From an uncultured delta proteobacterium (GTDB taxonomy: Bacteria; Myxococcota_A; Polyangia; Polyangiales; Polyangiaceae), in assembly GCA_963850305.1 (NCBI GenBank), contig CAWKKR010000007.1:256001-320000 (forward strand): DNA of 64,000 nt. The letters run 5' to 3'. Below, piece after piece: positions 1 to 64,000 of this stretch. The first letter of the stretch is position 1. Every line of letters begins with the position of its first letter. A program made the position numbers and the translations under genes. The notes beneath the pieces were generated by a model. The model did no database searches. It was not told the origin of the DNA and saw only the letters and a list, made by a program, of their open reading frames with translations.

Positions 1-329
1 TCGAGAAAAACCTTCAGCGGGAGGTAATCGTTGTGTGACGAAAGCAGGCGCATGACCCAGTGCTCTCGCATCGGTTCGAGTCCGAGCGTGCGAAAGATTT
101 CCGCGAAGAGCCGCAGATGAGCGAGCTCCTGACGAGCTTGGCGGGCATAGAACTCCGCGGCCTCGAGCGAACGCGCTGCGTAAAGCGAGCGGCCGCAATA
201 AACGCCCGTCGCTTCGCCGAACAGCGCCTGCGACAGCACGAAGCGGACGATCTCCCGATCGCGCGGCGCGTCGAGGTCGAAGGTGGCGCCCCCGAAGTCA
301 TAGCGAGGGCCTCGAGCAGCGGACTCCAT
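1..329 (-). CDS. Ferritin-like/diiron-fold protein, 5' part (runs off window start)
   Basis: Not in ORF track. Manual translation from ATG 329: MESAARGPRYDFGGATFDL...QALFGEATGVYCG...ARQELAHLRLFAEIF..., open to position 1, with Glu and ExxH motifs spaced as in ferritin-like helices. Confidence 0.6.
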   Translation of the reverse strand, partial: MESAARGPRYDFGGATFDLDAPRDREIVRFVLSQALFGEATGVYCGRSLYAARSLEAAEFYARQARQELAHLRLFAEIFRTLGLEPMREHWVMRLLSSHNDYLPLKVFL

Positions 330-590
330 GCGCTTCAAATAGCACCAGATCCGGACATGAAAGCGGCCCGACCTCGGGCCCGAGCTGGGCCCCGCCCGGA
401 GCATTTTCTCGGCGCCGCGAGAAATGTAGCTCACAAAACAAACTGAAAGTACAGCCACTTAGGCGGGGAGGCCGGATTGGGCTTCCCCCCTCGCGGAAGG
501 TGTAGTTGCAAGTGGGTCAATGCGCGGCCGGAGACCACCGCATGGGCAGCTGTGGTATCGAGAAGTTTTCATGGTGCGGTGTAAAAGAGG

Positions 591-2168
591 ATGAAGGGGT
601 TCGAGCCAATCGCAACTGACGCGCCCGCGAAGCCGGACGCCATGATCGGTCGCGTTCTCGCGGACCGCTACGAGATCCGCTCGCTCATCGGCGAGGGGGG
701 TATGGGCCGCGTTTACGAAGGGCGGCAGCGCGCGCTCGACCGACCCGTCGCGATCAAGTGCATTCACCCGTATCTCCTGGCAAACGAACCGATGCTGGTC
801 CGTTTCATGGAGGAAGCGCGCGTCGCGAGTCAGCTCGTTCACCCGAACATCGTGAAAATCTACGACTTCGCACGAACGACACCGCCGGACGCGCCCGCGT
901 TCTTTCTGGTCATGGAGCTTCTGTCCGGCCCCGATCTGGCGAGCATCCTGCGCCAGGGCGGTCCGATGCCCCTCGGGCGCATTCGTTCGATCCTCACGCA
1001 GGCGCTCTCGGCGCTCGGCGAGGCGCACGCTCGCGGTGTCACGCACCGCGACGCCAAGCCCGACAACGTGATCCTGGAGCAGACGGAGGGACGCGCGGAG
1101 CGAGTCAAGATCATCGATTTCGGCATCGCGAAGGTGCACGGTGCGCGCGGGGTCACGAGTGTCGGTCAATTCGTCGGAACGCCCCAGTACATGCCGCCCG
1201 AGCAGATCCGGGGCGAAGCGGTCGAAGTGAGCGCAGATCTGTACGCCGTCGGCGTCACTCTCTTTCAGATGCTCACCGGGCGATTGCTCTTCGACGCCGA
1301 CACCGTGACGGCGGTGCTCGAGCAGCAGCTCTACGCGCGCCGCCCCGATCCGCGAGAAATCACGCCCCGGGACGACTGCTCGGACGAGCTTGCAGGCGTT
1401 TGCCTGCGTGCACTCGATCTGGACGTCCGGAATCGATTTCCGAGTGCGGACTCCTTCGCGGAGGCGCTGGACGACGCGATCGCAGCCATCGAACCTGGGG
1501 CGGAGACACGACGCAGCCCATACCCATTGCTGGCGTCGGAGCGTGCCGCGTTCGCCGAATCTCGCCGCTCGACACAGCCGAGCAGCGTACCTCCGCGCTC
1601 GGGCGCGCGGCCAATCGATTTCGCGACTGCGGAGCGCATCGAACGTGCTGCAGACGCAGAGCTCGCTCACGGGCGGCTCGCGAACGCGGAAGTCGAGCTC
1701 CGTCGCGGACTCGAGCTCGGCAATCGTTGGCTGGACGCAGCCGAGCCGGAGCTCGGCCAGGCCGCGCTGATGGTCTTCGGCAGGAGGCTCGGTGCGCTGC
1801 TTCGCGACGCCGGGCGGCTCGAGGAGTCGGAGCGAATGCTCCGGTCGTCGCTCGCGCAATCGGAGGCGGAAGAGCTCGGGCGAGGCCGCATCCTCGCCGA
1901 GCTCGTGGCCACGCTCGTCGAGCGAGGCTCCATCGCCGCCGCGGAGGCGTTTCGTATCGAAGCGCTCCGCATCGCCAACGCGCACGGGGATCGCGAGCTT
2001 CTCGCGCGGCTCCGCCGGCTGGCTCAGTCGCTCGCGCTCTCTCTCGTCACGCGGGGTGCCGTGGCACCGTCCGAGGGCAGCGGCACTCCGCCTCCACGCC
2101 GGTCCGAGTGGCGGTTCAAGCCGGACATCGAGCCTCCAGAGGACCTCCGGGCGCGCCGCCGGAGATAA
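591..2168 (+). CDS. Eukaryote-like Ser/Thr protein kinase with helical (TPR-like) C-terminus
   Basis: GEGGMGRVY, VAIK, HRDAKPDN, DFG, GTPQYMPPEQ, DLYAVG motifs. Confidence 0.93.
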   Translation: MKGFEPIATDAPAKPDAMIGRVLADRYEIRSLIGEGGMGRVYEGRQRALDRPVAIKCIHPYLLANEPMLVRFMEEARVASQLVHPNIVKIYDFARTTPPDAPAFFLVMELLSGPDLASILRQGGPMPLGRIRSILTQALSALGEAHARGVTHRDAKPDNVILEQTEGRAERVKIIDFGIAKVHGARGVTSVGQFVGTPQYMPPEQIRGEAVEVSADLYAVGVTLFQMLTGRLLFDADTVTAVLEQQLYARRPDPREITPRDDCSDELAGVCLRALDLDVRNRFPSADSFAEALDDAIAAIEPGAETRRSPYPLLASERAAFAESRRSTQPSSVPPRSGARPIDFATAERIERAADAELAHGRLANAEVELRRGLELGNRWLDAAEPELGQAALMVFGRRLGALLRDAGRLEESERMLRSSLAQSEAEELGRGRILAELVATLVERGSIAAAEAFRIEALRIANAHGDRELLARLRRLAQSLALSLVTRGAVAPSEGSGTPPPRRSEWRFKPDIEPPEDLRARRRR

Positions 2169-2176
2169 TCGCGGCG

Positions 2177-2196
2177 CCGTCACCGAACCGTCACAG
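2177..2196 (+). promoter_or_regulatory. Pho box upstream of phoB
   Basis: CCGTCACCGAACCGTCACAG: GTCAC at 2179 and 2190 (11-bp period), 26 nt before the phoB ATG. Confidence 0.75.
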
Positions 2197-2215
2197 GAAG
2201 CGGTTACTGGGCCTC

Positions 2216-2920
2216 ATGGCACGTATCTTGGTGGTCGAAGACGAGCAGGATCTACAAAAGGTGCTCGAATACAACCTCAGGCAAGCGGGTCACGAGCCCG
2301 TGTCGACGATGAGGGGCAAGGACGTGCTCGACCTGGTTCGCGCCCGGCGTCCCGACGTGGTTCTCTTGGACCTCATGTTGCCCGATATCGCGGGAACCGA
2401 GGTTTGCCGCGCGCTGAAGGCGGACGCGGCCACACGTGGCATTCCGGTGGTGATGCTCACCGCGCGCGGTGAGGAGATCGATCGCGTGGTCGGCTTCGAG
2501 CTCGGGGCGGACGATTACGTCGTGAAGCCGTTCAGCGTGCGTGAGCTGCTCCTCCGCATCCAGGCCGTTCTCCGGCGTGGCGTTCAGGAGCCCGTGGAAG
2601 AGGTGGAGGGCAGAGTGCAATTCGGCTGCCTCACCTTCGATCGCGCCGCGCACCGCGCGTGGGTGGAGCGCGAGGAGGTGGAGCTCACCGCGCTCGAGTT
2701 CAAGCTGCTGGTGACGCTCTACGATCGGAGAGATCGCGTGCAGAGCCGCGCCACGCTGCTCGACGACGTCTGGGGTATCACGGCGGATATCACGACCCGC
2801 ACGGTGGATACGCACGTCAAACGTCTCCGCGAGAAGCTCGACGGGGCTCGCGACTACATCGAAACCGTCCGGGGGGTTGGGTATCGATTCGTGGCGGCCC
2901 CTGCCGAGGCCATCGCTTGA
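2216..2920 (+). CDS. phoB: Phosphate regulon response regulator (OmpR/PhoB family)
   Basis: MARILVVEDE, DLMLP, GADDYVVKPF, RTVDTHVKRLREKL, ETVRGVGYRF; sits directly before phoR-pst; true start ATG 2216 inside ORF 758..2920. Confidence 0.92.
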   Translation: MARILVVEDEQDLQKVLEYNLRQAGHEPVSTMRGKDVLDLVRARRPDVVLLDLMLPDIAGTEVCRALKADAATRGIPVVMLTARGEEIDRVVGFELGADDYVVKPFSVRELLLRIQAVLRRGVQEPVEEVEGRVQFGCLTFDRAAHRAWVEREEVELTALEFKLLVTLYDRRDRVQSRATLLDDVWGITADITTRTVDTHVKRLREKLDGARDYIETVRGVGYRFVAAPAEAIA

Positions 2921-4350
2921 AGCTTGGGATTCAAGGCAAGCTCGTTCTGATTTCTCTGGGGGTGCTGGTCCCGGCTTTCGCGCTCGCGTACGCGTATCTG
3001 CGTCACCAGATCGAGGTCGGGCTCGGATTGCCCGCTGCGGACGTTTCAGCCGCGGTGGAGCGGCTCGACCGGATGGCGAGCCTCGCGGGACTCGTTGCAT
3101 TCTCGGTTGCGCTCGTGATGTCCACCATCGCGGCCAACCTGGCGTCGCGAACGGCGCGGCAGCTCGCGGTAGCCGCCCGAAAGATGGCGGAGGGCGATCT
3201 CGCGACGCGCGCCGGTCCGCACGGCGAAGACGAGTTCGGGGAGCTCGGCACGGCGCTCGATCAGCTCGCGCGCGGCTATTCGACGCTGGTCGCCGATCAC
3301 CGTCGCGAGCGTGATCGCATGCGGGGCGTTCTTGCCGGCATGCGCGAGGGCGTCTTGCTTCTCGATCGAAGCCGCCGGGTCGCGCTCGTCAACCCGGCGC
3401 TTCGCGAGATGCTTCTCCTCGGCGCGGACGTGGAGGGCAAGTCGCCCCTCGAGATCATTCGTCATGGCGAGCTGGTCCGGCTCCTCGACGAGGCGAACGA
3501 GGAGGACTCCGCCTCGGGTGAGATGGACGTCGGCGGTCTGAAGCCGCGCCGCTTGCTGGTCCACGTCGTTCGGATCCCAGGTCAGGAGGGCGGGTTGCTC
3601 GCCGTGTTCGTCGACGTGACGCACCTGCGGCGGCTCGAGACGCTCAGGCGCGACTTCGTGGCCAATGCGTCCCACGAACTCCGCACTCCGATTGCCGCGA
3701 TCTCTTCAGCGGCCGAGACACTCGACGCTGCCGTTTCGCGCGACCCCGTCGCGGCGAAGGATTTCGTGCAGATGATCTTGCGCAACGCGGAGCGGCTGAG
3801 AAACCTCGTCGACGATCTCCTGGACCTCTCGCGTATCGAATCGCAAGATTTCGCCGTCCGGCTCGAAGAGGTCGACGCGGGCGAGGTTTCCAAGGTCGTC
3901 GTGGATCTGTTCCGGGAGCGGGCTTCGAAGAAGGACATTCGCTTCGCGTCGGAGTTCGCGAAGGACTCCCGGGCTCTCGCCGATCGTCGCGGGCTCGAGC
4001 ACGTCCTCACGAATCTCGTCGACAACGCGGTCAAGTATTGCGTCCCAGGCAGTACGATCACCGTCCGCACCCATGCCGACGGGGCGAGTCTCCGTGTGGA
4101 AGTGGACGACGACGGCCCCGGAATCGAAAAGCAGCATTTGCCGCGTCTCTTCGAGCGGTTCTATCGCGTCGATCCAGGGCGCTCCCGGCAGCTCGGCGGG
4201 ACCGGGCTCGGCCTGTCGATCGTCAAGCATCTCGTGGACGCCATGCGTGGCTCCATCAGCGTCGACAGCGAGCCCGGCAAGGGAACATGCTTCACGGTTC
4301 GCCTCAAGTCCGCGGCCGGAGCCGTAGAGGAGAGCCCGAACGCCGCGTAG
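2917..4350 (+). CDS. phoR: Phosphate regulon sensor histidine kinase (2 TM-HAMP-PAS-HisKA-HATPase)
   Basis: DFVANASHELRTP, NLVDNAVKY, FERFYRVD..RSRQLGGTGLGLSIVKH; TTG start overlaps phoB stop. Confidence 0.92.
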   Translation: MKLGIQGKLVLISLGVLVPAFALAYAYLRHQIEVGLGLPAADVSAAVERLDRMASLAGLVAFSVALVMSTIAANLASRTARQLAVAARKMAEGDLATRAGPHGEDEFGELGTALDQLARGYSTLVADHRRERDRMRGVLAGMREGVLLLDRSRRVALVNPALREMLLLGADVEGKSPLEIIRHGELVRLLDEANEEDSASGEMDVGGLKPRRLLVHVVRIPGQEGGLLAVFVDVTHLRRLETLRRDFVANASHELRTPIAAISSAAETLDAAVSRDPVAAKDFVQMILRNAERLRNLVDDLLDLSRIESQDFAVRLEEVDAGEVSKVVVDLFRERASKKDIRFASEFAKDSRALADRRGLEHVLTNLVDNAVKYCVPGSTITVRTHADGASLRVEVDDDGPGIEKQHLPRLFERFYRVDPGRSRQLGGTGLGLSIVKHLVDAMRGSISVDSEPGKGTCFTVRLKSAAGAVEESPNAA

Positions 4351-4378
4351 AGACGACGGATTTAACCGGGATTTCGGT

Positions 4379-4397
4379 CTGTCACACAACCGTCACG
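4379..4397 (+). promoter_or_regulatory. Pho box upstream of pstS
   Basis: CTGTCACACAACCGTCAC: GTCAC at 4381 and 4392, close to the canonical CTGTCAT-N4-CTGTCAY box. Confidence 0.85.
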
Positions 4398-4457
4398 CAT
4401 GTGTTGCCGCCACGACGCGCAGCGCCGCGGCAAGCTTTGTTAGACACCCCCTGCAAG

Positions 4458-5555
4458 ATGAAATCCAATCTTCTTCTGCTGTGGTTGGCTGCCGTCGGCG
4501 CGCTTTTTGCCGGAGGCTGCAAGGGCGGGGAAGGTCAACCGGACAAGTCTGGCGCGCCATCCAGCGAACCCGCCAAGGCGGGGCCGGTCAGCTTGAACGG
4601 CGCCGGCGCCACGTTCCCTTACCCGCTCTATTCGAAGTGGATGAGCGAGTACAACCGCGTCCACCCCGACATTCAGATCAACTATCAGTCGATCGGATCG
4701 GGGGGCGGTATCCGTCAGATTCAGGCCAAGACCGTGGACTTTGGCGCCTCGGACGCGCCGATGACGGCGGAAGAAGAGGCGAAGTCCAAGGGCAAGCTGC
4801 TTCACATTCCGACGACGCTCGGCGCCGTGGTGGTCGCGTACAACCTGCCCGGCGTCACGAGCCTCAAGCTGGACGCCTCGGCACTGGCCGGAATCTACCT
4901 CGGCACGATCACCAAGTGGGATGACCCGAAGCTCACGGCAGCGAACGCGGGAACGAAGCTGCCGGCGACGCCGATCGTCGTTGCTTATCGCAGCGACGGC
5001 AGCGGCACGACGGACGTGTTCACCGATTATCTCGCGAAGGTGAGCCCCGAGTGGAAGGACAAGGTTGGGGTCGGCAAGAGCGTCAAGTGGCCGGTCGGGC
5101 TCGGCGCCAAGGGCAACGAAGGCGTCACTGGCCAGGTCAAGACGAGTCCGGGCGGCATCGGCTACGTGGAGCTGGCGTACGCGATGGAGAACAAGCTGCC
5201 GATGGCCGCCATGAAGAACGCCAGCGGCAAGTTCGTCACGCCCGACATCGCGGCCATCACTGCTGCGGCGGCCGGCGTCGAGATGCCTGACTCGCTGCAC
5301 GTGTCGATCACCAACGCGGCGGGCGACGTGGCGTATCCGATCTCCTCTTTCACCTATATCCTCGTCTACGAGGACGCTCCCGATGCGGTGAAGGGCAAGG
5401 TGCTCGCGAATTTTCTGTGGTGGGCCATCCACGACGGACAGAAGTTCTCCGCGCCGCTGTACTACGCCCCCCTACCTGCCGCGGTCGTCGCCAAGGTCGA
5501 AGCTCGGCTCAAGACGCTCCAGTCGGGGGGCAAGGTGTTGCTCTCCGGGCCATGA
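4458..5555 (+). CDS. pstS: Phosphate ABC transporter substrate-binding lipoprotein
   Basis: Lipobox AGGC; GAGATFPYPLY, YQSIGSGGG, RSDGSGTT, GAKGNEGV. Confidence 0.96.
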   Translation: MKSNLLLLWLAAVGALFAGGCKGGEGQPDKSGAPSSEPAKAGPVSLNGAGATFPYPLYSKWMSEYNRVHPDIQINYQSIGSGGGIRQIQAKTVDFGASDAPMTAEEEAKSKGKLLHIPTTLGAVVVAYNLPGVTSLKLDASALAGIYLGTITKWDDPKLTAANAGTKLPATPIVVAYRSDGSGTTDVFTDYLAKVSPEWKDKVGVGKSVKWPVGLGAKGNEGVTGQVKTSPGGIGYVELAYAMENKLPMAAMKNASGKFVTPDIAAITAAAAGVEMPDSLHVSITNAAGDVAYPISSFTYILVYEDAPDAVKGKVLANFLWWAIHDGQKFSAPLYYAPLPAAVVAKVEARLKTLQSGGKVLLSGP

Positions 5556-5561
5556 GACGCG

Positions 5562-6545
5562 ATGCCCCGTAGCAGCTCCGAACTCTCGCTCATACGCGCG
5601 CAGCCGCGCATCTTGAGGCGCCTTGGCCGGGAAGCGAACCCGGGCGACTTTGCCTTCCGTGTCGCGACGACGCTGTTCGCGGGGGTCGTGCTGCTCGTCC
5701 TGCTCGTCATGGCGGTGCAGATGGCGCGCGCGTCGTCACTCAGCTTGAAGACGTTCGGGCTCGGCTTCATCGTGAGCACGGACTGGGATCCCGTGCGTGA
5801 CATATACGGCGCCCTGCCATTCATCTTCGGCACCGTCGTTTCGTCGTTTCTCGCGCTCTCGATCGCGGTGCCAGTCGCACTCGGCGTCGCGCTGTTCTTG
5901 ACGGAGCTCTCGCCCGTCTGGCTTCGCCAGCCGCTCGCGTTCCTCGTCGAGCTACTCGCCGCCGTTCCGAGCGTCGTTTACGGCCTCTGGGGCATCTTCG
6001 CCCTTGCCCCGCTGCTGCGCGACCACGCCGAGCCCGTGCTCGCCAGGCTGTTCGGATTCTTGCCGTTTTTCCGGGGCCCCCACGAAGGCTACGGCATGCT
6101 CGCGGCCGCGATCATTCTCGCGATCATGATCCTGCCGACGATCGCGTCCGTGAGTCGCGAAGTGCTTCGAGCCGTGCCCGACTCGTTTCGGGAGGGTGCG
6201 CTTGCGCTTGGCGCGACCAAGTGGGAATCGCTCCGCGACGTGGTGTTGCCCGTCGCGCGCTCGGGCCTCGTCGGCGCGATCATCCTCGGTCTCGGCCGCG
6301 CTCTCGGCGAGACCATGGCCGTCACGATGATCATCGGTAACCGGACGGAGATCAGCGCATCCCTCTTCGCCCCCTCGTACACGATGGCCAGCGTCATCGC
6401 GAACGAGTTCACGGAGGCGACCGGCGATCTCTACCTCTCGGCCCTGGCCGAGATCGGCCTGCTCTTGTTCGTGGTCACTCTCCTGCTGAATATCGTCGCC
6501 CGGCTTCTGATCTGGCGCGTGGCGACGCCGACGGGGGCCAGATGA
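5562..6545 (+). CDS. pstC: Phosphate ABC transporter permease
   Basis: ELLAAVPSVVYGLWG, REGALALGATKWE, GRALGETMAV. Confidence 0.95.
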   Translation: MPRSSSELSLIRAQPRILRRLGREANPGDFAFRVATTLFAGVVLLVLLVMAVQMARASSLSLKTFGLGFIVSTDWDPVRDIYGALPFIFGTVVSSFLALSIAVPVALGVALFLTELSPVWLRQPLAFLVELLAAVPSVVYGLWGIFALAPLLRDHAEPVLARLFGFLPFFRGPHEGYGMLAAAIILAIMILPTIASVSREVLRAVPDSFREGALALGATKWESLRDVVLPVARSGLVGAIILGLGRALGETMAVTMIIGNRTEISASLFAPSYTMASVIANEFTEATGDLYLSALAEIGLLLFVVTLLLNIVARLLIWRVATPTGAR

Positions 6546-7399
6546 ACTCCGAGCGATCGAGCAAGTACGCTCGGCGGCGTTTCACGAACGTCGGTTTCCG
6601 CGTGGCCTGCGGCGCGGCCGTCGCGCTCGCGCTGTTACCGCTCGTGAGCGTGCTCTACTTCACCGCGTCGCGGGGCCTCGGCGGGATCAACCTGGCCTTC
6701 TTCACGGCGCTGCCCAAGCCCGTGGGTGAAACGGGCGGCGGGATGGGCAACGCGATCGACGGCACGGTGAAGCTCGTCGGGATGGCGTGTCTATTCGGCA
6801 TGCCCATCGGGGTGCTTGCCGGCGTGTATCTGGCCGAGTTCCGGTCGAGCCGGTTCGCCACTGCCGTCCGCTTTTCGGCGGACGTCATGGCCGGCATCCC
6901 CTCGATCACGACCGGGATGGTCGTCTACAGCATCGTCGTCCTGTCGATGGGCCGCTTCAGCGCGATCGCGGGCGGCATCGCGCTCGCCCTCATCATGCTC
7001 CCGACCATCACGCGCACGACAGAGGAGCTGTTACTCCTCGTACCGGGGACGCTCCGCGAAGCCGCCCTCGGGCTTGGCGTCTCGAAGTGGCGGGCAACGC
7101 TGCGCGTCATCCTGCGTACGGCAGCGCCCGGCATCGTCACCGGGGTCATGCTGGCGGTCGCCAGAGTCGCTGGTGAAACGGCCCCCCTCCTGTTCACCGC
7201 CTTCAACAATCGGTTCTGGTCCCACGGGTTGGACCAACCCGTCGCCTCGCTCCCGGTCCAGATCTACACGTACGCGGTCTCGCCGTTCGAGGATTGGCAC
7301 CGGCAGGCATGGGCGGCAGCGCTGGTTCTCGTGACCTTGATCCTGCTCTTGAACGTGACGGCGAAGTTGCTCGTTCGACCTCGAGTAAAGGCAAGATGA
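6542..7399 (+). CDS. pstA: Phosphate ABC transporter permease
   Basis: [30 protein letters not shown]; 4-nt overlap with pstC. Confidence 0.95.
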
Positions 7400-8277
7400 C
7401 CGCGGAAGCTGGAGCCCACATGACCGATTCGCTCCTCGGGGATGGCGCCGCGGACGGGCCGCAGACGCGCATTTCGGCGCTCGCGAGCGGTCAGGAGTCG
7501 ACGAACGCGGCATCGACGGAAGGTGAATTCAAGATCCGCGTCGAAGGCCTGCGCGCCTTCTTCGGCGGCGCTGAGGTCATCAAGGGCGTCACCCTGCCGA
7601 TCCGGCGAAACAAGGTCACGGCCATCATCGGGCCGTCGGGCTGTGGCAAATCGACCTTCGTTCGCTGCCTGAACCGCATGCACGAAGTGACGCCCGGCGC
7701 CCGGGCCGACGGACGAGTGCTGCTGGACGGCCTCGACATCTACCGGGATGACGTGGACGCGGTTCGAGTGCGTCGCCGCGTCGGCATGGTCTTTCAGAAG
7801 CCGAACCCGTTCCCGACCATGTCGATTCGAGACAACGTCCTTGCCGGTCTTCGATTGAACGGGCTCGGCGTGGAATCCCCCGACGCGCTGGTGGAGGACT
7901 CGCTTCGCCGTGTCGCCTTGTGGGAAGAGGTGCGCGAAGGGCTCGGAAGGTCCGGCACGAGCCTTTCCGGCGGTCAGCAGCAGCGGTTGTGCATCGCGCG
8001 GGCGATTGCGCTAGAGCCGGAGGTGCTCCTGATGGACGAGCCGTGCTCGGCACTCGACCCGATCGCGACGGCCCGCGTCGAGGAACTCATCCACGAACTC
8101 CGGAACGCCTACACGATCGTCATCGTGACGCACAACATGCAACAAGCCGCCCGAGTGGCAGACTATACGGCGTTCTTCTACATGGGAGAACTGGTGGAGT
8201 ATGATTTGACCGACGTCATCTTCACCAAGCCGAGAGAGAGACGGACGGAGGATTACATCACCGGCCGTTTCGGTTGA
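7396..8277 (+). CDS. pstB: Phosphate ABC transporter ATPase
   Basis: [47 protein letters not shown]. Confidence 0.96.
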
Positions 8278-8294
8278 GGGAGACCGAGTTGGTA

Positions 8295-8975
8295 ATGCGG
8301 CATACTGACAGAGAGTACGAGCACGAGCTCCAGGAGCTTCGTGACGCGGTTCTACTGATGGGAGCGCGCGTCGAGGAGATGACGAAGAGCGCGCTCGATT
8401 CGTTCGGTCGTCACGACATCGAGCTTGCTCGCGCGACCGTCGCGATGGATGTGGAGATCGACCGACTCGAGATGGACATCGACGAGCGGTGCGTGCGGGT
8501 GCTCGCGCGCCGTCAGCCGGTCGCGTCGGATCTCCGGTTCGTCACGACGACCCTCAAGATCGTCACCGACCTCGAGCGGATGGGCGATCTCGCCGTGAAC
8601 CTGTGCGAGCGCGTCATGGACCTCGACGCGGACACGCTGAAACCCGTCCGCCAATCACTCGTTCAGATGGGGCAGGTGGTCGCCGACATGCAGCACGAGG
8701 CGCTCGACGCCTTCATCCAGAACGACGCCGCCCGGGCCGAACGCGTCATCTTGCGCGACGCCGTCGTGGACGCGAACTATGCGCGCATCTTCCCCGAGCT
8801 CCTCGGCCATATGATGCAAGATCCGCAGAGCATGTCCACCGCGCAGCGGCTTCAATCGATCGCCAAGTACCTCGAGCGCATCGCCGATCACGCGACGAAC
8901 CTCGGCGAGATGGTCGTCTTCATGGTGCGCGGGGAAGACAAGCGACACGCCCAGAAGATGGGCCGAGCTCCGTGA
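8295..8975 (+). CDS. phoU: Phosphate signalling/uptake regulator
   Basis: QPVASDLR, DLERMGD, YLERIADHATN. Confidence 0.95.
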   Translation: MRHTDREYEHELQELRDAVLLMGARVEEMTKSALDSFGRHDIELARATVAMDVEIDRLEMDIDERCVRVLARRQPVASDLRFVTTTLKIVTDLERMGDLAVNLCERVMDLDADTLKPVRQSLVQMGQVVADMQHEALDAFIQNDAARAERVILRDAVVDANYARIFPELLGHMMQDPQSMSTAQRLQSIAKYLERIADHATNLGEMVVFMVRGEDKRHAQKMGRAP

Positions 8976-8990
8976 GAGCTCGGTGCTCGG

Positions 8991-10697
8991 TCAGCCCGTG
9001 ACGACCTCCAGCGGTCGCATCATCTCGTTTGCCGCGTGCTCGAGGAGGTGGCAATGCCAGACGTAGGTTCCGGCGTAGCCGTCGAATCGAACGATGATCC
9101 GCGTGATCGTTCCGGGATCGGCGCGCACCGTGTCCTTCCAGCCCGCTTCGTTCGGTTCGGGGGGGAGCGCCGCTTCGAGTAGCCGGACCGAACCCGTACG
9201 CAGGTACTCGTCGGCGTCGAAGGGCTGGCGATCGAGGATCTGGAACCTGACCAGATGCAGGTGAATGGGATGCGTGTCCTCCGTCGAGTTCACGAGCTCC
9301 CAGATCTCGGTCGAACCGAGGACGGGCTTTTCCGTCGGTTGGTCCCTGAAGCGCTTCGCGTCGAGCAACATGAGCATCTGGTGCGTCTTCGGGTCCTGAT
9401 ACTCGTTCAACGTCAGCCGGCGCGTCTTCACGGCCGCCGAGTGCTGGAGGGGGACGACCTTCCGAAGCGAGGCGGGTAAGGCCACCTGTTTGGTTCGAGC
9501 GCTCGTCACTCGAAATTGCATCAGCTCGAAGGACTGACTCGAGAGAACCACCTTCGTTCCCTCCGCTCCCGCGAAGTCCACGACCAGATCGGCGCGCTCC
9601 GCGGGCGAGAGAGTGAAGCTCCGAAGCTCTGCCGGGCCCGACAGGAGGCCCTGGTCGCTCCCGACCTGATGGAAACTTCGACGATCGGAGAGCGACAGAT
9701 AGAAGAATCGAGAATTGGACGCGTTGAGGAGCCGGAATCGGTACTTCGTCGGTGCAACCTCGAGGTACGGAAGCAATTTGCCATTGACGAGGAATGTGTC
9801 GCCGTAGACCTCCGGAACCCAGGGTGTGTCCGGGTTGCCCGATGTCGGGTAGTGGAGACTGCCGTCCGCGTCGAAGAGCCGATCACAGAGGACGACCGGG
9901 ATCTCGAATTCGTCCTTCGGGAGAGTCAGCGCGTCCTCGACCTCGTCGCGGATCAGGTAGAACCCGAAGAGACCCGCGTAATGGTTGAGACGCGCGATCC
10001 CCATCGCGTGATCGTGATACCAGAGCGTCGCGGGGTCCTGGTGGTTCGGATAGAACGACGTTGCGCTCTTTCCCGGCACGTACCAGCGCTCCGGGTGGCC
10101 GTCGCTCTCCGGCGGCACACGCCCGCCGTGTACGTGGACCACCGTGCGCACGTCCGGACGATCGTGGCCGGCGCCACAGAGCGTGTAATCGATCGGTAAG
10201 AAATGCTTCGTTGGCAGCTCGTTGACCCACTCGACGAGCAAACCCCGACCCGACCGCGCTTCGAGGGTGGGCCCCGGAAGCGTGCCGTCGTAGGTCCAGA
10301 ACTTCGTCGGCGGAAGATCGCGATGCACCTGAAGCTCGGCCTGCTTCATCGAGATCCGGTGGTACGCGACCGAGAGTCGGGGATCTTCGGGCGAGGGACG
10401 CACGCCGTCCGGCTTTCGGATCGCAGGGATCGGGAGCGGCTCGACGAAGCGCGCCAGATGCTCCGGGTGAAGCGGGTTCCGGACCGGCCCGGGGAAGGTC
10501 CGCACCGCGGCCGGGTTCCGTGGAACGCCGCACGCGGCCGCGGGCCACGCGCTCGACGCAAGCCGTCCCGTCCCGCCCGAGTTCGAAGGTGCCGCGTGCG
10601 ACCCTGAACGCCGACACATGGGTAACACCAACGGACCCGCGAGCGCGGTCACCAGGCGGGTCCCGTTGGTGATGAATCGTCTTCGGCTGATCGTCAT
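8991..10697 (-). CDS. Tat-exported multicopper oxidase (CotA/bilirubin-oxidase-like)
   Basis: SRRRF Tat motif from ATG 10697; copper motifs HVHG, WYHDH, HPIHLH, HCHLLEH. Confidence 0.92.
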   Translation of the reverse strand: MTISRRRFITNGTRLVTALAGPLVLPMCRRSGSHAAPSNSGGTGRLASSAWPAAACGVPRNPAAVRTFPGPVRNPLHPEHLARFVEPLPIPAIRKPDGVRPSPEDPRLSVAYHRISMKQAELQVHRDLPPTKFWTYDGTLPGPTLEARSGRGLLVEWVNELPTKHFLPIDYTLCGAGHDRPDVRTVVHVHGGRVPPESDGHPERWYVPGKSATSFYPNHQDPATLWYHDHAMGIARLNHYAGLFGFYLIRDEVEDALTLPKDEFEIPVVLCDRLFDADGSLHYPTSGNPDTPWVPEVYGDTFLVNGKLLPYLEVAPTKYRFRLLNASNSRFFYLSLSDRRSFHQVGSDQGLLSGPAELRSFTLSPAERADLVVDFAGAEGTKVVLSSQSFELMQFRVTSARTKQVALPASLRKVVPLQHSAAVKTRRLTLNEYQDPKTHQMLMLLDAKRFRDQPTEKPVLGSTEIWELVNSTEDTHPIHLHLVRFQILDRQPFDADEYLRTGSVRLLEAALPPEPNEAGWKDTVRADPGTITRIIVRFDGYAGTYVWHCHLLEHAANEMMRPLEVVTG

Positions 10698-10712
10698 GGA
10701 CGGAAAGCAAAA

Positions 10713-10778
10713 CGCCCCCGCGACGCTAACACGCTCGCGGAGGCGTCTCCGGTCGCTCTCTGGCGGAGAGCCGACCCT
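10713..10778. other. Two GC-rich stem-loops between phosphoesterase and oxidase genes
   Basis: CGCCCCCGCGA...TCGCGGAGGCG and GTCG-CTCTC...GAGAG-C-CGAC inverted repeats; no clear U-tract. Confidence 0.4.
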
Positions 10779-10780
10779 CC

Positions 10781-12703
10781 TCAGAAGGAGAACATATTCG
10801 TGATGGGACCGGCGATCGTGTCGAAGGAGCCGCCCGTCTGGACGCGCTTCCCGCTCAGCCAGTTGTCTTCCACGAACTTCAGGATCGAGCTCTGGTCCGT
10901 GAGCGTGTGGTCGACGAAATTCTTCTTCGCCAGGGGCGAGATGACGAGCAGGGGCATGCGGGTGCCGTAGCCGCAGCGCCCCTGCGCGGGATTTCCGTCG
11001 TTGCCGAGGAGCGGCGTGCTCGGGGCTGCGCCCGTTTGCTGCGCGCCGGAATTGCACACGCCGTTGCCGTTCAGAGCATCGACGCCGGTGATGCTCGAGG
11101 GATTGACGATCGGCGGCGCTTGATGGTCGTACCAACCGTCGGAGTCGTCGTACGCAAGGATGATGGCCGTGGAGCCCCACTCGGGACTGTCCGCGACGGC
11201 GTTGACCACGCTGACGATGAACTCCTGCTCATCGACCGGATCCGAGTAGCCCGCATGCCCGTCCTGGTACCCGGGCGCCTTGACGTAGCTGACTGCCGGG
11301 AAATTCCCGATCTTCAGCGCGTCGAAGAAGTCGTGGCTGTCGTATTGATGATTGGCGGGATCCTTCGTCACGCCGTCGTCCTCGAAGGTGTTGCCGATCG
11401 CCGCGACGGAGCTCGGTCGCGCATGCGTCAGGTTCGCCGTGGAAGCGTAGTACTGGAACGGCGCGTGGTGCGGAATGTAGTCCGGGTCGGTGTAGGGGTA
11501 GTCCGCCACCGTCGGTGCCGAGTAGCGACTGCAGCCCGTCGTTCCGTTCGGATTCGTCAGACCGAGGTCAAAACCCCCTTCGAACCAGCCCCAGCTGATC
11601 CCCTGCGCATTGAGCAGGTCGCCCACGTTCTTTCCCTGCATCACACCCTGGTCGGCTGCAGTCGAGCAGACGTCGCCGAGCGGGTCGACATCGCCGACCA
11701 TCGTGTAACCGCCGTTGCCGTCGGGGACGACGTGGCCGAGGTTCGTGGACGGCGGGCTCTTGTTCGGATTGACGAAGCCGTTCGTCTGGCCGCTGATCAG
11801 ATTGATCGCGCCCGGCGTGGACGGCCCGAACGTGGTCGTCCACGAGTTGTCGTTCATGGCGTAGTTCTGCGCGTAGTTCCATATCGCGGTGACGGTGTTG
11901 CCGTCGAAGAACGCCATCACGAGGCCGGTCGTTGCGCCGGCTGGCGGCGAGCCCGGGGGCGGACCCTTCGTTCCGGTGTAGAGCGGGAACAGGTCCATCG
12001 CCCCGTTGTCCGATGCCTCTTGCTCCGGCATGTAGTTGTGGCCCTGGTCCGCGGTCGCTGCCTGCGCGGGGCCGAGCCGGAACGGGTTCGCGCCCGCGGT
12101 CTTTGTCGTGTTGTTCGCCGTGTTGGTGAAGTTCCCGTTGTCATTGACGAGATCGACGCCCGTGACGGCCGCGAACTGGTTCGTCGGATCGAGCGGTGTG
12201 GTGAGGTTGTTCACCGCGGGCGTGCTGCTCTTCGCGGTGAAGGCGACCTCGCCGGCGTTGTTCTGCGCAACCGGATACGTTCCGAAGTAGTGGTCGTAGG
12301 AGACGTTCTCGCCGAAGATCACGACCACGTGCTTGATCGGCGTCGCCGTCGCGTACCGGGCGGCCAGGTCCGTCGTGCCCACGGCATTCACCCCCGCGTC
12401 GCCCTTGTATCCCCTGGGTCCTTGAGCGCCCTGCGCTCCTTGAGCCCCGGTTGCGCCCTGCGAGCCCGCCGGACCTTGAGCGCCCTGCGAGCCTGCCGGA
12501 CCTTGAGCGCCCTCTGCCCCCGCCGGTCCAACGCCGCCACTGGGGCCGGTCGCCCCTTGTGCACCTTGCATCCCGGAGTCGCCCTTCGGTCCCGGTGCGC
12601 CCGTTGCCCCCGGCGTGCCGTTCTTGCCGTCCGAGCCAGAGCAGGCAGCCAGAGCCAGCGCGACGACTGAAACGAGTCTAGATGGGGAGTACCGAACGTG
12701 CAT
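10781..12703 (-). CDS. Phosphoesterase-family (phospholipase C/acid phosphatase) lipoprotein with collagen-like linker
   Basis: GGAGG RBS, lipobox ALAAC, 28 Gly-X-Y triplets, then IKHVVVIFGENVSYDHYFG, GPSTPG, DGH, YDDSDGWYDH, GYGTRMPLLVISP. Confidence 0.9.
   Translation of the reverse strand: MHVRYSPSRLVSVVALALAACSGSDGKNGTPGATGAPGPKGDSGMQGAQGATGPSGGVGPAGAEGAQGPAGSQGAQGPAGSQGATGAQGAQGAQGPRGYKGDAGVNAVGTTDLAARYATATPIKHVVVIFGENVSYDHYFGTYPVAQNNAGEVAFTAKSSTPAVNNLTTPLDPTNQFAAVTGVDLVNDNGNFTNTANNTTKTAGANPFRLGPAQAATADQGHNYMPEQEASDNGAMDLFPLYTGTKGPPPGSPPAGATTGLVMAFFDGNTVTAIWNYAQNYAMNDNSWTTTFGPSTPGAINLISGQTNGFVNPNKSPPSTNLGHVVPDGNGGYTMVGDVDPLGDVCSTAADQGVMQGKNVGDLLNAQGISWGWFEGGFDLGLTNPNGTTGCSRYSAPTVADYPYTDPDYIPHHAPFQYYASTANLTHARPSSVAAIGNTFEDDGVTKDPANHQYDSHDFFDALKIGNFPAVSYVKAPGYQDGHAGYSDPVDEQEFIVSVVNAVADSPEWGSTAIILAYDDSDGWYDHQAPPIVNPSSITGVDALNGNGVCNSGAQQTGAAPSTPLLGNDGNPAQGRCGYGTRMPLLVISPLAKKNFVDHTLTDQSSILKFVEDNWLSGKRVQTGGSFDTIAGPITNMFSF
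12386..12637 (-). repeat. Collagen-like (Gly-X-Y)28 coding repeat
   Basis: GSD GKN GTP GAT GAP GPK ... GYK GDA GVN, uninterrupted. Confidence 0.92.
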
Positions 12704-13008
12704 GGGAAGCCTCCAAAGGGGGGTGAATTGCAGCGGTCCACTCGCCGCTGGCCAGGCCCACTTTGCCCAAGGAGGCACATCACATTGGCAACATCTGCGC
12801 GAAGATGTGGACACTCGTTCGTCATTGTTGCGACTACTCCAGCGCTTTCCGCGCGGCTCTCCGAAACGAGACGGAAGCCTTGGCCGTCGACCACTGGACG
12901 TCGGAGCCGTGTGACGGGAGTGAAAGGCGACCGCAACTTCTCGGCCAACTGCGCTGCGAGAGCTTGCCTAAACAGATGTATCCGACCAAAAGACTGGTCA
13001 GACACACA

Positions 13009-13716
13009 ATGGCAATCGCGGTCATCTCCGACTTGCATCTCGGTCCCGGCGACCGAACCGACGTCTTCCGACATGAAGACGGACAATTCCTCAGGTTTCT
13101 CGACTTCCTCGAGTCGAACTTCGAACGAGTCGTGCTGCTCGGGGACGTGTGGGAAACGCTGACGCCCGCCTGGCCCGGTGCGCCCGCACAAGCACTGCGC
13201 CGCAGCCGTGAAGCCCATCCGGAGATCGCGCGGCGCTTCGAACGACCGAGATACACGTACATCCACGGAAACCACGATCTGGTCGCCGGCGCGGTCGAAG
13301 ACGTACCGGAGGAGCTCATCCTGACGCACGGGACGACCAGGATGCTGTTCACCCACGGTCATCACCACGACGTCCTGATCCGGGAAGCGCGATGGTTGTC
13401 CGAGCTGGGGGTGTGGCTTGGCGGCTGGATTCTTCGTGCCGGCCTGCGATCGCTCCACCGGCTCTTCGACGCACTGGACCTGGCTCGGTCCGGAGTGGCG
13501 GTCGCGCCCGAGCACTGCACGTTCCAGCGCTGGGCTCGCTCGCTCGCCAGAACCCGCAGCGCCGATGTCGTCGTGACCGGTCACACGCACGTCCCGCTCC
13601 GCACCGAACATCGAGACGCCCTGTTCTTGAACAGTGGCTCCTGCGCCGACGGAAGATTCTCCTTTCTCAGCCTGGACCCGGGGCGCGGGGCTTACGCGGT
13701 CCATCAGGCGTGGTGA
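13009..13716 (+). CDS. Calcineurin-like metallophosphoesterase (LpxH/PlcP-like)
   Basis: SDLHLG, LLGDVWE, HGNHD, THGH, TGHTH, NSGS motifs; no signal peptide. Confidence 0.88.
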   Translation: MAIAVISDLHLGPGDRTDVFRHEDGQFLRFLDFLESNFERVVLLGDVWETLTPAWPGAPAQALRRSREAHPEIARRFERPRYTYIHGNHDLVAGAVEDVPEELILTHGTTRMLFTHGHHHDVLIREARWLSELGVWLGGWILRAGLRSLHRLFDALDLARSGVAVAPEHCTFQRWARSLARTRSADVVVTGHTHVPLRTEHRDALFLNSGSCADGRFSFLSLDPGRGAYAVHQAW

Positions 13717-13765
13717 ACGGGCCGCCCCCCATGGAAGCCATGGATCCTCGGAGGCCCGGACGGAC

Positions 13766-14905
13766 ATGACGATGTCCGCGGGTGCACTGACCGCGGGCGG
13801 AACCCTCCGTTCTCCTTCAGGCAGCTCCCGCGTGATTCTTCGAGGTGCTGGCGTCATCGCCGGAGCCGGGCTCTTCGGACTGGCTTTCCGCCAGGTGGAC
13901 GTGATGCGCGTCGCCGGGCTGATTCACGGGCTGGGCGTCTCTGCCGTACTCATCGCCGCGCCGTCGATGGCGGCGCTCACGCTCGAGACGATCGCGTGGC
14001 GAAGCGCCTTCTCGCTCGTCGGCGAGCGCGTCGCTTTCTGGGCGCTCCTGCGCGTTCGCGTGGCGAGCGAGTCGGTCGGTGCCCTGCTGCCGCTCGGGGC
14101 CCTCTGGTCGGAGGCGCTGAAACCCGCTCTGCTCGCGCGGCATTGCGAGACACCCGTCTCGGCGAACCTCGTCGGTATCGCGTCCAGAAAGTACCTCTTG
14201 CTGCTTTCGCAGGCAGGGTATCTCTTCCTCGGCTTCGCCCTCGGCCGGGGAGTGTTGCTGTCGGGCTTCCATCGTCTGGGTGGTAGCCGGGCGCTCGTGG
14301 TCGTGCCGCTCGTCGCTGCCCTGGTGCTCGGCCTGCTTTCGGAGGTGATGGCCGCGTCGCTCGGCGGTGGTCGCGCCTTCCGCGCCGTCCTTCGGACGCT
14401 CTCGACGGTGCCGTCCGAGCCCTGGCGAGCGGGCCTCGCGCGATGGTCTCGGGAGATCGCGCGCTCGGATGGGACCGCCGCGCGCTTCTTCGGCACGCCG
14501 CTCGCCGGGAGAATCGCGCGAGCGCTCCCGTGTCTCGGCGCGTGGCTCTTCGAGGCCACCGAGACGTGGTTGATGCTGCGTCTCCTCGGCTTTCGTCTCG
14601 AGTGGGGCGATGCCGTCGGCGTCGAAGCCCTCGTCATGCTCGCGCGTAACGTGCTCGTCTTTCTGCCTGGAGGACTCGGAGCTCAGGAGCTGGGCTACGC
14701 AACCTTTCTGGGCGCCGCTGGTGCAGACATGAGCGTGTGCGCCGCCTTCATGGTCCTGAAGCGCACGAGGGAACTCTGCTGGGTCGTCATCGGCGGCCTG
14801 TTACTGGCGATGGACTCCATTCGCGGGGGACGAGACCGCGCGGCGATCCGCACGCCGCACGCCGCTGCGCTCCTCGCCGCGGCATCCACGGGCCCGGTTC
14901 GCTGA
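13766..14905 (+). CDS. Lysylphosphatidylglycerol-synthase TM (UPF0104/flippase-like, HpnL-like) membrane protein
   Basis: Multi-TM; PGGLGAQE motif; KRTREL near C-terminus. Confidence 0.8.
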   Translation: MTMSAGALTAGGTLRSPSGSSRVILRGAGVIAGAGLFGLAFRQVDVMRVAGLIHGLGVSAVLIAAPSMAALTLETIAWRSAFSLVGERVAFWALLRVRVASESVGALLPLGALWSEALKPALLARHCETPVSANLVGIASRKYLLLLSQAGYLFLGFALGRGVLLSGFHRLGGSRALVVVPLVAALVLGLLSEVMAASLGGGRAFRAVLRTLSTVPSEPWRAGLARWSREIARSDGTAARFFGTPLAGRIARALPCLGAWLFEATETWLMLRLLGFRLEWGDAVGVEALVMLARNVLVFLPGGLGAQELGYATFLGAAGADMSVCAAFMVLKRTRELCWVVIGGLLLAMDSIRGGRDRAAIRTPHAAALLAAASTGPVR

Positions 14906-15001
14906 ATCGACAACTCGCGTTGCCGTTCGACCGCGAAACGTTTCGGACGCTTCACCTGCTCTTGCGCCGACCGTCACGCTCGATGGCCACGATCGGCGCT
15001 C

Positions 15002-16300
15002 ATGAGGGGTTCCCGAGTTGCGGCGCGCGCGTCCGCCATGATCCTCGCGCTCGCGGGCGTTTCAACGTGCGCGGTCGACGGGACCCGGTCTCGCTCGGGC
15101 ACCCCGCTGGCCGTCTCTGCTCCGGAACGCCGGAGTTCCGCCTCTCTGCCGGCCACGAAGGCCGGGCGCGACGTCGTCGACACCGAGCCGGCCAGCGACT
15201 CTTCTCGAACCGTCGTCCTCGTCGCGCTCGACGGTGTGCGCTGGCAAGACGTGTTCGAGGGGGTCGACGGGGCGCTCGCGGATCGCTATCACGTGCCCGC
15301 CGAGGAACGCCTCGACGCGACCCACCTGCTGCCCAATTTGAGTCGACTCATGACGACGGATGGAGCGGCGGTCGGAGCGCCTGGAGCCGGCGCTCCGATG
15401 GAAGCGTCGGGACCCAATTTCGTCTCGCTGCCGGGATACATGGAGCTTCTCACGGGTCGCAGCGACTCCGGATGCACCAGCAACGACTGCTCCCGAGTCC
15501 CGTTTTCGACCGTCGCGGAGGACGTCGTCCGCGACGGCCTGGGTACGGCTGCCATCATCACGTCCTGGGAGGAGATCGACCGCGCGGCGGCGGCGTATCC
15601 GGGTCACGTGCTCGCCACGACGGGCCGCCACGGTGGGGCCGGGCGGGCCGCGTTCCTCGCGGACCCCGCGATCTCGCACCTGATGGATCTGGGCGCGCGG
15701 GCGAGCGCGGAACCCGGCCACGACGACTTTCGTCCGGATGTCTACACGGCGGCGATCGCACGGGTGTTTCTCGCCTCGGCGAAGCCGGCGTTCCTGTTCG
15801 TCGGACTCGGCGAAACGGATGAATACGGCCATCGTGACGACTATCGAGGGTACCTTCGCGCGCTGCGCGAGGCCGATACCGAGATCGGCTACCTCGACGA
15901 GACCGTGTCGTGGCTGAACGCCACGGGACATCCGGCCACCTTGTTCGTCACCACGGACCATGGCCGCTCGAATGCCTTCACCTCGCACGGGCGCGAATAC
16001 CCGGAGTCGGCGCGCGTCTGGCTCGTGGCGTCCGGCGCCGGCATCGAGGCGCGCGGTCGGGTGACGTCGTTCCGGCGGCGACACCTTTCGGACGTGAGCC
16101 AGACCATCCGCAGCGTGATCGGCATCGACCCCATCGATTCACCTCACGCGGGGGACGTTCTTTCGGAGCTGGGGTTGGGTCCCGGGCCTTGGCCTCCGCG
16201 GCTTGCTTCGCAACCGCTCCCCCCGCGGCTCGCTGCGCGCGCGGGCCCTGAATCGGCGGGACCAAGTCAGATCCGAAACCGGACCGTGGCGGCACGGTGA
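15002..16300 (+). CDS. Exported alkaline-phosphatase-superfamily metalloenzyme
   Basis: Signal-like N-terminus; LDGVRWQ, SLPGYMELLTG, DEYGH, TTDHGR. Confidence 0.8.
   Translation: MRGSRVAARASAMILALAGVSTCAVDGTRSRSGTPLAVSAPERRSSASLPATKAGRDVVDTEPASDSSRTVVLVALDGVRWQDVFEGVDGALADRYHVPAEERLDATHLLPNLSRLMTTDGAAVGAPGAGAPMEASGPNFVSLPGYMELLTGRSDSGCTSNDCSRVPFSTVAEDVVRDGLGTAAIITSWEEIDRAAAAYPGHVLATTGRHGGAGRAAFLADPAISHLMDLGARASAEPGHDDFRPDVYTAAIARVFLASAKPAFLFVGLGETDEYGHRDDYRGYLRALREADTEIGYLDETVSWLNATGHPATLFVTTDHGRSNAFTSHGREYPESARVWLVASGAGIEARGRVTSFRRRHLSDVSQTIRSVIGIDPIDSPHAGDVLSELGLGPGPWPPRLASQPLPPRLAARAGPESAGPSQIRNRTVAAR
16184..16242 (+). repeat. Dispersed partial copy (inverted) of the 35-kb structured repeat
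   Basis: GGGCCTTGGCCTCCGCGGCTTGCTTCGCAACCGCTCCCCCCGC matches the reverse complement of the right half of the units at 35110-35385. Confidence 0.85.
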
Positions 16301-16310
16301 CGAATCGGTT

Positions 16311-16340
16311 GATTCATCACAAGTTAACCACAACGTAACG
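16311..16340 (+). promoter_or_regulatory. Possible degenerate Pho box upstream of glycosyltransferase
   Basis: TTCAT(16313), TTAAC(16324), GTAAC(16335) at 11-bp period in an AT-rich patch. Confidence 0.45.
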
Positions 16341-16382
16341 GGCGCCTTTCAGCCACGCCACTCTGCGTTGCGATGCTCGTCA

Positions 16383-17576
16383 ATGATGATTGCGGGTCTC
16401 GTAATCGTTCTGCTGGGGTTGGGGTTCGGCACTCTGTGCTTCTCTTTCGTGACGCACGCGGCCGTGTACGTCGTAAGGCGCAAGAAGTCGAAGGTGGGGT
16501 CGACGTTCCCCATCTCCGTGCTGAAACCGCTGAAGGGCGCGGACGACGCGCTCTTCGAGAATCTGTCGTCCCTCGCGCGACAGGATTACCCCTCGTTCGA
16601 GCTCGTGCTCGGCTGCGAGGACGCCTCGGATCCGGCTCTCGCGGTGGCCAGACGCGTGGCCGCGGCGTTCCCGGAGGTTCCGATGACGATCGTCGCCGGT
16701 GGCCGCCCGCTCGGGCGGAACCCGAAGGTGAACAATTTACGGCACCTCTCGCGGGCCGCACGGTTCGAGCACTTGCTCATCTCGGATGCGGACGTCCGCG
16801 TCGGCCCGGAGTACCTTCGCGCAATTGCCGCCGAGATGGCGGATCCGAAAGTCGGGCTCGTGTCGAACCCCATCGCCGGCGCGGGCGAACGCTCGTTCGG
16901 CTCGACGCTCGAGAACCTGCACCTCAACACGTTCGTTGCCCGCTCCGTGTGCGGCGCGGACGTCCTCGCGTCGCACCCCTGTGTGATCGGCAAATCGATG
17001 CTCTTCCGTCGCGGCGATCTCGAGCGGCTCGGCGGCTGGGACGTCGTCAAGAACGTGCTCGCGGAGGACTACGTTCTCGGGCAAGCATTCCGCGACGCGG
17101 GGCACGCGGTTGCGCTCTCGCCGTACGTCATCACCGCGATGAGCTCATCGCGCAGCTTCCGTGAGTTTCTGAGCCGGCACATCCGCTGGAGCCAGATGCG
17201 ACGCCACCTCGCGGGCGCGCTGTACTGGGGAGAGCCGTTGATGCTTCCGTCGGCGTGGTTCGTCGCCGCGCTCGTGTTGCTCTCCGCTGGCGGGTTCGGC
17301 GCGCACGTGGCGCGTCTGATCGAGCTCGGCGCCATCGCGGGCATCGCGGTGCAATCGGTCGCCGACGCCTGGCTCGTCAAGATCCTTCGCGGGGAAGGCA
17401 TCGAGCTCAAGGAGTGGCTGCTCGTGCCGCTTCGCGACGTCGTGATGATCGGCGTCTGGATCACGGGCGCGCTCCGGCGCACCGTGAACTGGCGTGGCAA
17501 CGTCTTTTACATCGGACCCGGTTCGACTCTCTTGCCGACCGAGGAGCCGGCGGACGCCCAGGCCGTCGAGGTCTGA
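16383..17576 (+). CDS. Ceramide glucosyltransferase/HpnI-like GT21-GT2 glycosyltransferase
   Basis: N-terminal TM, SVLKPLKG, NPKVNNL, ISDAD, LAEDY, RHIRW, C-terminal WRG. Confidence 0.88.
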   Translation: MMIAGLVIVLLGLGFGTLCFSFVTHAAVYVVRRKKSKVGSTFPISVLKPLKGADDALFENLSSLARQDYPSFELVLGCEDASDPALAVARRVAAAFPEVPMTIVAGGRPLGRNPKVNNLRHLSRAARFEHLLISDADVRVGPEYLRAIAAEMADPKVGLVSNPIAGAGERSFGSTLENLHLNTFVARSVCGADVLASHPCVIGKSMLFRRGDLERLGGWDVVKNVLAEDYVLGQAFRDAGHAVALSPYVITAMSSSRSFREFLSRHIRWSQMRRHLAGALYWGEPLMLPSAWFVAALVLLSAGGFGAHVARLIELGAIAGIAVQSVADAWLVKILRGEGIELKEWLLVPLRDVVMIGVWITGALRRTVNWRGNVFYIGPGSTLLPTEEPADAQAVEV

Positions 17577-17591
17577 CCCCGGAGGTCGGAT

Positions 17592-18854
17592 TCAGCCACG
17601 CGCCAGCACTGCGGCGAGGATGCGTTCGGTGCCGTCCTTCGGCAGGCGCACGAACCCTGTCCACGCCGCGGCGGCGAGGGTGCCGTCCCTCAGCCACTCG
17701 TCGAGCCAGTGGGCGGCGTGGCGCGGCTTGTGTTGCTTCAGTGCGACGCCCTGTTCGCGCAACCAGCGTCGATTGAAGCGCTCGTGGCTTCCCACGGGCG
17801 GCGCGACGACCAGCCCGAGGCCGAGCCCCGCGTAGAAGCTGAGCTCGCTCGGCTTCGTCCAGAGAATATCGGTGTCGGCGAGGAGCGCGTTGAACTGGCG
17901 GTAGTAGCTCGCAAAGTCGCGCGCGGTGAGGACGGGCACGCGTCCGGTGAGGTCGGTCCGCTCGAGCGCGTCGTGAAACGTATCCGCGACATCGGGGCGC
18001 GTTCCGGCGACCAGCGTGAGCGCCATTTGCCCCGAGATGATCGCCTCTCTCAGGCTCGGCAGGAATTCGTACGTCATCTCTGCCTGCGCGCCCGCGCCGC
18101 CGACGGCGAAGACGAGCCGGGGCGGCTTTCCTTCCTCGGACGAAGGCAGCGTGCCGAGCGCGCGCTCGACGTCGTCGCGATGCAGTTCGCGGAAATAGCC
18201 GTTGGGATCCAGCCGGACGAGTCGCTTCGCGACGTTCTTTCGCGCCGTCGACAGATCCGCACCAACCAACTCTCTCGGCAACGGAAAGCCCGTCATCGTG
18301 ATGCGCTCGCGCGGGACGCCGTAGGCGGACAGGCGGCGCACCACGCGCGTGCTGGGTGCGAAGTACTGAATGCGACTGTGAGCTCCGCTCATCGGAGCCC
18401 ACACGCGGTTGATGTCCGCGTCGGTCACGACGCAATAACTCGGACACTCGGCACGATCGGCGATGATGGCGGGCGCATAGAACGTCGTGACGAGCGGCGA
18501 GTGCCGTTCGCGCAGGTGCTGGACCAGGCCGCGACCCAGGCCGCGGTCGATCAGAAAGTCGAGTGCGCGCGAGCCGAAGTGAGGCCGGGTCAGATCGCGC
18601 GTCTCCCAGAGAGACGGGATGCTCGTCACGCTCTCCATCACGCTGCCCGCGAGCTGAAAGGGCTTGGACATGAGCTCTTGCGCGCGCCGCACGCGACTCC
18701 AGAGGCGGTGCTCCTCTTCGTCGGCGAGCGGCGGCTGATCGGCGTGCAGTAACGTCGTCTGGAACGCGTCGACGAGCGGTAACGCGGCTCGCAAATGGCC
18801 GTAACCCATCTCGACGCTCACGACGACCGGCTCACCCTGTTGCATGGGCGCCAT
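17592..18854 (-). CDS. GT-B fold glycosyltransferase-like protein (MGDG-synthase/DUF6938-like)
   Basis: MGYGHLRAA, VVTDADI, TGFP, WTKPSEL; start ATG 18854 or 18845 (ORF extension to 19019 is repeat-derived). Confidence 0.7.
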   Translation of the reverse strand: MAPMQQGEPVVVSVEMGYGHLRAALPLVDAFQTTLLHADQPPLADEEEHRLWSRVRRAQELMSKPFQLAGSVMESVTSIPSLWETRDLTRPHFGSRALDFLIDRGLGRGLVQHLRERHSPLVTTFYAPAIIADRAECPSYCVVTDADINRVWAPMSGAHSRIQYFAPSTRVVRRLSAYGVPRERITMTGFPLPRELVGADLSTARKNVAKRLVRLDPNGYFRELHRDDVERALGTLPSSEEGKPPRLVFAVGGAGAQAEMTYEFLPSLREAIISGQMALTLVAGTRPDVADTFHDALERTDLTGRVPVLTARDFASYYRQFNALLADTDILWTKPSELSFYAGLGLGLVVAPPVGSHERFNRRWLREQGVALKQHKPRHAAHWLDEWLRDGTLAAAAWTGFVRLPKDGTERILAAVLARG

Positions 18855-18866
18855 CCTGAGCGGGGG

Positions 18867-18886
18867 TCGTGACAGAAACGTGGCGG
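18867..18886 (-). promoter_or_regulatory. Pho box upstream of GT-B gene
   Basis: Minus strand CCGCCACGTTTCTGTCACGA: GCCAC and GTCAC at 11-bp period, 28 nt before ATG 18845. Confidence 0.6.
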
Positions 18887-18936
18887 TTTCGTACCAGCGC
18901 TGGAACCGATGGGCCCGATTCGACGGACAGCGGGTC

Positions 18937-19272
18937 GAGGACGCGGGCATCCGCGTCGAGGACGGCCATGATGTCGTCGAGGACGTGAGCATCCGCGGCG
19001 AGGACGCGTGGATCCTCACTCAGGACGCGTGCATCCTCACTCAGGACGCGTGCATCCGCGGCGAGGACGCAGGCATCCGCGGCGAGGACGCGTGCATCCT
19101 CACTCCGGACGCGTGCATCCGCGGCGAGGACGCCTGCATCCTCACTCAGGACGCGGCCGTCCTCACTCAGGACGCGGCCGTCCTCGCTCAGGACGCGGCC
19201 GTCCTCGCTCAGGACGCGGCCGTCCTCGCTCAGGACGCGGCCGTCCTCGCTCAGGACGCGGCCGTCCTCGGC
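18937..19272 (+). repeat. 16 x 21-bp tandem repeat with internal palindrome
   Basis: Units such as CAGGACGCGGCCGTCCTCGCT and GAGGACGCGTGCATCCTCACT; 336 bp = 16 x 21. Confidence 0.95.
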
Positions 19273-19492
19273 GAGATCATGCCCTGAGCGACCCGGGACC
19301 CCTCGTTACGCGGCGAGATTCCCGGCAAGTGCCGGAACACCTTGAAGCATTGCGGGTGCGGAGCGGGCCGGCCTGATGGATGCAGCCCTCATCCGGCGTG
19401 GCTCGCCAGCGGGGGCGTTCGTCTTACGGGAGCCCGCGCCGGATCGTCGGCGCGATGCCTTCCCCCCGTCGCGACACTGTTCGTTGCCAAAT

Positions 19493-19545
19493 AAGACACC
19501 TCGACGTCACCTTCCCGCGGTTCCCGCTGTCGTCGGCTGTCACGA
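19493..19545 (+). promoter_or_regulatory. Possible Pho-box half sites upstream of the PstS-like/TonB operon
   Basis: GACAC(19495), GTCAC(19506) and CTGTCAC with GTCAC at 19539, all in 11-bp phase. Confidence 0.45.
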
Positions 19546-19660
19546 AAAGTTCGCCGAATGGACGACGGGACGTCTTGGGCGCTTTCTAGTTTCGCGCACG
19601 ACGGCCCAGCCGGAGCACGAGCGTGCGACGGAGGTCACTCGAAGGAAGGAACCAGTTAAA

Positions 19661-20974
19661 ATGAAAAAGCAGCGACGCTTAATCTTTGGCGCACGCGCGG
19701 CGAGCGGGGTCGTCCTCGGGGCATCGTGCCTCGCGGCGTCCGCGGCTCACGCGGACCCGTGCAGCAGCCTCTCGCACGTGGTGTACGTGGCGGGCTCGAC
19801 CGCACAAGAGGTGTTCGTCGGCGGGTTGGCGGCTGCGCTCAACCAGCTCACCCCGCCGATCAACGTCGTGTACCAGGGGCAGGGCTCCTGCACCGGCGTC
19901 GGCTACATGTCGACCTCCGGGGCCAACACGATCACCGGCCACGGCATCACGTTCGCGGCCGCCAATGCGAGCACGCTGTACGACGACGGCGTCGGCTGCG
20001 ATCTCGACGTCGCGGGCACCCCGGTGGACCTCGGTCTCTCGGACGTTTACCCGGCGGTCTGTCCGACGGCCACGCCCAACACACTCGGGACGGGCGTGAA
20101 GGACTTCTTCGGTCCGGTTCAGTCGATGAACTTCGTCGTGCCGATCGGCACGGGGGGTTCCGACCAGACGTCCATCAGCTACGAGGCCGCTCACATCATC
20201 TTCGGCGTGGGCCCTCTCGACGCGACCACGAATCCCAACGGGGTCAACGTCGTGCCCTGGACGAACCCGGCCTACTACGAGGTCCGGAAGAGCAGCTCCG
20301 GGACGATCATCATGTCGGGTGCCGCCATCGGCGTTCCCGGCACCCAGTGGTGGGGGAACGCCACCTCGGGCAGCAACGCCGTCATCACGAACCTCGCCGC
20401 AGACCTTGCCAATGGCAACGGTGAGAACGCGATCGGCATCCTCGTTTCCGGTGACATCGACAAGAACCGCTCGTCGCTTCGCCCCCTCGCCTTCCAGGCC
20501 AAGGGTCAGACGTGCGGTTACAACCCCGACTCGGACCCGACCAAGTTCGACAAGCAGAACGTCCGGGACGGTCACTACTTCATCTGGGGTCCGATGCACA
20601 TGATGGCCCACGTGGGAGCCAACGGCGAGCCCACGAACCCCGACGTGCAGACCGTCGTCGACACGCTGACCGCCAAGGCTCCTCCGCCTCCAGGAGTGGA
20701 TCTCATCCAGATCGAGGCGTCGAACGGCGTCGTTCCGGACTGCGCGATGCGCGTCACCCGGGACAGTGAAGGCGGCGATCTCATGAGCTACTTCCCTCCG
20801 GAAGGCTCGTGCGCGTGCCAGTATGTGACCGACGCGACCAGCGCGAAGCCCTCTTACTGCACCACGTGCTCGTCGGACACGGACTGCAAGAACGTGTCGA
20901 CCCCCGACGGGACCGTGGCGCAGGGCAAGTGCAACAACATTGTCTCAGGCAGCGGCTATTGCGAGGTGAAGTGA
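19661..20974 (+). CDS. Secreted Cys-rich PstS-like (PBP type 2) substrate-binding protein
   Basis: SPI signal (AHA-DPC), VAGST and RKSSSGT resembling PstS phosphate-binding motifs, about 13 Cys in the mature chain. Confidence 0.7.
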   Translation: MKKQRRLIFGARAASGVVLGASCLAASAAHADPCSSLSHVVYVAGSTAQEVFVGGLAAALNQLTPPINVVYQGQGSCTGVGYMSTSGANTITGHGITFAAANASTLYDDGVGCDLDVAGTPVDLGLSDVYPAVCPTATPNTLGTGVKDFFGPVQSMNFVVPIGTGGSDQTSISYEAAHIIFGVGPLDATTNPNGVNVVPWTNPAYYEVRKSSSGTIIMSGAAIGVPGTQWWGNATSGSNAVITNLAADLANGNGENAIGILVSGDIDKNRSSLRPLAFQAKGQTCGYNPDSDPTKFDKQNVRDGHYFIWGPMHMMAHVGANGEPTNPDVQTVVDTLTAKAPPPPGVDLIQIEASNGVVPDCAMRVTRDSEGGDLMSYFPPEGSCACQYVTDATSAKPSYCTTCSSDTDCKNVSTPDGTVAQGKCNNIVSGSGYCEVK

Positions 20975-21441
20975 TGACTTACTCAATCAAGAACCGTTTC
21001 GCGCTCGCGTCGGTCGTGGCCCTGCTCGGCGCAGGGATCGCGGTCTCGGCGTGTTCGAGCAGCAACAAGAACAGCACGCCGCCTACGGGTGACTCCGGCA
21101 CTGGCGGAGCTGCGGCGGGCGGCACCGCCGGAGCGTCTGCAGGAGGCTCCTCGGCCGGTGGTGGTGGAAGCAGCGCCGGTGGCGCGAGTGCTGGCGGCAC
21201 TGCTGGCTCCGGCAACACCGGCGGCGCCGGCACCGGCGGGGAAGGCACCGACGCCGGTGACGCAGGCCCCGGTCCGTGCACTCAGGATCCGAACCAGACG
21301 TGCGGCACTTGCCCCCCGTCGACCAGCGTCGAGTTCCTGAACCACTGCGGCGCCACTGGCGTGACTTGCATCAAGTACGACAACACGGCGCACGGCATCC
21401 CGGCGACTCTGCCGGCGCTGAACGTTCCACCCACAACGTGA
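20974..21441 (+). CDS. Small Gly-rich, Cys-containing lipoprotein
   Basis: TGATG coupling to upstream gene; lipobox VSAC; Gly/Ala/Ser linker; C-terminal Cys motif. Confidence 0.75.
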   Translation: MTYSIKNRFALASVVALLGAGIAVSACSSSNKNSTPPTGDSGTGGAAAGGTAGASAGGSSAGGGGSSAGGASAGGTAGSGNTGGAGTGGEGTDAGDAGPGPCTQDPNQTCGTCPPSTSVEFLNHCGATGVTCIKYDNTAHGIPATLPALNVPPTT

Positions 21442-21510
21442 TTGGCGACGTTCACCGGTGCATCGGCGAGTCCAGCGACGACCCGATGCGCCGGTGACGT
21501 GTAATGGCCT

Positions 21511-23112
21511 ATGTCACCAAACTTTCGCAAGCTAGACCAATTACGTCGGTTCTCTGTCATACTTGTGATGGCGGTGACGCCTCTTGCGAGGACGGCGTTC
21601 GCGCAGCCCACGCCGTCGGCGCCGCCCGCTGCCCCGACGCCGGACGCGGACGAGACGATCGATGCCGCGCCGGCCCCCGCGCAGCCCGCACCGACACCCG
21701 TGCAGCCTGCCACGCCGCCCGCCGCGTCCGCCGCTCCAGCGGTGACCCCCGCGCCTCCTGGCGCTTCAGCGGCGCCCGCCGCGCCGCCGAGCGCTACGGC
21801 AGCGAGCGCGAAGCCGTCCGCGCCACCTCCCGCTGCGGCGCCCCCGCCGCCCGCCGCTGCTGCACCTGCAGCTCCGGCAACGCCGCCCCCTCCCGCGACC
21901 GCGCCGCCGAGCCACCTTCCGGCGAGCCTCTGGCCTCAGAACGTCGGACCCGTCGGCGCGCTGGTCATCTCCGGATACGTGCAGACTCAGTACGAAGCGC
22001 ACCAGGATTCCAGCGATCAGATCCTCGACGGCACGTTGCTGAACCAGAATCGATTCTCGCTGCGTCGCGGGCGCATGCGCTTCACCCGGGACTGGGACTA
22101 TGCGTCGGTCGCCTTCGAGTTCGACGGCAACACGGTCCAGGGACCGGCGATGCACATCCAGAAGGCGGAGCTCACGCTCGTCTACGGCCGCTCGCCCGAC
22201 AAGTACACGCCGCCGCTGGTGGAGATGACGATAGGCCAGTTCGATCTGCCGTTCGGGTTCGACCTGGTGCAATCGCCTCGTACGCGGTGGTTCATGGAGC
22301 GGTCGCTCGTGTCGCGCGCGCTCTGGCCGGGTGAGCCCGACGTCGGGGCGCGGCTCGAGGGCGGGATATCGTTCTTTCGCTACGCGCTCGCCGTGACGAA
22401 CGGCGAGCCCCTCGGCGAGGAGAGCGGCTACGGCCTGCGAGACCCGAACAACAACAAGGACATCACCGGCCGCTTCGGAATGGAAACGAGGACCGAGAAC
22501 TTCGCCGTCTCCGGCGGCGTGTCGTTCAACCGCGGGAAGGGCTTTCACGCCGGGACGGATGCGACGAAGAACATCGCCACGTTCATTGACAACAACGCGA
22601 ACGGCACTCCGGATCCGGGGGAGATCACCGGGTCGGGCGCCGCGTCCGCTTTCCCATCGAGCAGCTTCTCCCGCTGGGGGGTCGGCGCGGATCTTCAGCT
22701 GAGTTTGAAGACGTTGCTCGGTTGGTCGACCGCGACCGCGGAGGTGATCTCGGCGAGCAACCTCGATCGTGGCCTCTTCATCGCCGACCCGACGCTGACC
22801 AGGGTGAACGTGCGCGAGTTCGGCTACTACATCGCGTTCACTCAGGAGATCACGCCGTATGCGATCGTGGGCCTCCGGTACGACACGTACGACCCGAACG
22901 CGGATTCGACCGACAGCCGCAGCGGCTCGCTCGTTCCGCAGACGCAAACGATCCACACGATCTCGCCGCTCGTCGGGCTCACCCTGCCGGACCGCGCTCG
23001 CCTGATCTTTCAGTACGACAAGGTCATGGACTACCTGGCACGCAGCAGCACCGGCGTTCCCACGGACTTCAAGAACGACCAGTGGACGCTGCGAATGCAG
23101 GTGACGCTATGA
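21511..23112 (+). CDS. Outer-membrane porin (OprO/OprP-like) with Pro/Ala-rich N-terminal linker
   Basis: Signal peptide; SGYVQTQY, FSLRRGR, GQFDLPFG, ERS, D.NNNKD..GR; terminal beta-strand WTLRMQVTL. Confidence 0.7.
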   Translation: MSPNFRKLDQLRRFSVILVMAVTPLARTAFAQPTPSAPPAAPTPDADETIDAAPAPAQPAPTPVQPATPPAASAAPAVTPAPPGASAAPAAPPSATAASAKPSAPPPAAAPPPPAAAAPAAPATPPPPATAPPSHLPASLWPQNVGPVGALVISGYVQTQYEAHQDSSDQILDGTLLNQNRFSLRRGRMRFTRDWDYASVAFEFDGNTVQGPAMHIQKAELTLVYGRSPDKYTPPLVEMTIGQFDLPFGFDLVQSPRTRWFMERSLVSRALWPGEPDVGARLEGGISFFRYALAVTNGEPLGEESGYGLRDPNNNKDITGRFGMETRTENFAVSGGVSFNRGKGFHAGTDATKNIATFIDNNANGTPDPGEITGSGAASAFPSSSFSRWGVGADLQLSLKTLLGWSTATAEVISASNLDRGLFIADPTLTRVNVREFGYYIAFTQEITPYAIVGLRYDTYDPNADSTDSRSGSLVPQTQTIHTISPLVGLTLPDRARLIFQYDKVMDYLARSSTGVPTDFKNDQWTLRMQVTL

Positions 23113-24125
23113 CGGCGGCGCGCGCTGCGGTCGTTTTGTCGTTTGCCCTCCTCACAGGGGGATGCTGGAGCAATCCGTCGTCACAGAACGGCCTGGACGA
23201 GCCGCTCACGGTTCAGTACCTCGACCCCAGGGGCACCAATGCGAAGCTGAGCGGGCAGTTCGTCTCCGGGAAGCTGCCCGGGACCGCCCCCCTGACCAAG
23301 GGGGAACACGTGCCCGACGCAGGCCCGAACGGCCCCCCGCAGATCACCTCCAAGAACGGCTTTCAAACTATCTTCTTCGAGGGGCAGGCGGCGGGTAGCT
23401 TCACCGGCCAGGCGACGGCCAATACTACCGGCATCGGAATCGCCGTCGACGGAGCGGGGACGGGCTACTGGGTCGTTCCGCCCGAGCTGGGCGTGGACCG
23501 CAACACGGGCGACCTGAACTGGGCCGTAACGGTCAATCTCGGCACCGAGATCGCTCCAGGGAGCCACGTGCTGCGCTTCGTCGCGATCGACTCGCAGGGC
23601 GTCGCCGGGCCACAGACGACGCTGCCGCTGTGCATCAAGAGCGACGTCCCGGACAATCTGCAGGAGTGTTCGCCGACGCGAGTGCCGCCGAAGGCCGTCA
23701 TCTCGCTCACCTGGGACACGAACGTGGACCTCGATCTGGAGGTCGTCACTCCCGACGGCACTCTCGTGAGTCCGAAGCACCCCTTCACGACGGCGGCACT
23801 GACCGATGGAGGGACGGTGCCCTCGTGGGCCGGCACGTTCGATCGTGACTCGGACGCGGGGTGCATCATCGACGGTATCCGCACCGAAAACCTGACCTGG
23901 AACACCGTTGCGCCGCACGGCAGGTACCTCATCTACGCGAACCTCTTCTCGTCTTGCGGGCAACCGGCCGTGCGCTTCGTGGCGTCCGTGTACACACAGG
24001 TCCCCAACCCCGACGGGGGCGTCCCGCACCTGGCGGAAAAGGTCTCGCAAGCGGGGGAGCTCCTCGCCGTTCAAGCGAACGGCGGGACCGCGCTCGGGCT
24101 CTACGTCACCACGTACACGTTTTGA
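23109..24125 (+). CDS. Lipoprotein with YfaP/DUF2135-like C-terminal domain
   Basis: Lipobox TGGC; LTWDTNVDLDLEVVTPDG, DRDS, ENLTW, GRY. Confidence 0.7.
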   Translation: MTAARAAVVLSFALLTGGCWSNPSSQNGLDEPLTVQYLDPRGTNAKLSGQFVSGKLPGTAPLTKGEHVPDAGPNGPPQITSKNGFQTIFFEGQAAGSFTGQATANTTGIGIAVDGAGTGYWVVPPELGVDRNTGDLNWAVTVNLGTEIAPGSHVLRFVAIDSQGVAGPQTTLPLCIKSDVPDNLQECSPTRVPPKAVISLTWDTNVDLDLEVVTPDGTLVSPKHPFTTAALTDGGTVPSWAGTFDRDSDAGCIIDGIRTENLTWNTVAPHGRYLIYANLFSSCGQPAVRFVASVYTQVPNPDGGVPHLAEKVSQAGELLAVQANGGTALGLYVTTYTF

Positions 24126-24141
24126 GAAAGGGTAAACCGAC

Positions 24142-24852
24142 ATGCTCATCGAAAAGCTGCTGAAAGTCGCCCTGCTCGGGTCGAGCTGGGTCATGTACTT
24201 GCTCCTCGGGCTCTCGGTCTTTTCGATCGGCGCGATGATCGAGCGCACCTTGTATTTCCGGAAGCGCGACGACGACGTCGAGGAGCTCGGAGAGAAGCTC
24301 ATCGCTCTGCTCGAGCAAGGCGATCGGGAAGCCGCGACGGCGTTGCTCAAGAATAGCCCGTCCGTCGAGGCGTCCGTTCTCGCGGCTGCCATGCGCTATC
24401 TGAACAGCGGCGCGGACGCCGTCTCGGACGCCATCGAGAGCGCGATGATCCGCGCCCGCCTCGACATGGAGCGCGGTTCGACCCTGCTCGGTACGCTCGG
24501 CAACAACGCGCCGTTCATCGGTCTCTTCGGGACCGTCATCGGCGTCATCATCGCGTTCCACCAGCTCGGCGCGAGTCAGTCATCGGCGTCGATGAACGCC
24601 GTCATGGGAGGCATCGCCGAGTCGCTCGTGGCGACCGGAGTCGGCCTCTTCGTCGCGATCCCGGCCGTCGTCGCCTACAACATCCTCCAGAAGCGCATCG
24701 GCGACATCGAGAGCAACATCTCGGCGATCGCCAAGGATCTCACGGCGCTCCTCAAGAGCGGCGCGCCCGGTCAAGTCCCTCAGGTGGCGTCGTCGTCACC
24801 GGAACCCGTCGAGGAAGCGATTCGCGATCTCGCTTCCTCTGCAGCCAACTGA
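24142..24852 (+). CDS. exbB: MotA/TolQ/ExbB proton channel
   Basis: APFIGLFGTVIG, GIAESLVATGVGLFVAIPA. Confidence 0.9.
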   Translation: MLIEKLLKVALLGSSWVMYLLLGLSVFSIGAMIERTLYFRKRDDDVEELGEKLIALLEQGDREAATALLKNSPSVEASVLAAAMRYLNSGADAVSDAIESAMIRARLDMERGSTLLGTLGNNAPFIGLFGTVIGVIIAFHQLGASQSSASMNAVMGGIAESLVATGVGLFVAIPAVVAYNILQKRIGDIESNISAIAKDLTALLKSGAPGQVPQVASSSPEPVEEAIRDLASSAAN

Positions 24853-24870
24853 GAAAGGCCGGACAGGAGC

Positions 24871-25290
24871 ATGGCATCAGCAGGACTCGGAGCCAAAGGC
24901 GGAAAGCGCGGGGGGATCGTGGGCATCAACGTCACGCCGATGGTGGACGTGGTGCTCGTGCTGCTCGTCATCATGATGGTCTCGGCCGTCTACATCGTCT
25001 CTCAGAGCTTGAAGGTGGAGCTGCCGAAGACCGCGAGCTCGGACGGCGCCGCGAACACGCCGCTATCCGTCACGATCACCAAGGCCGGTGCGTATCTCTT
25101 CAATCAAAAGCCGATCGAAGAGACGGCATTGCGCACCGAGTTCGAGAAGGCGAAGGCCAAGAACAAGGACGCGAGCCTCGTCGTCACCGCCGATCGGGAG
25201 TCTTTGCATGGCGACGTCATGCACGTCATCGATCTCGCGAAGATCGAAGGCATCACGAAGTTCGCCATCTCCGTGGATCGCACCCAGTAG
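24871..25290 (+). CDS. exbD: ExbD/TolR protein
   Basis: INVTPMVDVVLVLLVIMMV, VELPK. Confidence 0.9.
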   Translation: MASAGLGAKGGKRGGIVGINVTPMVDVVLVLLVIMMVSAVYIVSQSLKVELPKTASSDGAANTPLSVTITKAGAYLFNQKPIEETALRTEFEKAKAKNKDASLVVTADRESLHGDVMHVIDLAKIEGITKFAISVDRTQ

Positions 25291-25299
25291 AGGACTCCG

Positions 25300-25998
25300 A
25301 TGGCACGGCGAAAGAAAAAGGTCTCCACGGTGTACGTGATCAGCATCGGGGCTCACCTCGCCGTCGGAGCGATTCTCGCGCTCGTCCCTCAGCAGAAGCT
25401 TCGCGACATCGTGGCCATCACCCTGAACCAGGCCCCTGAAAAGAAGAAGGTGGTGCCACCCAAGCCTCCCGAGCATCACGAAGCGCGCCCGGTACGTTCG
25501 CCTGGCCACAATTACCATCCGGCGCTCGCGACCGTTGCTCCCGCGGCCGCCCCGGGGGCGTTCGCGGACATCGGAATCGCGCTCGACTCTTCTTCCGAAG
25601 ACGGTGTCGCGGTCAACATGGCGCCCGCCCCCGTGGCGCCCGCCCCGGTGATCGCGGTCGCGCGGCGGGAAAGGCCGAAGATCCTGGTCGCGCATCACGC
25701 GGCCGAGGAGGACACGTGCTCGGAGGATATCGTCAAAGCGCGTGTCATTGGCCGGGCCGCACCGGCGTACACGGACCAGGCACGGCGCGCGAAGATCGAA
25801 GGGCAGATCATGGTCGAGCTCATGGTCGACGACCAGGGGAACGTCACGTCGGCGCGCGTGCTCCAGGGGCTCGGGTACGGCCTCGACGAAGCGGCCGTCG
25901 AGGCGGGGAAGCGGTTTCATTTCAGTCCCGCCACGCGGTGCGGAAAGGCCGTCGGCGCGCCTTTCATCATCCGGATGCGCTTCGCCCTTTCCCAATGA
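25300..25998 (+). CDS. tonB: TonB energy transducer
   Basis: SIGAH TM motif, Pro-rich linker, YTDQARRAKIEG, GYGLDEAA, FSPA. Confidence 0.88.
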   Translation: MARRKKKVSTVYVISIGAHLAVGAILALVPQQKLRDIVAITLNQAPEKKKVVPPKPPEHHEARPVRSPGHNYHPALATVAPAAAPGAFADIGIALDSSSEDGVAVNMAPAPVAPAPVIAVARRERPKILVAHHAAEEDTCSEDIVKARVIGRAAPAYTDQARRAKIEGQIMVELMVDDQGNVTSARVLQGLGYGLDEAAVEAGKRFHFSPATRCGKAVGAPFIIRMRFALSQ

Positions 25999-28673
25999 TC
26001 CTTCGGAACCGAATCGCCGCCCTGATCGCGGCGGCCGCGACGAGCTGGGTAGCGACGTCCGTCGCCGCGCCGAACTCCGGGAGCACCAGGGCGAGTCGCA
26101 AAGCGGCGAGCCGCGTCGTCAAGCCGCCTCGCCTGGTGAAATTCTACGAAGCCAATTTCCCGGCGTCGGAGCGAGCGGTGCATCACGTCGGCGACAAGGT
26201 GTCAGTCGTCCTCGACATCGACATCGACGCCGACGGAAAAGTTGCCGGCGCGACGGTCGTCACGTCGGGCGGCGATGCGTTCGACGAGGCCGCCATCGCC
26301 GCGGCCAAGCAGTTCGAGTTCGAGCCAGCCGAGATCGACGGCGTGAAGTCGCCGGTACGCATTCAATATCGCTACGACTTCACCTTGACCCCGGCGGCCC
26401 CGGTGGTGCCGAAGACGGCCGATTTCGGCGGTGTGGTCCGGGATCGGAAGACGGGGAAGCCCATCCCCGACGTCGCCGTACAGCTCGACGATCAGACGTC
26501 GAAGACGGACGCGGGCGGACGGTTTCACTTTCCGGACGCCGCGCCCGGGGTGCATGCGGTGACTCTCACCGGTCCGAACTTCACGCCCGTGGGGACCGAG
26601 GAAACCCTCGCCGCCGGCCACAAGTACGACGCGACGTACGACGTGGACGTGGAGTCAGCGGACGTCCCGCCGGACCAGCGCGCCGATTTCGAGATCGTCG
26701 TCATCGACACGCAGCTCGAGAAGTCCGTCGTCGCGACGACCGTCAGTGCCGAGCAGGGCGCACGCGTCGCGGGCACGGGTGGCGACGTCATCAAGGTCGT
26801 CGAGAACCTGCCGGGCGTCGCACGCTCGCCGCTCGGGTCCGGAGCTCTGATCGTGTGGGGCGCGGGTCCGGACGACACGCGCGTCTACGTGGACGACGTT
26901 CGGATCCCGACCCTCTATCACCAGGGTGCCTTTCGATCCGTCGTCAACTCCGATCTCGTCCAGAGTATCGAGCTCGAGCCCGGGGGCTATGGCGCGGCGT
27001 ACGGTCGAGGTCTGGGCGGGCTCGTGACGATCGGGCTCAAGCCGCTCGACGCCGACGGTTATCACGGCAGCGTTTCCCTCGACGCCATCGATGCGTCGGC
27101 GAGCGTCAGGGGATCCATCGGGGATAACGTGAGGTTCGCGGCTGCCGTACGTCGCAGTCACCTCGACTGGGTGCTTGCCCACGTCACGACCGAGGACGTC
27201 GGGGACATCATTCCGATCCCTCAATACTGGGACAGTCAGATCCGCGTTGCCTGGGTGCCACACGAAGGCGAGAGCCTCGAGGTGGGTGGGCTCCTGTCGT
27301 CCGATCACATCGATAATTCTCTCGTCGAGGCAGATCCGGCGGAGACGAAGCGAGAGACGAACGACAGCGGCTTCGATCGGGTCTACGTCCGCTACAAGAA
27401 GCAGCTCGACGACGGCAGCACCGTCACCATGACCCCGTTCTTCGGCGTCGACCGGTCCCAGGTCACGAACGTCTTCGGCTCGATTCCGGCGGACCTCACG
27501 AATGACTCCACGGTCTACGGTTTTCGCGCCGCGTGGACGGGACAGGCTGCGGACTTCCTGAGTCTCGGCGTCGGGGTCGATGCCGAGGTCGTCACGAGCT
27601 CCCTCAAGCGTCGGGGCTCGGTCACGTCGCCGCCGCGCGAGGGCGATATCTACGTCTTCGGTCAGACGCCGAGCGATCAGGTCAATGCCGATCAGTGGCA
27701 GACCACGACCGCAGGTCTCGCGCCGTTCGTGCAGGGGGACCTCGCGCTCGCCGGCGGGGCCGTGCACATCATTCCGGGTGCGCGCATCGAACCGCAGATC
27801 GTGACGGCGAGTCGCACGTCACCGCAGACGCCCAATCAGCCCGCGCTGGGGACCGAGCGCGAGAACACGGAGTTCGAGCCGCGCATTGCCGTTCGCTGGG
27901 CAGCGACGGATCGCATCCGACTCCACGCAGCCTTCGGACTCTATCACCAGCCGCCGAACCCGGAGGACCTGAGCTCCGTCTTCGGCAATCCGACGCTCGG
28001 CCCCGCGACGGCGGAGCATTACCTCGCAGGCGTTTCGTACCAGCTGTCGAAACCCGTGTCGGTGGAAGTGACGAGCTTCTACACGCACCAGTCCGACCTC
28101 GTCACGCGGAGCGCGCTACCGACGCCGCTCTCCGCTCAAGCGCTGATCCAGGACGGGCTCGGACGCACCTACGGAACACAGATCCTGGTCCGCTACGATC
28201 TCACGGGGCGTTTCTTCGGGTGGGTCAGCTACAGCCTTTTGCGGAGCGAACGCACCGACGGTGGGTCCTCCAACTACCGCTTGTTCGACTTCGACGAGAC
28301 GAACGTGTTCACCATTCTCGGGTCTTACGATCTCGGGCGCGGATACGAGATCGGGAGTCGGTTTCGATACACGACCGGCTTTCCGCGAACGCCCGTCATC
28401 GGGACGGTGTTCGACGCTCGGACCGATTCGTACGAGCCGATATTCGGAGCCCACAACTCCGTCCGGATCCCGGCCTTCTATGCGCTCGATGCGCGCCTGG
28501 CGAAGCACTTCTCGTTCGGCGGGAACGTGAAGCTCGAGGCGTATCTCGACGTCCAGAACGTCACCAATCACGGGAACGCGGAGGAGATCGTCTACAACAA
28601 CGACTACACCAGGAAGTCGTACATCACGGGGCTACCGATCCTTCCGGTGCTCGGGGCAAAGCTCACATGGTGA
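25995..28673 (+). CDS. TonB-dependent receptor with N-terminal TonB_C and carboxypeptidase-regulatory-like domains
   Basis: AFDEAAIAAAKQFEFEPA (TonB_C), GVVRDRKTGKPIPDV, plug ENLPGV...PGGYGAAYGR..GG, barrel ending GAKLTW. Confidence 0.9.
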   Translation: MILRNRIAALIAAAATSWVATSVAAPNSGSTRASRKAASRVVKPPRLVKFYEANFPASERAVHHVGDKVSVVLDIDIDADGKVAGATVVTSGGDAFDEAAIAAAKQFEFEPAEIDGVKSPVRIQYRYDFTLTPAAPVVPKTADFGGVVRDRKTGKPIPDVAVQLDDQTSKTDAGGRFHFPDAAPGVHAVTLTGPNFTPVGTEETLAAGHKYDATYDVDVESADVPPDQRADFEIVVIDTQLEKSVVATTVSAEQGARVAGTGGDVIKVVENLPGVARSPLGSGALIVWGAGPDDTRVYVDDVRIPTLYHQGAFRSVVNSDLVQSIELEPGGYGAAYGRGLGGLVTIGLKPLDADGYHGSVSLDAIDASASVRGSIGDNVRFAAAVRRSHLDWVLAHVTTEDVGDIIPIPQYWDSQIRVAWVPHEGESLEVGGLLSSDHIDNSLVEADPAETKRETNDSGFDRVYVRYKKQLDDGSTVTMTPFFGVDRSQVTNVFGSIPADLTNDSTVYGFRAAWTGQAADFLSLGVGVDAEVVTSSLKRRGSVTSPPREGDIYVFGQTPSDQVNADQWQTTTAGLAPFVQGDLALAGGAVHIIPGARIEPQIVTASRTSPQTPNQPALGTERENTEFEPRIAVRWAATDRIRLHAAFGLYHQPPNPEDLSSVFGNPTLGPATAEHYLAGVSYQLSKPVSVEVTSFYTHQSDLVTRSALPTPLSAQALIQDGLGRTYGTQILVRYDLTGRFFGWVSYSLLRSERTDGGSSNYRLFDFDETNVFTILGSYDLGRGYEIGSRFRYTTGFPRTPVIGTVFDARTDSYEPIFGAHNSVRIPAFYALDARLAKHFSFGGNVKLEAYLDVQNVTNHGNAEEIVYNNDYTRKSYITGLPILPVLGAKLTW

Positions 28674-29806
28674 CGGCGCGAGTCGCTCTAGTCGCGCTGT
28701 TCGCGGGCCTCTCGGGGATCGCGTGCAAGCCGGATCTTCCCGGTCGCCCGTCGCTCATCGAGGCGAACCGAGTCCTCACGATCCGTTCGACGCCCGCCGA
28801 GGCGAAGCCCGACGGGCAAAGCACCGTGCATTTCGACGCCCTCTACGTCGGCCCGGATGGCGCCCCCGCGCCATCGTCGCTCCAATGGTCGATCTGCGAC
28901 GCGAGGAAGCCGATCGATCTCACGAGTCCAGTCGCGCTCCAGTGTCTCGTCCCGGCGAGCAAAGATCTCGACTTCGTGAACCGAGGCGTGAGCGTCGACG
29001 GGATGCTTCCAACGGATGCGTGCAGCGTTTTCGGTCCGACGCAGCCCACCACCTCCGTGGCGGGGCAACCGCCGGCCAGACCCGTGGACCCCGATACGAC
29101 GGGCGGTTACTACCAGCCGATCCGCGTCCTTTTTCCGGTCGATGGTTCATCGGACTACGCAGTAGGCGTCACCCGGCTGGTCTGCGGGCTTCCCGAAGCG
29201 ACGCAGGAGCAAAGCGTCGACTACGCAAATCGGTACCGCCCGAACGAGAACCCCGAGGTCGATTCGTTCGTGTTGATCCACGCTTCGGGAAAACAGGAGA
29301 CGTTCGGGACGGACCCTTCTTCACCGCCGATCCAGGTCACGCCGGGAGAAGAAGTCACGTTGCGTGTTTCCTGGGCAAAATGCCCCACGGTGTCCGCGTG
29401 CGGCGATGGCATCTGCGGGCAAGACGAGGCGTCGTTCTGCGCCGCTATCAACAAGGCCTGCGTCCTCTGTCCGGCGGATTGCCCTGCGCCCTGCACGGCA
29501 CCGGGCGAGCCCGCGAACTGCGGAATCTCTCACGGCTGCACGGGTTCAGAGCCTTACGTCGATCTGGATCCGGTGACGCACACGATCGTCGCTCGTCGGG
29601 AAGGGATTCGCGTCTCCTGGTTCTCGACGGCCGGCGACTTCGAGCACGACCGCACCGGCAGTTCCGAGGCGGAGGCCGACGTGACCACGTCGGACAACAC
29701 GTGGACGGCACCCGGCGACAAGGGTCCGGTTCCACTGTGGGTCGTGCTGCGCGACGACCGGGGCGGGTCGAGCTGGGTCGAGGGGCAAGTCGATGTCGAG
29801 CCGTGA
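28667..29806 (+). CDS. Cys-rich lipoprotein coupled to the TBDR
   Basis: Overlaps TBDR stop; lipobox GIAC; CGDGIC motif; WVVLRDDRGG near C-terminus. Confidence 0.75.
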   Translation: MVTARVALVALFAGLSGIACKPDLPGRPSLIEANRVLTIRSTPAEAKPDGQSTVHFDALYVGPDGAPAPSSLQWSICDARKPIDLTSPVALQCLVPASKDLDFVNRGVSVDGMLPTDACSVFGPTQPTTSVAGQPPARPVDPDTTGGYYQPIRVLFPVDGSSDYAVGVTRLVCGLPEATQEQSVDYANRYRPNENPEVDSFVLIHASGKQETFGTDPSSPPIQVTPGEEVTLRVSWAKCPTVSACGDGICGQDEASFCAAINKACVLCPADCPAPCTAPGEPANCGISHGCTGSEPYVDLDPVTHTIVARREGIRVSWFSTAGDFEHDRTGSSEAEADVTTSDNTWTAPGDKGPVPLWVVLRDDRGGSSWVEGQVDVEP

Positions 29807-30551
29807 GCGTTTACCGACGCCTGCGGACGAGGGGATCGCCGGGTCCGAGGACTCGATCGTCGCGAACCGCAAGGCCAAGCTCGTGCTCGTCACGGACGAC
29901 CCCGCGATTGGCCCCATGCTCGACGAGCCCCTGAAGCGCGAGGGACACGAAGTGCAAGTCGTCCGCGAAGGGCGGGTGGCCTTGCAGCTGCTCAGGGCGA
30001 CGCAACCCAATCTCGTCATCCTGGATCTGGCGCTGCCGGACGTTCCCGGAACGGAGGTGTGCCGGACCCTGCGGAGCGAGCGTGCGACACGAGCAACCCC
30101 GATCATGGTCGTCAGCTCCCGGGCGGACGAGATGGACCGCGTCGTCGCCTTCGAGATCGGGGCGGATGACTTCGTCGCGGCGCCGTTCAGCGTACGCGAG
30201 GTCCTGCTCCGCGTCCGGGTGCTCCTGCGTCCACGCCCTCTCGCGCGGACGGCGCAGGTTCTTCGCGTCGGAGCGCTCTTGCTCGACGCGCACGCGCATC
30301 GCGTGTGGGTCGACTCGCGCGAGGTCATGCTCAGCGTACGGGAATTCCGGCTCCTCGAAGCACTGATGACGCGCCGAGATCGCGTCTTGCCGCGGTCTGC
30401 GCTCCTCGAAATCGTGTGGTCCGGCGCGGACGTCGGAGCCCGCTCGGTTGACGCTTACGTGACGCGCTTGAGGCGGAAACTCGGCGCCGCGCGCGACTAC
30501 GTGGAGACCGTGTCCAGCGTCGGCTATCGGTTGAAGAGCCCGAGCGACTGA
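29793..30551 (+). CDS. Atypical PhoB/OmpR-family response regulator
   Basis: DLALP, GADDFVAAPF (conserved Lys absent), RSVDAYVTRLRRKL, ETVSSVGYRL; clear paralogue of phoB at 2216. Confidence 0.88.
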   Translation: MSSRERLPTPADEGIAGSEDSIVANRKAKLVLVTDDPAIGPMLDEPLKREGHEVQVVREGRVALQLLRATQPNLVILDLALPDVPGTEVCRTLRSERATRATPIMVVSSRADEMDRVVAFEIGADDFVAAPFSVREVLLRVRVLLRPRPLARTAQVLRVGALLLDAHAHRVWVDSREVMLSVREFRLLEALMTRRDRVLPRSALLEIVWSGADVGARSVDAYVTRLRRKLGAARDYVETVSSVGYRLKSPSD

Positions 30552-30564
30552 AGGTGCCGTCACG

Positions 30565-33258
30565 TCACGACGGATGGGCCCCGGACGTCCATTCGAGCAC
30601 GGTCGCGCCGGTACGAGATTCCTGACGCTCCTGGGGGATACGCAGAGTGAATTCCGTCCCCCCACCGGCGCGGTCGCCGACTTCCACGGTTCCGCCGAGT
30701 GACGCAACCACGCGACGCACGATCGTCAGACCGAGACCCATTCCTTTGCCGACGTCCTTCGTCGTGTAAAATGGCGTGAAGATTCTCGCTCGCTCCTCCG
30801 GCCGAATACCGGAGCCGTTATCCGACACGGTGAGCGTCAAGGATCCGTCCTTGGACGACCCCTTCACGAGAACTCTCCCCGTCCCGTCGGGCGGGATCGC
30901 ATCGAGCGCGTTTTGAATCAAGTTGGTCAGCATTTGATTGAATTCCTCCGGGACGCAAACGACCCGGCCGTCGCCATCGAACGACGTCTGCACCTGAGAC
31001 CGTTCCACCCCTGCCTGTAGTACCGCCACGACATCGCGAGCGGCCTCGAACGCGTCGCGCGGCTGAAGGACCCTCGAGTAGCCTTCGCGCGAGTACCGCT
31101 GCATGAGGGTTACAGTGGCGCCGATTCTCTGAAGTCCCGTCTCGGTCACCTGAAACATTCTGCCCATTCGAGTGACTGCCGCCGAGAGCTGTCGAGCAGG
31201 CTCGCTGTTCTCGTCCCTCATCAAGTCTCTTTGCGCGAGTGAGACCAGCGCCTGCGCATCCGCCTCGATGAGAGACAACGCGTTCTTCATGTAGTTGAGC
31301 GGGTTGTTCAATTCGTGAGCCAAGCCGCCGGCGATCGTCTCCAGCGAATCCATGCTGTGCGTCAGCACCAAATCGGCCGTGGTTTCCTGTATTCGCACCA
31401 GACCGCGAACAGTGGTCACCAGTTCGCGTGTCGAGAAGGGCTTCGTCAGATAAGCACTCACCCCCGCCTCGAGACCCGCCACGCGATCCTCCGTATCGCC
31501 CCTCGCGGTGAGCATCACGATCGGGATGTGCCGCGTTCGAGCGTCAGCTCGAAGCCTTCGAGTAACCTCCATCCCGTCCATTCCAGGCATCATCAGGTCG
31601 GTAATGATCAGATTCGGCAAATATCTCGTCGCGAGTTCGATGCCCTTGTCGCCACGAGGGGCTGCGAGCACTCGAAAATGATTCCTGAGCGCCAGGTGGA
31701 TGACGCGTATCACGTCAGGCGTGTCTTCGATGACCAGGACGCTCTGGGCCCGCTCCTGCTCGTCGACGTCTCGCCCGACGACCCGTTGGTCGGTTGCCTC
31801 GTCGATATCGATGAAGCGAAACTGACTCTTCGCCTCCGCGTTCCAGTCCCCGACGTCGTGATCCGTCTCGCGCATCCCGAAGGCCCGATCTTCGTGCCGG
31901 GCGCGGCGGTCGATGCGGGACGGGTCGAAGTGGTCCTGTCCCTTGAGCAGATCCACCGTGAATATAGCGCCTCGCACGGGCGCATTCTCCCCACGGATCT
32001 TGCCACCGTGCAGCAGAACGAACTCTCGCGCCAATGAGAGACCGATGCCCGTGCCGCCGAACTTCCGGGTTCCCGTCATGTCCACCTGGAAGAATCGATC
32101 AAAAAGCGCTTCGGCCATCTCCGGCGGAAAACCCGTGCCGTCGTCCGTGACACTGATGGCCACCGAGTCGTCATTGTCCTGCAGAACGACGTCTATGTTT
32201 CCATTCGTGTGCGTGAACTTCGCTGCGTTCGACAAGAGGTTCACGAACACCCGCTCGAGGCGCTCGAGGTCGCAAAAAATCCGGCAGGTCTCGACGTTCG
32301 ATTCGAAGCTGAGCTCAATCGACTTTCGCTGGGCGAGTGGTTGCACCTGACCAACCAGCTCGCGAAGGTAGGAAACCAGATCGTGCTCCGCGACGCGTAG
32401 ACGCAGGCGCGACTCCGTCAATTTGGAAAGGTCCAGGAGGTCCCCGATGAGCTTCAGGAGCTTCACGCCGCTTCGAAGCATGGACTGCAGCGACCCGCGC
32501 TGAGGCTCGGTCAACTTTCCCATTTCGCCCTGGATCATGAGCTCGAGCGGGGCCAGAATCATGGTCAGCGGAGTTTTCAGCTCGTGCGTGATGTTTGCGA
32601 AAAACTCGGACTTGAAGCGGTCGAGTTCGCGAAGTCTCTCCAGCGTCCCGACCAGATCCGAGGACGCGCGAGCGAGCGAGGAGCGGGCGTTGAACTCCTC
32701 TCGAGCGAGACGAAAGCGGACCGCGCTCGCCGCGATCGCAAGACCGGACGTGAGAACCAGGAAGTAGAGATTGTTGCTGAACGTTCGGGGGTCGAACGTC
32801 GCGCCTCGGATTCCAAACAGAGACGCGCCGACCCAAAGGGTGACCGTGGAACCACAAAGGAAGGCCATGTACTTCCAATGCCAGTTATAAAGAAGACAGA
32901 AAGCGAGAATGGTTGCATTGAGTCCCGCGTAGTAGGGCGAGCCGTACCCTCCGAGGCGCCACATCATCACCAGAACCCCGCCTTGGCAGACCATCGACAA
33001 TGCCGCCGCGGGCCAACCGGGGTGGCGTTGAAAGACAGGCGTGTACGTCAGTGGCAGGACTAGCAACGCCAAGATCGCCGACACGAGGCGGATCAATAAA
33101 AAGTCCGCCACCTGTTCGGGATGTGTCAGCTCATCGAGTATGACCCCGGAGGGGATGGCAATCGCGGCAAGTACGGACCCGAGACGTGTGGCCGAGACGG
33201 TGGCATCGATGGTCTGCTGTTCGAAGGTCCGATCCTTGTACGCTGCGGAGGCCATCAC
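30565..33258 (-). CDS. Membrane hybrid sensor kinase TM-HK-REC-HK (PhcS/PhcR-like architecture)
   Basis: Multi-TM N-terminus with SPYYAGLN; NITHELKTP kinase; DLMMP...YLTKPF receiver; LAHELNNP second kinase; start GTG 33258 or ATG 33255. Confidence 0.9.
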   Translation of the reverse strand: MMASAAYKDRTFEQQTIDATVSATRLGSVLAAIAIPSGVILDELTHPEQVADFLLIRLVSAILALLVLPLTYTPVFQRHPGWPAAALSMVCQGGVLVMMWRLGGYGSPYYAGLNATILAFCLLYNWHWKYMAFLCGSTVTLWVGASLFGIRGATFDPRTFSNNLYFLVLTSGLAIAASAVRFRLAREEFNARSSLARASSDLVGTLERLRELDRFKSEFFANITHELKTPLTMILAPLELMIQGEMGKLTEPQRGSLQSMLRSGVKLLKLIGDLLDLSKLTESRLRLRVAEHDLVSYLRELVGQVQPLAQRKSIELSFESNVETCRIFCDLERLERVFVNLLSNAAKFTHTNGNIDVVLQDNDDSVAISVTDDGTGFPPEMAEALFDRFFQVDMTGTRKFGGTGIGLSLAREFVLLHGGKIRGENAPVRGAIFTVDLLKGQDHFDPSRIDRRARHEDRAFGMRETDHDVGDWNAEAKSQFRFIDIDEATDQRVVGRDVDEQERAQSVLVIEDTPDVIRVIHLALRNHFRVLAAPRGDKGIELATRYLPNLIITDLMMPGMDGMEVTRRLRADARTRHIPIVMLTARGDTEDRVAGLEAGVSAYLTKPFSTRELVTTVRGLVRIQETTADLVLTHSMDSLETIAGGLAHELNNPLNYMKNALSLIEADAQALVSLAQRDLMRDENSEPARQLSAAVTRMGRMFQVTETGLQRIGATVTLMQRYSREGYSRVLQPRDAFEAARDVVAVLQAGVERSQVQTSFDGDGRVVCVPEEFNQMLTNLIQNALDAIPPDGTGRVLVKGSSKDGSLTLTVSDNGSGIRPEERARIFTPFYTTKDVGKGMGLGLTIVRRVVASLGGTVEVGDRAGGGTEFTLRIPQERQESRTGATVLEWTSGAHPS

Positions 33259-34749
33259 CGGACGATTCGCAAAAACAAGTTAATGCCGCTCGGTTCGCTT
33301 CCCACGTCGATACTCGTCGGCTCGGGCAGGAGGGACCGCCCCAGAGCTTCGAGCTCTTCCGGAGAGCGATGCACCAGAAACCAGTCCAAATAGTATTCCA
33401 TCACCCAGCGGGAAGGGTTGTGCCTGGCCACGTTACCGACAATGAGCACGCCACTCGAAACCAGCGCTTCATAGAGGGTCGACAGAAGCCGTGGGAAGGT
33501 GGCTTCGCTCAGATAATCGAAGAGTCCTGCGCTGTAGATGAGTTCACGCCGTCCGAGCGCCTCGGACAAGCGGCGCGTGGTCAGGAGGCGCCGCACGGAC
33601 TCTCGGATGAAGTCGACGCGGGCGCCCGTCTCCACGGCAAGTGGCCCTAAAGTCCGTTCGCAAAAAGCGATCGAGCGTTCTTCCTGATCGATGAGTGCAA
33701 TATCGAGGCGGCGCCCAAGGTGCGGAGCGTCTTCCAGCAGTTTTCGGATCTCGCGCGTCGGTCCGCAGCCGATACTGGCGATGCGAACGCGCTCGCATTC
33801 GCTTCTTTCGATTAGCGTCCTTATCTCTGATGCGAAGTATGCGATGCGGTTGATATTTGCGCGGGCCGCGCCTTCCTGTGTGGCATAGAGGTTCAGCGCT
33901 TTTGCAAACAGGGAGTCACCCTCGGCGTGGTCGCGATACAGCATGTTCATCATTTCGTAGTCGCCGGCGTAGCCGAGGGGCTTTTGATAAGCGCGGCGTA
34001 TGAACGGGGATTCGACGAAGAGCGGCATGAAGTGCGTGCGCAGGAATGCGCGGTACATGGCGTGTTGCGTCTCCGACAGATGAGATACGAGTCGACCTAG
34101 CTCTTCGGAGAACCCATTGAGCCGGGAGACGACGAGTGGTGCTGCTTCTTCGAGGAACGTGCGCAACCCTTCTTCGCGCGTGAGTCGATCTTCGCCTTGC
34201 AACGCTGCCTCTTCCCTCGACAGAAACGTCCTCATGGCATCGAGGTAAGCGCGGACGTCGGCGACGAATGCCTTGAATTCCGGCGCAATCTGATCCAATC
34301 GCAGATCGCTTTCGGCAGCCTGCAATCGTTCAGCGAACCCGTTTCGTGCGTCGTGACGGTACAGTTCCGCCAAATTCACGCCATGGGATGCAAATTCCAC
34401 CCCGACGACGACGTGCGCTCCCCGCTCCGCGATGCGGCGAACGACCGCCGACCCTTCATAGAGCACCCCCCGCGCACACCTCATGACGATCTCGGAAAGT
34501 CTATCCCCGGCGAGGATGAGCGAGTTCGAGAGCTGGGAGCTGGGAACGACCAACGCGGCGCCCTGGGGTGACAGAATCCTCGACGACCGCCTCGAGCGCG
34601 AGTTCGGCCCGCCGGGCCAGTGCCGTGATGCGGCCCAGCTTCAGGTCTTCGACTCGAATGCGTCGGGTACGCAGGCGCTGATCGCTCTTCGGCGGAATCG
34701 ATGTGACGGACGCCGAGGTCGTAGGTGAGGGGGGCTCGGCTATGGACAT
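33255..34749 (-). CDS. PhcB-like SAM methyltransferase with N-terminal PilZ-like domain (one frameshift near 34576)
   Basis: RRAYQKPLGYAGDYEMMN, SIGCGP, IYSAGLFDYL; AGGAG RBS and ATG 34749; deleting one base gives continuous RLRTRRIR...EDLSPQG. Confidence 0.8.
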
Positions 34750-34978
34750 TGACCAACGGCTCCTTGCAGGGATGGGAGTTTCAATGAGCGTCAGGCGCAA
34801 GGCTCATCAGGAGCTCTCGCGCGACATGCGGGCACACCCCGCAGTGCGCGTGCGAAGGAATCTCCTCGACGTTGCGACCGCATCGAACACATTCTCCATC
34901 GACAACAATGTGTCTCAGACGACGTCGCCGTCACTCAGCGCGAAGGTGAAGCGGCGAAAACTCGTGTGGCGCCACTCG

Positions 34979-35402
34979 TCAGTAGTTCCGCATCGACGCG
35001 CGCGTCGTCCCCGAGGAATGAAAGCGGTGCGGAACTACCGAGCGCAGCGAGTACCGGGGGGAGGGGTTGCGTAGCAAGCCCCGGGGGGCGGGCAACGCCC
35101 CCCTTTCTTAGTAGTTCCGCATCGACGAGCAGCGTCGTCCCCGAAGGATCAAAGAGCTGCGGAACTACGCGAGCGGAGCGAGCACGCCGAAGGCGGCGGG
35201 GGGAGCGGTTGCGAAGCAAGCCGCGGGGGGCAAGGCCCCCCTTTGTTAGTAGTTCCGCATCGACGAGCAGCGTCGTCCCCGAAGGATCAAAGAGCTGCGG
35301 AACTACGCGAGCGGAGCGAGCACGCCGAAGGCGGCGGGGGGAGCGGTTGCGAAGCAAGCCGCGGGGGCCAAGGCCCCCCTTTGTTAGTAGTTCCGCATCA
35401 GT
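34979..35402. repeat. Structured REP/REPIN-like tandem array (129, 138, 138 bp units plus a partial fourth)
   Basis: AGTAGTTCCGCATC at 34981, 35110, 35248, 35386; each full unit has the inverted arm TGCGGAACTAC and several GC-GNA-GC hairpins. Confidence 0.92.
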
Positions 35403-35413
35403 TGCTTCTCGGC

Positions 35414-36676
35414 TCATGGATTCTCCTCGCAGCTCGGTAACACCACTCGGAACAGCACACCCCCTCCGGAACGATTCGCGACGTCGATGGCGCCTCCGGC
35501 CTCCTCCACGATGGCCTTGGAGATGGCGAGCCCCAGCCCGGTATTTCGCGCGGAGGTTCCCGCGTGGAGTGGATCGAACAGCGCGAGCAGATCCTTTTCC
35601 TCGATGTTCGGGCCGTTGTCCATGATCTCGAGCCGCACGGTCCCGTCTTCTTCGAAGAGCCTGACGACGATGAAGCGATCTTCGGGCGCGCGCTCCCCGA
35701 CTGCGTCGATCGCGTTGACGAGAAGGTTCAACGCGACCTGGCTCAGCTTTGCGCTCGTGCAGCGCACCTTCGGCACTGCCCGGATGTCGAGACGCACGTC
35801 GGTTCCGTGGCGAATCTCCGCCCGGACGAGCTTCAGCGCGACCCGAAGCACCTCGGTCATCTCCACGAGCTCCGTGTCGCCGTTCGTCGCCGGGAGCTCC
35901 ACGCTGTGCGCGATATCGAGCACGCGGTCCGAGCCCTGGAGAGCGCGTTCCAGGAACTGCTCGACCTCGAGCAGCTTCGTTCTGAGAGTGCGTAGCTCGG
36001 GGCTCGATTGCAGTTCGAGACGGTTCGCGACCGAACGCAACTCGGTCCGCGACGCGACGAGAGAGTCTCGAATCCACGACGCCGGCCGGGCGAGCTCGCG
36101 CCCGATCCCGGCTGCGACCAGCCCGAGGGCGTAGACCCGCTCGGTGAGTAGCAGGCGTTTCTCCGCCGTCCGCACGCGCTGCCGTAGCTCGTAGAGATCG
36201 AGGGAATCGGAGATCTCGGCGCGGAGCTCGGGAAGGGTGCACGGCTTTTTCAGGTAACGCCGCACATGGCCGCGGTTGATCGCGTCGATCGACGCGTCGA
36301 TGTCGGAGTAAGCCGTGATCAGGATGCGGATCGTCTCGGGGAACTCGGTGCGGACCTGTTCCAGCAGCTGAATGCCCGTCGTGCGCGGCATGCGCTGGTC
36401 GGCGAGGATCACGCCCACCTCGTGCTCGCGCATCAACGCCAGGGCATGTTCGGCCCCATTCGCCGTGAGCGCACGGAACCGGTCGGTGCACGCCGCTTCC
36501 CAGACGACGAGATTGGACTCGTCGTCATCGACGAAGAGAACGTGTGCCGCCGAATGTCTGCTGGACACCGAGACGTGGCTGCTGCGGCCGGAAGTCACGG
36601 GCCTCGCGCGGCCGGCCTCGCGCTCGAGACCGTCATCGTGCGTTCGCGCCGCACCCGAGTCAGCGGTCGATCGCAT
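35414..36676 (-). CDS. Receiver-HisKA-HATPase protein (PhcR-like) lacking the phospho-His
   Basis: GGAGG RBS; FVDDD, ADQRMP, TAYSDID...AIN, YLKKP; H-box reads GIGRELARP; NLLVNAIDA, DNGP, GLGL. Confidence 0.85.
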   Translation of the reverse strand: MRSTADSGAARTHDDGLEREAGRARPVTSGRSSHVSVSSRHSAAHVLFVDDDESNLVVWEAACTDRFRALTANGAEHALALMREHEVGVILADQRMPRTTGIQLLEQVRTEFPETIRILITAYSDIDASIDAINRGHVRRYLKKPCTLPELRAEISDSLDLYELRQRVRTAEKRLLLTERVYALGLVAAGIGRELARPASWIRDSLVASRTELRSVANRLELQSSPELRTLRTKLLEVEQFLERALQGSDRVLDIAHSVELPATNGDTELVEMTEVLRVALKLVRAEIRHGTDVRLDIRAVPKVRCTSAKLSQVALNLLVNAIDAVGERAPEDRFIVVRLFEEDGTVRLEIMDNGPNIEEKDLLALFDPLHAGTSARNTGLGLAISKAIVEEAGGAIDVANRSGGGVLFRVVLPSCEENP

Positions 36677-36950
36677 GGACCCTCCCAGGCACGGTCGACT
36701 CGCCCGGTCTCGCTCCGGGCGTCCGCGCCATCAGGTGCGTCGTGCTCCGTGTCCATCGTGTCGAGTGCACAGTCGATCCTTGAATACGGCTCCGAGCAAC
36801 CTTCATCTAGTAACACGAACATACTCGCGCTCGTGACGGCAAATCCTCGTGCGTGCTCGGCCGTCGACTTAGCGAAGCCAGTGTTCGTGCACGCGAGTTT
36901 TGTGCGCGTTCCACGATGCCGTTCGTGAACGTGACCGCTCGTGACGTTCC

Positions 36951-36980
36951 ACGTTGCGAGTCGGTTACGTGATCGTTACG
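36951..36980 (-). promoter_or_regulatory. Possible OmpR/PhoB-type direct repeats upstream of the PhcR-like gene
   Basis: Minus strand GTAAC, GTAAC, GCAAC at exact 11-bp period (plus-strand 36975, 36964, 36953). Confidence 0.3.
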
Positions 36981-38212
36981 CGAGAGTGTCCGTCGTTTGT
37001 GTTCGCTGGAGCCAGAGCTCGTTCTAGCGCAGTGATCCGTCTCGCTCGTCGACCCGCGGAAGTCCGGCATTGTTTGCGTTTCGTTGCCAGGCCGGGTCCT
37101 CGTGGACGCAGGCTCGCGTCCCGGGCCAGCGCCGACGATGTAGATGAGGGCGGGGCAGCATGCCTGGAGTGCCCGGCCAGGAGTGCGCCGCCGGTCGCGA
37201 CCCAGAAGAGCTCGCGTAATCGCTTGAGCACCATGAACGCGCAACAGCAGGTCGGGTCGCAGCCCATGCCGGCGAGGAACACGGCGTAACCTATTTCCTG
37301 CACGCCGAGGCCGCCGGGGACGACGACGAGCAAGTTGCGGCCGAGCACGACGAGCGCTTCGACGCCGACGGCATCACCCCACGCGATGTTCGAACCCAGG
37401 AGATGAAGCAAGAGCCACGTTTCGGTCGCTTCCGAGAGCCATGCGAGGAGGCAGGGTGTGGCGAGCCGGAGTCGCAGGTTGAGGCTCGCGCCGAAGAACC
37501 GCGTCGCGGTTTCGTCCGAACGAGCGAGTTCGGCGTCCCAGGAAGCGAGTTTCTCCCGGAGAGCGCGGCACGGCAGCCTCGCGAGTGCGCGAAGCGCGGC
37601 ATGGAACGCAAGGCTGCCGCGGAGCGACAGTGCCATCGCCTCCGAAGAAAGAAGAAGACCCAGGGCCGCACCCGGGACGAGCACTGCCCAGTTGCTGGAG
37701 CCCGCCAGCCAATCGAACCCTACTCCGAGGGCGTGATGGCCCAGTACGAATCCCGCCAGCAGGTACACGCTCTGCGCGAGGAGCAGGAGGTATCTGCGAG
37801 AAGCGACGCCTACGACGTTGGTCGATGTCGGCGTGCCGCAGTGCTTCGGTAGAAGATGCAGCTTGAGCCCTTCTGCCCAAACCGCACCGAACGGCAGAAT
37901 CGATCCCGCGGACTCGCTCGCGACGCGAACCCGAACGAGCGCCCAGAACGTGGGGCGCGGCCCGAGAATCGAGAACGCGCTCCGCCAGGCGAACACCTCG
38001 AGCGAGAGCGCGGCGAACGAAGGCAGGATGACGACGGCGGCAGAGAGTCCCAACCCTCGGATCAGTCTCGCCACGTGCGACAGATCAATCCCGCGAAAGG
38101 CGACGTATGAAAGAAAGCCGCCGGCCAGGATGCCGGCGATTCGGACGATGCTGCCGGGACTGGCTCCCAGGACGCGTACGGGGCCGCCGGCGGTCCATGC
38201 TTCCCCGGGCAT
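36965..38212 (-). CDS. UPF0104/flippase-like membrane protein, paralogue of 13766..14905
   Basis: Shares AWRSAFS, RVRVASES, EATETWL, WGDAVGVEALV, PGGLG.QE.GY with the 13.8-kb gene. Confidence 0.8.
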   Translation of the reverse strand: MPGEAWTAGGPVRVLGASPGSIVRIAGILAGGFLSYVAFRGIDLSHVARLIRGLGLSAAVVILPSFAALSLEVFAWRSAFSILGPRPTFWALVRVRVASESAGSILPFGAVWAEGLKLHLLPKHCGTPTSTNVVGVASRRYLLLLAQSVYLLAGFVLGHHALGVGFDWLAGSSNWAVLVPGAALGLLLSSEAMALSLRGSLAFHAALRALARLPCRALREKLASWDAELARSDETATRFFGASLNLRLRLATPCLLAWLSEATETWLLLHLLGSNIAWGDAVGVEALVVLGRNLLVVVPGGLGVQEIGYAVFLAGMGCDPTCCCAFMVLKRLRELFWVATGGALLAGHSRHAAPPSSTSSALARDASLRPRGPGLATKRKQCRTSAGRRARRITALERALAPANTNDGHSRVTIT

Positions 38213-38427
38213 CGTGGCGACGTCCGGTCCCCTTGCGTGCGGGATCGAACTCCAACACTCCCTCGGCTTTTCGGACGGCCGGTATCGAGCATTCGATATC
38301 GCTCCAGCACTTTGCATGCCCGTGCGCCCTGCGAGAGTGCGACCGCTCGAGGGTCAGCCGGCATCGTGCAGGGCCCCGTGCGCCTCGACCGGAGCCATGG
38401 GCACGCGCCAGTCTGGGCGCCTCGTCT

Positions 38428-38457
38428 TTGACAGTGCGGACTGTTACGGTGTAAATT
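38428..38457 (+). promoter_or_regulatory. Sigma70-type promoter with dyad operator for the MerR-family gene
   Basis: TTGACA-18 nt-TAAATT; TGACAGT-GCGG-ACTGTTA palindrome overlapping -35; ATG 7 nt after -10. Confidence 0.7.
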
Positions 38458-38464
38458 CGCGAGA

Positions 38465-39250
38465 ATGCCTGGAGAAAGTGAGCAGACCAGCGCTGCCGGT
38501 GCGGATTCGGAGCGACCGGGGGGCGCGCTGACGATCGACGAACTCGCCGCACAGACCGGGGTGCCGAGTCGGACCATCCGCTTCTATCAAGCCAAGGGGG
38601 CGCTCGCTCCGCCCGTTCGAAGGGGGCGCGTCGCATACTACGACGAATCCCACGCCGAGCGGCTGCGGCTCGTCGCACACATGCAAGATCGCGGGCTCAG
38701 CCTGCGGGCGATCCGTGACTTGTTCCAGCGAACCGAAGGCGGAGACGTCTCGGTTTCCCAGTGGCTCGGTGTGGGCGAACAACTCCGGGCCCCCTGGACC
38801 GACGATCGTCCTCGAGTGTGCACCGAAGAGGAGTTGGAGCAACTGCTCGGCGGTCCCCTCCGTCCCGGACTCATTTCCGACCTGACACGAACCGGTCTCC
38901 TGCGGCGTGAGACGGGAACTTCGCCCACGACGTATTTCATTCAGAGCCCGGCGATGCTCCAGATCGCGCTGAGCCTCGAAATGGCGGGCGTCGGGATCGA
39001 AACGGCGCACATCGCTCACGACATCCTGCGAAAGCAGATCGGTCGCGCCGCCGACGATCTCGTCGAGTACTTCATTCGCAGCGTTCAGGATGCCGCCGGA
39101 CCGGACGAAGTCACTCGCTCTCTGAGTGCGCTCCGCGCGGCGGGAGCTGAAGCCGTTCGCCTCGTATTTGCGCAGGAGATCGAGCGAGCTCTCCGCGAGG
39201 CCGTGGAGCAGGGGCGCGCCCTGCCTCCGGTCCGGAAGCGTAGGCGCTGA
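38465..39250 (+). CDS. MerR-family transcriptional regulator
   Basis: LTIDELAAQTGVPSRTIRFYQAKGAL, YDESHAERL, GLSLRAIR. Confidence 0.9.
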   Translation: MPGESEQTSAAGADSERPGGALTIDELAAQTGVPSRTIRFYQAKGALAPPVRRGRVAYYDESHAERLRLVAHMQDRGLSLRAIRDLFQRTEGGDVSVSQWLGVGEQLRAPWTDDRPRVCTEEELEQLLGGPLRPGLISDLTRTGLLRRETGTSPTTYFIQSPAMLQIALSLEMAGVGIETAHIAHDILRKQIGRAADDLVEYFIRSVQDAAGPDEVTRSLSALRAAGAEAVRLVFAQEIERALREAVEQGRALPPVRKRRR

Positions 39251-39255
39251 GCCTC

Positions 39256-40788
39256 TCAGCTCGCGTACTTCTCGCGCGCGAGCTTTCGCACCTCCTTCTT
39301 CTGGATCTTGCCGATCGTGGTCTTCGGGAGCGCGCTCACGAACTCGACGTATCTGGGTGTCTTGTACCTGGCCAGGTTCGCCTGGCAGTGAGTCCTCAGT
39401 TCGTCCGTGTCGAGCGTCATTCCGGCCCGGGTAACCACGTACGCGCACACTTCTTCGCCCATGCGCTCGTCAGGAACGCCGACGACGGCGACTTCCTGCA
39501 CCGAGGGGTGACGGTAAATCACTTCCTCGACGTCCTTCGGGTAGACATTGAGGCCGCCGCGAATGATGAGGTCCTTCTTTCTTTCGACGATGAACAGATA
39601 CCCGTCTTCATCGAGGTACCCGATGTCGCCCGTGTGGAGCCAGCCGTCCCGGAACGTCTCGGCAGTGGCGTCGAGGTTTCGGTAATAACCCGGGCTGATA
39701 TTTTCGCCGCGCGCACACACTTCTCCAAGTTCTCCGCACGGCAAGTTGCGACCTTCGTCGTCGATGACTTTGAGCTCCACTCCGGCCATGGCCGTGCCGG
39801 TCGAGCCGGGTTTGCGCGGCATACCCTCTCTCTCCACGGCGAGCCCCGGACTCGCCTCGGTGAGTCCGTAACCGACGTGCATCGTCCCGCCGAACTTCGC
39901 CTCGAATTCGCGGAGCTGCTCGACCGGCATCGGCGCCGCGCCGACGAGCCAGCGTTCGACCGACGACGTGTCGTAACGGGCCGCGTTCGGATGCATCATC
40001 ATGTAAACGAACATGGTCGGAACTCCCGCCATGTACTTCACGCGGTACTTCGCGATCAGCGCCAGCGCCTCTTCGGGATTGAACCAGCGCATGAGCACGT
40101 AACGGCTACCGAACAGATATCCGCTCACCGTGACGCCGAGTCCAAAACTGTGCGCGAGCGGAAGGACCAGCAAGCTCGACTCGCCGCGTTTTCGATCCGC
40201 CGCACTGTTCCACGAGTTCATCGCGTTCGAGTAGAGATTGTGGTGCGTCTGCATCACCCCCTTCGGCTGTCCCGTCGTGCCGCTCGTATAAAGGATGGTG
40301 GCAAGATCCGCAGGACCGCGCGGGACGACGGTCGACAGAGGCGGGCGCGCCGCGACCAGGTCGTCGAACGACAGCGTCCCTTCGGGCAAGCTCGCTCGAT
40401 CTCCGGTCACGATGATTCGCACGTGCGTGCCGAGCGTCTTCGTCGCGGCCTGAACCTTGTGGACCACGTCGGTCGACGTGAGGATCGCCGTCGCACCCGA
40501 GTTCTCGAGAATGAAACCGAGTTCGACCGCCTCCAGCAGAAACAGGACGGGGATCGCCGTCATACCGGCGCGCCAGATCCCCGCGTAGCTGGCGAACACT
40601 TCCGGACGGTTGGGCATCATCACGACGACCTTGTCGTCGGGCGACAACCCCAGGGCGATGAGAGCCGCGGCCAGACGCGCCCCGAGTTCGTGAAGCGCCC
40701 GATTCGAGTACGCGCGTCCCTCGAAGATGACCGAATCGTATTGCCCGTACTCTTCGAGATTCCGATCCGCGAGCGTCGCGAGGTTCAT
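39256..40788 (-). CDS. Long-chain fatty acyl-CoA synthetase (AMP-binding)
   Basis: YTSGTTGQPKG, GYGLTE, GWLHTGD, RKKDLIIRGG, GKIQK. Confidence 0.93.
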   Translation of the reverse strand: MNLATLADRNLEEYGQYDSVIFEGRAYSNRALHELGARLAAALIALGLSPDDKVVVMMPNRPEVFASYAGIWRAGMTAIPVLFLLEAVELGFILENSGATAILTSTDVVHKVQAATKTLGTHVRIIVTGDRASLPEGTLSFDDLVAARPPLSTVVPRGPADLATILYTSGTTGQPKGVMQTHHNLYSNAMNSWNSAADRKRGESSLLVLPLAHSFGLGVTVSGYLFGSRYVLMRWFNPEEALALIAKYRVKYMAGVPTMFVYMMMHPNAARYDTSSVERWLVGAAPMPVEQLREFEAKFGGTMHVGYGLTEASPGLAVEREGMPRKPGSTGTAMAGVELKVIDDEGRNLPCGELGEVCARGENISPGYYRNLDATAETFRDGWLHTGDIGYLDEDGYLFIVERKKDLIIRGGLNVYPKDVEEVIYRHPSVQEVAVVGVPDERMGEEVCAYVVTRAGMTLDTDELRTHCQANLARYKTPRYVEFVSALPKTTIGKIQKKEVRKLAREKYAS

Positions 40789-40833
40789 GCGCCGTTCCCC
40801 GGGGGTTGCATCGGCGGATGATACTCTCGGACC

Positions 40834-42072
40834 TCAACCGAGACGGGCACGACGCACGGACCTTCCAAAAAAATCCTTCACGAGGCGGTGCGTCAACTCG
40901 GGTTGCTCGAACTGGGGGATGTGGCCGCAGTCGTCGAGGACGACGGACTCCGCCCACGGCAACGCCTGCTCCACGTGTCGTGCGAAGCCGATGGGAACCA
41001 TCCGATCCCGATCGCCCCAGAGGAACAACGCGGGCACGCCGAGGCCTCCGAGCCGCGACCAGAACCCGTACGGACCGAAGGGCTGCTCGAGATAGATCTG
41101 GCGCGCTGCGGCGAACAGCGCGACTCGTCCGCTCGGTGTCCGGAACACCCTTAGAAATTCGTCGGTCGCCGCGTCGTGCCACGACGCGGGCAGGCGATCC
41201 GGATTCGAGAACAGCAGTCGAAGCCCATGCCGGGCCTGGGAACCGAGTGCGGGAAGCGGCAGCGCGCCCATCTCCGGTGACAGGAATTTCGCGATTGGAA
41301 CCGCGTGACGGAGGCGGCGGAACGCCAGGGACGGTGCGAGGAGCGCCACGGCATCGATGCGTTCCGGTGCGAGGAGCGCCGTCTCCAGTGCGACGCGCCC
41401 GCCCATCGAATTGCCCACCAGGCTCGCCCGGTGAATGCCAATCGCGTCCATGAACGCAAGGAGCCACCGTGCGAAAAAAGGAGCATCGTACGCGGCGTGC
41501 GGCTTCGCCGAGTCACCGAAGCCGGGCAGGTCGGGTGCGAGCACGCGGTGCTCGGCGGCGACGGCCGCGAGCGTCGGGATCATCGAGGCATTGGTCGCGC
41601 CGAGCCCGTGCAAGAGGATCACGGGCGGACCGGCTCCGGCTTCGAGATAGAAGGTGTCGATGCCCGCCGCTTCGACGCGCTTGGGCTTTGCGCGGTCCGA
41701 GGGGCGCGAGCGTCGATCGAACACGCCGTCCAGTTTCAGTGCGAGAGAGAGGTTGCCCCGCACCCGAAGCCGTCCGCGAAGAAACGACTCGATGCCCCCT
41801 CGCTTGCCGCGGACGATCCCCGCGAGAGTGAGCGGATCGCCGGTGATGGTCGTCTCGGCGTCGCGGGCGCGTCCTTGCTCCACGGAGAGCCGTCCGTGCT
41901 CGATGCGTACCGTCCAGAGCTCCGATGTGCCGTCGTCGAGGACCACCGCTCCCGAGAGCCCGCGCATCGCCGGCGGTCGCGGCGCGAAATGTGCGAACGT
42001 CTCGCACAGCGCTCCGCTCGTGTTCGTTTGACGCACGCCGTCGAGGGATGGCCACCGGGCGAGCCGCAGCAT
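40834..42072 (-). CDS. SCP2 sterol-carrier domain fused to alpha/beta hydrolase
   Basis: FLRGRLRVRGNLSLA (SCP2); HGLG, DLPGFG, GNSMGG, WGDRD, CGHIPQ; start ATG 42072 or GTG 42138. Confidence 0.87.
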   Translation of the reverse strand: MLRLARWPSLDGVRQTNTSGALCETFAHFAPRPPAMRGLSGAVVLDDGTSELWTVRIEHGRLSVEQGRARDAETTITGDPLTLAGIVRGKRGGIESFLRGRLRVRGNLSLALKLDGVFDRRSRPSDRAKPKRVEAAGIDTFYLEAGAGPPVILLHGLGATNASMIPTLAAVAAEHRVLAPDLPGFGDSAKPHAAYDAPFFARWLLAFMDAIGIHRASLVGNSMGGRVALETALLAPERIDAVALLAPSLAFRRLRHAVPIAKFLSPEMGALPLPALGSQARHGLRLLFSNPDRLPASWHDAATDEFLRVFRTPSGRVALFAAARQIYLEQPFGPYGFWSRLGGLGVPALFLWGDRDRMVPIGFARHVEQALPWAESVVLDDCGHIPQFEQPELTHRLVKDFFGRSVRRARLG

Positions 42073-42267
42073 GTCGGCATTTTCGACGCGATCCGCCAGG
42101 CGAGGAAAATTTCCCGATCCGAAGCGGACCTGCGACACGACCGCTGAGGTTGTCGATTGAGCTCTTGCGTAGTGGCGAGTGTCGCGGGGATGGAGCTACC
42201 ATCATGAAGATTCGCGCCGGAGGAGTATTTTTCGAGGCCGGCGCACTTTCCCTGGGATCACGTCATC

Positions 42268-42507
42268 ATGCGACTTGCGAAGCGGTTTATGGCTTTCGTT
42301 GCCTCCCTGCTGCTGGTGGGCGGCATGGTGTCAGCGTGCGCGTCCGATGAGGCGATCCCCGGAGGCACATTCAACGATGCCGGCAAGGGGTGCAGCGTTC
42401 AGTTCTGCCCGCTCCCGACGACCACGGGCCAGGCCTGTTGCACTACGGACGGACATTGCGGCGTGGACTACGGCAACGGTTGTACGACGCCGCGTGACGG
42501 AGGCTGA
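42268..42507 (+). CDS. Small Cys-rich lipoprotein
   Basis: Lipobox VSAC; six further Cys (C...C...CC...C...C). Confidence 0.65.
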   Translation: MRLAKRFMAFVASLLLVGGMVSACASDEAIPGGTFNDAGKGCSVQFCPLPTTTGQACCTTDGHCGVDYGNGCTTPRDGG

Positions 42508-42531
42508 TTCGCCGTAGCGATCTCCCGGGTT

Positions 42532-44514
42532 TCACTCGGGGATCTGGAAACCCTTCGAGACCGTCACGGCGCTTCCCGTGAAGGGCGGGATTCTCACGGT
42601 TCGAAACTGTCGCGCGATGCACTCCGCCGTCGGTGTTCCCGCGAGACTTCCCGAGATCGACACGTTCTGCGCGATTCCGCTCGGCCCGATGGTCACGGCG
42701 GCGCGGCCCGGACCCGAGTCCCCACCGGGGCGCCGGCAGATCAGCGCCAGGTTCGCGGCACGCACGAGCGCCGCCTGTGCCGCGGTTCGATCGAAGCCGC
42801 CGGACGTCGGCGCCGGCGGAACGGGCTGCGCGGGCGCTGGATGCGTGCTCGCGCCTCCGCCGTTGTCGTCCAGGCTCACTGACTTGGCGACGGCAGCCAC
42901 GCGGTCGGCCTCGCTCTCCTCGGTGAGCGTGACCTTGACGGGTTCCGGATCCTTGGGCTGCGCGCGAATCGCTGCCATATCTTCCGCGAGGCGATCGCTC
43001 GTCGCTGTCGGGGCGGGCCCCGCCGGATTGAGCGCGCCCGCGGGCGAGGGCGCCGGGGTCTGTGGCCGCTCGTGTTCTGCGGCGGCTGCGGCCGCGGCCG
43101 CAGGATCCTCGGGGAGGCTATCGATACTGAGCCCCTTGGGCTGATTCGGCGATGTCGTCGAACGATGCACCGGAGCCGAGACCGATCCTGACGGCGCGTC
43201 GACGAGCCGGCTCGCTTCGTGAACCTCGGGGGGGCCCGACTTCAAGCTGAAAAGCCCGACGACGCTTGCCGTGAGCAGGACGCCGAGCGCGACACCGCCA
43301 AGCACCATCCGGCTCGAACGAACCGGGGCAGCCGACGGTTGGCTGAGCGTCTGCACGCCACTCGACCCGTCGCCCGGCAGGAATGCGGCGCCCAGGTGAG
43401 CACCACTCCTCGATTGAGACACGCTCGGGTCGCTCGGCGGCTCTGCGCTCGACACGCTGACGCTGATCGCTTCGTCGTCGCTGCCCAGCAGGGGTTCGTC
43501 GGACACGAGCGTCTGTGTCGACGACGCGCCATCGAGCGAGCGAATCGCGCTGCGGATCTGCTGCCGACGCTGATCGATCTTGCTCCCCAGGACCCGGCGA
43601 AGCATCCCCTTTACGCCCGCCGCCGGCACCAGAATGCGCTCTTCCACCAGATAGCTTTCGAGTGCGTCTCGAAACTCGTCCGCGGTTTGAAATCGCTTTT
43701 CGACGTCTCGCTCGAGCGCCTTGGTGACGATGGCTTCGAGCCGCTCCGGGTATCTCGCGATGACCTGGGAGGGTCTCGGGATCTTTCCAAATGTGACGAG
43801 CTCGAGCGTGTGGCGATCGTCCCGGCCGCGGAAGAGCCGATACCCGGTGGTGAGCTCGAACAGCACGATACCGAGCGAAAAGACGTCGCTGCGGCGGTCG
43901 AGTGGCCTCGCCTGCGCCTGCTCTGGCGACATGTAGCCGAACTTCCCGCGGATCTTCACCTCTTCGTCGGTGCTGATCTGATTCATGGCGCCCGCCACGC
44001 CGAAGTCGACGAGCTTCACTACGCCGTCGAGGCCGATGAGAATGTTGTGAGGCGAGACGTCGCAGTGGACGATCTCCTTGAGCTGCCCGTCCCAGCCTCG
44101 CAGTTCGTGCGCCGCGTGTAGTCCGGCCGCCGTATCGGCGATGAGCCGGACCGCGACTTCGCTCGGGATGGGGCGTCGCTTGTTGGCTTCGGCGATCAGG
44201 GTGTGGAGCGAATCTCCCTCCACCCATTCCATGGCCATGTAAAGCGCCCCGTGAGCTTCCCCGACGTCGTACACCCGCACCACGTTCGGATGTTCGATGC
44301 TGCGGACGATCTGGCCTTCGTCGAGAAACATCGACCGAAATTCCATGTTCGTCGCAAGCTCGGGCAGCATTGCCTTTACGGCGACGAGCTGCTCCGGTGC
44401 GCCCGGCGTGGGTCGCCCGCGCGCGACCCACACACTCGCCATGCCCCCGCGTCCAACGCGAACGAGCAATTCGTGGCCGCCGACAATCGATCCGCGCTCT
44501 AACTCCAAGCCCAT
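42532..44514 (-). CDS. Membrane Ser/Thr protein kinase with extracytoplasmic AgmX/PglI-like C-terminal domain
   Basis: GRGGMASVW, VAVK, HCDVSPHN, DFG, GKFGYMSPEQ, one TM, C...C-containing TonB_C-like tail. Confidence 0.9.
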   Translation of the reverse strand: MGLELERGSIVGGHELLVRVGRGGMASVWVARGRPTPGAPEQLVAVKAMLPELATNMEFRSMFLDEGQIVRSIEHPNVVRVYDVGEAHGALYMAMEWVEGDSLHTLIAEANKRRPIPSEVAVRLIADTAAGLHAAHELRGWDGQLKEIVHCDVSPHNILIGLDGVVKLVDFGVAGAMNQISTDEEVKIRGKFGYMSPEQAQARPLDRRSDVFSLGIVLFELTTGYRLFRGRDDRHTLELVTFGKIPRPSQVIARYPERLEAIVTKALERDVEKRFQTADEFRDALESYLVEERILVPAAGVKGMLRRVLGSKIDQRRQQIRSAIRSLDGASSTQTLVSDEPLLGSDDEAISVSVSSAEPPSDPSVSQSRSGAHLGAAFLPGDGSSGVQTLSQPSAAPVRSSRMVLGGVALGVLLTASVVGLFSLKSGPPEVHEASRLVDAPSGSVSAPVHRSTTSPNQPKGLSIDSLPEDPAAAAAAAAEHERPQTPAPSPAGALNPAGPAPTATSDRLAEDMAAIRAQPKDPEPVKVTLTEESEADRVAAVAKSVSLDDNGGGASTHPAPAQPVPPAPTSGGFDRTAAQAALVRAANLALICRRPGGDSGPGRAAVTIGPSGIAQNVSISGSLAGTPTAECIARQFRTVRIPPFTGSAVTVSKGFQIPE

Positions 44515-44769
44515 GTTGTCTATCGGAGCGTGAGCTCGGACGTGCGGACGACGCGCCGAACCTGTCGACGAGCTCACGACGTAGTCTAGCTTTTCGGAAT
44601 CAGAAACGCCTGAAAACCGACCACCATACGCACCGCGTCAGCCGTTCGCCAAACTCCGCGACGAGGCGCCCCCGGCTCTCGGCGTGCCGCGTGCTATGCC
44701 CTACTTTCGCATACACCCCCGTCCGCGGAAGCTTTGGGGACCTGTCTGCCGAAGTGCTACGAGGGCGCC

Positions 44770-45210
44770 ATGAGCGCCGGCCCGATCGATCCCACGGACG
44801 TTCTGGCCGTTATTCTGATGATCATCCACGCGATGCGGCGCAGCGACATTCGGGCGACCGATTTCCGAGCATTTCCCGACATCCCGCCCGCCGTGTTCGA
44901 GTCGTGGAAGACGGCGGCCTTGGCTCCCAAGAACCTGGCCGTCAACGCGTGCTTCGCGAAGTTCATGCTGAATTCCATATGGTTCTTCGGGTTTCGGCGC
45001 GTGGTTCCGCCCCGACCGCTCGCAGCCGTCGGCGCGTTGCTTTTCTTCGGCTGGGTGATCGCACTCGTGATCGCCTGGCGTCGTGGCAGGAAGGTAGCTC
45101 GAGCGGCCCAACGCCTCGGCATCGTCATCGGCCGCCGCCTGGACGGTCCACGGGGACCTTCGGCAGGCGTCAGTTCGTCGTCTTCGGACTCGGAGGGGTC
45201 GTCGCCGTGA
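44770..45210 (+). CDS. Small hypothetical membrane protein
   Basis: Three hydrophobic segments; fills the gap between kinase and lepB, overlapping the lepB 3' end. Confidence 0.55.
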   Translation: MSAGPIDPTDVLAVILMIIHAMRRSDIRATDFRAFPDIPPAVFESWKTAALAPKNLAVNACFAKFMLNSIWFFGFRRVVPPRPLAAVGALLFFGWVIALVIAWRRGRKVARAAQRLGIVIGRRLDGPRGPSAGVSSSSSDSEGSSP

Positions 45211-46474
45211 TCGACGGGCGCTTGGCCAGGCAGTCGGCAACACCCTGGACGACCTCCGGGGGTGCGGCATTCGGCAGCCGGGGAGAGCCCATTATGTTCA
45301 CGAGGAAGCGGTCGAGCGGGAGCCACACGAACATCGCACGTCCCTTGATGTTGTCGTACGGGACGCCTCCGCCGCGCCCGCCGTACCAGGCTCGCGAGTC
45401 GCGGCTGTTGTTTCGATTGTCGCCGAAGACCCAGGTCTCGCCGGGCTTCACGTAGAACGGCCCCTCGTGGTGGTCGTAGTGACCCGCCTCGTAGAAGGTC
45501 AGATACGACCGATCGTTCAGATACTCGACGAAGAGCTCGCCCTGATCGACAGGGCCATCGCGCTGCTCGGAGAACGTGTACGCCCCGACGCGGCAGCTCG
45601 GAACGCGCCAGCCGTTGATGATCGGATGGCCACCGTCCGCCTCCAGAACGTCGCCGGGCAGCGCGATCACCCTCTTGATGTAATCCTCGCGCTCCTCGTT
45701 CGGCGCTCGATCGGGATTCTCGAAGACGATGACGTCGCCTCGGTCTGGTGGCATGTGCGGAAAGAGTCGCGTATTCGTGAGCGGGATCACGGGACCATAG
45801 AGGAACTTGTTGACGAAGATGTGGTCGCCAATTTGCAGCGTGGGCAGCATCGAGCCGCTCGGGATCTTGAACGCCTCGACGACCACGGACCGGAGCAGCA
45901 CTGCGACGAGGACCGCAACCCCGATCGACTCCACGTACTCCCGCAGCTCGCTCTTTCGCCACGGCTCGAGCGCACGACCGCGGCGGATGACACGATCGTG
46001 GGCGTCGTGGAAGCCATCTTCGTCGAAGGGTTCGGCGGCCATCGCGAGGCGCAGGTCTTTGACGGCGCTCTCGAGCTCCTCGCGGACGTTGGCCGTGACG
46101 TTTCTTTCGATGATCTTTGCGCGCGCCGACAGGATGCGATCGATTTCGTCGACCAGCAGCGCGGCCGCCTCGAAATCGTCCCGCACCTCGCGCGGCAGGC
46201 CGTGGCGCCCGGCCACACCGATGCGGTCCGAGAAGGGGAGACGATGGCGGAAGGACCACAGCACCCACTCGATGAGGGTGAAGAGTACGATTCCGGCCGG
46301 CACTTCCTGGTCACGGACGAAGGTTCGCGCGAGCGATATCAGATCGGTGGCCGTGATATCCGGCGGAGCGCGGAGCACTTTCACCGCCAGCACGGCGAGC
46401 ACGAGCGGCGCGGCGAAGAACCACGCGCCGACGAACAGCACGCGGACGATTTTCGGGTTCTCTTTCACGGTCAA
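45170..46474 (-). CDS. lepB: Signal peptidase I with extended N-terminus
   Basis: IPSGSMLPTL..GD, DYIKRV, GDNRNNSRDSR. Confidence 0.93.
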   Translation of the reverse strand: MTVKENPKIVRVLFVGAWFFAAPLVLAVLAVKVLRAPPDITATDLISLARTFVRDQEVPAGIVLFTLIEWVLWSFRHRLPFSDRIGVAGRHGLPREVRDDFEAAALLVDEIDRILSARAKIIERNVTANVREELESAVKDLRLAMAAEPFDEDGFHDAHDRVIRRGRALEPWRKSELREYVESIGVAVLVAVLLRSVVVEAFKIPSGSMLPTLQIGDHIFVNKFLYGPVIPLTNTRLFPHMPPDRGDVIVFENPDRAPNEEREDYIKRVIALPGDVLEADGGHPIINGWRVPSCRVGAYTFSEQRDGPVDQGELFVEYLNDRSYLTFYEAGHYDHHEGPFYVKPGETWVFGDNRNNSRDSRAWYGGRGGGVPYDNIKGRAMFVWLPLDRFLVNIMGSPRLPNAAPPEVVQGVADCLAKRPSITATTPPSPKTTN

Positions 46475-46675
46475 GTCAGGGTAACGCGGCCACTCTTACT
46501 CGCCGGAGGACCCCGGGGGAAGCTCGGATCTCACGAGCCGTGCCGGGCGTCCGCGCAGGGCGGGCAAAGGCGCACTCGGCCGAGCGCGGAGCGGCCTGGT
46601 GCCGGTCGACCCTCGGACCCGTTGACAGAGGGGCCAGGGACGACGAATCGTCTGCCAGCTGACAACCATTCTCGC

Positions 46676-47677
46676 ATGCAACAGGTCGCGGTCATCGGAG
46701 CAGGAGCGTGGGGCACGGCGCTGGCCAAGTCCCTGGGAGACAAGGGCCACGCCGTCCGCCTCTGGGCGCGCATCGAAGAACGGGCGCTGGCGATAGAAGG
46801 CGCGAGAGAGAACGCGCGCTACTTGCCAGGCGTTCGGCTCCCGGACGGGGTGCGCGTCACGCATTCCCTGGAGCGTGCGCTGAAGGATGCGACGCTCGTC
46901 GTTTTCGTCGTGCCGTCGCATGCGTTCCGCGAAACCTTGGTTCTCGCCGCCCCATTTCTTCGGACCGGGGCTCCGCTCGTGAGCGCGACGAAGGGGATAG
47001 AAAACGACACGGTGATGCTCATGGGCGAGGTCATCGTGGACGTGCTCGGCCCGGACGCGGCGGAGAGGTTGACCGTGCTTTCGGGCCCGAGCTTCGCGAA
47101 GGAGGTCGGTCAGGGATTACCGACCAACGTCGTGGTCGCGTCCACGAACGAGTCTCTCTGCGTCGACGTCCAGCGAGCGTTCGCGACGGAGCGACTCCGC
47201 GTGTACTCGAGCGACGACCCTGTCGGAGTCGAGGTCGGAGGCGCGCTGAAGAACGTCATCGCGATCGCGGCAGGCGCGTGCGATGGCCTCGGGTTCGGTC
47301 ACAATACGCGCGCCGCACTAATCACCCGCGGCCTCGCCGAGATCGCGCGGTTGGCCTTGGCGAAAGGAGGCAACGCGCTCAGCATCGCGGGCCTCGCCGG
47401 CATGGGCGACCTGGTACTCACGTGTACCGGGGATCTCTCTCGCAATCGCACCGTCGGGTTCGAGATGGGCCGCGGGAGAACGCTCGAACAGGTTCTCTCG
47501 AACCTCGGTCACGTCGCGGAAGGAGTTCGCACGGCAGAGAGCGCCCACGACCTCGCGCGAGCGCTCGACGTCGAACTACCGATCTGCAATGAGGTTTACA
47601 ATGTCCTGTACGAGGGCAAGTCGCCGCAACGCGCCGTGGAAGACGTGCTCAAGCGCCCGTTGAAGAAAGAGTGGTAG
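46676..47677 (+). CDS. gpsA: NAD(P)H-dependent glycerol-3-phosphate dehydrogenase
   Basis: [38 protein letters not shown]...SRN. Confidence 0.96.
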
Positions 47678-47801
47678 CGCGCGAGCCCGAAATCGGGGGA
47701 CGAGGGCGCACGCCGCGCGAAGCGCGGTCCCCCATGGCCCAGCCCGCGCCCGCGAAGAAGTGTCGCGGCCCTCGGACTGCTCGACTACGCTCTCGGGCAC
47801 C

Positions 47802-49643
47802 ATGGCCATGCTGCGGTACTTCCCGAAGGAGGGATCGCCGGTTCTCTTCGCGGTTCACAAGCCCGTGATGATGCTCGGACGGGGCGCCGGGAACGACGTG
47901 CATTTGCCGGATCGCAGCGTGAAGGAGCATCACGCTCAGATCGTGTTCAACGGCCGCGACTATCAGATCGAGGAGCTCGATCGAACGGCGGAAATCGCAA
48001 TCAACGGGAAGAAGAAACGTCGCGCGCGTCTCTGCGACGGAGACAGGCTCACGCTCGGCGACGCGCAGCTCGGGTTCAGCATGTTCAGCGAGTTGCCCGC
48101 CGCGGCTCCTGCTGGGGACGGGGACGGGCGCGGCAGCGAATTGGCGGGTCTTCGCAAGCTGTTCCAGTTCAGCGAACGCCTGATGCGCACGCCATCCGTG
48201 GACGAGCTCCTCGAGACGCTGCTGGACGACGTCATCGAGGTGACGGGCGCTTCGCGCGGCGTCGTGCTCCTCGTCGACCCGAGCGACACGTCGGGTGCGA
48301 TTCCGCGGGTGCGAGCGTCTCGAAACGTCAATCGCGAGAGCATGGAGGACGCGAGCGAGACCATCAGCGACAGCATCGTCCAGCATGTCATCGAGTCGAA
48401 GCGTCCCATCATCATCAGCGACGCGCTCAGCGACACGACCTTCGGCAAGAGCGAGAGTGTGCTCGCGCTCAAGCTGTCGAGCGTCATGTGTGCGCCGCTC
48501 GTCAGTCAGGGTGAGGTTGCTGGCGCGCTGTATCTCGGTAACGACGAGATCAAGCACCTGTTCGATCGCCAGCAACTCGACCTGCTCGTCATCTTCGCCG
48601 GCCAGGCCTCGCTCATCCTGCAGAACGCAGTGCTCCTCACGGCGCTGCGAGCGGACAAGGAAAAGCTCGCTGCCGAGCTGTCCGACAAGCGCTTCGGAGA
48701 GATCATCGGCGCCTGCCCCTCGATGATGGACGTGTTCCGGAAGCTCACGAAGGTCGCGGCAACGGACATCAGCGTGATGATCACCGGTGAGACCGGGACC
48801 GGCAAGGAGCTCATCGCTCGTGAGATCCATCGGCGCAGCAATCGGGTTCAGGGACCGTTCGTCACCGTGAACTGCGGCGCGATTCCGGAGAATCTCATCG
48901 AGAGCGAGATGTTCGGACACGTGAAGGGCGCCTTCACCGGCGCGATCGCGAGTCGGCCGGGCAAATTTCAGCAGGCGAACGGCGGCACGCTCTTCCTCGA
49001 CGAGGTCGGAGAGCTCACGCCCGCGCTCCAGGTGAAGTTGCTGCGAGCTATTCAAGAGCGGGTCGTCTACCGGGTCGGCGACAGCAAGCCCGAGAAGTGC
49101 GACATCCGCATCATCGCCGCGACGAACCGGAACCTCGAGGCGATGATCAAGACCGGCGAGTTTCGAGAGGATCTTTACTACCGGCTGAACGTCGTGAACC
49201 TGTGGCTACCGCCTCTCCGCGAACGGGGCGAAGACACGTTCATCATCGCGAAGGCGTTGCTGTCGAAGTACGCGGACGAGCTCGGGAGCGCCGTGCTTGG
49301 CTTCAGTCCCGCGGCGCTCGCCGCCATTCGAAAGTACGAGTGGCCCGGAAACATCCGGCAGCTCGAAAACCGGATCAAGAAGGCGCTCGTCCTCTGCGAA
49401 AAGACGCTGCTCGCTCCGGAAGACATGGACCTCGGTCCGGAAGCGCAATCGCTGATCGTCCCCCTCGAGAAGGCAAAGGAGGACTTCCAGCGTCGATACG
49501 TGCTCGAGGTGCTCGAGCGCAACAATGGCAATCGCACCCAGACGGCGCGCGATCTCGGGGTCGATCCACGGACAATCTTCCGGTACCTGGAACGCGAACA
49601 GAGTCCGCTTCCGAGCGGAGCCACGGCCACCGAAGACGAGTGA
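47802..49643 (+). CDS. FHA-GAF-sigma54 enhancer-binding protein
   Basis: LGRGAGND (FHA), [34 protein letters not shown], Fis HTH. Confidence 0.94.
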
Positions 49644-49694
49644 CCCCCGGCTCTCGCCGTCGACCGGCTTCCCCGAACTCGGCCTCGGCTCTCC

Positions 49695-51435
49695 TCAGTG
49701 CACCGCGCCGACGAGCCACGCGAAAGCCGGCACGAGCACTTCTTCCGGCGATGCGCCGCCCTCGCGAATGCGAGGCATATTTTCGCCCCGTTCTCCGACG
49801 CGGAACCCATGGTCGCCGAACACCATCACCAACGTTCGGGGCTGGAGCCCTTCGAAGTGGGCGACGATCCGTTGAGCTACCTCGTCTGCGGTCTCGTCGA
49901 AGCGTCCGGGTTCCGCGCCGCCCGGCTCCGCAAGGCGGGCCGCGACGATGTCGAGCTTCAGGAGCTCGCGGTGTCCCGTCTTCAGACGACGGATCACCGA
50001 CGCCTTTCGACCGCGCGCCACGACGAGGTCCTCGCTGACGCCAGTGCAGACATCTTTGAGCCCCGACGCGCCTCGACCGATGAGCTCGATCTGCGTCCCG
50101 GTGACGGTCGGCAGGGCGGCCCAGAGCAGGAATCGTTCGGCGCAGGCCGCTCGCTGTCCAACCAGCGTACGGATCCGATCGTTGACGGCGTCGCCGAGGT
50201 CGTAGCGCATCGAATCGACGAGCAGTAGCTGCGTCGATCTCGCACCGTGAAGACGGGCCACGCGGAGCGCAATGTCGGGCACATCCACGACCATGGGCGG
50301 TCGCTTCGTCCGGACACGGAGCGCGTCGAATCCATCGATGTAGCTTCGCTCGAAGGCCCCAGCCCACTCGTCCGCGGTTTCCCGGAGCGCGGGAAGATCG
50401 ACGCCGCGATCGAGCGCGCGTCGCAGCGGCACGTAGGCGTTCGTGAACAGGCGTTCCACGACGGCCAGCGGTTTCGGCCCGATGGCGGCGTCCAGTTCGC
50501 GGCCGTGCGCCTCGAGCTTGCGGCGCGTCTCGTGATCGAGCTCGGGCGGCGATTCGTCGGCCATGTCGTCGGCGAATCGAAGATCGAGCCGGGGAAGCGC
50601 GGGTGGCGCGAGAGCGGGGCGGTCCCGTGGCGCGTTGCGACGGGTCTCGTCCATCGCGACGGCCGGCGCGGCAACGTGGGCAGGCGGGGGCGTCGAAAGC
50701 TCGATCAGCGCTTCGCGCAACCAATCGGTGTCCCCATCGTCGCCGAGAGCGGCGGCCATCGCTCGGGCGCTCTCGGCGAGGGGACCCGTTTCCGGCATCC
50801 GCCGGCGTCCTCGTGCCGTAACGGGACCGTCGCAAAGCCTCGCCCCTGCCGAAGTCGCATGGTCGTCTTCGGACTGCGGTTTCCGAGGACGACGTCGCAA
50901 GTAGGTCTCCTCGGTCTGCTCGGGGAAATTCGCTCCGCGAGCGGCTTCGCGAGAATAGAAGCGAGCGTCTCCGGCTCGACGTAGACGCCGAGTGCGCTCG
51001 TTTCCGGGAGCGAATGCGACCAGCACCGGGCTCCGTTCGGCGGCCCCTAGCCAGAACCTGAGTGACGGCACTGTCGTTCGCGTCGAGCGCGTTTTCGGGG
51101 TCGACGATTCCCTCGAGGGACGCAAACCAGAGAGCGATGCCAGGCGCACCCGATACCCGGGCGCGCTGGAGCTGATCGGCGACGGTGACTTCGCGGTCGC
51201 AACGAATGGCGGCGTTCGACGGCGGCGCGCCGCGCGCGTCGAGTGCTCGCTCGATCGCGCCCTCCACGAATAGCCCGAGGCGTCCGCGGACCGCGCGCTT
51301 CGGAGCGTCGAGGTCGACCCAGAGCCAGCCCGCGGCGGCGGCCTCGCTGCTGAATGTCGCCTTCTTCGTTTCGGAGGCCGGGCGAGCGCCGTCTCGCCAA
51401 GATTCGTCGGTAGCGGTTGCCGGGGACATGCCCAT
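49695..51435 (-). CDS. PglZ/AlkP-like domain protein (frameshifted around 50.9-51.06 kb)
   Basis: LVDSMRYD, LPTVT, GDHGF, GGASPEEVLVP; N-terminal part lies in another frame (ORF 49375..51456). Confidence 0.6.
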
Positions 51436-51587
51436 AAACTGGCGCAGTTTCCCCAACTGGGCCCAGAATTCTGCGGTTTTGCGGGCCGTGGATTCCCGCG
51501 TACGGCGGACGGCTGGCGCCTCATGTCATCGGTCCAGCCCTCTCGGTCCCCTGGCTCGGCCGGTACCGGAGCGGGGCATCGGTGCCG

Positions 51588-51616
51588 TTGACGGTACGCT
51601 CCGGGGGAAATACATT
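51588..51616 (+). promoter_or_regulatory. Near-consensus sigma70 promoter driving the ncRNA
   Basis: TTGACG-17 nt-TACATT. Confidence 0.85.
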
Positions 51617-51622
51617 TAGCGA

Positions 51623-51821
51623 AGGCTCCCTCTGCTGAGGCGCGTAGTACGCCAGAATGAATCCCGTACAAGTCATTGAACCCGGGAGACGAGCGACCCG
51701 ACAATTGAGCTACGCCCGGAAATTCTCACCGGGAAGCCTGAAGTCGGCGCAAGTCCCCCACCTAGCGATGCTAGGGGTTCATGCTCGGCGATCAGACTCA
51801 CGTCTCGTGCGGTAAGGAGCC
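51623..51821 (+). ncRNA. ssrS: Probable 6S RNA
   Basis: About 200 nt non-coding; ends pair (GGCTCC/GGAGCC, GAGGCG/CGTCTC); TTGAACC...CCCACC...GGTTCA central features typical of 6S; strong upstream promoter. Confidence 0.8.
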
Positions 51822-51969
51822 GCTAACTCGTCAGAAAAAAGGGTGCGGTCGGGGAAAGGTTGGGGGGTGCCTCGCGGCGCGCCGGGGCTTCCGCTCGCGG
51901 CCCTCGTCGGCTAGGGTGCCGTCCTGATGGGCGAGTCTGCGAAAACGTTCAGGCTTTCGGTCGTGACAC

Positions 51970-52710
51970 GTGGGCGATGGCGCGAGATGGGCAATGGCAG
52001 GCGAGGCGTGCGCGTGGATGCTTGGGCTTCGGCGGCCGCCGCACTTCGGCTGCGGAGTGAAAGGGACCGTCGTTGGTTATCAGCACCTCTTGAACCCGGT
52101 CTGGGAAGAGGCGAAAGACCCCGAGCGGCACGAGTTTTCGTTCCGCGAGCCCGACCCGACGGTTCGTGCCGATTTCCGGCGGTTCTTCCCGTTCATCCCC
52201 AAGGAACTCTGCATTGCGGCGCTCGTCGGCGGAGAAGCAGCCTCCCCAGAAGCCGATTCTGATCCGCGTCGGCGGGGGGCGCACGACGCCCGGTGACGAT
52301 CGTCGTCACTCCGGGCACGGAGCTGCAGTTCCAGAACACCGACCCGTTCGCGCACCGGCTCTATCGCGGTCGGCATCGGCGACCTTCAGCGCTTCGGACA
52401 CCGTCAAGGGTGGCGTTCGAGCGTGGACGGTGCCGGGACCGGGCACGTTCGAGATCCGCGACGAGGCCGCGCCGAGCCTGCGCATGTGGGTCATCGGAGA
52501 GCCGAACCTGGCGGCGGTCGCGTATCCGTCGATCGAAAGGCGAGTTCGCGCTGTCGATCCCGGCGCCGGGTGAGTACCGGGTGCAGGCCTACTTCGCCGG
52601 GAAGAAGGCCGGGCCCGGAGGTGCCGGTGACCGTGGCGGAGAAGGACCTGGATCTGGCGAAACAGCCGCTCAAGGTCGCCGACGAACCCAAGGGCGACAA
52701 GGACAACTGA
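51970..52710 (+). CDS. Exported cupredoxin-like beta-sandwich protein, multiply frameshifted; start uncertain
   Basis: Consecutive fragments in alternating frames: VKGTVVG...PKELCIAA / GGRTTP / IVVTPGTELQFQNTDPFAH / GTFEIRDE..PSLRMWV / GEYRVQAYFAG. Confidence 0.55.
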
Positions 52711-52723
52711 GGACGGACATCCG

Positions 52724-54399
52724 ATGCTCCTTTCCCGCTTCTGGTACGTGCTCCTCGGTCTGGTCGTAGGCGCGCTCGTGTTCGTCCTCTATCTGGCGAC
52801 GAGCATGTACGACCGCCATCGGAGCCAAGGCGATGGCCGAGGGGCTCTCGGCGGATAGCCAGGTCGTTTCGTGGTACCTCAAGAACGACGCGCGCGAACG
52901 CGCGGCGCAGCTCATCAAGTTCGCGACGGACGGCAACATCGCGAAGGGTCTCGCGGACGCGAGCGCCACGGAAGGCAAGCTGTCCGACAAGGTGCGAGCG
53001 ACCGTCCAGCAGGGACTGGACAAGGTCGCTGCGAGCAATCCCGGCACGATCAGGGATTCGACGCCATCTTCGCAGTCGACCAGTACGGGCGTGTGGTCGC
53101 GCACACGGGCTACGAGCAGGCGAACGGGATGGAGGACTTCGAGCTCGGCGGCTATCCCGTCGTGGCGGACGCGCTCCACGGCTTCATTCGTGACGACACG
53201 CTGGTCCTCGACCGCGTGTACCGGGTCGTTGCCCGACCAATTCAGTACGATCTCGGGCAGCTGCCGGCAGGGGCCGATCATCGGCGCGCGCATCATCGAC
53301 GATCGATTCGCCCGTGAGCTCTCGACTCGAACGGGCGCGGCAGTAGCCTTCTACGCGGGGGGCGAGCGTGTCGCGTCGGGGGCGCCCGAGGGTTTCGATC
53401 GCAGTCAGCTCGACATGATCGTGAACGACATCAAGGATGTCGAGAACGACGCGGACTACAAGTCGAAGGGCCGGAGCGAAGTCCGCACCATCGCGAAGAC
53501 ACTCGGGGTCGAGTACAGCCGTCTGCCGGGCGAGGCGTGGGTCCTCGGAGCGGGCTTCGTGGTCGGGCGGAACACTGCCGCGTTCGACAACCCGTTCGGC
53601 TTTTTCGGGGCGGCCGACGACAAGGACAAGTCCGGGGTCCCCATTCTGATCGTGGTGCTTGCCGCGCTCGTGGCCATGGGCGTGGGCCTCGCATTTTCGT
53701 TCGTCGAACATACGCGACCGTTGAACGTGTTCCGAGACGAAGCGCGGCGGCTCGCGAAGGGCCAGACCGACCAGCTCCAGCCGTCCAAGTTCCGCGGCGT
53801 GTACCGGACGATCGCATCCGACGTGAACGACGGGATCGACGTTGCAGCAGGCAAGGCCGGTGGCACGCGCCGGGCCGCGGATCTATCGCAAGTGCTCGGC
53901 GATCTGCCGTCCGAGCCACAGATGAGTGCGTTCAGCTTTGCGGCGGGCGCCGAGGCTCCCGCGGCGCCGAAACCCAGACCACCGGCGCCGAAGTCGAGCC
54001 CGTCGCACCCGGGTGCGGGGAGTCCGCGTCCACCGGCACCGCAGCCGGCGGATGAAGTGGTCACGTCGGCTCCGGACATCACGGCGCCCGCGGTGCCGAA
54101 GCGGCTCCCTGCGGCACCGCCTCGCGCGGCGTTCGCAGCCGCAAGCCGCGCCCGCGCCGGTTTCGGCTTCGGCGGGAGACGCGCCGAACCCCGAATGGGT
54201 ACAGGTCTTCGAAGACTTCGCCGCGGAGAAGGGGCGCTGCGGCGAGTCGCTCGAGGGTTTCACCTTCGACAAATTCCAGAACACGCTGAAGAAGCACCGC
54301 GACGCGATCATCGAGCGTCACGGCGTGAAGCGGGTGAAGTTCAGCGTGTACGTGAAGGACGGCAAGGCTGCGCTCAAGGCGAGCCCGATCCGCGAGTGA
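52724..54399 (+). CDS. MXAN_5187-family membrane protein, multiply frameshifted
   Basis: MLLSRFW N-terminal TM, second TM plus HAMP-like segment, Pro-rich linker, C-terminal W..VF.DF...K..CGE...FDKF...FSVYVKDGKAALKA. Confidence 0.7.
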
Positions 54400-54459
54400 A
54401 GCGCGCGTCGAGCCGTGCTTGGGTGTGCACGGGCGCGCCGAGGTGGTAAAAGCGGCCGC

Positions 54460-55423
<964 letters not shown>

Positions 55424-55435
55424 TATCGCGCGCGA

Positions 55436-56278
55436 CTACCCTTTACCCTTCGCCGTTCGTCCCATGTGCCGGAGCACCTCTTGCAGATCGTTCCAGACGT
55501 CGCGCTTGGCGGCGGGAGTCCGGAGCAGGTACGCAGGGTGGAACGTGGGCATGACGGCGATCTTGCCCTGATAGAGCCGCCAGTTTCCGCGTAGGCGGGT
55601 GATGCCGCCGCCGATACCCAGCAGCCCTTCCACGGCGGTCGCACCCAGCGCGACGATGACGCTCGGCCGGACGAGCTCGAGCTGTTCGGCAAGATACGGG
55701 CGACACGCGGCGCCTTCGCTCGGCTCGGGCTTGCGATTGTTCGGCGGCCGGCACTTCACGATGTTGCACACGTAGACCTCGTCTCGGTCGAAGCCCATGG
55801 CTTCGATCATGCGATCGAGGAGTTGTCCTGCTTTGCCGACGAATGGAAGGCCCTGCGCATCCTCGTCCGCTCCCGGCCCCTCTCCGACGAAGCAGAGCCC
55901 GCTCGAGCCCGTGCCGCGGGCGAACACGGCGTGCGTCCTGCCGGCGTGAAGGCTGCATTTCACGCACCCCGCGACCTCGTTGGCGAGCACCGCGAGCCGT
56001 CGCGCCCCGTCTCGGGTCGGTCCGACCTCCAGGTCCGAGATCGCCGGCGCTGGCTCCGTCCCAGGTTCGTCGTGCGGGACCTGCGCCGCGCGCGCCGGGG
56101 ATGCGACCGCGGACTCTTCCCGGCTCCTCCGGCTTTCGATGAGGTCCGCCGTTGCCTCTTCGAGGCCCGTCGCCCCGGTCGCGGCGCACATCTCCGCGTG
56201 AGCACGCAACGCTTCGACGAGAATAGCCAGCTCTTCGCGCGGATCCGACGCGGGCACGGGGTCACTCATACCATCCAT
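55436..56278 (-). CDS. Uracil-DNA glycosylase family 4 (Fe-S)
   Basis: CVKCSL, GEGPG..ED..G.PFVG, NIVKCRPPNNR, TFHPAYLLR. Confidence 0.93.
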   Translation of the reverse strand: MDGMSDPVPASDPREELAILVEALRAHAEMCAATGATGLEEATADLIESRRSREESAVASPARAAQVPHDEPGTEPAPAISDLEVGPTRDGARRLAVLANEVAGCVKCSLHAGRTHAVFARGTGSSGLCFVGEGPGADEDAQGLPFVGKAGQLLDRMIEAMGFDRDEVYVCNIVKCRPPNNRKPEPSEGAACRPYLAEQLELVRPSVIVALGATAVEGLLGIGGGITRLRGNWRLYQGKIAVMPTFHPAYLLRTPAAKRDVWNDLQEVLRHMGRTAKGKG

Positions 56279-56289
56279 CCGATCCTCGA

Positions 56290-58101
56290 TCAGAGGTACA
56301 TGCGGTCGATGAGCGTGGCGTAGTGTTCGCCCACGTACCTGCGGCGGACTTTGCGGGTATCCGTGAGCTCTCCGGATTCGACGGCGAGTTCGTGGTCGAG
56401 CACGGTGAATCGCTTGATCGTCTCGAAGGTCGATAGCCGCTGGTTCACTGCATCGACGTCGAGCTGGATGAGCGCGAGGAGTTCGGGGTCCTTGGCTAGG
56501 CTCGCCACGTCGTCGGGACGTTTACGTTCGCGCGCCCACCGCGCGCACGTCGGTACGTCCACGGTGATGAGCGCCACGAGGAACGGTCTCCGATCCCCGA
56601 AGACCACGGCGTGGCCGATGAAGGGCGACCCCGCGAGCATCCCTTCGATGCGCTGGGGGGCGACGTTGGAGCCACCTGCGGTCACGATGACGTCCTTCTT
56701 CCGATCGACGATGGTGAGAAAGCCTTGCCCGTCGACGCGCCCGATGTCGCCCGTGCGGAACCATCCATCATCGTCTGTCGCGCTCTTCGTCGCGCCATCG
56801 TCGCCGAAGTACCCCGCCATGGCCCCGGGGCTGCGAAGGAGGACCTCGCCGTCGGCGGCGGTTTTTGCTTCCACGCCCGTCAATGGCTTGCCGACCGTGC
56901 CGAAGCGAAAGTCATTCTGGCGATTCACGTGCGACGCTCCCGACACTTCCGTCAGACCGTAACCCTCGAGGAGCAGGATGCCGCAAGCATGGAACCACTC
57001 GGCGAGATCGCGAGCCAGTGGAGCGCCGCCGCTGATCGCGAACCGGAGTCGCTTGCCGAACGCTCGCCTCACACGGCGAAGGACGAGCCTGTCCGCATAG
57101 CGGGCGCGTGCGGACATGATGGCGCCGACCGGCGCGCCCTGTCGCCTGGCGCGCGAGGCCTGTGTACCTACCCCGACGGCCCAGGACCAGAGTGCCGCCT
57201 TGAGTGGACCCTCCGCGCCGGCGCTGTCGTTCGCCACGGCGCGCACCTTCTCGAAGAAGCGCGGCACGGCGGCGAAGAACGTCGGCTCGGTCTCGCCGAG
57301 GTCCGCAATCAGGCGCTCGGGCCCCGAAGAAAACGCGAGCCTCGATCCCGACGCAATCTGAGCGAGGACGAGCGTCCGCCCCAGGATGTGGGCGAGCGGA
57401 AGCATCAGGTATTGTTCGTCGTCAGGTCCGATGCGCATGGCTTCCCGGAGCGCGCGCGTCTCCGCGCCGAGTGCGCCGTGCGAGAGCATGGTCCCCCGCG
57501 GCCGTCCCGTGGTCCCCGACGTGTAGACGATGGTAGCGAGATCGGTCGGGCCGACGTCGCGCGCCCGCGCGGTCACGCGCGCCTCGTATTCCGGCGTCAG
57601 CAGTCTGCGGCCCTCGCGGACGCAGTCGACGAATGACGTCACCCGCAGCGGCGAATCCACGGCGGCGTTCTCTTCGAAGACGATGATCTCCGTGAGCGAC
57701 GCGAGGCGGCTCGCGACGTCAAGAACGACGGCGACCTGGGCGGCGCCCTCGACGACGGCGATCCGAGCTCCGCTGTTGCCGAGGATCCACGCGACCTGTT
57801 CCGCTGTAGCAGTCGGGTAGATGGGTACGGTGACGGCCCCGGCGGCGAGGATCCCGAAGTCCGCCGTGATCCACTCTTCGCGCGACGCCGCGAACAGCGC
57901 GACCCGCTCACCCTTGGCGATGCCGCGCTCGAGCAGCGTGGCCGCGACGGCCGTCGCGGCACCGTGGACGTCGGTCCAGCTCGACCATTGCCACGCACCA
58001 CGCCGACGTGTCCGTGTCGCGACGTGGTTCGGGTGCTCGAGCCCACGCGCGGCCAGCAGGTGGAAGAGGTTTGCGCCTTCTTCCGCCCTGCGGTCCGTCA
58101 C
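56290..58101 (-). CDS. Long-chain acyl-CoA synthetase (FadD15-like)
   Basis: YTSGTTGRPRG, EGYGLTE, GWFRTGD, DRKKDVIVTAGG. Confidence 0.92.
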   Translation of the reverse strand: MTDRRAEEGANLFHLLAARGLEHPNHVATRTRRRGAWQWSSWTDVHGAATAVAATLLERGIAKGERVALFAASREEWITADFGILAAGAVTVPIYPTATAEQVAWILGNSGARIAVVEGAAQVAVVLDVASRLASLTEIIVFEENAAVDSPLRVTSFVDCVREGRRLLTPEYEARVTARARDVGPTDLATIVYTSGTTGRPRGTMLSHGALGAETRALREAMRIGPDDEQYLMLPLAHILGRTLVLAQIASGSRLAFSSGPERLIADLGETEPTFFAAVPRFFEKVRAVANDSAGAEGPLKAALWSWAVGVGTQASRARRQGAPVGAIMSARARYADRLVLRRVRRAFGKRLRFAISGGAPLARDLAEWFHACGILLLEGYGLTEVSGASHVNRQNDFRFGTVGKPLTGVEAKTAADGEVLLRSPGAMAGYFGDDGATKSATDDDGWFRTGDIGRVDGQGFLTIVDRKKDVIVTAGGSNVAPQRIEGMLAGSPFIGHAVVFGDRRPFLVALITVDVPTCARWARERKRPDDVASLAKDPELLALIQLDVDAVNQRLSTFETIKRFTVLDHELAVESGELTDTRKVRRRYVGEHYATLIDRMYL

Positions 58102-59849
58102 AGCGCCAGTTCGTAGCCGAGCGAAGGTTCGATGACGAGCCCGCTCGACGGGAGCATGTAGTCGAAGTTCAGATTCAGCACGACGCCGTGGTTCGGCGCG
58201 ACGGCGTACATGACGCCGCCGCCGCCACCCACGAAGGACTGGCCGAGTTTCCGGTAAGCGTCGAGACTGGTCTCCTTGCTAGGCGTGTTGACGGTCTGCG
58301 CGTCTGCGACACGCACGGTGAGCCGTGCATCCACTTGAGCGATCCCGCCACCGAGAAACACGTACGGGCGGATCCCCTTCCTCGAGAAGAGGTCGTGACC
58401 GAACCAATACTTGGCTCTCGCTTCCACGTGAATCGGTAGGAACGCCGTCCCGTTCGCCGACTTCGGGCCGCCGTTGAACGCGAACCCGACCCGGCCCTCG
58501 AGCCCGATGTTGCGCGTTATCAGGCGCTCGTAAGACGCGAGGACCCGGAACGTAGCGGGCGCGAGGCCGCCGTTGAGATTGCCGCCGGCACCAGGGAATG
58601 GCGTATTCGGGTAGGGTACGCCGCCAGCGTAATAGCAGTTGAAGTTGGTGCCGGGGTCGCAGACGTCCTTGCCGCTCAGGGAGGCGAAGTCAGCGGCGAA
58701 ATGCAGGCCGATGAGGTTCTTCTTGTAGTGCCCCGACGGCGTGCTGCTCCCACTGTCCTCGTCCCCGACGTCGCAGGTGCCACCCTTGCAGACGGACCCC
58801 GACGGACAGTCGCTCGTGACGTCGCAGCGCGGCGCGGTTTCGCACGTTCGCCCCGAGTCCCCTTGCTGGCAGAGAAGACCCGTATCGCACTCCTGGGATG
58901 TGTCGCACGGTGCGCCCCAGCCCTTGTCGCCGCGCGCCTTGGGGCCACCGCCCGTCGGACACGCCGGGGTCCCGATCATTTCCTCGGGGCACTCGCTTGC
59001 GGCCATGCACTTCTGCGGTGCAGGTTGCCCCGGGTACGCCGGGGGCGGCTCGGTCGTGCTCGTGACGACGTTGATCTCGGCCGGCGTCTTCTTGTTGCCG
59101 TGGCTGTCGAGCTGTTCGCCGTCCTTGTCCTTCGCTTCGACGTACCACTTGATTGCACCGGTGACCCCCGTGTCGGAGCAAGGGATCGCGCCCTGCCAGT
59201 ACTCCGCCTTCTGGGTCATCTGGACTTGCTGCCACTGGTCTCCGCCGAAGACCATGTAGCGGAGGACGACCTTGACCGCGGGTTCGTCCGTGGTGCATGC
59301 GACGGGGATCTGTCGCTGCATCTCGACCTCGGTGACGGTCGGAGTGCACTCCATGTTCCCGGGGAGAGTCGGACCCGGCGCGGCTGGCGCGGCCGTCGTC
59401 GTGGTCGTCGTGGTCGTCGTCGTGCCCGTGCCGGTGTCTGGAGTCGTCGGAGCGACCGTCTGCCCGAGCGCCGCCGCCGCGTTGCTGAACGCTTGCCGGA
59501 CCTGCGGCGTCGCGAGCGCATCGTCGAGCTTCACCGTGGGGTCGAGCGCCATCGCCTGCTGGAACGCACCCTGGGCCCCGGCGATATCCTGTTTGCCGCT
59601 CCCCTTGACGATGCCGATGTACATCCACGCCCGAGCCTTGACGCCGGGGCTACACCGGTCCTCGCAAGCATCGATCACTCCCTTCAGGAGAGCTTCGGCC
59701 TTGTCGAACTCCGTCGCGAGGTAATGAGTGTTGATCGCTTCGTCGATCTTCTGCGTCGCGGCGGCATCCCGCGGCGCGGCGTGAGCGTTACCCGCTCCGG
59801 ATACGCAGAGGACCAGGAACAGAAAGAAAAATGCGAGTCGACGATGCAC
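58098..59849 (-). CDS. Secreted/outer-membrane protein: TPR-like, Thr-rich linker, Cys-rich region, C-terminal beta-barrel
   Basis: Signal AHA-A; poly-Thr; repeated Cys motifs; amphipathic strands ending LGYELAL. Confidence 0.7.
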   Translation of the reverse strand: MHRRLAFFFLFLVLCVSGAGNAHAAPRDAAATQKIDEAINTHYLATEFDKAEALLKGVIDACEDRCSPGVKARAWMYIGIVKGSGKQDIAGAQGAFQQAMALDPTVKLDDALATPQVRQAFSNAAAALGQTVAPTTPDTGTGTTTTTTTTTTAAPAAPGPTLPGNMECTPTVTEVEMQRQIPVACTTDEPAVKVVLRYMVFGGDQWQQVQMTQKAEYWQGAIPCSDTGVTGAIKWYVEAKDKDGEQLDSHGNKKTPAEINVVTSTTEPPPAYPGQPAPQKCMAASECPEEMIGTPACPTGGGPKARGDKGWGAPCDTSQECDTGLLCQQGDSGRTCETAPRCDVTSDCPSGSVCKGGTCDVGDEDSGSSTPSGHYKKNLIGLHFAADFASLSGKDVCDPGTNFNCYYAGGVPYPNTPFPGAGGNLNGGLAPATFRVLASYERLITRNIGLEGRVGFAFNGGPKSANGTAFLPIHVEARAKYWFGHDLFSRKGIRPYVFLGGGIAQVDARLTVRVADAQTVNTPSKETSLDAYRKLGQSFVGGGGGVMYAVAPNHGVVLNLNFDYMLPSSGLVIEPSLGYELAL

Positions 59850-59936
59850 GTGCGTTCTCCGATGGGATGACTTTGCGGGAGGGGAACCTCCGCACAGCCC
59901 GGTCGCGCGCGGAGTCTACGGGATTTTTCCCCGAGA

Positions 59937-61067
59937 TCATTTGGAAGTTGAGGGGCAGCCTTCCTTGGCGCCCTCCGTGCGGACGAACTGCACGCGGCGG
60001 TTCAAGGCACGGTTCTGCTCGCTATCGTTGGGTACCAGGGGTCGGTCGAATCCGTAGCCGTGGGAGGTGAGGCGGCTCGGATCGACGCCGTGCGACACGA
60101 GGTATTCCTTCACTGACGCAGCGCGCTTTTCGCTCAAAGTCTTGTTGTAATTCGCGCTGCCCTTGTTGTCCGTGTGGCCCTGGACCTCGATATCGATGTT
60201 CGGCATCTTCACGAGGACGTCCACCACGGCGTCGAGCACCGGGAAGCTCTCGGGGCGAATCTTCGCCTTGTTGAACTCGAAGTGAATCTGCTGCGTGATC
60301 TTCACCTCGCAGTCCGTGACGATCACGAGCGCGGGCTTCGACGGGCAGCCGAGTGGCTCCTGCGTCGACGACCCGATGGTGTTCGGGCACTGGTCCTTGA
60401 GGTCCGGCACGCCGTCTCCGTCGTTGTCCGGATCCGGGCAGCCGTCTTCGTCCTGGAAGCCGTCGGGGTCCTCGGGGTCGTTCGGGCACTTGTCCACGGC
60501 ATCCGGAATCCCGTCCATGTCATTGTCGGGATCGGGGCAGCCGTCCTGGTCCAGATAGTTGTCGGTGTCCTCTGGCTCGAGCACGCAGGAGTCCACGGAG
60601 TCCGGGATCCCGTCGCCGTCCGTGTCCGGATCGTCGGGGCACCCGTCATCGTCCTTGTAGCCGTTGTAGTTCTCCGGCTCGTCCGGGCACTTGTCGTCCG
60701 GGTCGAGGAACCCATCCCCGTCGCGGTCGCCCGGCGCTGGCGGAGGTGGCGCCTCGACGAATTGGCGCTCGGCGCAGTACTGAGGGGGTGACAGGAAATT
60801 CGCCGCGTCCGCGTTCGGTGTCGCGATCGCGACGTGTTCCTTGGCGCGGATGAGCGACCCTTGTTCCATCTCGATCTTCGCGAACTCGAGATTGCTCTTC
60901 GCGATGGCGAGCTCGCGCGGCGCGCACCGGATGGCGCCGTTACGCTCGGCCTGGGCCGTGATCTTCTCGAGCCCCTCGATCTGCCCGCGGACGACCGGCG
61001 CCTCCGCACAGCCGTGGGTCAGCACGAACACCAGCGGAGCGAACACGAGCCGTCCCTGGATTCTCAT
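59937..61067 (-). CDS. OmpA-family lipoprotein with DUF4398-like N-terminus and TSP3 Ca-binding repeats
   Basis: THGC lipobox; DxDxDG/D.CP repeats; GHTD, LSEKRA, NRRVQF. Confidence 0.92.
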   Translation of the reverse strand: MRIQGRLVFAPLVFVLTHGCAEAPVVRGQIEGLEKITAQAERNGAIRCAPRELAIAKSNLEFAKIEMEQGSLIRAKEHVAIATPNADAANFLSPPQYCAERQFVEAPPPPAPGDRDGDGFLDPDDKCPDEPENYNGYKDDDGCPDDPDTDGDGIPDSVDSCVLEPEDTDNYLDQDGCPDPDNDMDGIPDAVDKCPNDPEDPDGFQDEDGCPDPDNDGDGVPDLKDQCPNTIGSSTQEPLGCPSKPALVIVTDCEVKITQQIHFEFNKAKIRPESFPVLDAVVDVLVKMPNIDIEVQGHTDNKGSANYNKTLSEKRAASVKEYLVSHGVDPSRLTSHGYGFDRPLVPNDSEQNRALNRRVQFVRTEGAKEGCPSTSK

Positions 61068-61402
61068 CGCCCCGCCCCGCGTTCGGCTTCTCGCGAGAGA
61101 CGAATCGCCTTGTCAGCGTACTCCTCGCTCGTCTCCGCGAGATTGATCGCGTCGCTGTAATCCGCTTCCGACGCTTCTTCCGAGGCTTTGTCGAGATGCT
61201 CTTTTGCGTAGTAATACTCGTACGGTGCGAGCTTCTCGGCGCCGAGCTCGTGCGCTTCCTCGACCTTGCTCGACGCGGAGCCTGCCTGGAACGCATAGAT
61301 GGCATTGCCGCAACCGGTGGTCGCGAGCCCCAGGGCCGCACCGACCCCCAGAAGCCACGGACGCCAGGAACGACGAAGGAACGGCGTGAGGAGCTCGAGC
61401 AT
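61064..61402 (-). CDS. DUF4398-like lipoprotein
   Basis: TTGC lipobox; GAEKLAPYEY..A..L.KA; 4-nt overlap with the OmpA gene. Confidence 0.8.
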   Translation of the reverse strand: MLELLTPFLRRSWRPWLLGVGAALGLATTGCGNAIYAFQAGSASSKVEEAHELGAEKLAPYEYYYAKEHLDKASEEASEADYSDAINLAETSEEYADKAIRLSREAERGAGR

Positions 61403-61485
61403 CGGATAACCGCCCGCTGACGCTATCAACCCCCATACTTGGGCGTCAACAGCGGGCCCGGAAATGTGCGGGCTACCGCGGCGAG

Positions 61486-62127
61486 TCAGAGCCGCCGGAA
61501 GACGCCGACAACCACGCCCAGGAGCATGGTCGGTTTGAAATCCATCGCCCGCACGAGGATCGGAGCCATCTGGGCGTTCGCAGGCTGGAACCGGACGTAG
61601 TCCTTTTCCGGGTAGTAATACTTGACGGTGGCTTCATCCCCGATGAGGGCCACGACGATCTCCCCGCGATCGGCGGACGGCTGACGCCGGACGAAGATAT
61701 AGTCCCCGTTCAAGATCCCGGCCTCGACCATCGAATCACCGGTGACGCGCAGCCCGAACACCTCGCGACCGCCGCGGACCATCATCCGGTCGATGCGAAC
61801 CGTGTCGATGACGTTTTCTTCGGCGAGCAGCGGCAGGCCGGCCGCGACGCGACCGACCACCTGGATGTCGATCAGATTCTCGTCGCTCGGCTTCGCGGGC
61901 GCGGCGCGATCCGTCTGGTCGACGACGCGGAGCGCGCGGCTCTTCATGTCTTCCCGGCGCAAATAACCCTTTCGCTCGAGTGCCCGGAGGTGATCGTTGA
62001 CCCCGTTGGTCGAGCGGATACCCATGTACTCGCCGATCTCTCGAAGCGTGGGCGGGTAGCCCCGCTGTTCGATCGACTGCCGGATGTAATCCAGCGTTTG
62101 CTCTTGACGTTTCGTGAGACCCTGCAT
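61486..62127 (-). CDS. lexA: SOS repressor LexA
   Basis: [24 protein letters not shown]. Confidence 0.97.
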
Positions 62128-62140
62128 GTTTGGTGGGCAA

Positions 62141-62162
62141 AGCCTACTGAACGGGTGTTAGG
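62141..62162 (-). promoter_or_regulatory. LexA (SOS) box next to the lexA -10 element
   Basis: Minus strand CCTAACACCCGTTCAG resembles the Myxococcus box ending GTTCAG, followed immediately by TAGGCT. Confidence 0.7.
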
Positions 62163-62263
62163 AAGTCGAAATTCGCTTGCTTCTCATGCTGCGGTCCGGC
62201 GCGGCTAGCGGTCCGTCACGGTGGCGGTCCGGCGGGGGCGGTGCTCCGTCACCGTCCGTTCTG

Positions 62264-62728
62264 TCAGAAACGGCCCGTGACGGACAGGAACGTCAGCTTG
62301 TCCGTCGTCTCTCGAAGCCGGCCGACGAGCATTCGCACCATGCTCCAGAGGACTTCATAAGCAAGATCCTTGTGCATGAAAAGCAGGTCGTCGAAGCCGT
62401 CCTTGGGGATTGCGAGCACGCGGCAACGCTCATGGACGCGCGCGTCGGCGGAGCGCGGGGACTCGTCCAGGAGCGCCATTTCCCCGAACACCTGTCCCGG
62501 GCCGAGTATGGCGAGGGCCTCTTCGCCCATGCCCGGCAACTCACGGCTGATGCGCACGCGGCCTTCGATGATCAGGTAAAGCTTATCCCCCGCGTCGCCA
62601 TGCGCGAAGATCTTGGTGCCGACGGCGTGGGTTTCTTCGGTCGTGACCTTGGATATGTAGCCGATGGCTTCGGGTTTGAGCCCGGCGAAGAGTTCGACTT
62701 TCTTCAGCAGGTCGAGGTAATCGGACAT
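62264..62728 (-). CDS. Stand-alone cyclic nucleotide-binding domain protein
   Basis: GDAGDKLY, FGEMALLDESPRSA. Confidence 0.9.
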   Translation of the reverse strand: MSDYLDLLKKVELFAGLKPEAIGYISKVTTEETHAVGTKIFAHGDAGDKLYLIIEGRVRISRELPGMGEEALAILGPGQVFGEMALLDESPRSADARVHERCRVLAIPKDGFDDLLFMHKDLAYEVLWSMVRMLVGRLRETTDKLTFLSVTGRF

Positions 62729-62831
62729 GGCCGCGCGGATACCGCCCGCCCTCTATATCAGAGGTCCGCGCTTCCGCCTGGTTTCCGGTGACGCACCGGC
62801 GGGACCTCGGCTGGTCCGCGCGCTCGGCGAA

Positions 62832-63677
62832 TCAGCGCTGAAAGTTGATGGTGATGATCTGTGTCGCTGTGATCGGCACGCCCTCCTTGTCGAGCGCGGG
62901 CGAGAACGGTTCACGAAGTGCGCACCGCTTTGCCAGGGCACCGAAGCCGTAGCCTGGATCCTGGACGACGTTCGCGCGCTCTGCATGACCGTCCGCGCCG
63001 ATCGTCACCGCGATGGATACCCGGGCATAGTTGATCTGCTCGATGTCCGCTTCCGCGGGAAAGCCGCAGTGGTCCCAGGAGCCGCTTAGTGGCGTCGCGG
63101 CGCGCGACCGGTTCGGCCCTGATGCCACCTTCGTGCTGGCAACGGGCGCCGGGCTGCCCGGGCCCGCTGCGCGCAGGTTGCGGACCGCAGTGCGGCTGGT
63201 TCCGTCGCTCGTCGTCACGCCGCCAGCGAAGGAGTCGCCGTTCCCCTGCACGAAGCCGTCGCCCGTGAGATCCACGGGTTCGTCGGGATCGGGGGCCGCC
63301 GTCAGCACCTTTCCGGCCTGAGCTGCCGCCGGTGGCGCCGCGGGCGCCGGTGCGACGGCCTTCGGCGGCGGGGCTTCCTTGACGGGCTCCGGTTCGGGTG
63401 GCGGTGGTGGTTCAGGCGGAGGCGGCGGCGGGGGCGGCACCTGGATCTCGTATTCCATGGTGTGCCGTCGCGTGAGCGCGCGGTCGACGCCGAGCGCGAA
63501 GTCGCGGAGGTTCGTATAGAAGACGAGCGCGTGCACCCAGACGGCGACGTAGAGCGCAACCGTCGCGAGGAAGCTCCACAGAAACCGGCGGTCGTCGAGC
63601 CCGTCGAGTTCGAGCACGCGAGCGTACGGGTCCTCCGGCGTCGTGAGTATGGGGGAGCTTGCCGAGTGCAGGGTCAT
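62832..63677 (-). CDS. TonB-like energy transducer
   Basis: TM with His, poly-Pro linker, DPGYGFG..A, FSPA. Confidence 0.8.
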   Translation of the reverse strand: MTLHSASSPILTTPEDPYARVLELDGLDDRRFLWSFLATVALYVAVWVHALVFYTNLRDFALGVDRALTRRHTMEYEIQVPPPPPPPPEPPPPPEPEPVKEAPPPKAVAPAPAAPPAAAQAGKVLTAAPDPDEPVDLTGDGFVQGNGDSFAGGVTTSDGTSRTAVRNLRAAGPGSPAPVASTKVASGPNRSRAATPLSGSWDHCGFPAEADIEQINYARVSIAVTIGADGHAERANVVQDPGYGFGALAKRCALREPFSPALDKEGVPITATQIITINFQR

Positions 63678-64000
63678 TTACTTCGGAGGCTGAACGTCGA
63701 CCGCGTCCGCCTTCGGACCAGGGGAAACGGCGAAGGCGATCTTCGAGATGCCGGCCTGCCGCAGCAGATCGAGCACGTGGATCACGCGGCCGTGTTCGAC
63801 CTTCTTGTCGGCGCGGATCACGGCGCGGACGTCCTTGTTTTCGGCCCGGGCCGTGCGCCCGAGCGGCAGAATACCCTCGTCGCTCGCGACCGGCTTCGAA
63901 TCGACGCGGGTCTCACCGTTGGCCGACAGATCCACGCTGAAGATGGTCTGCATGTTCTCGCCCGTCGCGGACTTCGGCAGATCCATCGGCATGCCTTGCT
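63678..64000 (-). CDS. exbD: ExbD/TolR protein, 3' part (start beyond window end)
   Basis: MDLPK, VIRADKKVEHGRVIHVLD...GISKIAFAV. Confidence 0.85.
   Translation of the reverse strand, partial: QGMPMDLPKSATGENMQTIFSVDLSANGETRVDSKPVASDEGILPLGRTARAENKDVRAVIRADKKVEHGRVIHVLDLLRQAGISKIAFAVSPGPKADAVDVQPPK

Follow-up and report, generated by a model that had tools for sequence, protein, structure and literature searches.

A PhcB-like methyltransferase and a PhcS-type membrane domain appear to be exchanged together in Myxococcota and may form a matched signal synthase and receptor

A 64,000-nucleotide stretch of DNA from an uncultured Polyangiaceae bacterium (the window) raises the question of whether a myxobacterium carries both the maker and the receptor of a diffusible lipid signal. 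The sequence-only reading had proposed a phcB/phcS/phcR-like system with a PhcR-like module fused to the sensor. Profiles were built from 73-79 betaproteobacterial phc loci and searched against the 43,784 open reading frames (ORFs) of the genome. The PhcB, PhcS-membrane and PhcR/PhcQ-receiver profiles select exactly three genes, all in the window (Table 1). The proposal stands for PhcB, for the membrane domain of PhcS and for a receiver of PhcR/PhcQ type, but not for the fused PhcR module.

The methyltransferase stop overlaps the sensor start (GTGATG, 33258-33253), in agreement with the translational coupling claimed earlier, and the REC-kinase gene does lie upstream on the same strand. The gap between the REC-kinase and the methyltransferase start is 664 nt and spans three copies of a 138-nt repeat. 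This repeat has 246 blastn matches at 97 separate places and is thus a genome-wide element, not specific to the PhcB/PhcS-like system. No upstream match to a sigma-70 promoter was found. The gene order B-S-R-Q in one operon is absent here, with the REC-kinase beyond the repeat array, whereas relatives in the same genus keep a B-S-(REC-kinase) order with the REC-kinase downstream of the sensor. Among six window genes compared as neighbors, a ligase alone was matched, in 1 of 36 loci at 32%. The lipid genes at 38465-42138 were also considered as partners of the locus; this idea was abandoned, as they are not conserved in 35 of the 36 loci.

Table 1. Positions of the locus features within the window
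Feature	Positions	Strand	Details
PhcB-like methyltransferase, 5' piece	34576..34749	-	58 codons, ATG with AGGAG upstream
PhcB-like methyltransferase, 3' piece	33255..34574	-	439 codons; homology to PhcB, profile match
One-base frameshift in methyltransferase gene	34575..34576	-	splits DxSxxG PilZ motif
Hybrid sensor kinase, 897 aa	30565..33258	-	Pfam domains; His225, Asp554 and His648
PhcS-type membrane sensing domain of sensor	32719..33183	-	aa 26-180; PhcS membrane-domain profile
REC-kinase-like protein, 420 aa	35414..36676	-	PhcR/PhcQ receiver profiles, REC tree, H-box alignment
About 3 tandem copies of 138-nt palindromic intergenic repeat	34978..35406		between REC-kinase and methyltransferase

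The enzyme is a SAM methyltransferase, as first read, and belongs to class I, with the KPLGYAGDYEM motif running from 33983 downward. Its 3' piece holds the rest of a PilZ-type barrel, a helical middle domain, this motif and the methyltransferase domain itself (motifs SIGCGP, LIDQE and YSAGLFDYL). Homology to PhcB was borne out at 29% identity over 431 aa to the Ralstonia syzygii protein (E 2e-50), and genome-wide only this gene matches the PhcB profile (183 bits). Its closest homologues are 53-70% identical, and the taxon-labelled ones are mostly Polyangiaceae or Myxococcales. Since many close homologues are automatically labelled in KEGG/JGI as 'extracellular factor (EF) 3-hydroxypalmitic acid methyl ester biosynthesis protein', the PhcB homology is already on record in databases; the label is transferred by similarity and covers no receptor pairing, PilZ domain or swaps. 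PDB sequence searches gave no solved PhcB relative. When the fold of P0002, an intact homologue, was searched, all matches were class I methyltransferases (best 3ocj, Z 20.6, rmsd 3.4, 260 aligned), a generic small-molecule methyltransferase result that counts against a firm product assignment.

At its N-terminus the enzyme has a PilZ-type domain whose c-di-GMP motifs are lacking in betaproteobacterial PhcB, and c-di-GMP binding is predicted from these motifs. The RxxxR motif is located at 34677 in the 5' piece, and the second motif, (D/N)xSxxG, is split by the frameshift. Both motifs are present in 97/111 full-length close homologues versus 0/120 betaproteobacterial PhcB. The Pfam PilZ score on P0002 is 22.5 bits, equal to the cut-off, and among five homologues tested two were weaker and two had no match. 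The predicted model of P0002 has a six-strand N-terminal domain. Fold searches neither confirm nor exclude PilZ because the residues before 236 were barely tested by them.

The span 33255..34749 had been taken as one open frame. This did not hold: homologues align in frame -3 as far as 34576 and in frame -1 from 34574 onward, with two-frame matches from 89/119 homologues. The 5' piece in frame -3 is 38-61% identical to the N-termini of intact homologues. Frameshifted orthologues were counted elsewhere in the genome and found in 11/106 test genes versus 1/104 in a reverse control, and so the shift near 34575 is probably an assembly or sequencing indel, as judged from the genome-wide indel rate alone. 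The chance of such a shift in a read-through gene of this size is about 13%. The frameshift could also be a real lesion. If so, the family would be as we describe it below, and here the synthase would be a recent pseudogene, leaving a listen-only receptor or an internally restarted enzyme without its PilZ domain. The frameshift in the assembly, the displaced REC-kinase and the occurrence of orphan sensors all fit such a loss. We nevertheless consider it unlikely: the roughly 10% of genes shifted in this assembly include orthologues of thioredoxin reductase and MurC/Mpl ligase, and the two pieces keep 38-69% identity to homologues with no other lesion in 497 codons.

The sensor matches the multi-TM HK-REC-HK architecture described for it. 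Six hydrophobic segments lie within its membrane domain (17-residue window, threshold 1.2; four at a stricter setting), followed by HisKA-HATPase, REC and a second HisKA-HATPase. The predicted phospho-residues are His225 in kinase 1, Asp554 in the receiver and His648 in kinase 2. The membrane domain, with a YYAGLN motif at aa 109, is the only match to the PhcS membrane-domain profile among the ORFs (iE 1.4e-11, next 3), and the sensor is 22% identical to R. syzygii PhcS over 203 aa (E 8e-8). No Pfam family exists for this domain. An Atlas search with it returned unnamed clusters and mixed MASE families, which Atlas' own check rates as unreliable. The best NCBIfam match of the whole sensor is LvrA, at 301.7 bits against a cut-off of 1200.

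The receiver and kinase comparisons do not support a PhcR module inside the sensor. Its internal REC ranks 41/100 on the PhcR receiver profile (26 bits versus 91 for the stand-alone REC-kinase) and falls outside the PhcR/PhcQ clade. Kinase 2 ranks 3/106 on the PhcR kinase profile and is placed beside PhcR with 83/31 support on long branches, but its score is 90 bits with the PhcS kinase profile and 73 bits with that of PhcR. For this single domain, a PhcR fusion is improbable rather than rejected. In G008, the closest relative with the long form, the sister of the distal kinase is the PhcS kinase itself (100/99).

The upstream gene does carry a PhcR/PhcQ-type receiver. It is the genome's top match for both receiver profiles, and in the REC tree its receiver (Asp93) groups with PhcR and PhcQ (86/96). 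Arg193 replaces the phospho-His of the H-box, so the protein is likely a pseudokinase, and the kinase tree places its kinase domain among other kinases of the genome, apart from PhcR. The profile of the PhcQ C-terminal domain had no match in the genome, which is 94.8% complete (best iE 0.29). In Phc, the LysR regulator PhcA carries the output; four LysR matches were found in the genome, none on the window's contig.

Next, the origin of the locus was considered. The block had been called AT-rich, and this is true of two genes of the three: among 2608 called genes, GC3 puts the methyltransferase at the 0.8th percentile (0.697) and the sensor at the 9th (0.747), but the REC-kinase at the 67th (0.829). 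Low GC3 could reflect import of a phcBSR operon from Ralstonia-like bacteria and a fusion of its PhcR to the sensor, and the placement of kinase 2 beside PhcR also fits this. We regard such an import as very improbable. A clade joining the window enzyme with betaproteobacterial PhcB is rejected (AU p 1.1e-6), the homologues at 53-70% identity are the mainly myxobacterial ones named above, and the internal REC and the kinase 2 scores point away from PhcR. The horizontal origin that the composition had suggested thus fails for a Ralstonia-like source, and exchange among Myxococcota is likely.

A survey of 401 genomes of the phylum found a strong PhcB-like match (E<1e-20) in 87. A PhcS-type membrane domain is encoded directly downstream in 64/87 and within 8 kb in 77/87; when genomes used in the profile are excluded, the counts are 45/68 and 58/68. 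Six of the 87 enzyme-bearing genomes have no PhcS-type sensor among the matches listed, and three enzyme copies adjoin Ser/Thr kinases instead. The membrane domain is commoner than the enzyme, in 151/401 genomes (E<=1e-5) versus 106/401 (E<=1e-3), and 10/83 genomes with a strong membrane-domain match lack a strong enzyme match. These data suggest that the domain also serves without a synthase.

Further evidence that the enzyme and the membrane domain belong together comes from their variation. Among 23 complete loci, the pairwise identities of enzyme and membrane domain are correlated at rho 0.85 (partial 0.82 given kinase 1, p 0.001), whereas the membrane domain and kinase 1, which share a polypeptide, show a partial correlation of -0.05 with the enzyme held. 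In the window's genus (7 genomes), kinase 1 forms one clade (75/92) at 70-75% identity and enzyme monophyly is rejected (AU 7.8e-5). Monophyly of the membrane domain is weakly rejected in this genus (p 0.04) and rejected in a second genus, g27 (4 genomes; p 0.028), where kinase 1 is again one clade (96/93); these AU values are modest, and both genera were chosen after the first trees had been seen. The swap boundary in the sensor is at aa 200-220, and the co-varying part is almost wholly membrane helices. These trees suggest that, in two genera, the enzyme and the sensor membrane domain have been replaced as a unit while the kinase core stayed conserved. On the other side, low GC3 spans the entire sensor (4th-16th percentile), beyond the swapped part.

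Because the enzyme and the membrane domain are PhcB and PhcS homologues and are exchanged jointly, they are likely a matched signal maker and receptor for a diffusible lipid methyl ester. We put the probability of a cognate lipid methyl-ester synthase and receptor, in several specificity types, at about two in three. Another possible explanation for the joint exchange is enzyme-substrate fit. The enzyme would then methylate either the sensor or some partner, membrane-bound or intracellular, in a CheR-like adaptation with no secreted signal. Homologues do show weak CheR Pfam matches (E 0.004-0.085), and PilZ control of a CheR methyltransferase is known from Pseudomonas MapZ. However, Cupriavidus PhcB (P0234) gives a similarly weak CheR match (E 0.0028), the co-varying part of the sensor is nearly all helices in the membrane, and both the full-length homology and the gene coupling are as in phcBS, the product of which is described as a secreted ester (PMC8578825). 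This makes the CheR-like explanation distinctly unlikely.

Co-variation would also be expected if the sensor detected a lipid-like compound from outside, such as one derived from prey, and the enzyme methylated it to inactivate or recode it. Sensors without a synthase (the 10/83 genomes) would fit, as would the response of M. xanthus to AHL signals of prey (PMC7862692). Nevertheless, the only characterized homologues are autoinducer synthases, and a comparison of 36 loci showed no conserved esterase, transporter or fatty-acid gene next to the enzyme-sensor pair. We find this explanation quite improbable.

For the synthase-receptor pair, the following sequence of events is proposed. The enzyme would perform SAM-dependent methylation of the carboxyl of a fatty-acid-type substrate, with c-di-GMP tuning its output through the PilZ-type domain. 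A methyl 3-hydroxy fatty acid ester, the type of signal made and sensed in Phc, is a candidate product. The methyl ester would diffuse and bind the six-helix domain of the sensor. Kinase 1 would phosphorylate the internal receiver, which may switch kinase 2, as in the receiver-controlled LvrA/LvrB. The phosphate would then pass to Asp93 of the REC-pseudokinase, which, having no His, may act as a terminal switch or sink through protein contact. Swapping the enzyme and membrane domain onto an unchanged kinase core would give a new signal dialect with the response wiring intact.

The locus resembles Phc: a methyltransferase of the PhcB family immediately precedes a sensor whose six-helix domain is homologous, a receiver of the PhcR/PhcQ clade is nearby, and enzyme and sensor co-vary. 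In Ralstonia, PhcB and PhcS are reported to co-vary with signal type, independent of phylotype (PMC7694676), and to be under balancing selection (PMC6580516). The differences are several. The sensor here is kinase-REC-kinase, and all 77 PhcS examined have one H-box; the REC-kinase has no His, which PhcR keeps in 64/73 (the pattern did not match the other 9), and its kinase domain is placed apart from PhcR. The PilZ motifs and the missing PhcQ C-terminal domain also set it apart from Phc, and the myxobacterial variants are far more divergent, at about 30% identity, with recombination within the sensor gene. In Staphylococcus agr and Bacillus comQXP, the gene that makes the signal likewise varies as a block with the front part of the receptor, which binds the ligand, while the kinase core is conserved. 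Those signals are peptides and share no sequence homology, so this is an analogy only; agr is also compared with phc in PMC6580516. LvrA/LvrB of Leptospira is similar in its HK-REC-HK hybrid kinase followed by a REC-HK partner (PMC5863495, PMC13269768). As these sources describe them, LvrA is cytoplasmic with PAS input, in contrast to the membrane input of the window sensor, LvrB retains His161, and a methyltransferase goes unmentioned in the available portions of both.

Most hosts seen are uncultured, and the PhcB label is already attached to the enzymes in databases. A matched synthase and receptor in 77/401 sampled genomes is a concrete candidate for a diffusible signal of the bacteria's own making, and one that is cheap to test. 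For finding ligands and locating the ligand pocket of PhcS-type sensors, the swaps seen in nature offer ready-made specificity pairs, and the PilZ domain predicts a direct link between c-di-GMP and autoinducer synthesis. More tentatively, about one fifth of the sampled Myxococcota might possess an undescribed small-molecule system for quorum sensing or kin recognition. In it, a PhcB-type synthase gated by c-di-GMP would travel with its receptor domain as exchangeable pherotype cassettes, each with its own lipid methyl ester; Ralstonia Phc would then be a shortened offshoot of the long form. As far as these comparisons of genes and trees go, the module likely gives myxobacteria private chemical signaling channels.

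The methyltransferase (hereafter the enzyme), the sensor and the upstream REC-kinase all lie on the minus strand where the sequence-only reading had put them. That reading had treated 33255..34749 as a single frame, but homologues match frame -3 as far as 34576 and then, from 34574 on, frame -1. Matches in both frames came from 89 of 119 homologues, and the intact homologues aligned to this region are mostly 480-530 aa long. Among the genes of G006, a genome of the same genus, 11 of the 106 with an orthologue in the window's genome (G000) are frameshifted in the latter, including thioredoxin reductase and a MurC/Mpl ligase; the reverse control gave 1/104, at a gene also on the G000 list. At the G000 rate, a 498-codon gene would be hit by chance in ~13% of cases. 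An assembly error is the likelier cause of the methyltransferase frameshift. With ~10% of the tested G000 genes seemingly frameshifted in the assembly, split genes reported elsewhere in this genome should be treated with caution.

Features of the phc-like locus and its surroundings in the window
Feature	Position	Strand	Remarks
Lipid-related genes	38465-42138		MerR regulator, acyl-CoA ligase, SCP2-hydrolase fusion; not conserved beside the phc-like pair
REC-kinase	35414-36676	-	receiver Asp93 kept; Arg193 at phospho-His position
Palindromic intergenic repeat	34978-35406		three copies of 138 nt; 97 places genome-wide in G000
Enzyme	34576..34749 + 33255..34574	-	two pieces
Sensor	30565-33258	-	897 aa; six hydrophobic segments aa 26-180, kinase 1 (His225), receiver (Asp554), kinase 2 (His648)

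The methyltransferase stop overlaps the sensor start. Co-transcription of the REC-kinase with the methyltransferase is not evident, because 664 nt and the three repeat copies lie in between; the repeat itself may be REP-like or a small mobile element. A phospho-His was found in 0/10 aligned REC-kinase proteins of the window's genus and in 13/30 from all non-Ralstonia loci aligned. The host had been called a probable myxobacterium, and this assignment is well founded, since the taxon-labelled close homologues are mostly Polyangiaceae or Myxococcales (the exceptions are one Vulgatibacter and one Pseudomonadota) and the G006 protein shares an N-terminal stretch with P0049, a homologue labelled Polyangiaceae.

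The reference set held the best 80 of at least 568 phc loci and was drawn from named betaproteobacterial genomes. It includes R. syzygii phcBSRQ (L085), whose PhcB has 464 aa, in line with the 464-468 aa reported in PMC7694676. Against this PhcB the window enzyme shows 29% identity over 431 aa (E 2e-50). Profiles from 73-79 phc loci were searched against all 43,784 stop-to-stop ORFs of G000. The enzyme was the sole match to the PhcB catalytic profile and the sensor N-terminus the sole match to the PhcS membrane-domain profile (iE 1.4e-11; next 3), so the sequence-only reading's own refutation tests leave its claim of PhcB and PhcS homology standing. The upstream REC-kinase ranked first on both the PhcR and PhcQ receiver profiles, and no ORF among the 43,784 matched the PhcQ C-terminal profile. 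Four defining features of phcBSRQ were looked for and were not found. The locus is a real Phc-like system, but it is not a phcBSRQ member. Homologues are named from Ralstonia, Cupriavidus and Paraburkholderia in PMC6989110, and many are annotated as PhcB by similarity in JGI; among the top literature matches listed, no publication linked PhcB to myxobacteria or to PilZ.

The proposal that a PhcR-like module is fused to the sensor fared poorly, with the internal receiver ranking 41/100 on the PhcR receiver profile. In the receiver tree, PhcR, PhcQ and the stand-alone REC-kinases form a clade (86/96), apart from the sensor's internal receiver. The kinase tree joins PhcS and the distal kinase of a long sensor in G008 as sisters (100/99), which suggests that PhcS corresponds to a membrane domain plus distal kinase; the tree is unrooted and does not fix the direction of loss or gain. 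The window's distal kinase falls only tentatively beside the long-branched PhcR (83/31). The G008 enzyme is also sister to betaproteobacterial PhcB. Besides this PhcB, which resembles those of betaproteobacteria, and the long HK-REC-HK sensor, the G008 locus (L032), from the window's family, has a weak PhcQ-like gene and is a possible intermediate form. Leptospira LvrA and LvrB have the same cytoplasmic layout as the window's sensor and REC-kinase, as described in PMC5863495, and their activation mechanism is treated in PMC13269768. LvrA is the sensor's best NCBIfam match, yet far under the cut-off.

An RxxxR motif followed by (D/N)xSxxG, the PilZ pattern, is present in 97 of the 111 close homologues of full length and in 0 of 120 betaproteobacterial PhcB. 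Enzymes and membrane domains fall into sequence types A (window, G006), B (G004) and C. The type B enzymes examined did not show the pattern, which makes it a feature of types A and C and not of the family as a whole. The intact homologue P0002 matches Pfam PilZ at its cut-off, and its predicted structure (pLDDT 87.8) runs from an N-terminal domain of six strands through a helical middle part to a Rossmann methyltransferase. Structure searches with P0002 returned small-molecule methyltransferases and no PhcB structure.

Enzyme matches at E<=1e-3 were found in 13 of 41 near relatives, including all 6 other genomes of the window's genus, and in 106 of 401 genomes of the phylum, G000 included; 87/401 matched at E<1e-20. 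A PhcS-type membrane domain lies directly downstream in at least 64 of these 87 and within 8 kb in at least 77 (at least 45 and 58 of the 68 outside the profile set), counts that are floors because most weak matches were left out and 36 weak membrane-domain matches were unlisted. Among 36 extended loci (all 16 from the near-relative search and 20 chosen from the phylum search on score and contig size), the sensor follows directly downstream in 29, and 27 of these also have a PhcR/PhcQ-type receiver. Occurrence is patchy (21/26 in family f32, 0/34 in family f29). Strong PhcS-type membrane domains without a strong PhcB match, possibly listen-only receptors, were found in G032, G202, G204, G235, G300, G320, G329, G334, G339 and G408.

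A horizontal origin had been raised from the AT-rich look of the block. GC3 is indeed low in the enzyme (0.8th percentile) and in the sensor (9th); the REC-kinase (67th) and the G006 enzyme orthologue (28th) are not low. Grouping the window enzyme in one clade with PhcB of betaproteobacteria was rejected (AU p 1.1e-6). Identity of the window enzyme to its own type is no higher within the genus (60-61%) than across other genera of the family (58-61%), which fits a separate acquisition from another myxobacterium.

Variant genes were seen elsewhere. In G279, L161:4146-5813 joins a Ser/Thr kinase to a weak PhcS-type membrane domain, an arrangement convergent with that of the histidine-kinase sensor; upstream of the PhcB-like gene there is a methyltransferase of the cyclopropane-synthase family. 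PhcB-like genes without a PhcS-type sensor adjoin long genes in L030, L031 and L147; by domain scan, the neighbours in L030 and L147 are Ser/Thr kinases or kinase-AAA proteins, and that in L031 has the same length. L033:6461-9715 (G009) encodes a protein of 1084 aa in which a cyclic-nucleotide-binding domain is fused to a PhcB-like methyltransferase. A conjugative Paraburkholderia graminis plasmid carries a phcB-phcS-receiver-phcQ-like block (L018:4823-11253) with a cyclopropane-fatty-acyl synthase gene upstream, and two Enterobacter ludwigii plasmid hits (H5, H6) are type I polyketide synthases containing a PhcB-like catalytic domain.

Co-variation was examined in 23 complete loci of 33 assembled, 10 lacking one domain being left out. 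Enzyme and membrane-domain identities are correlated (rho 0.85; 0.82 with kinase 1 removed), and the membrane domain and kinase 1 of the same protein show a correlation of -0.05 once the enzyme is removed. Of the seven genomes in the window's genus, three have type A and four have type B. Type B is only 31-34% identical to the window in the enzyme and 23-25% in the membrane domain, while across all seven genomes kinase 1 is 70-75% and the receiver 77-82% identical. Kinase 1 supports monophyly of the genus (75/92). The enzyme rejects it (p 7.8e-5 in a quick tree), and so, weakly, does the membrane domain (p 0.04). In genus g27, too, kinase 1 is monophyletic (96/93) and monophyly of the membrane domain is rejected (p 0.028). 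The two genera are defined externally but were picked after the first trees were inspected, and kin are not independent. Between the window sensor and type B sensors, identity is 0.15 over aa 181-200 and leaps to 0.9-1.0 over aa 221-240, and low GC3 continues past this swap junction. Old paralogy with differential loss is ruled out as the sole cause, and recombination within the sensor gene is needed, because the discord falls inside a single polypeptide.

Our main reading, to which we give a probability of about 0.68 on these sequence comparisons, is a cognate synthase and receptor. The enzyme would make a diffusible lipid methyl ester and the sensor would be its receptor, with a two-kinase relay reading the signal and ending on the REC-kinase, a probable pseudokinase. 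A 3-hydroxy fatty acid ester as the specific product is, by our own estimate, a less certain proposal that may well be wrong. PhcB and PhcS are already reported to vary together with signal type inside the genus Ralstonia (PMC7694676, which cites Kai et al. 2015; PMC6580516), and the principle is therefore known. What is added here is the depth of the co-variation and the intragenic swap in Myxococcota.
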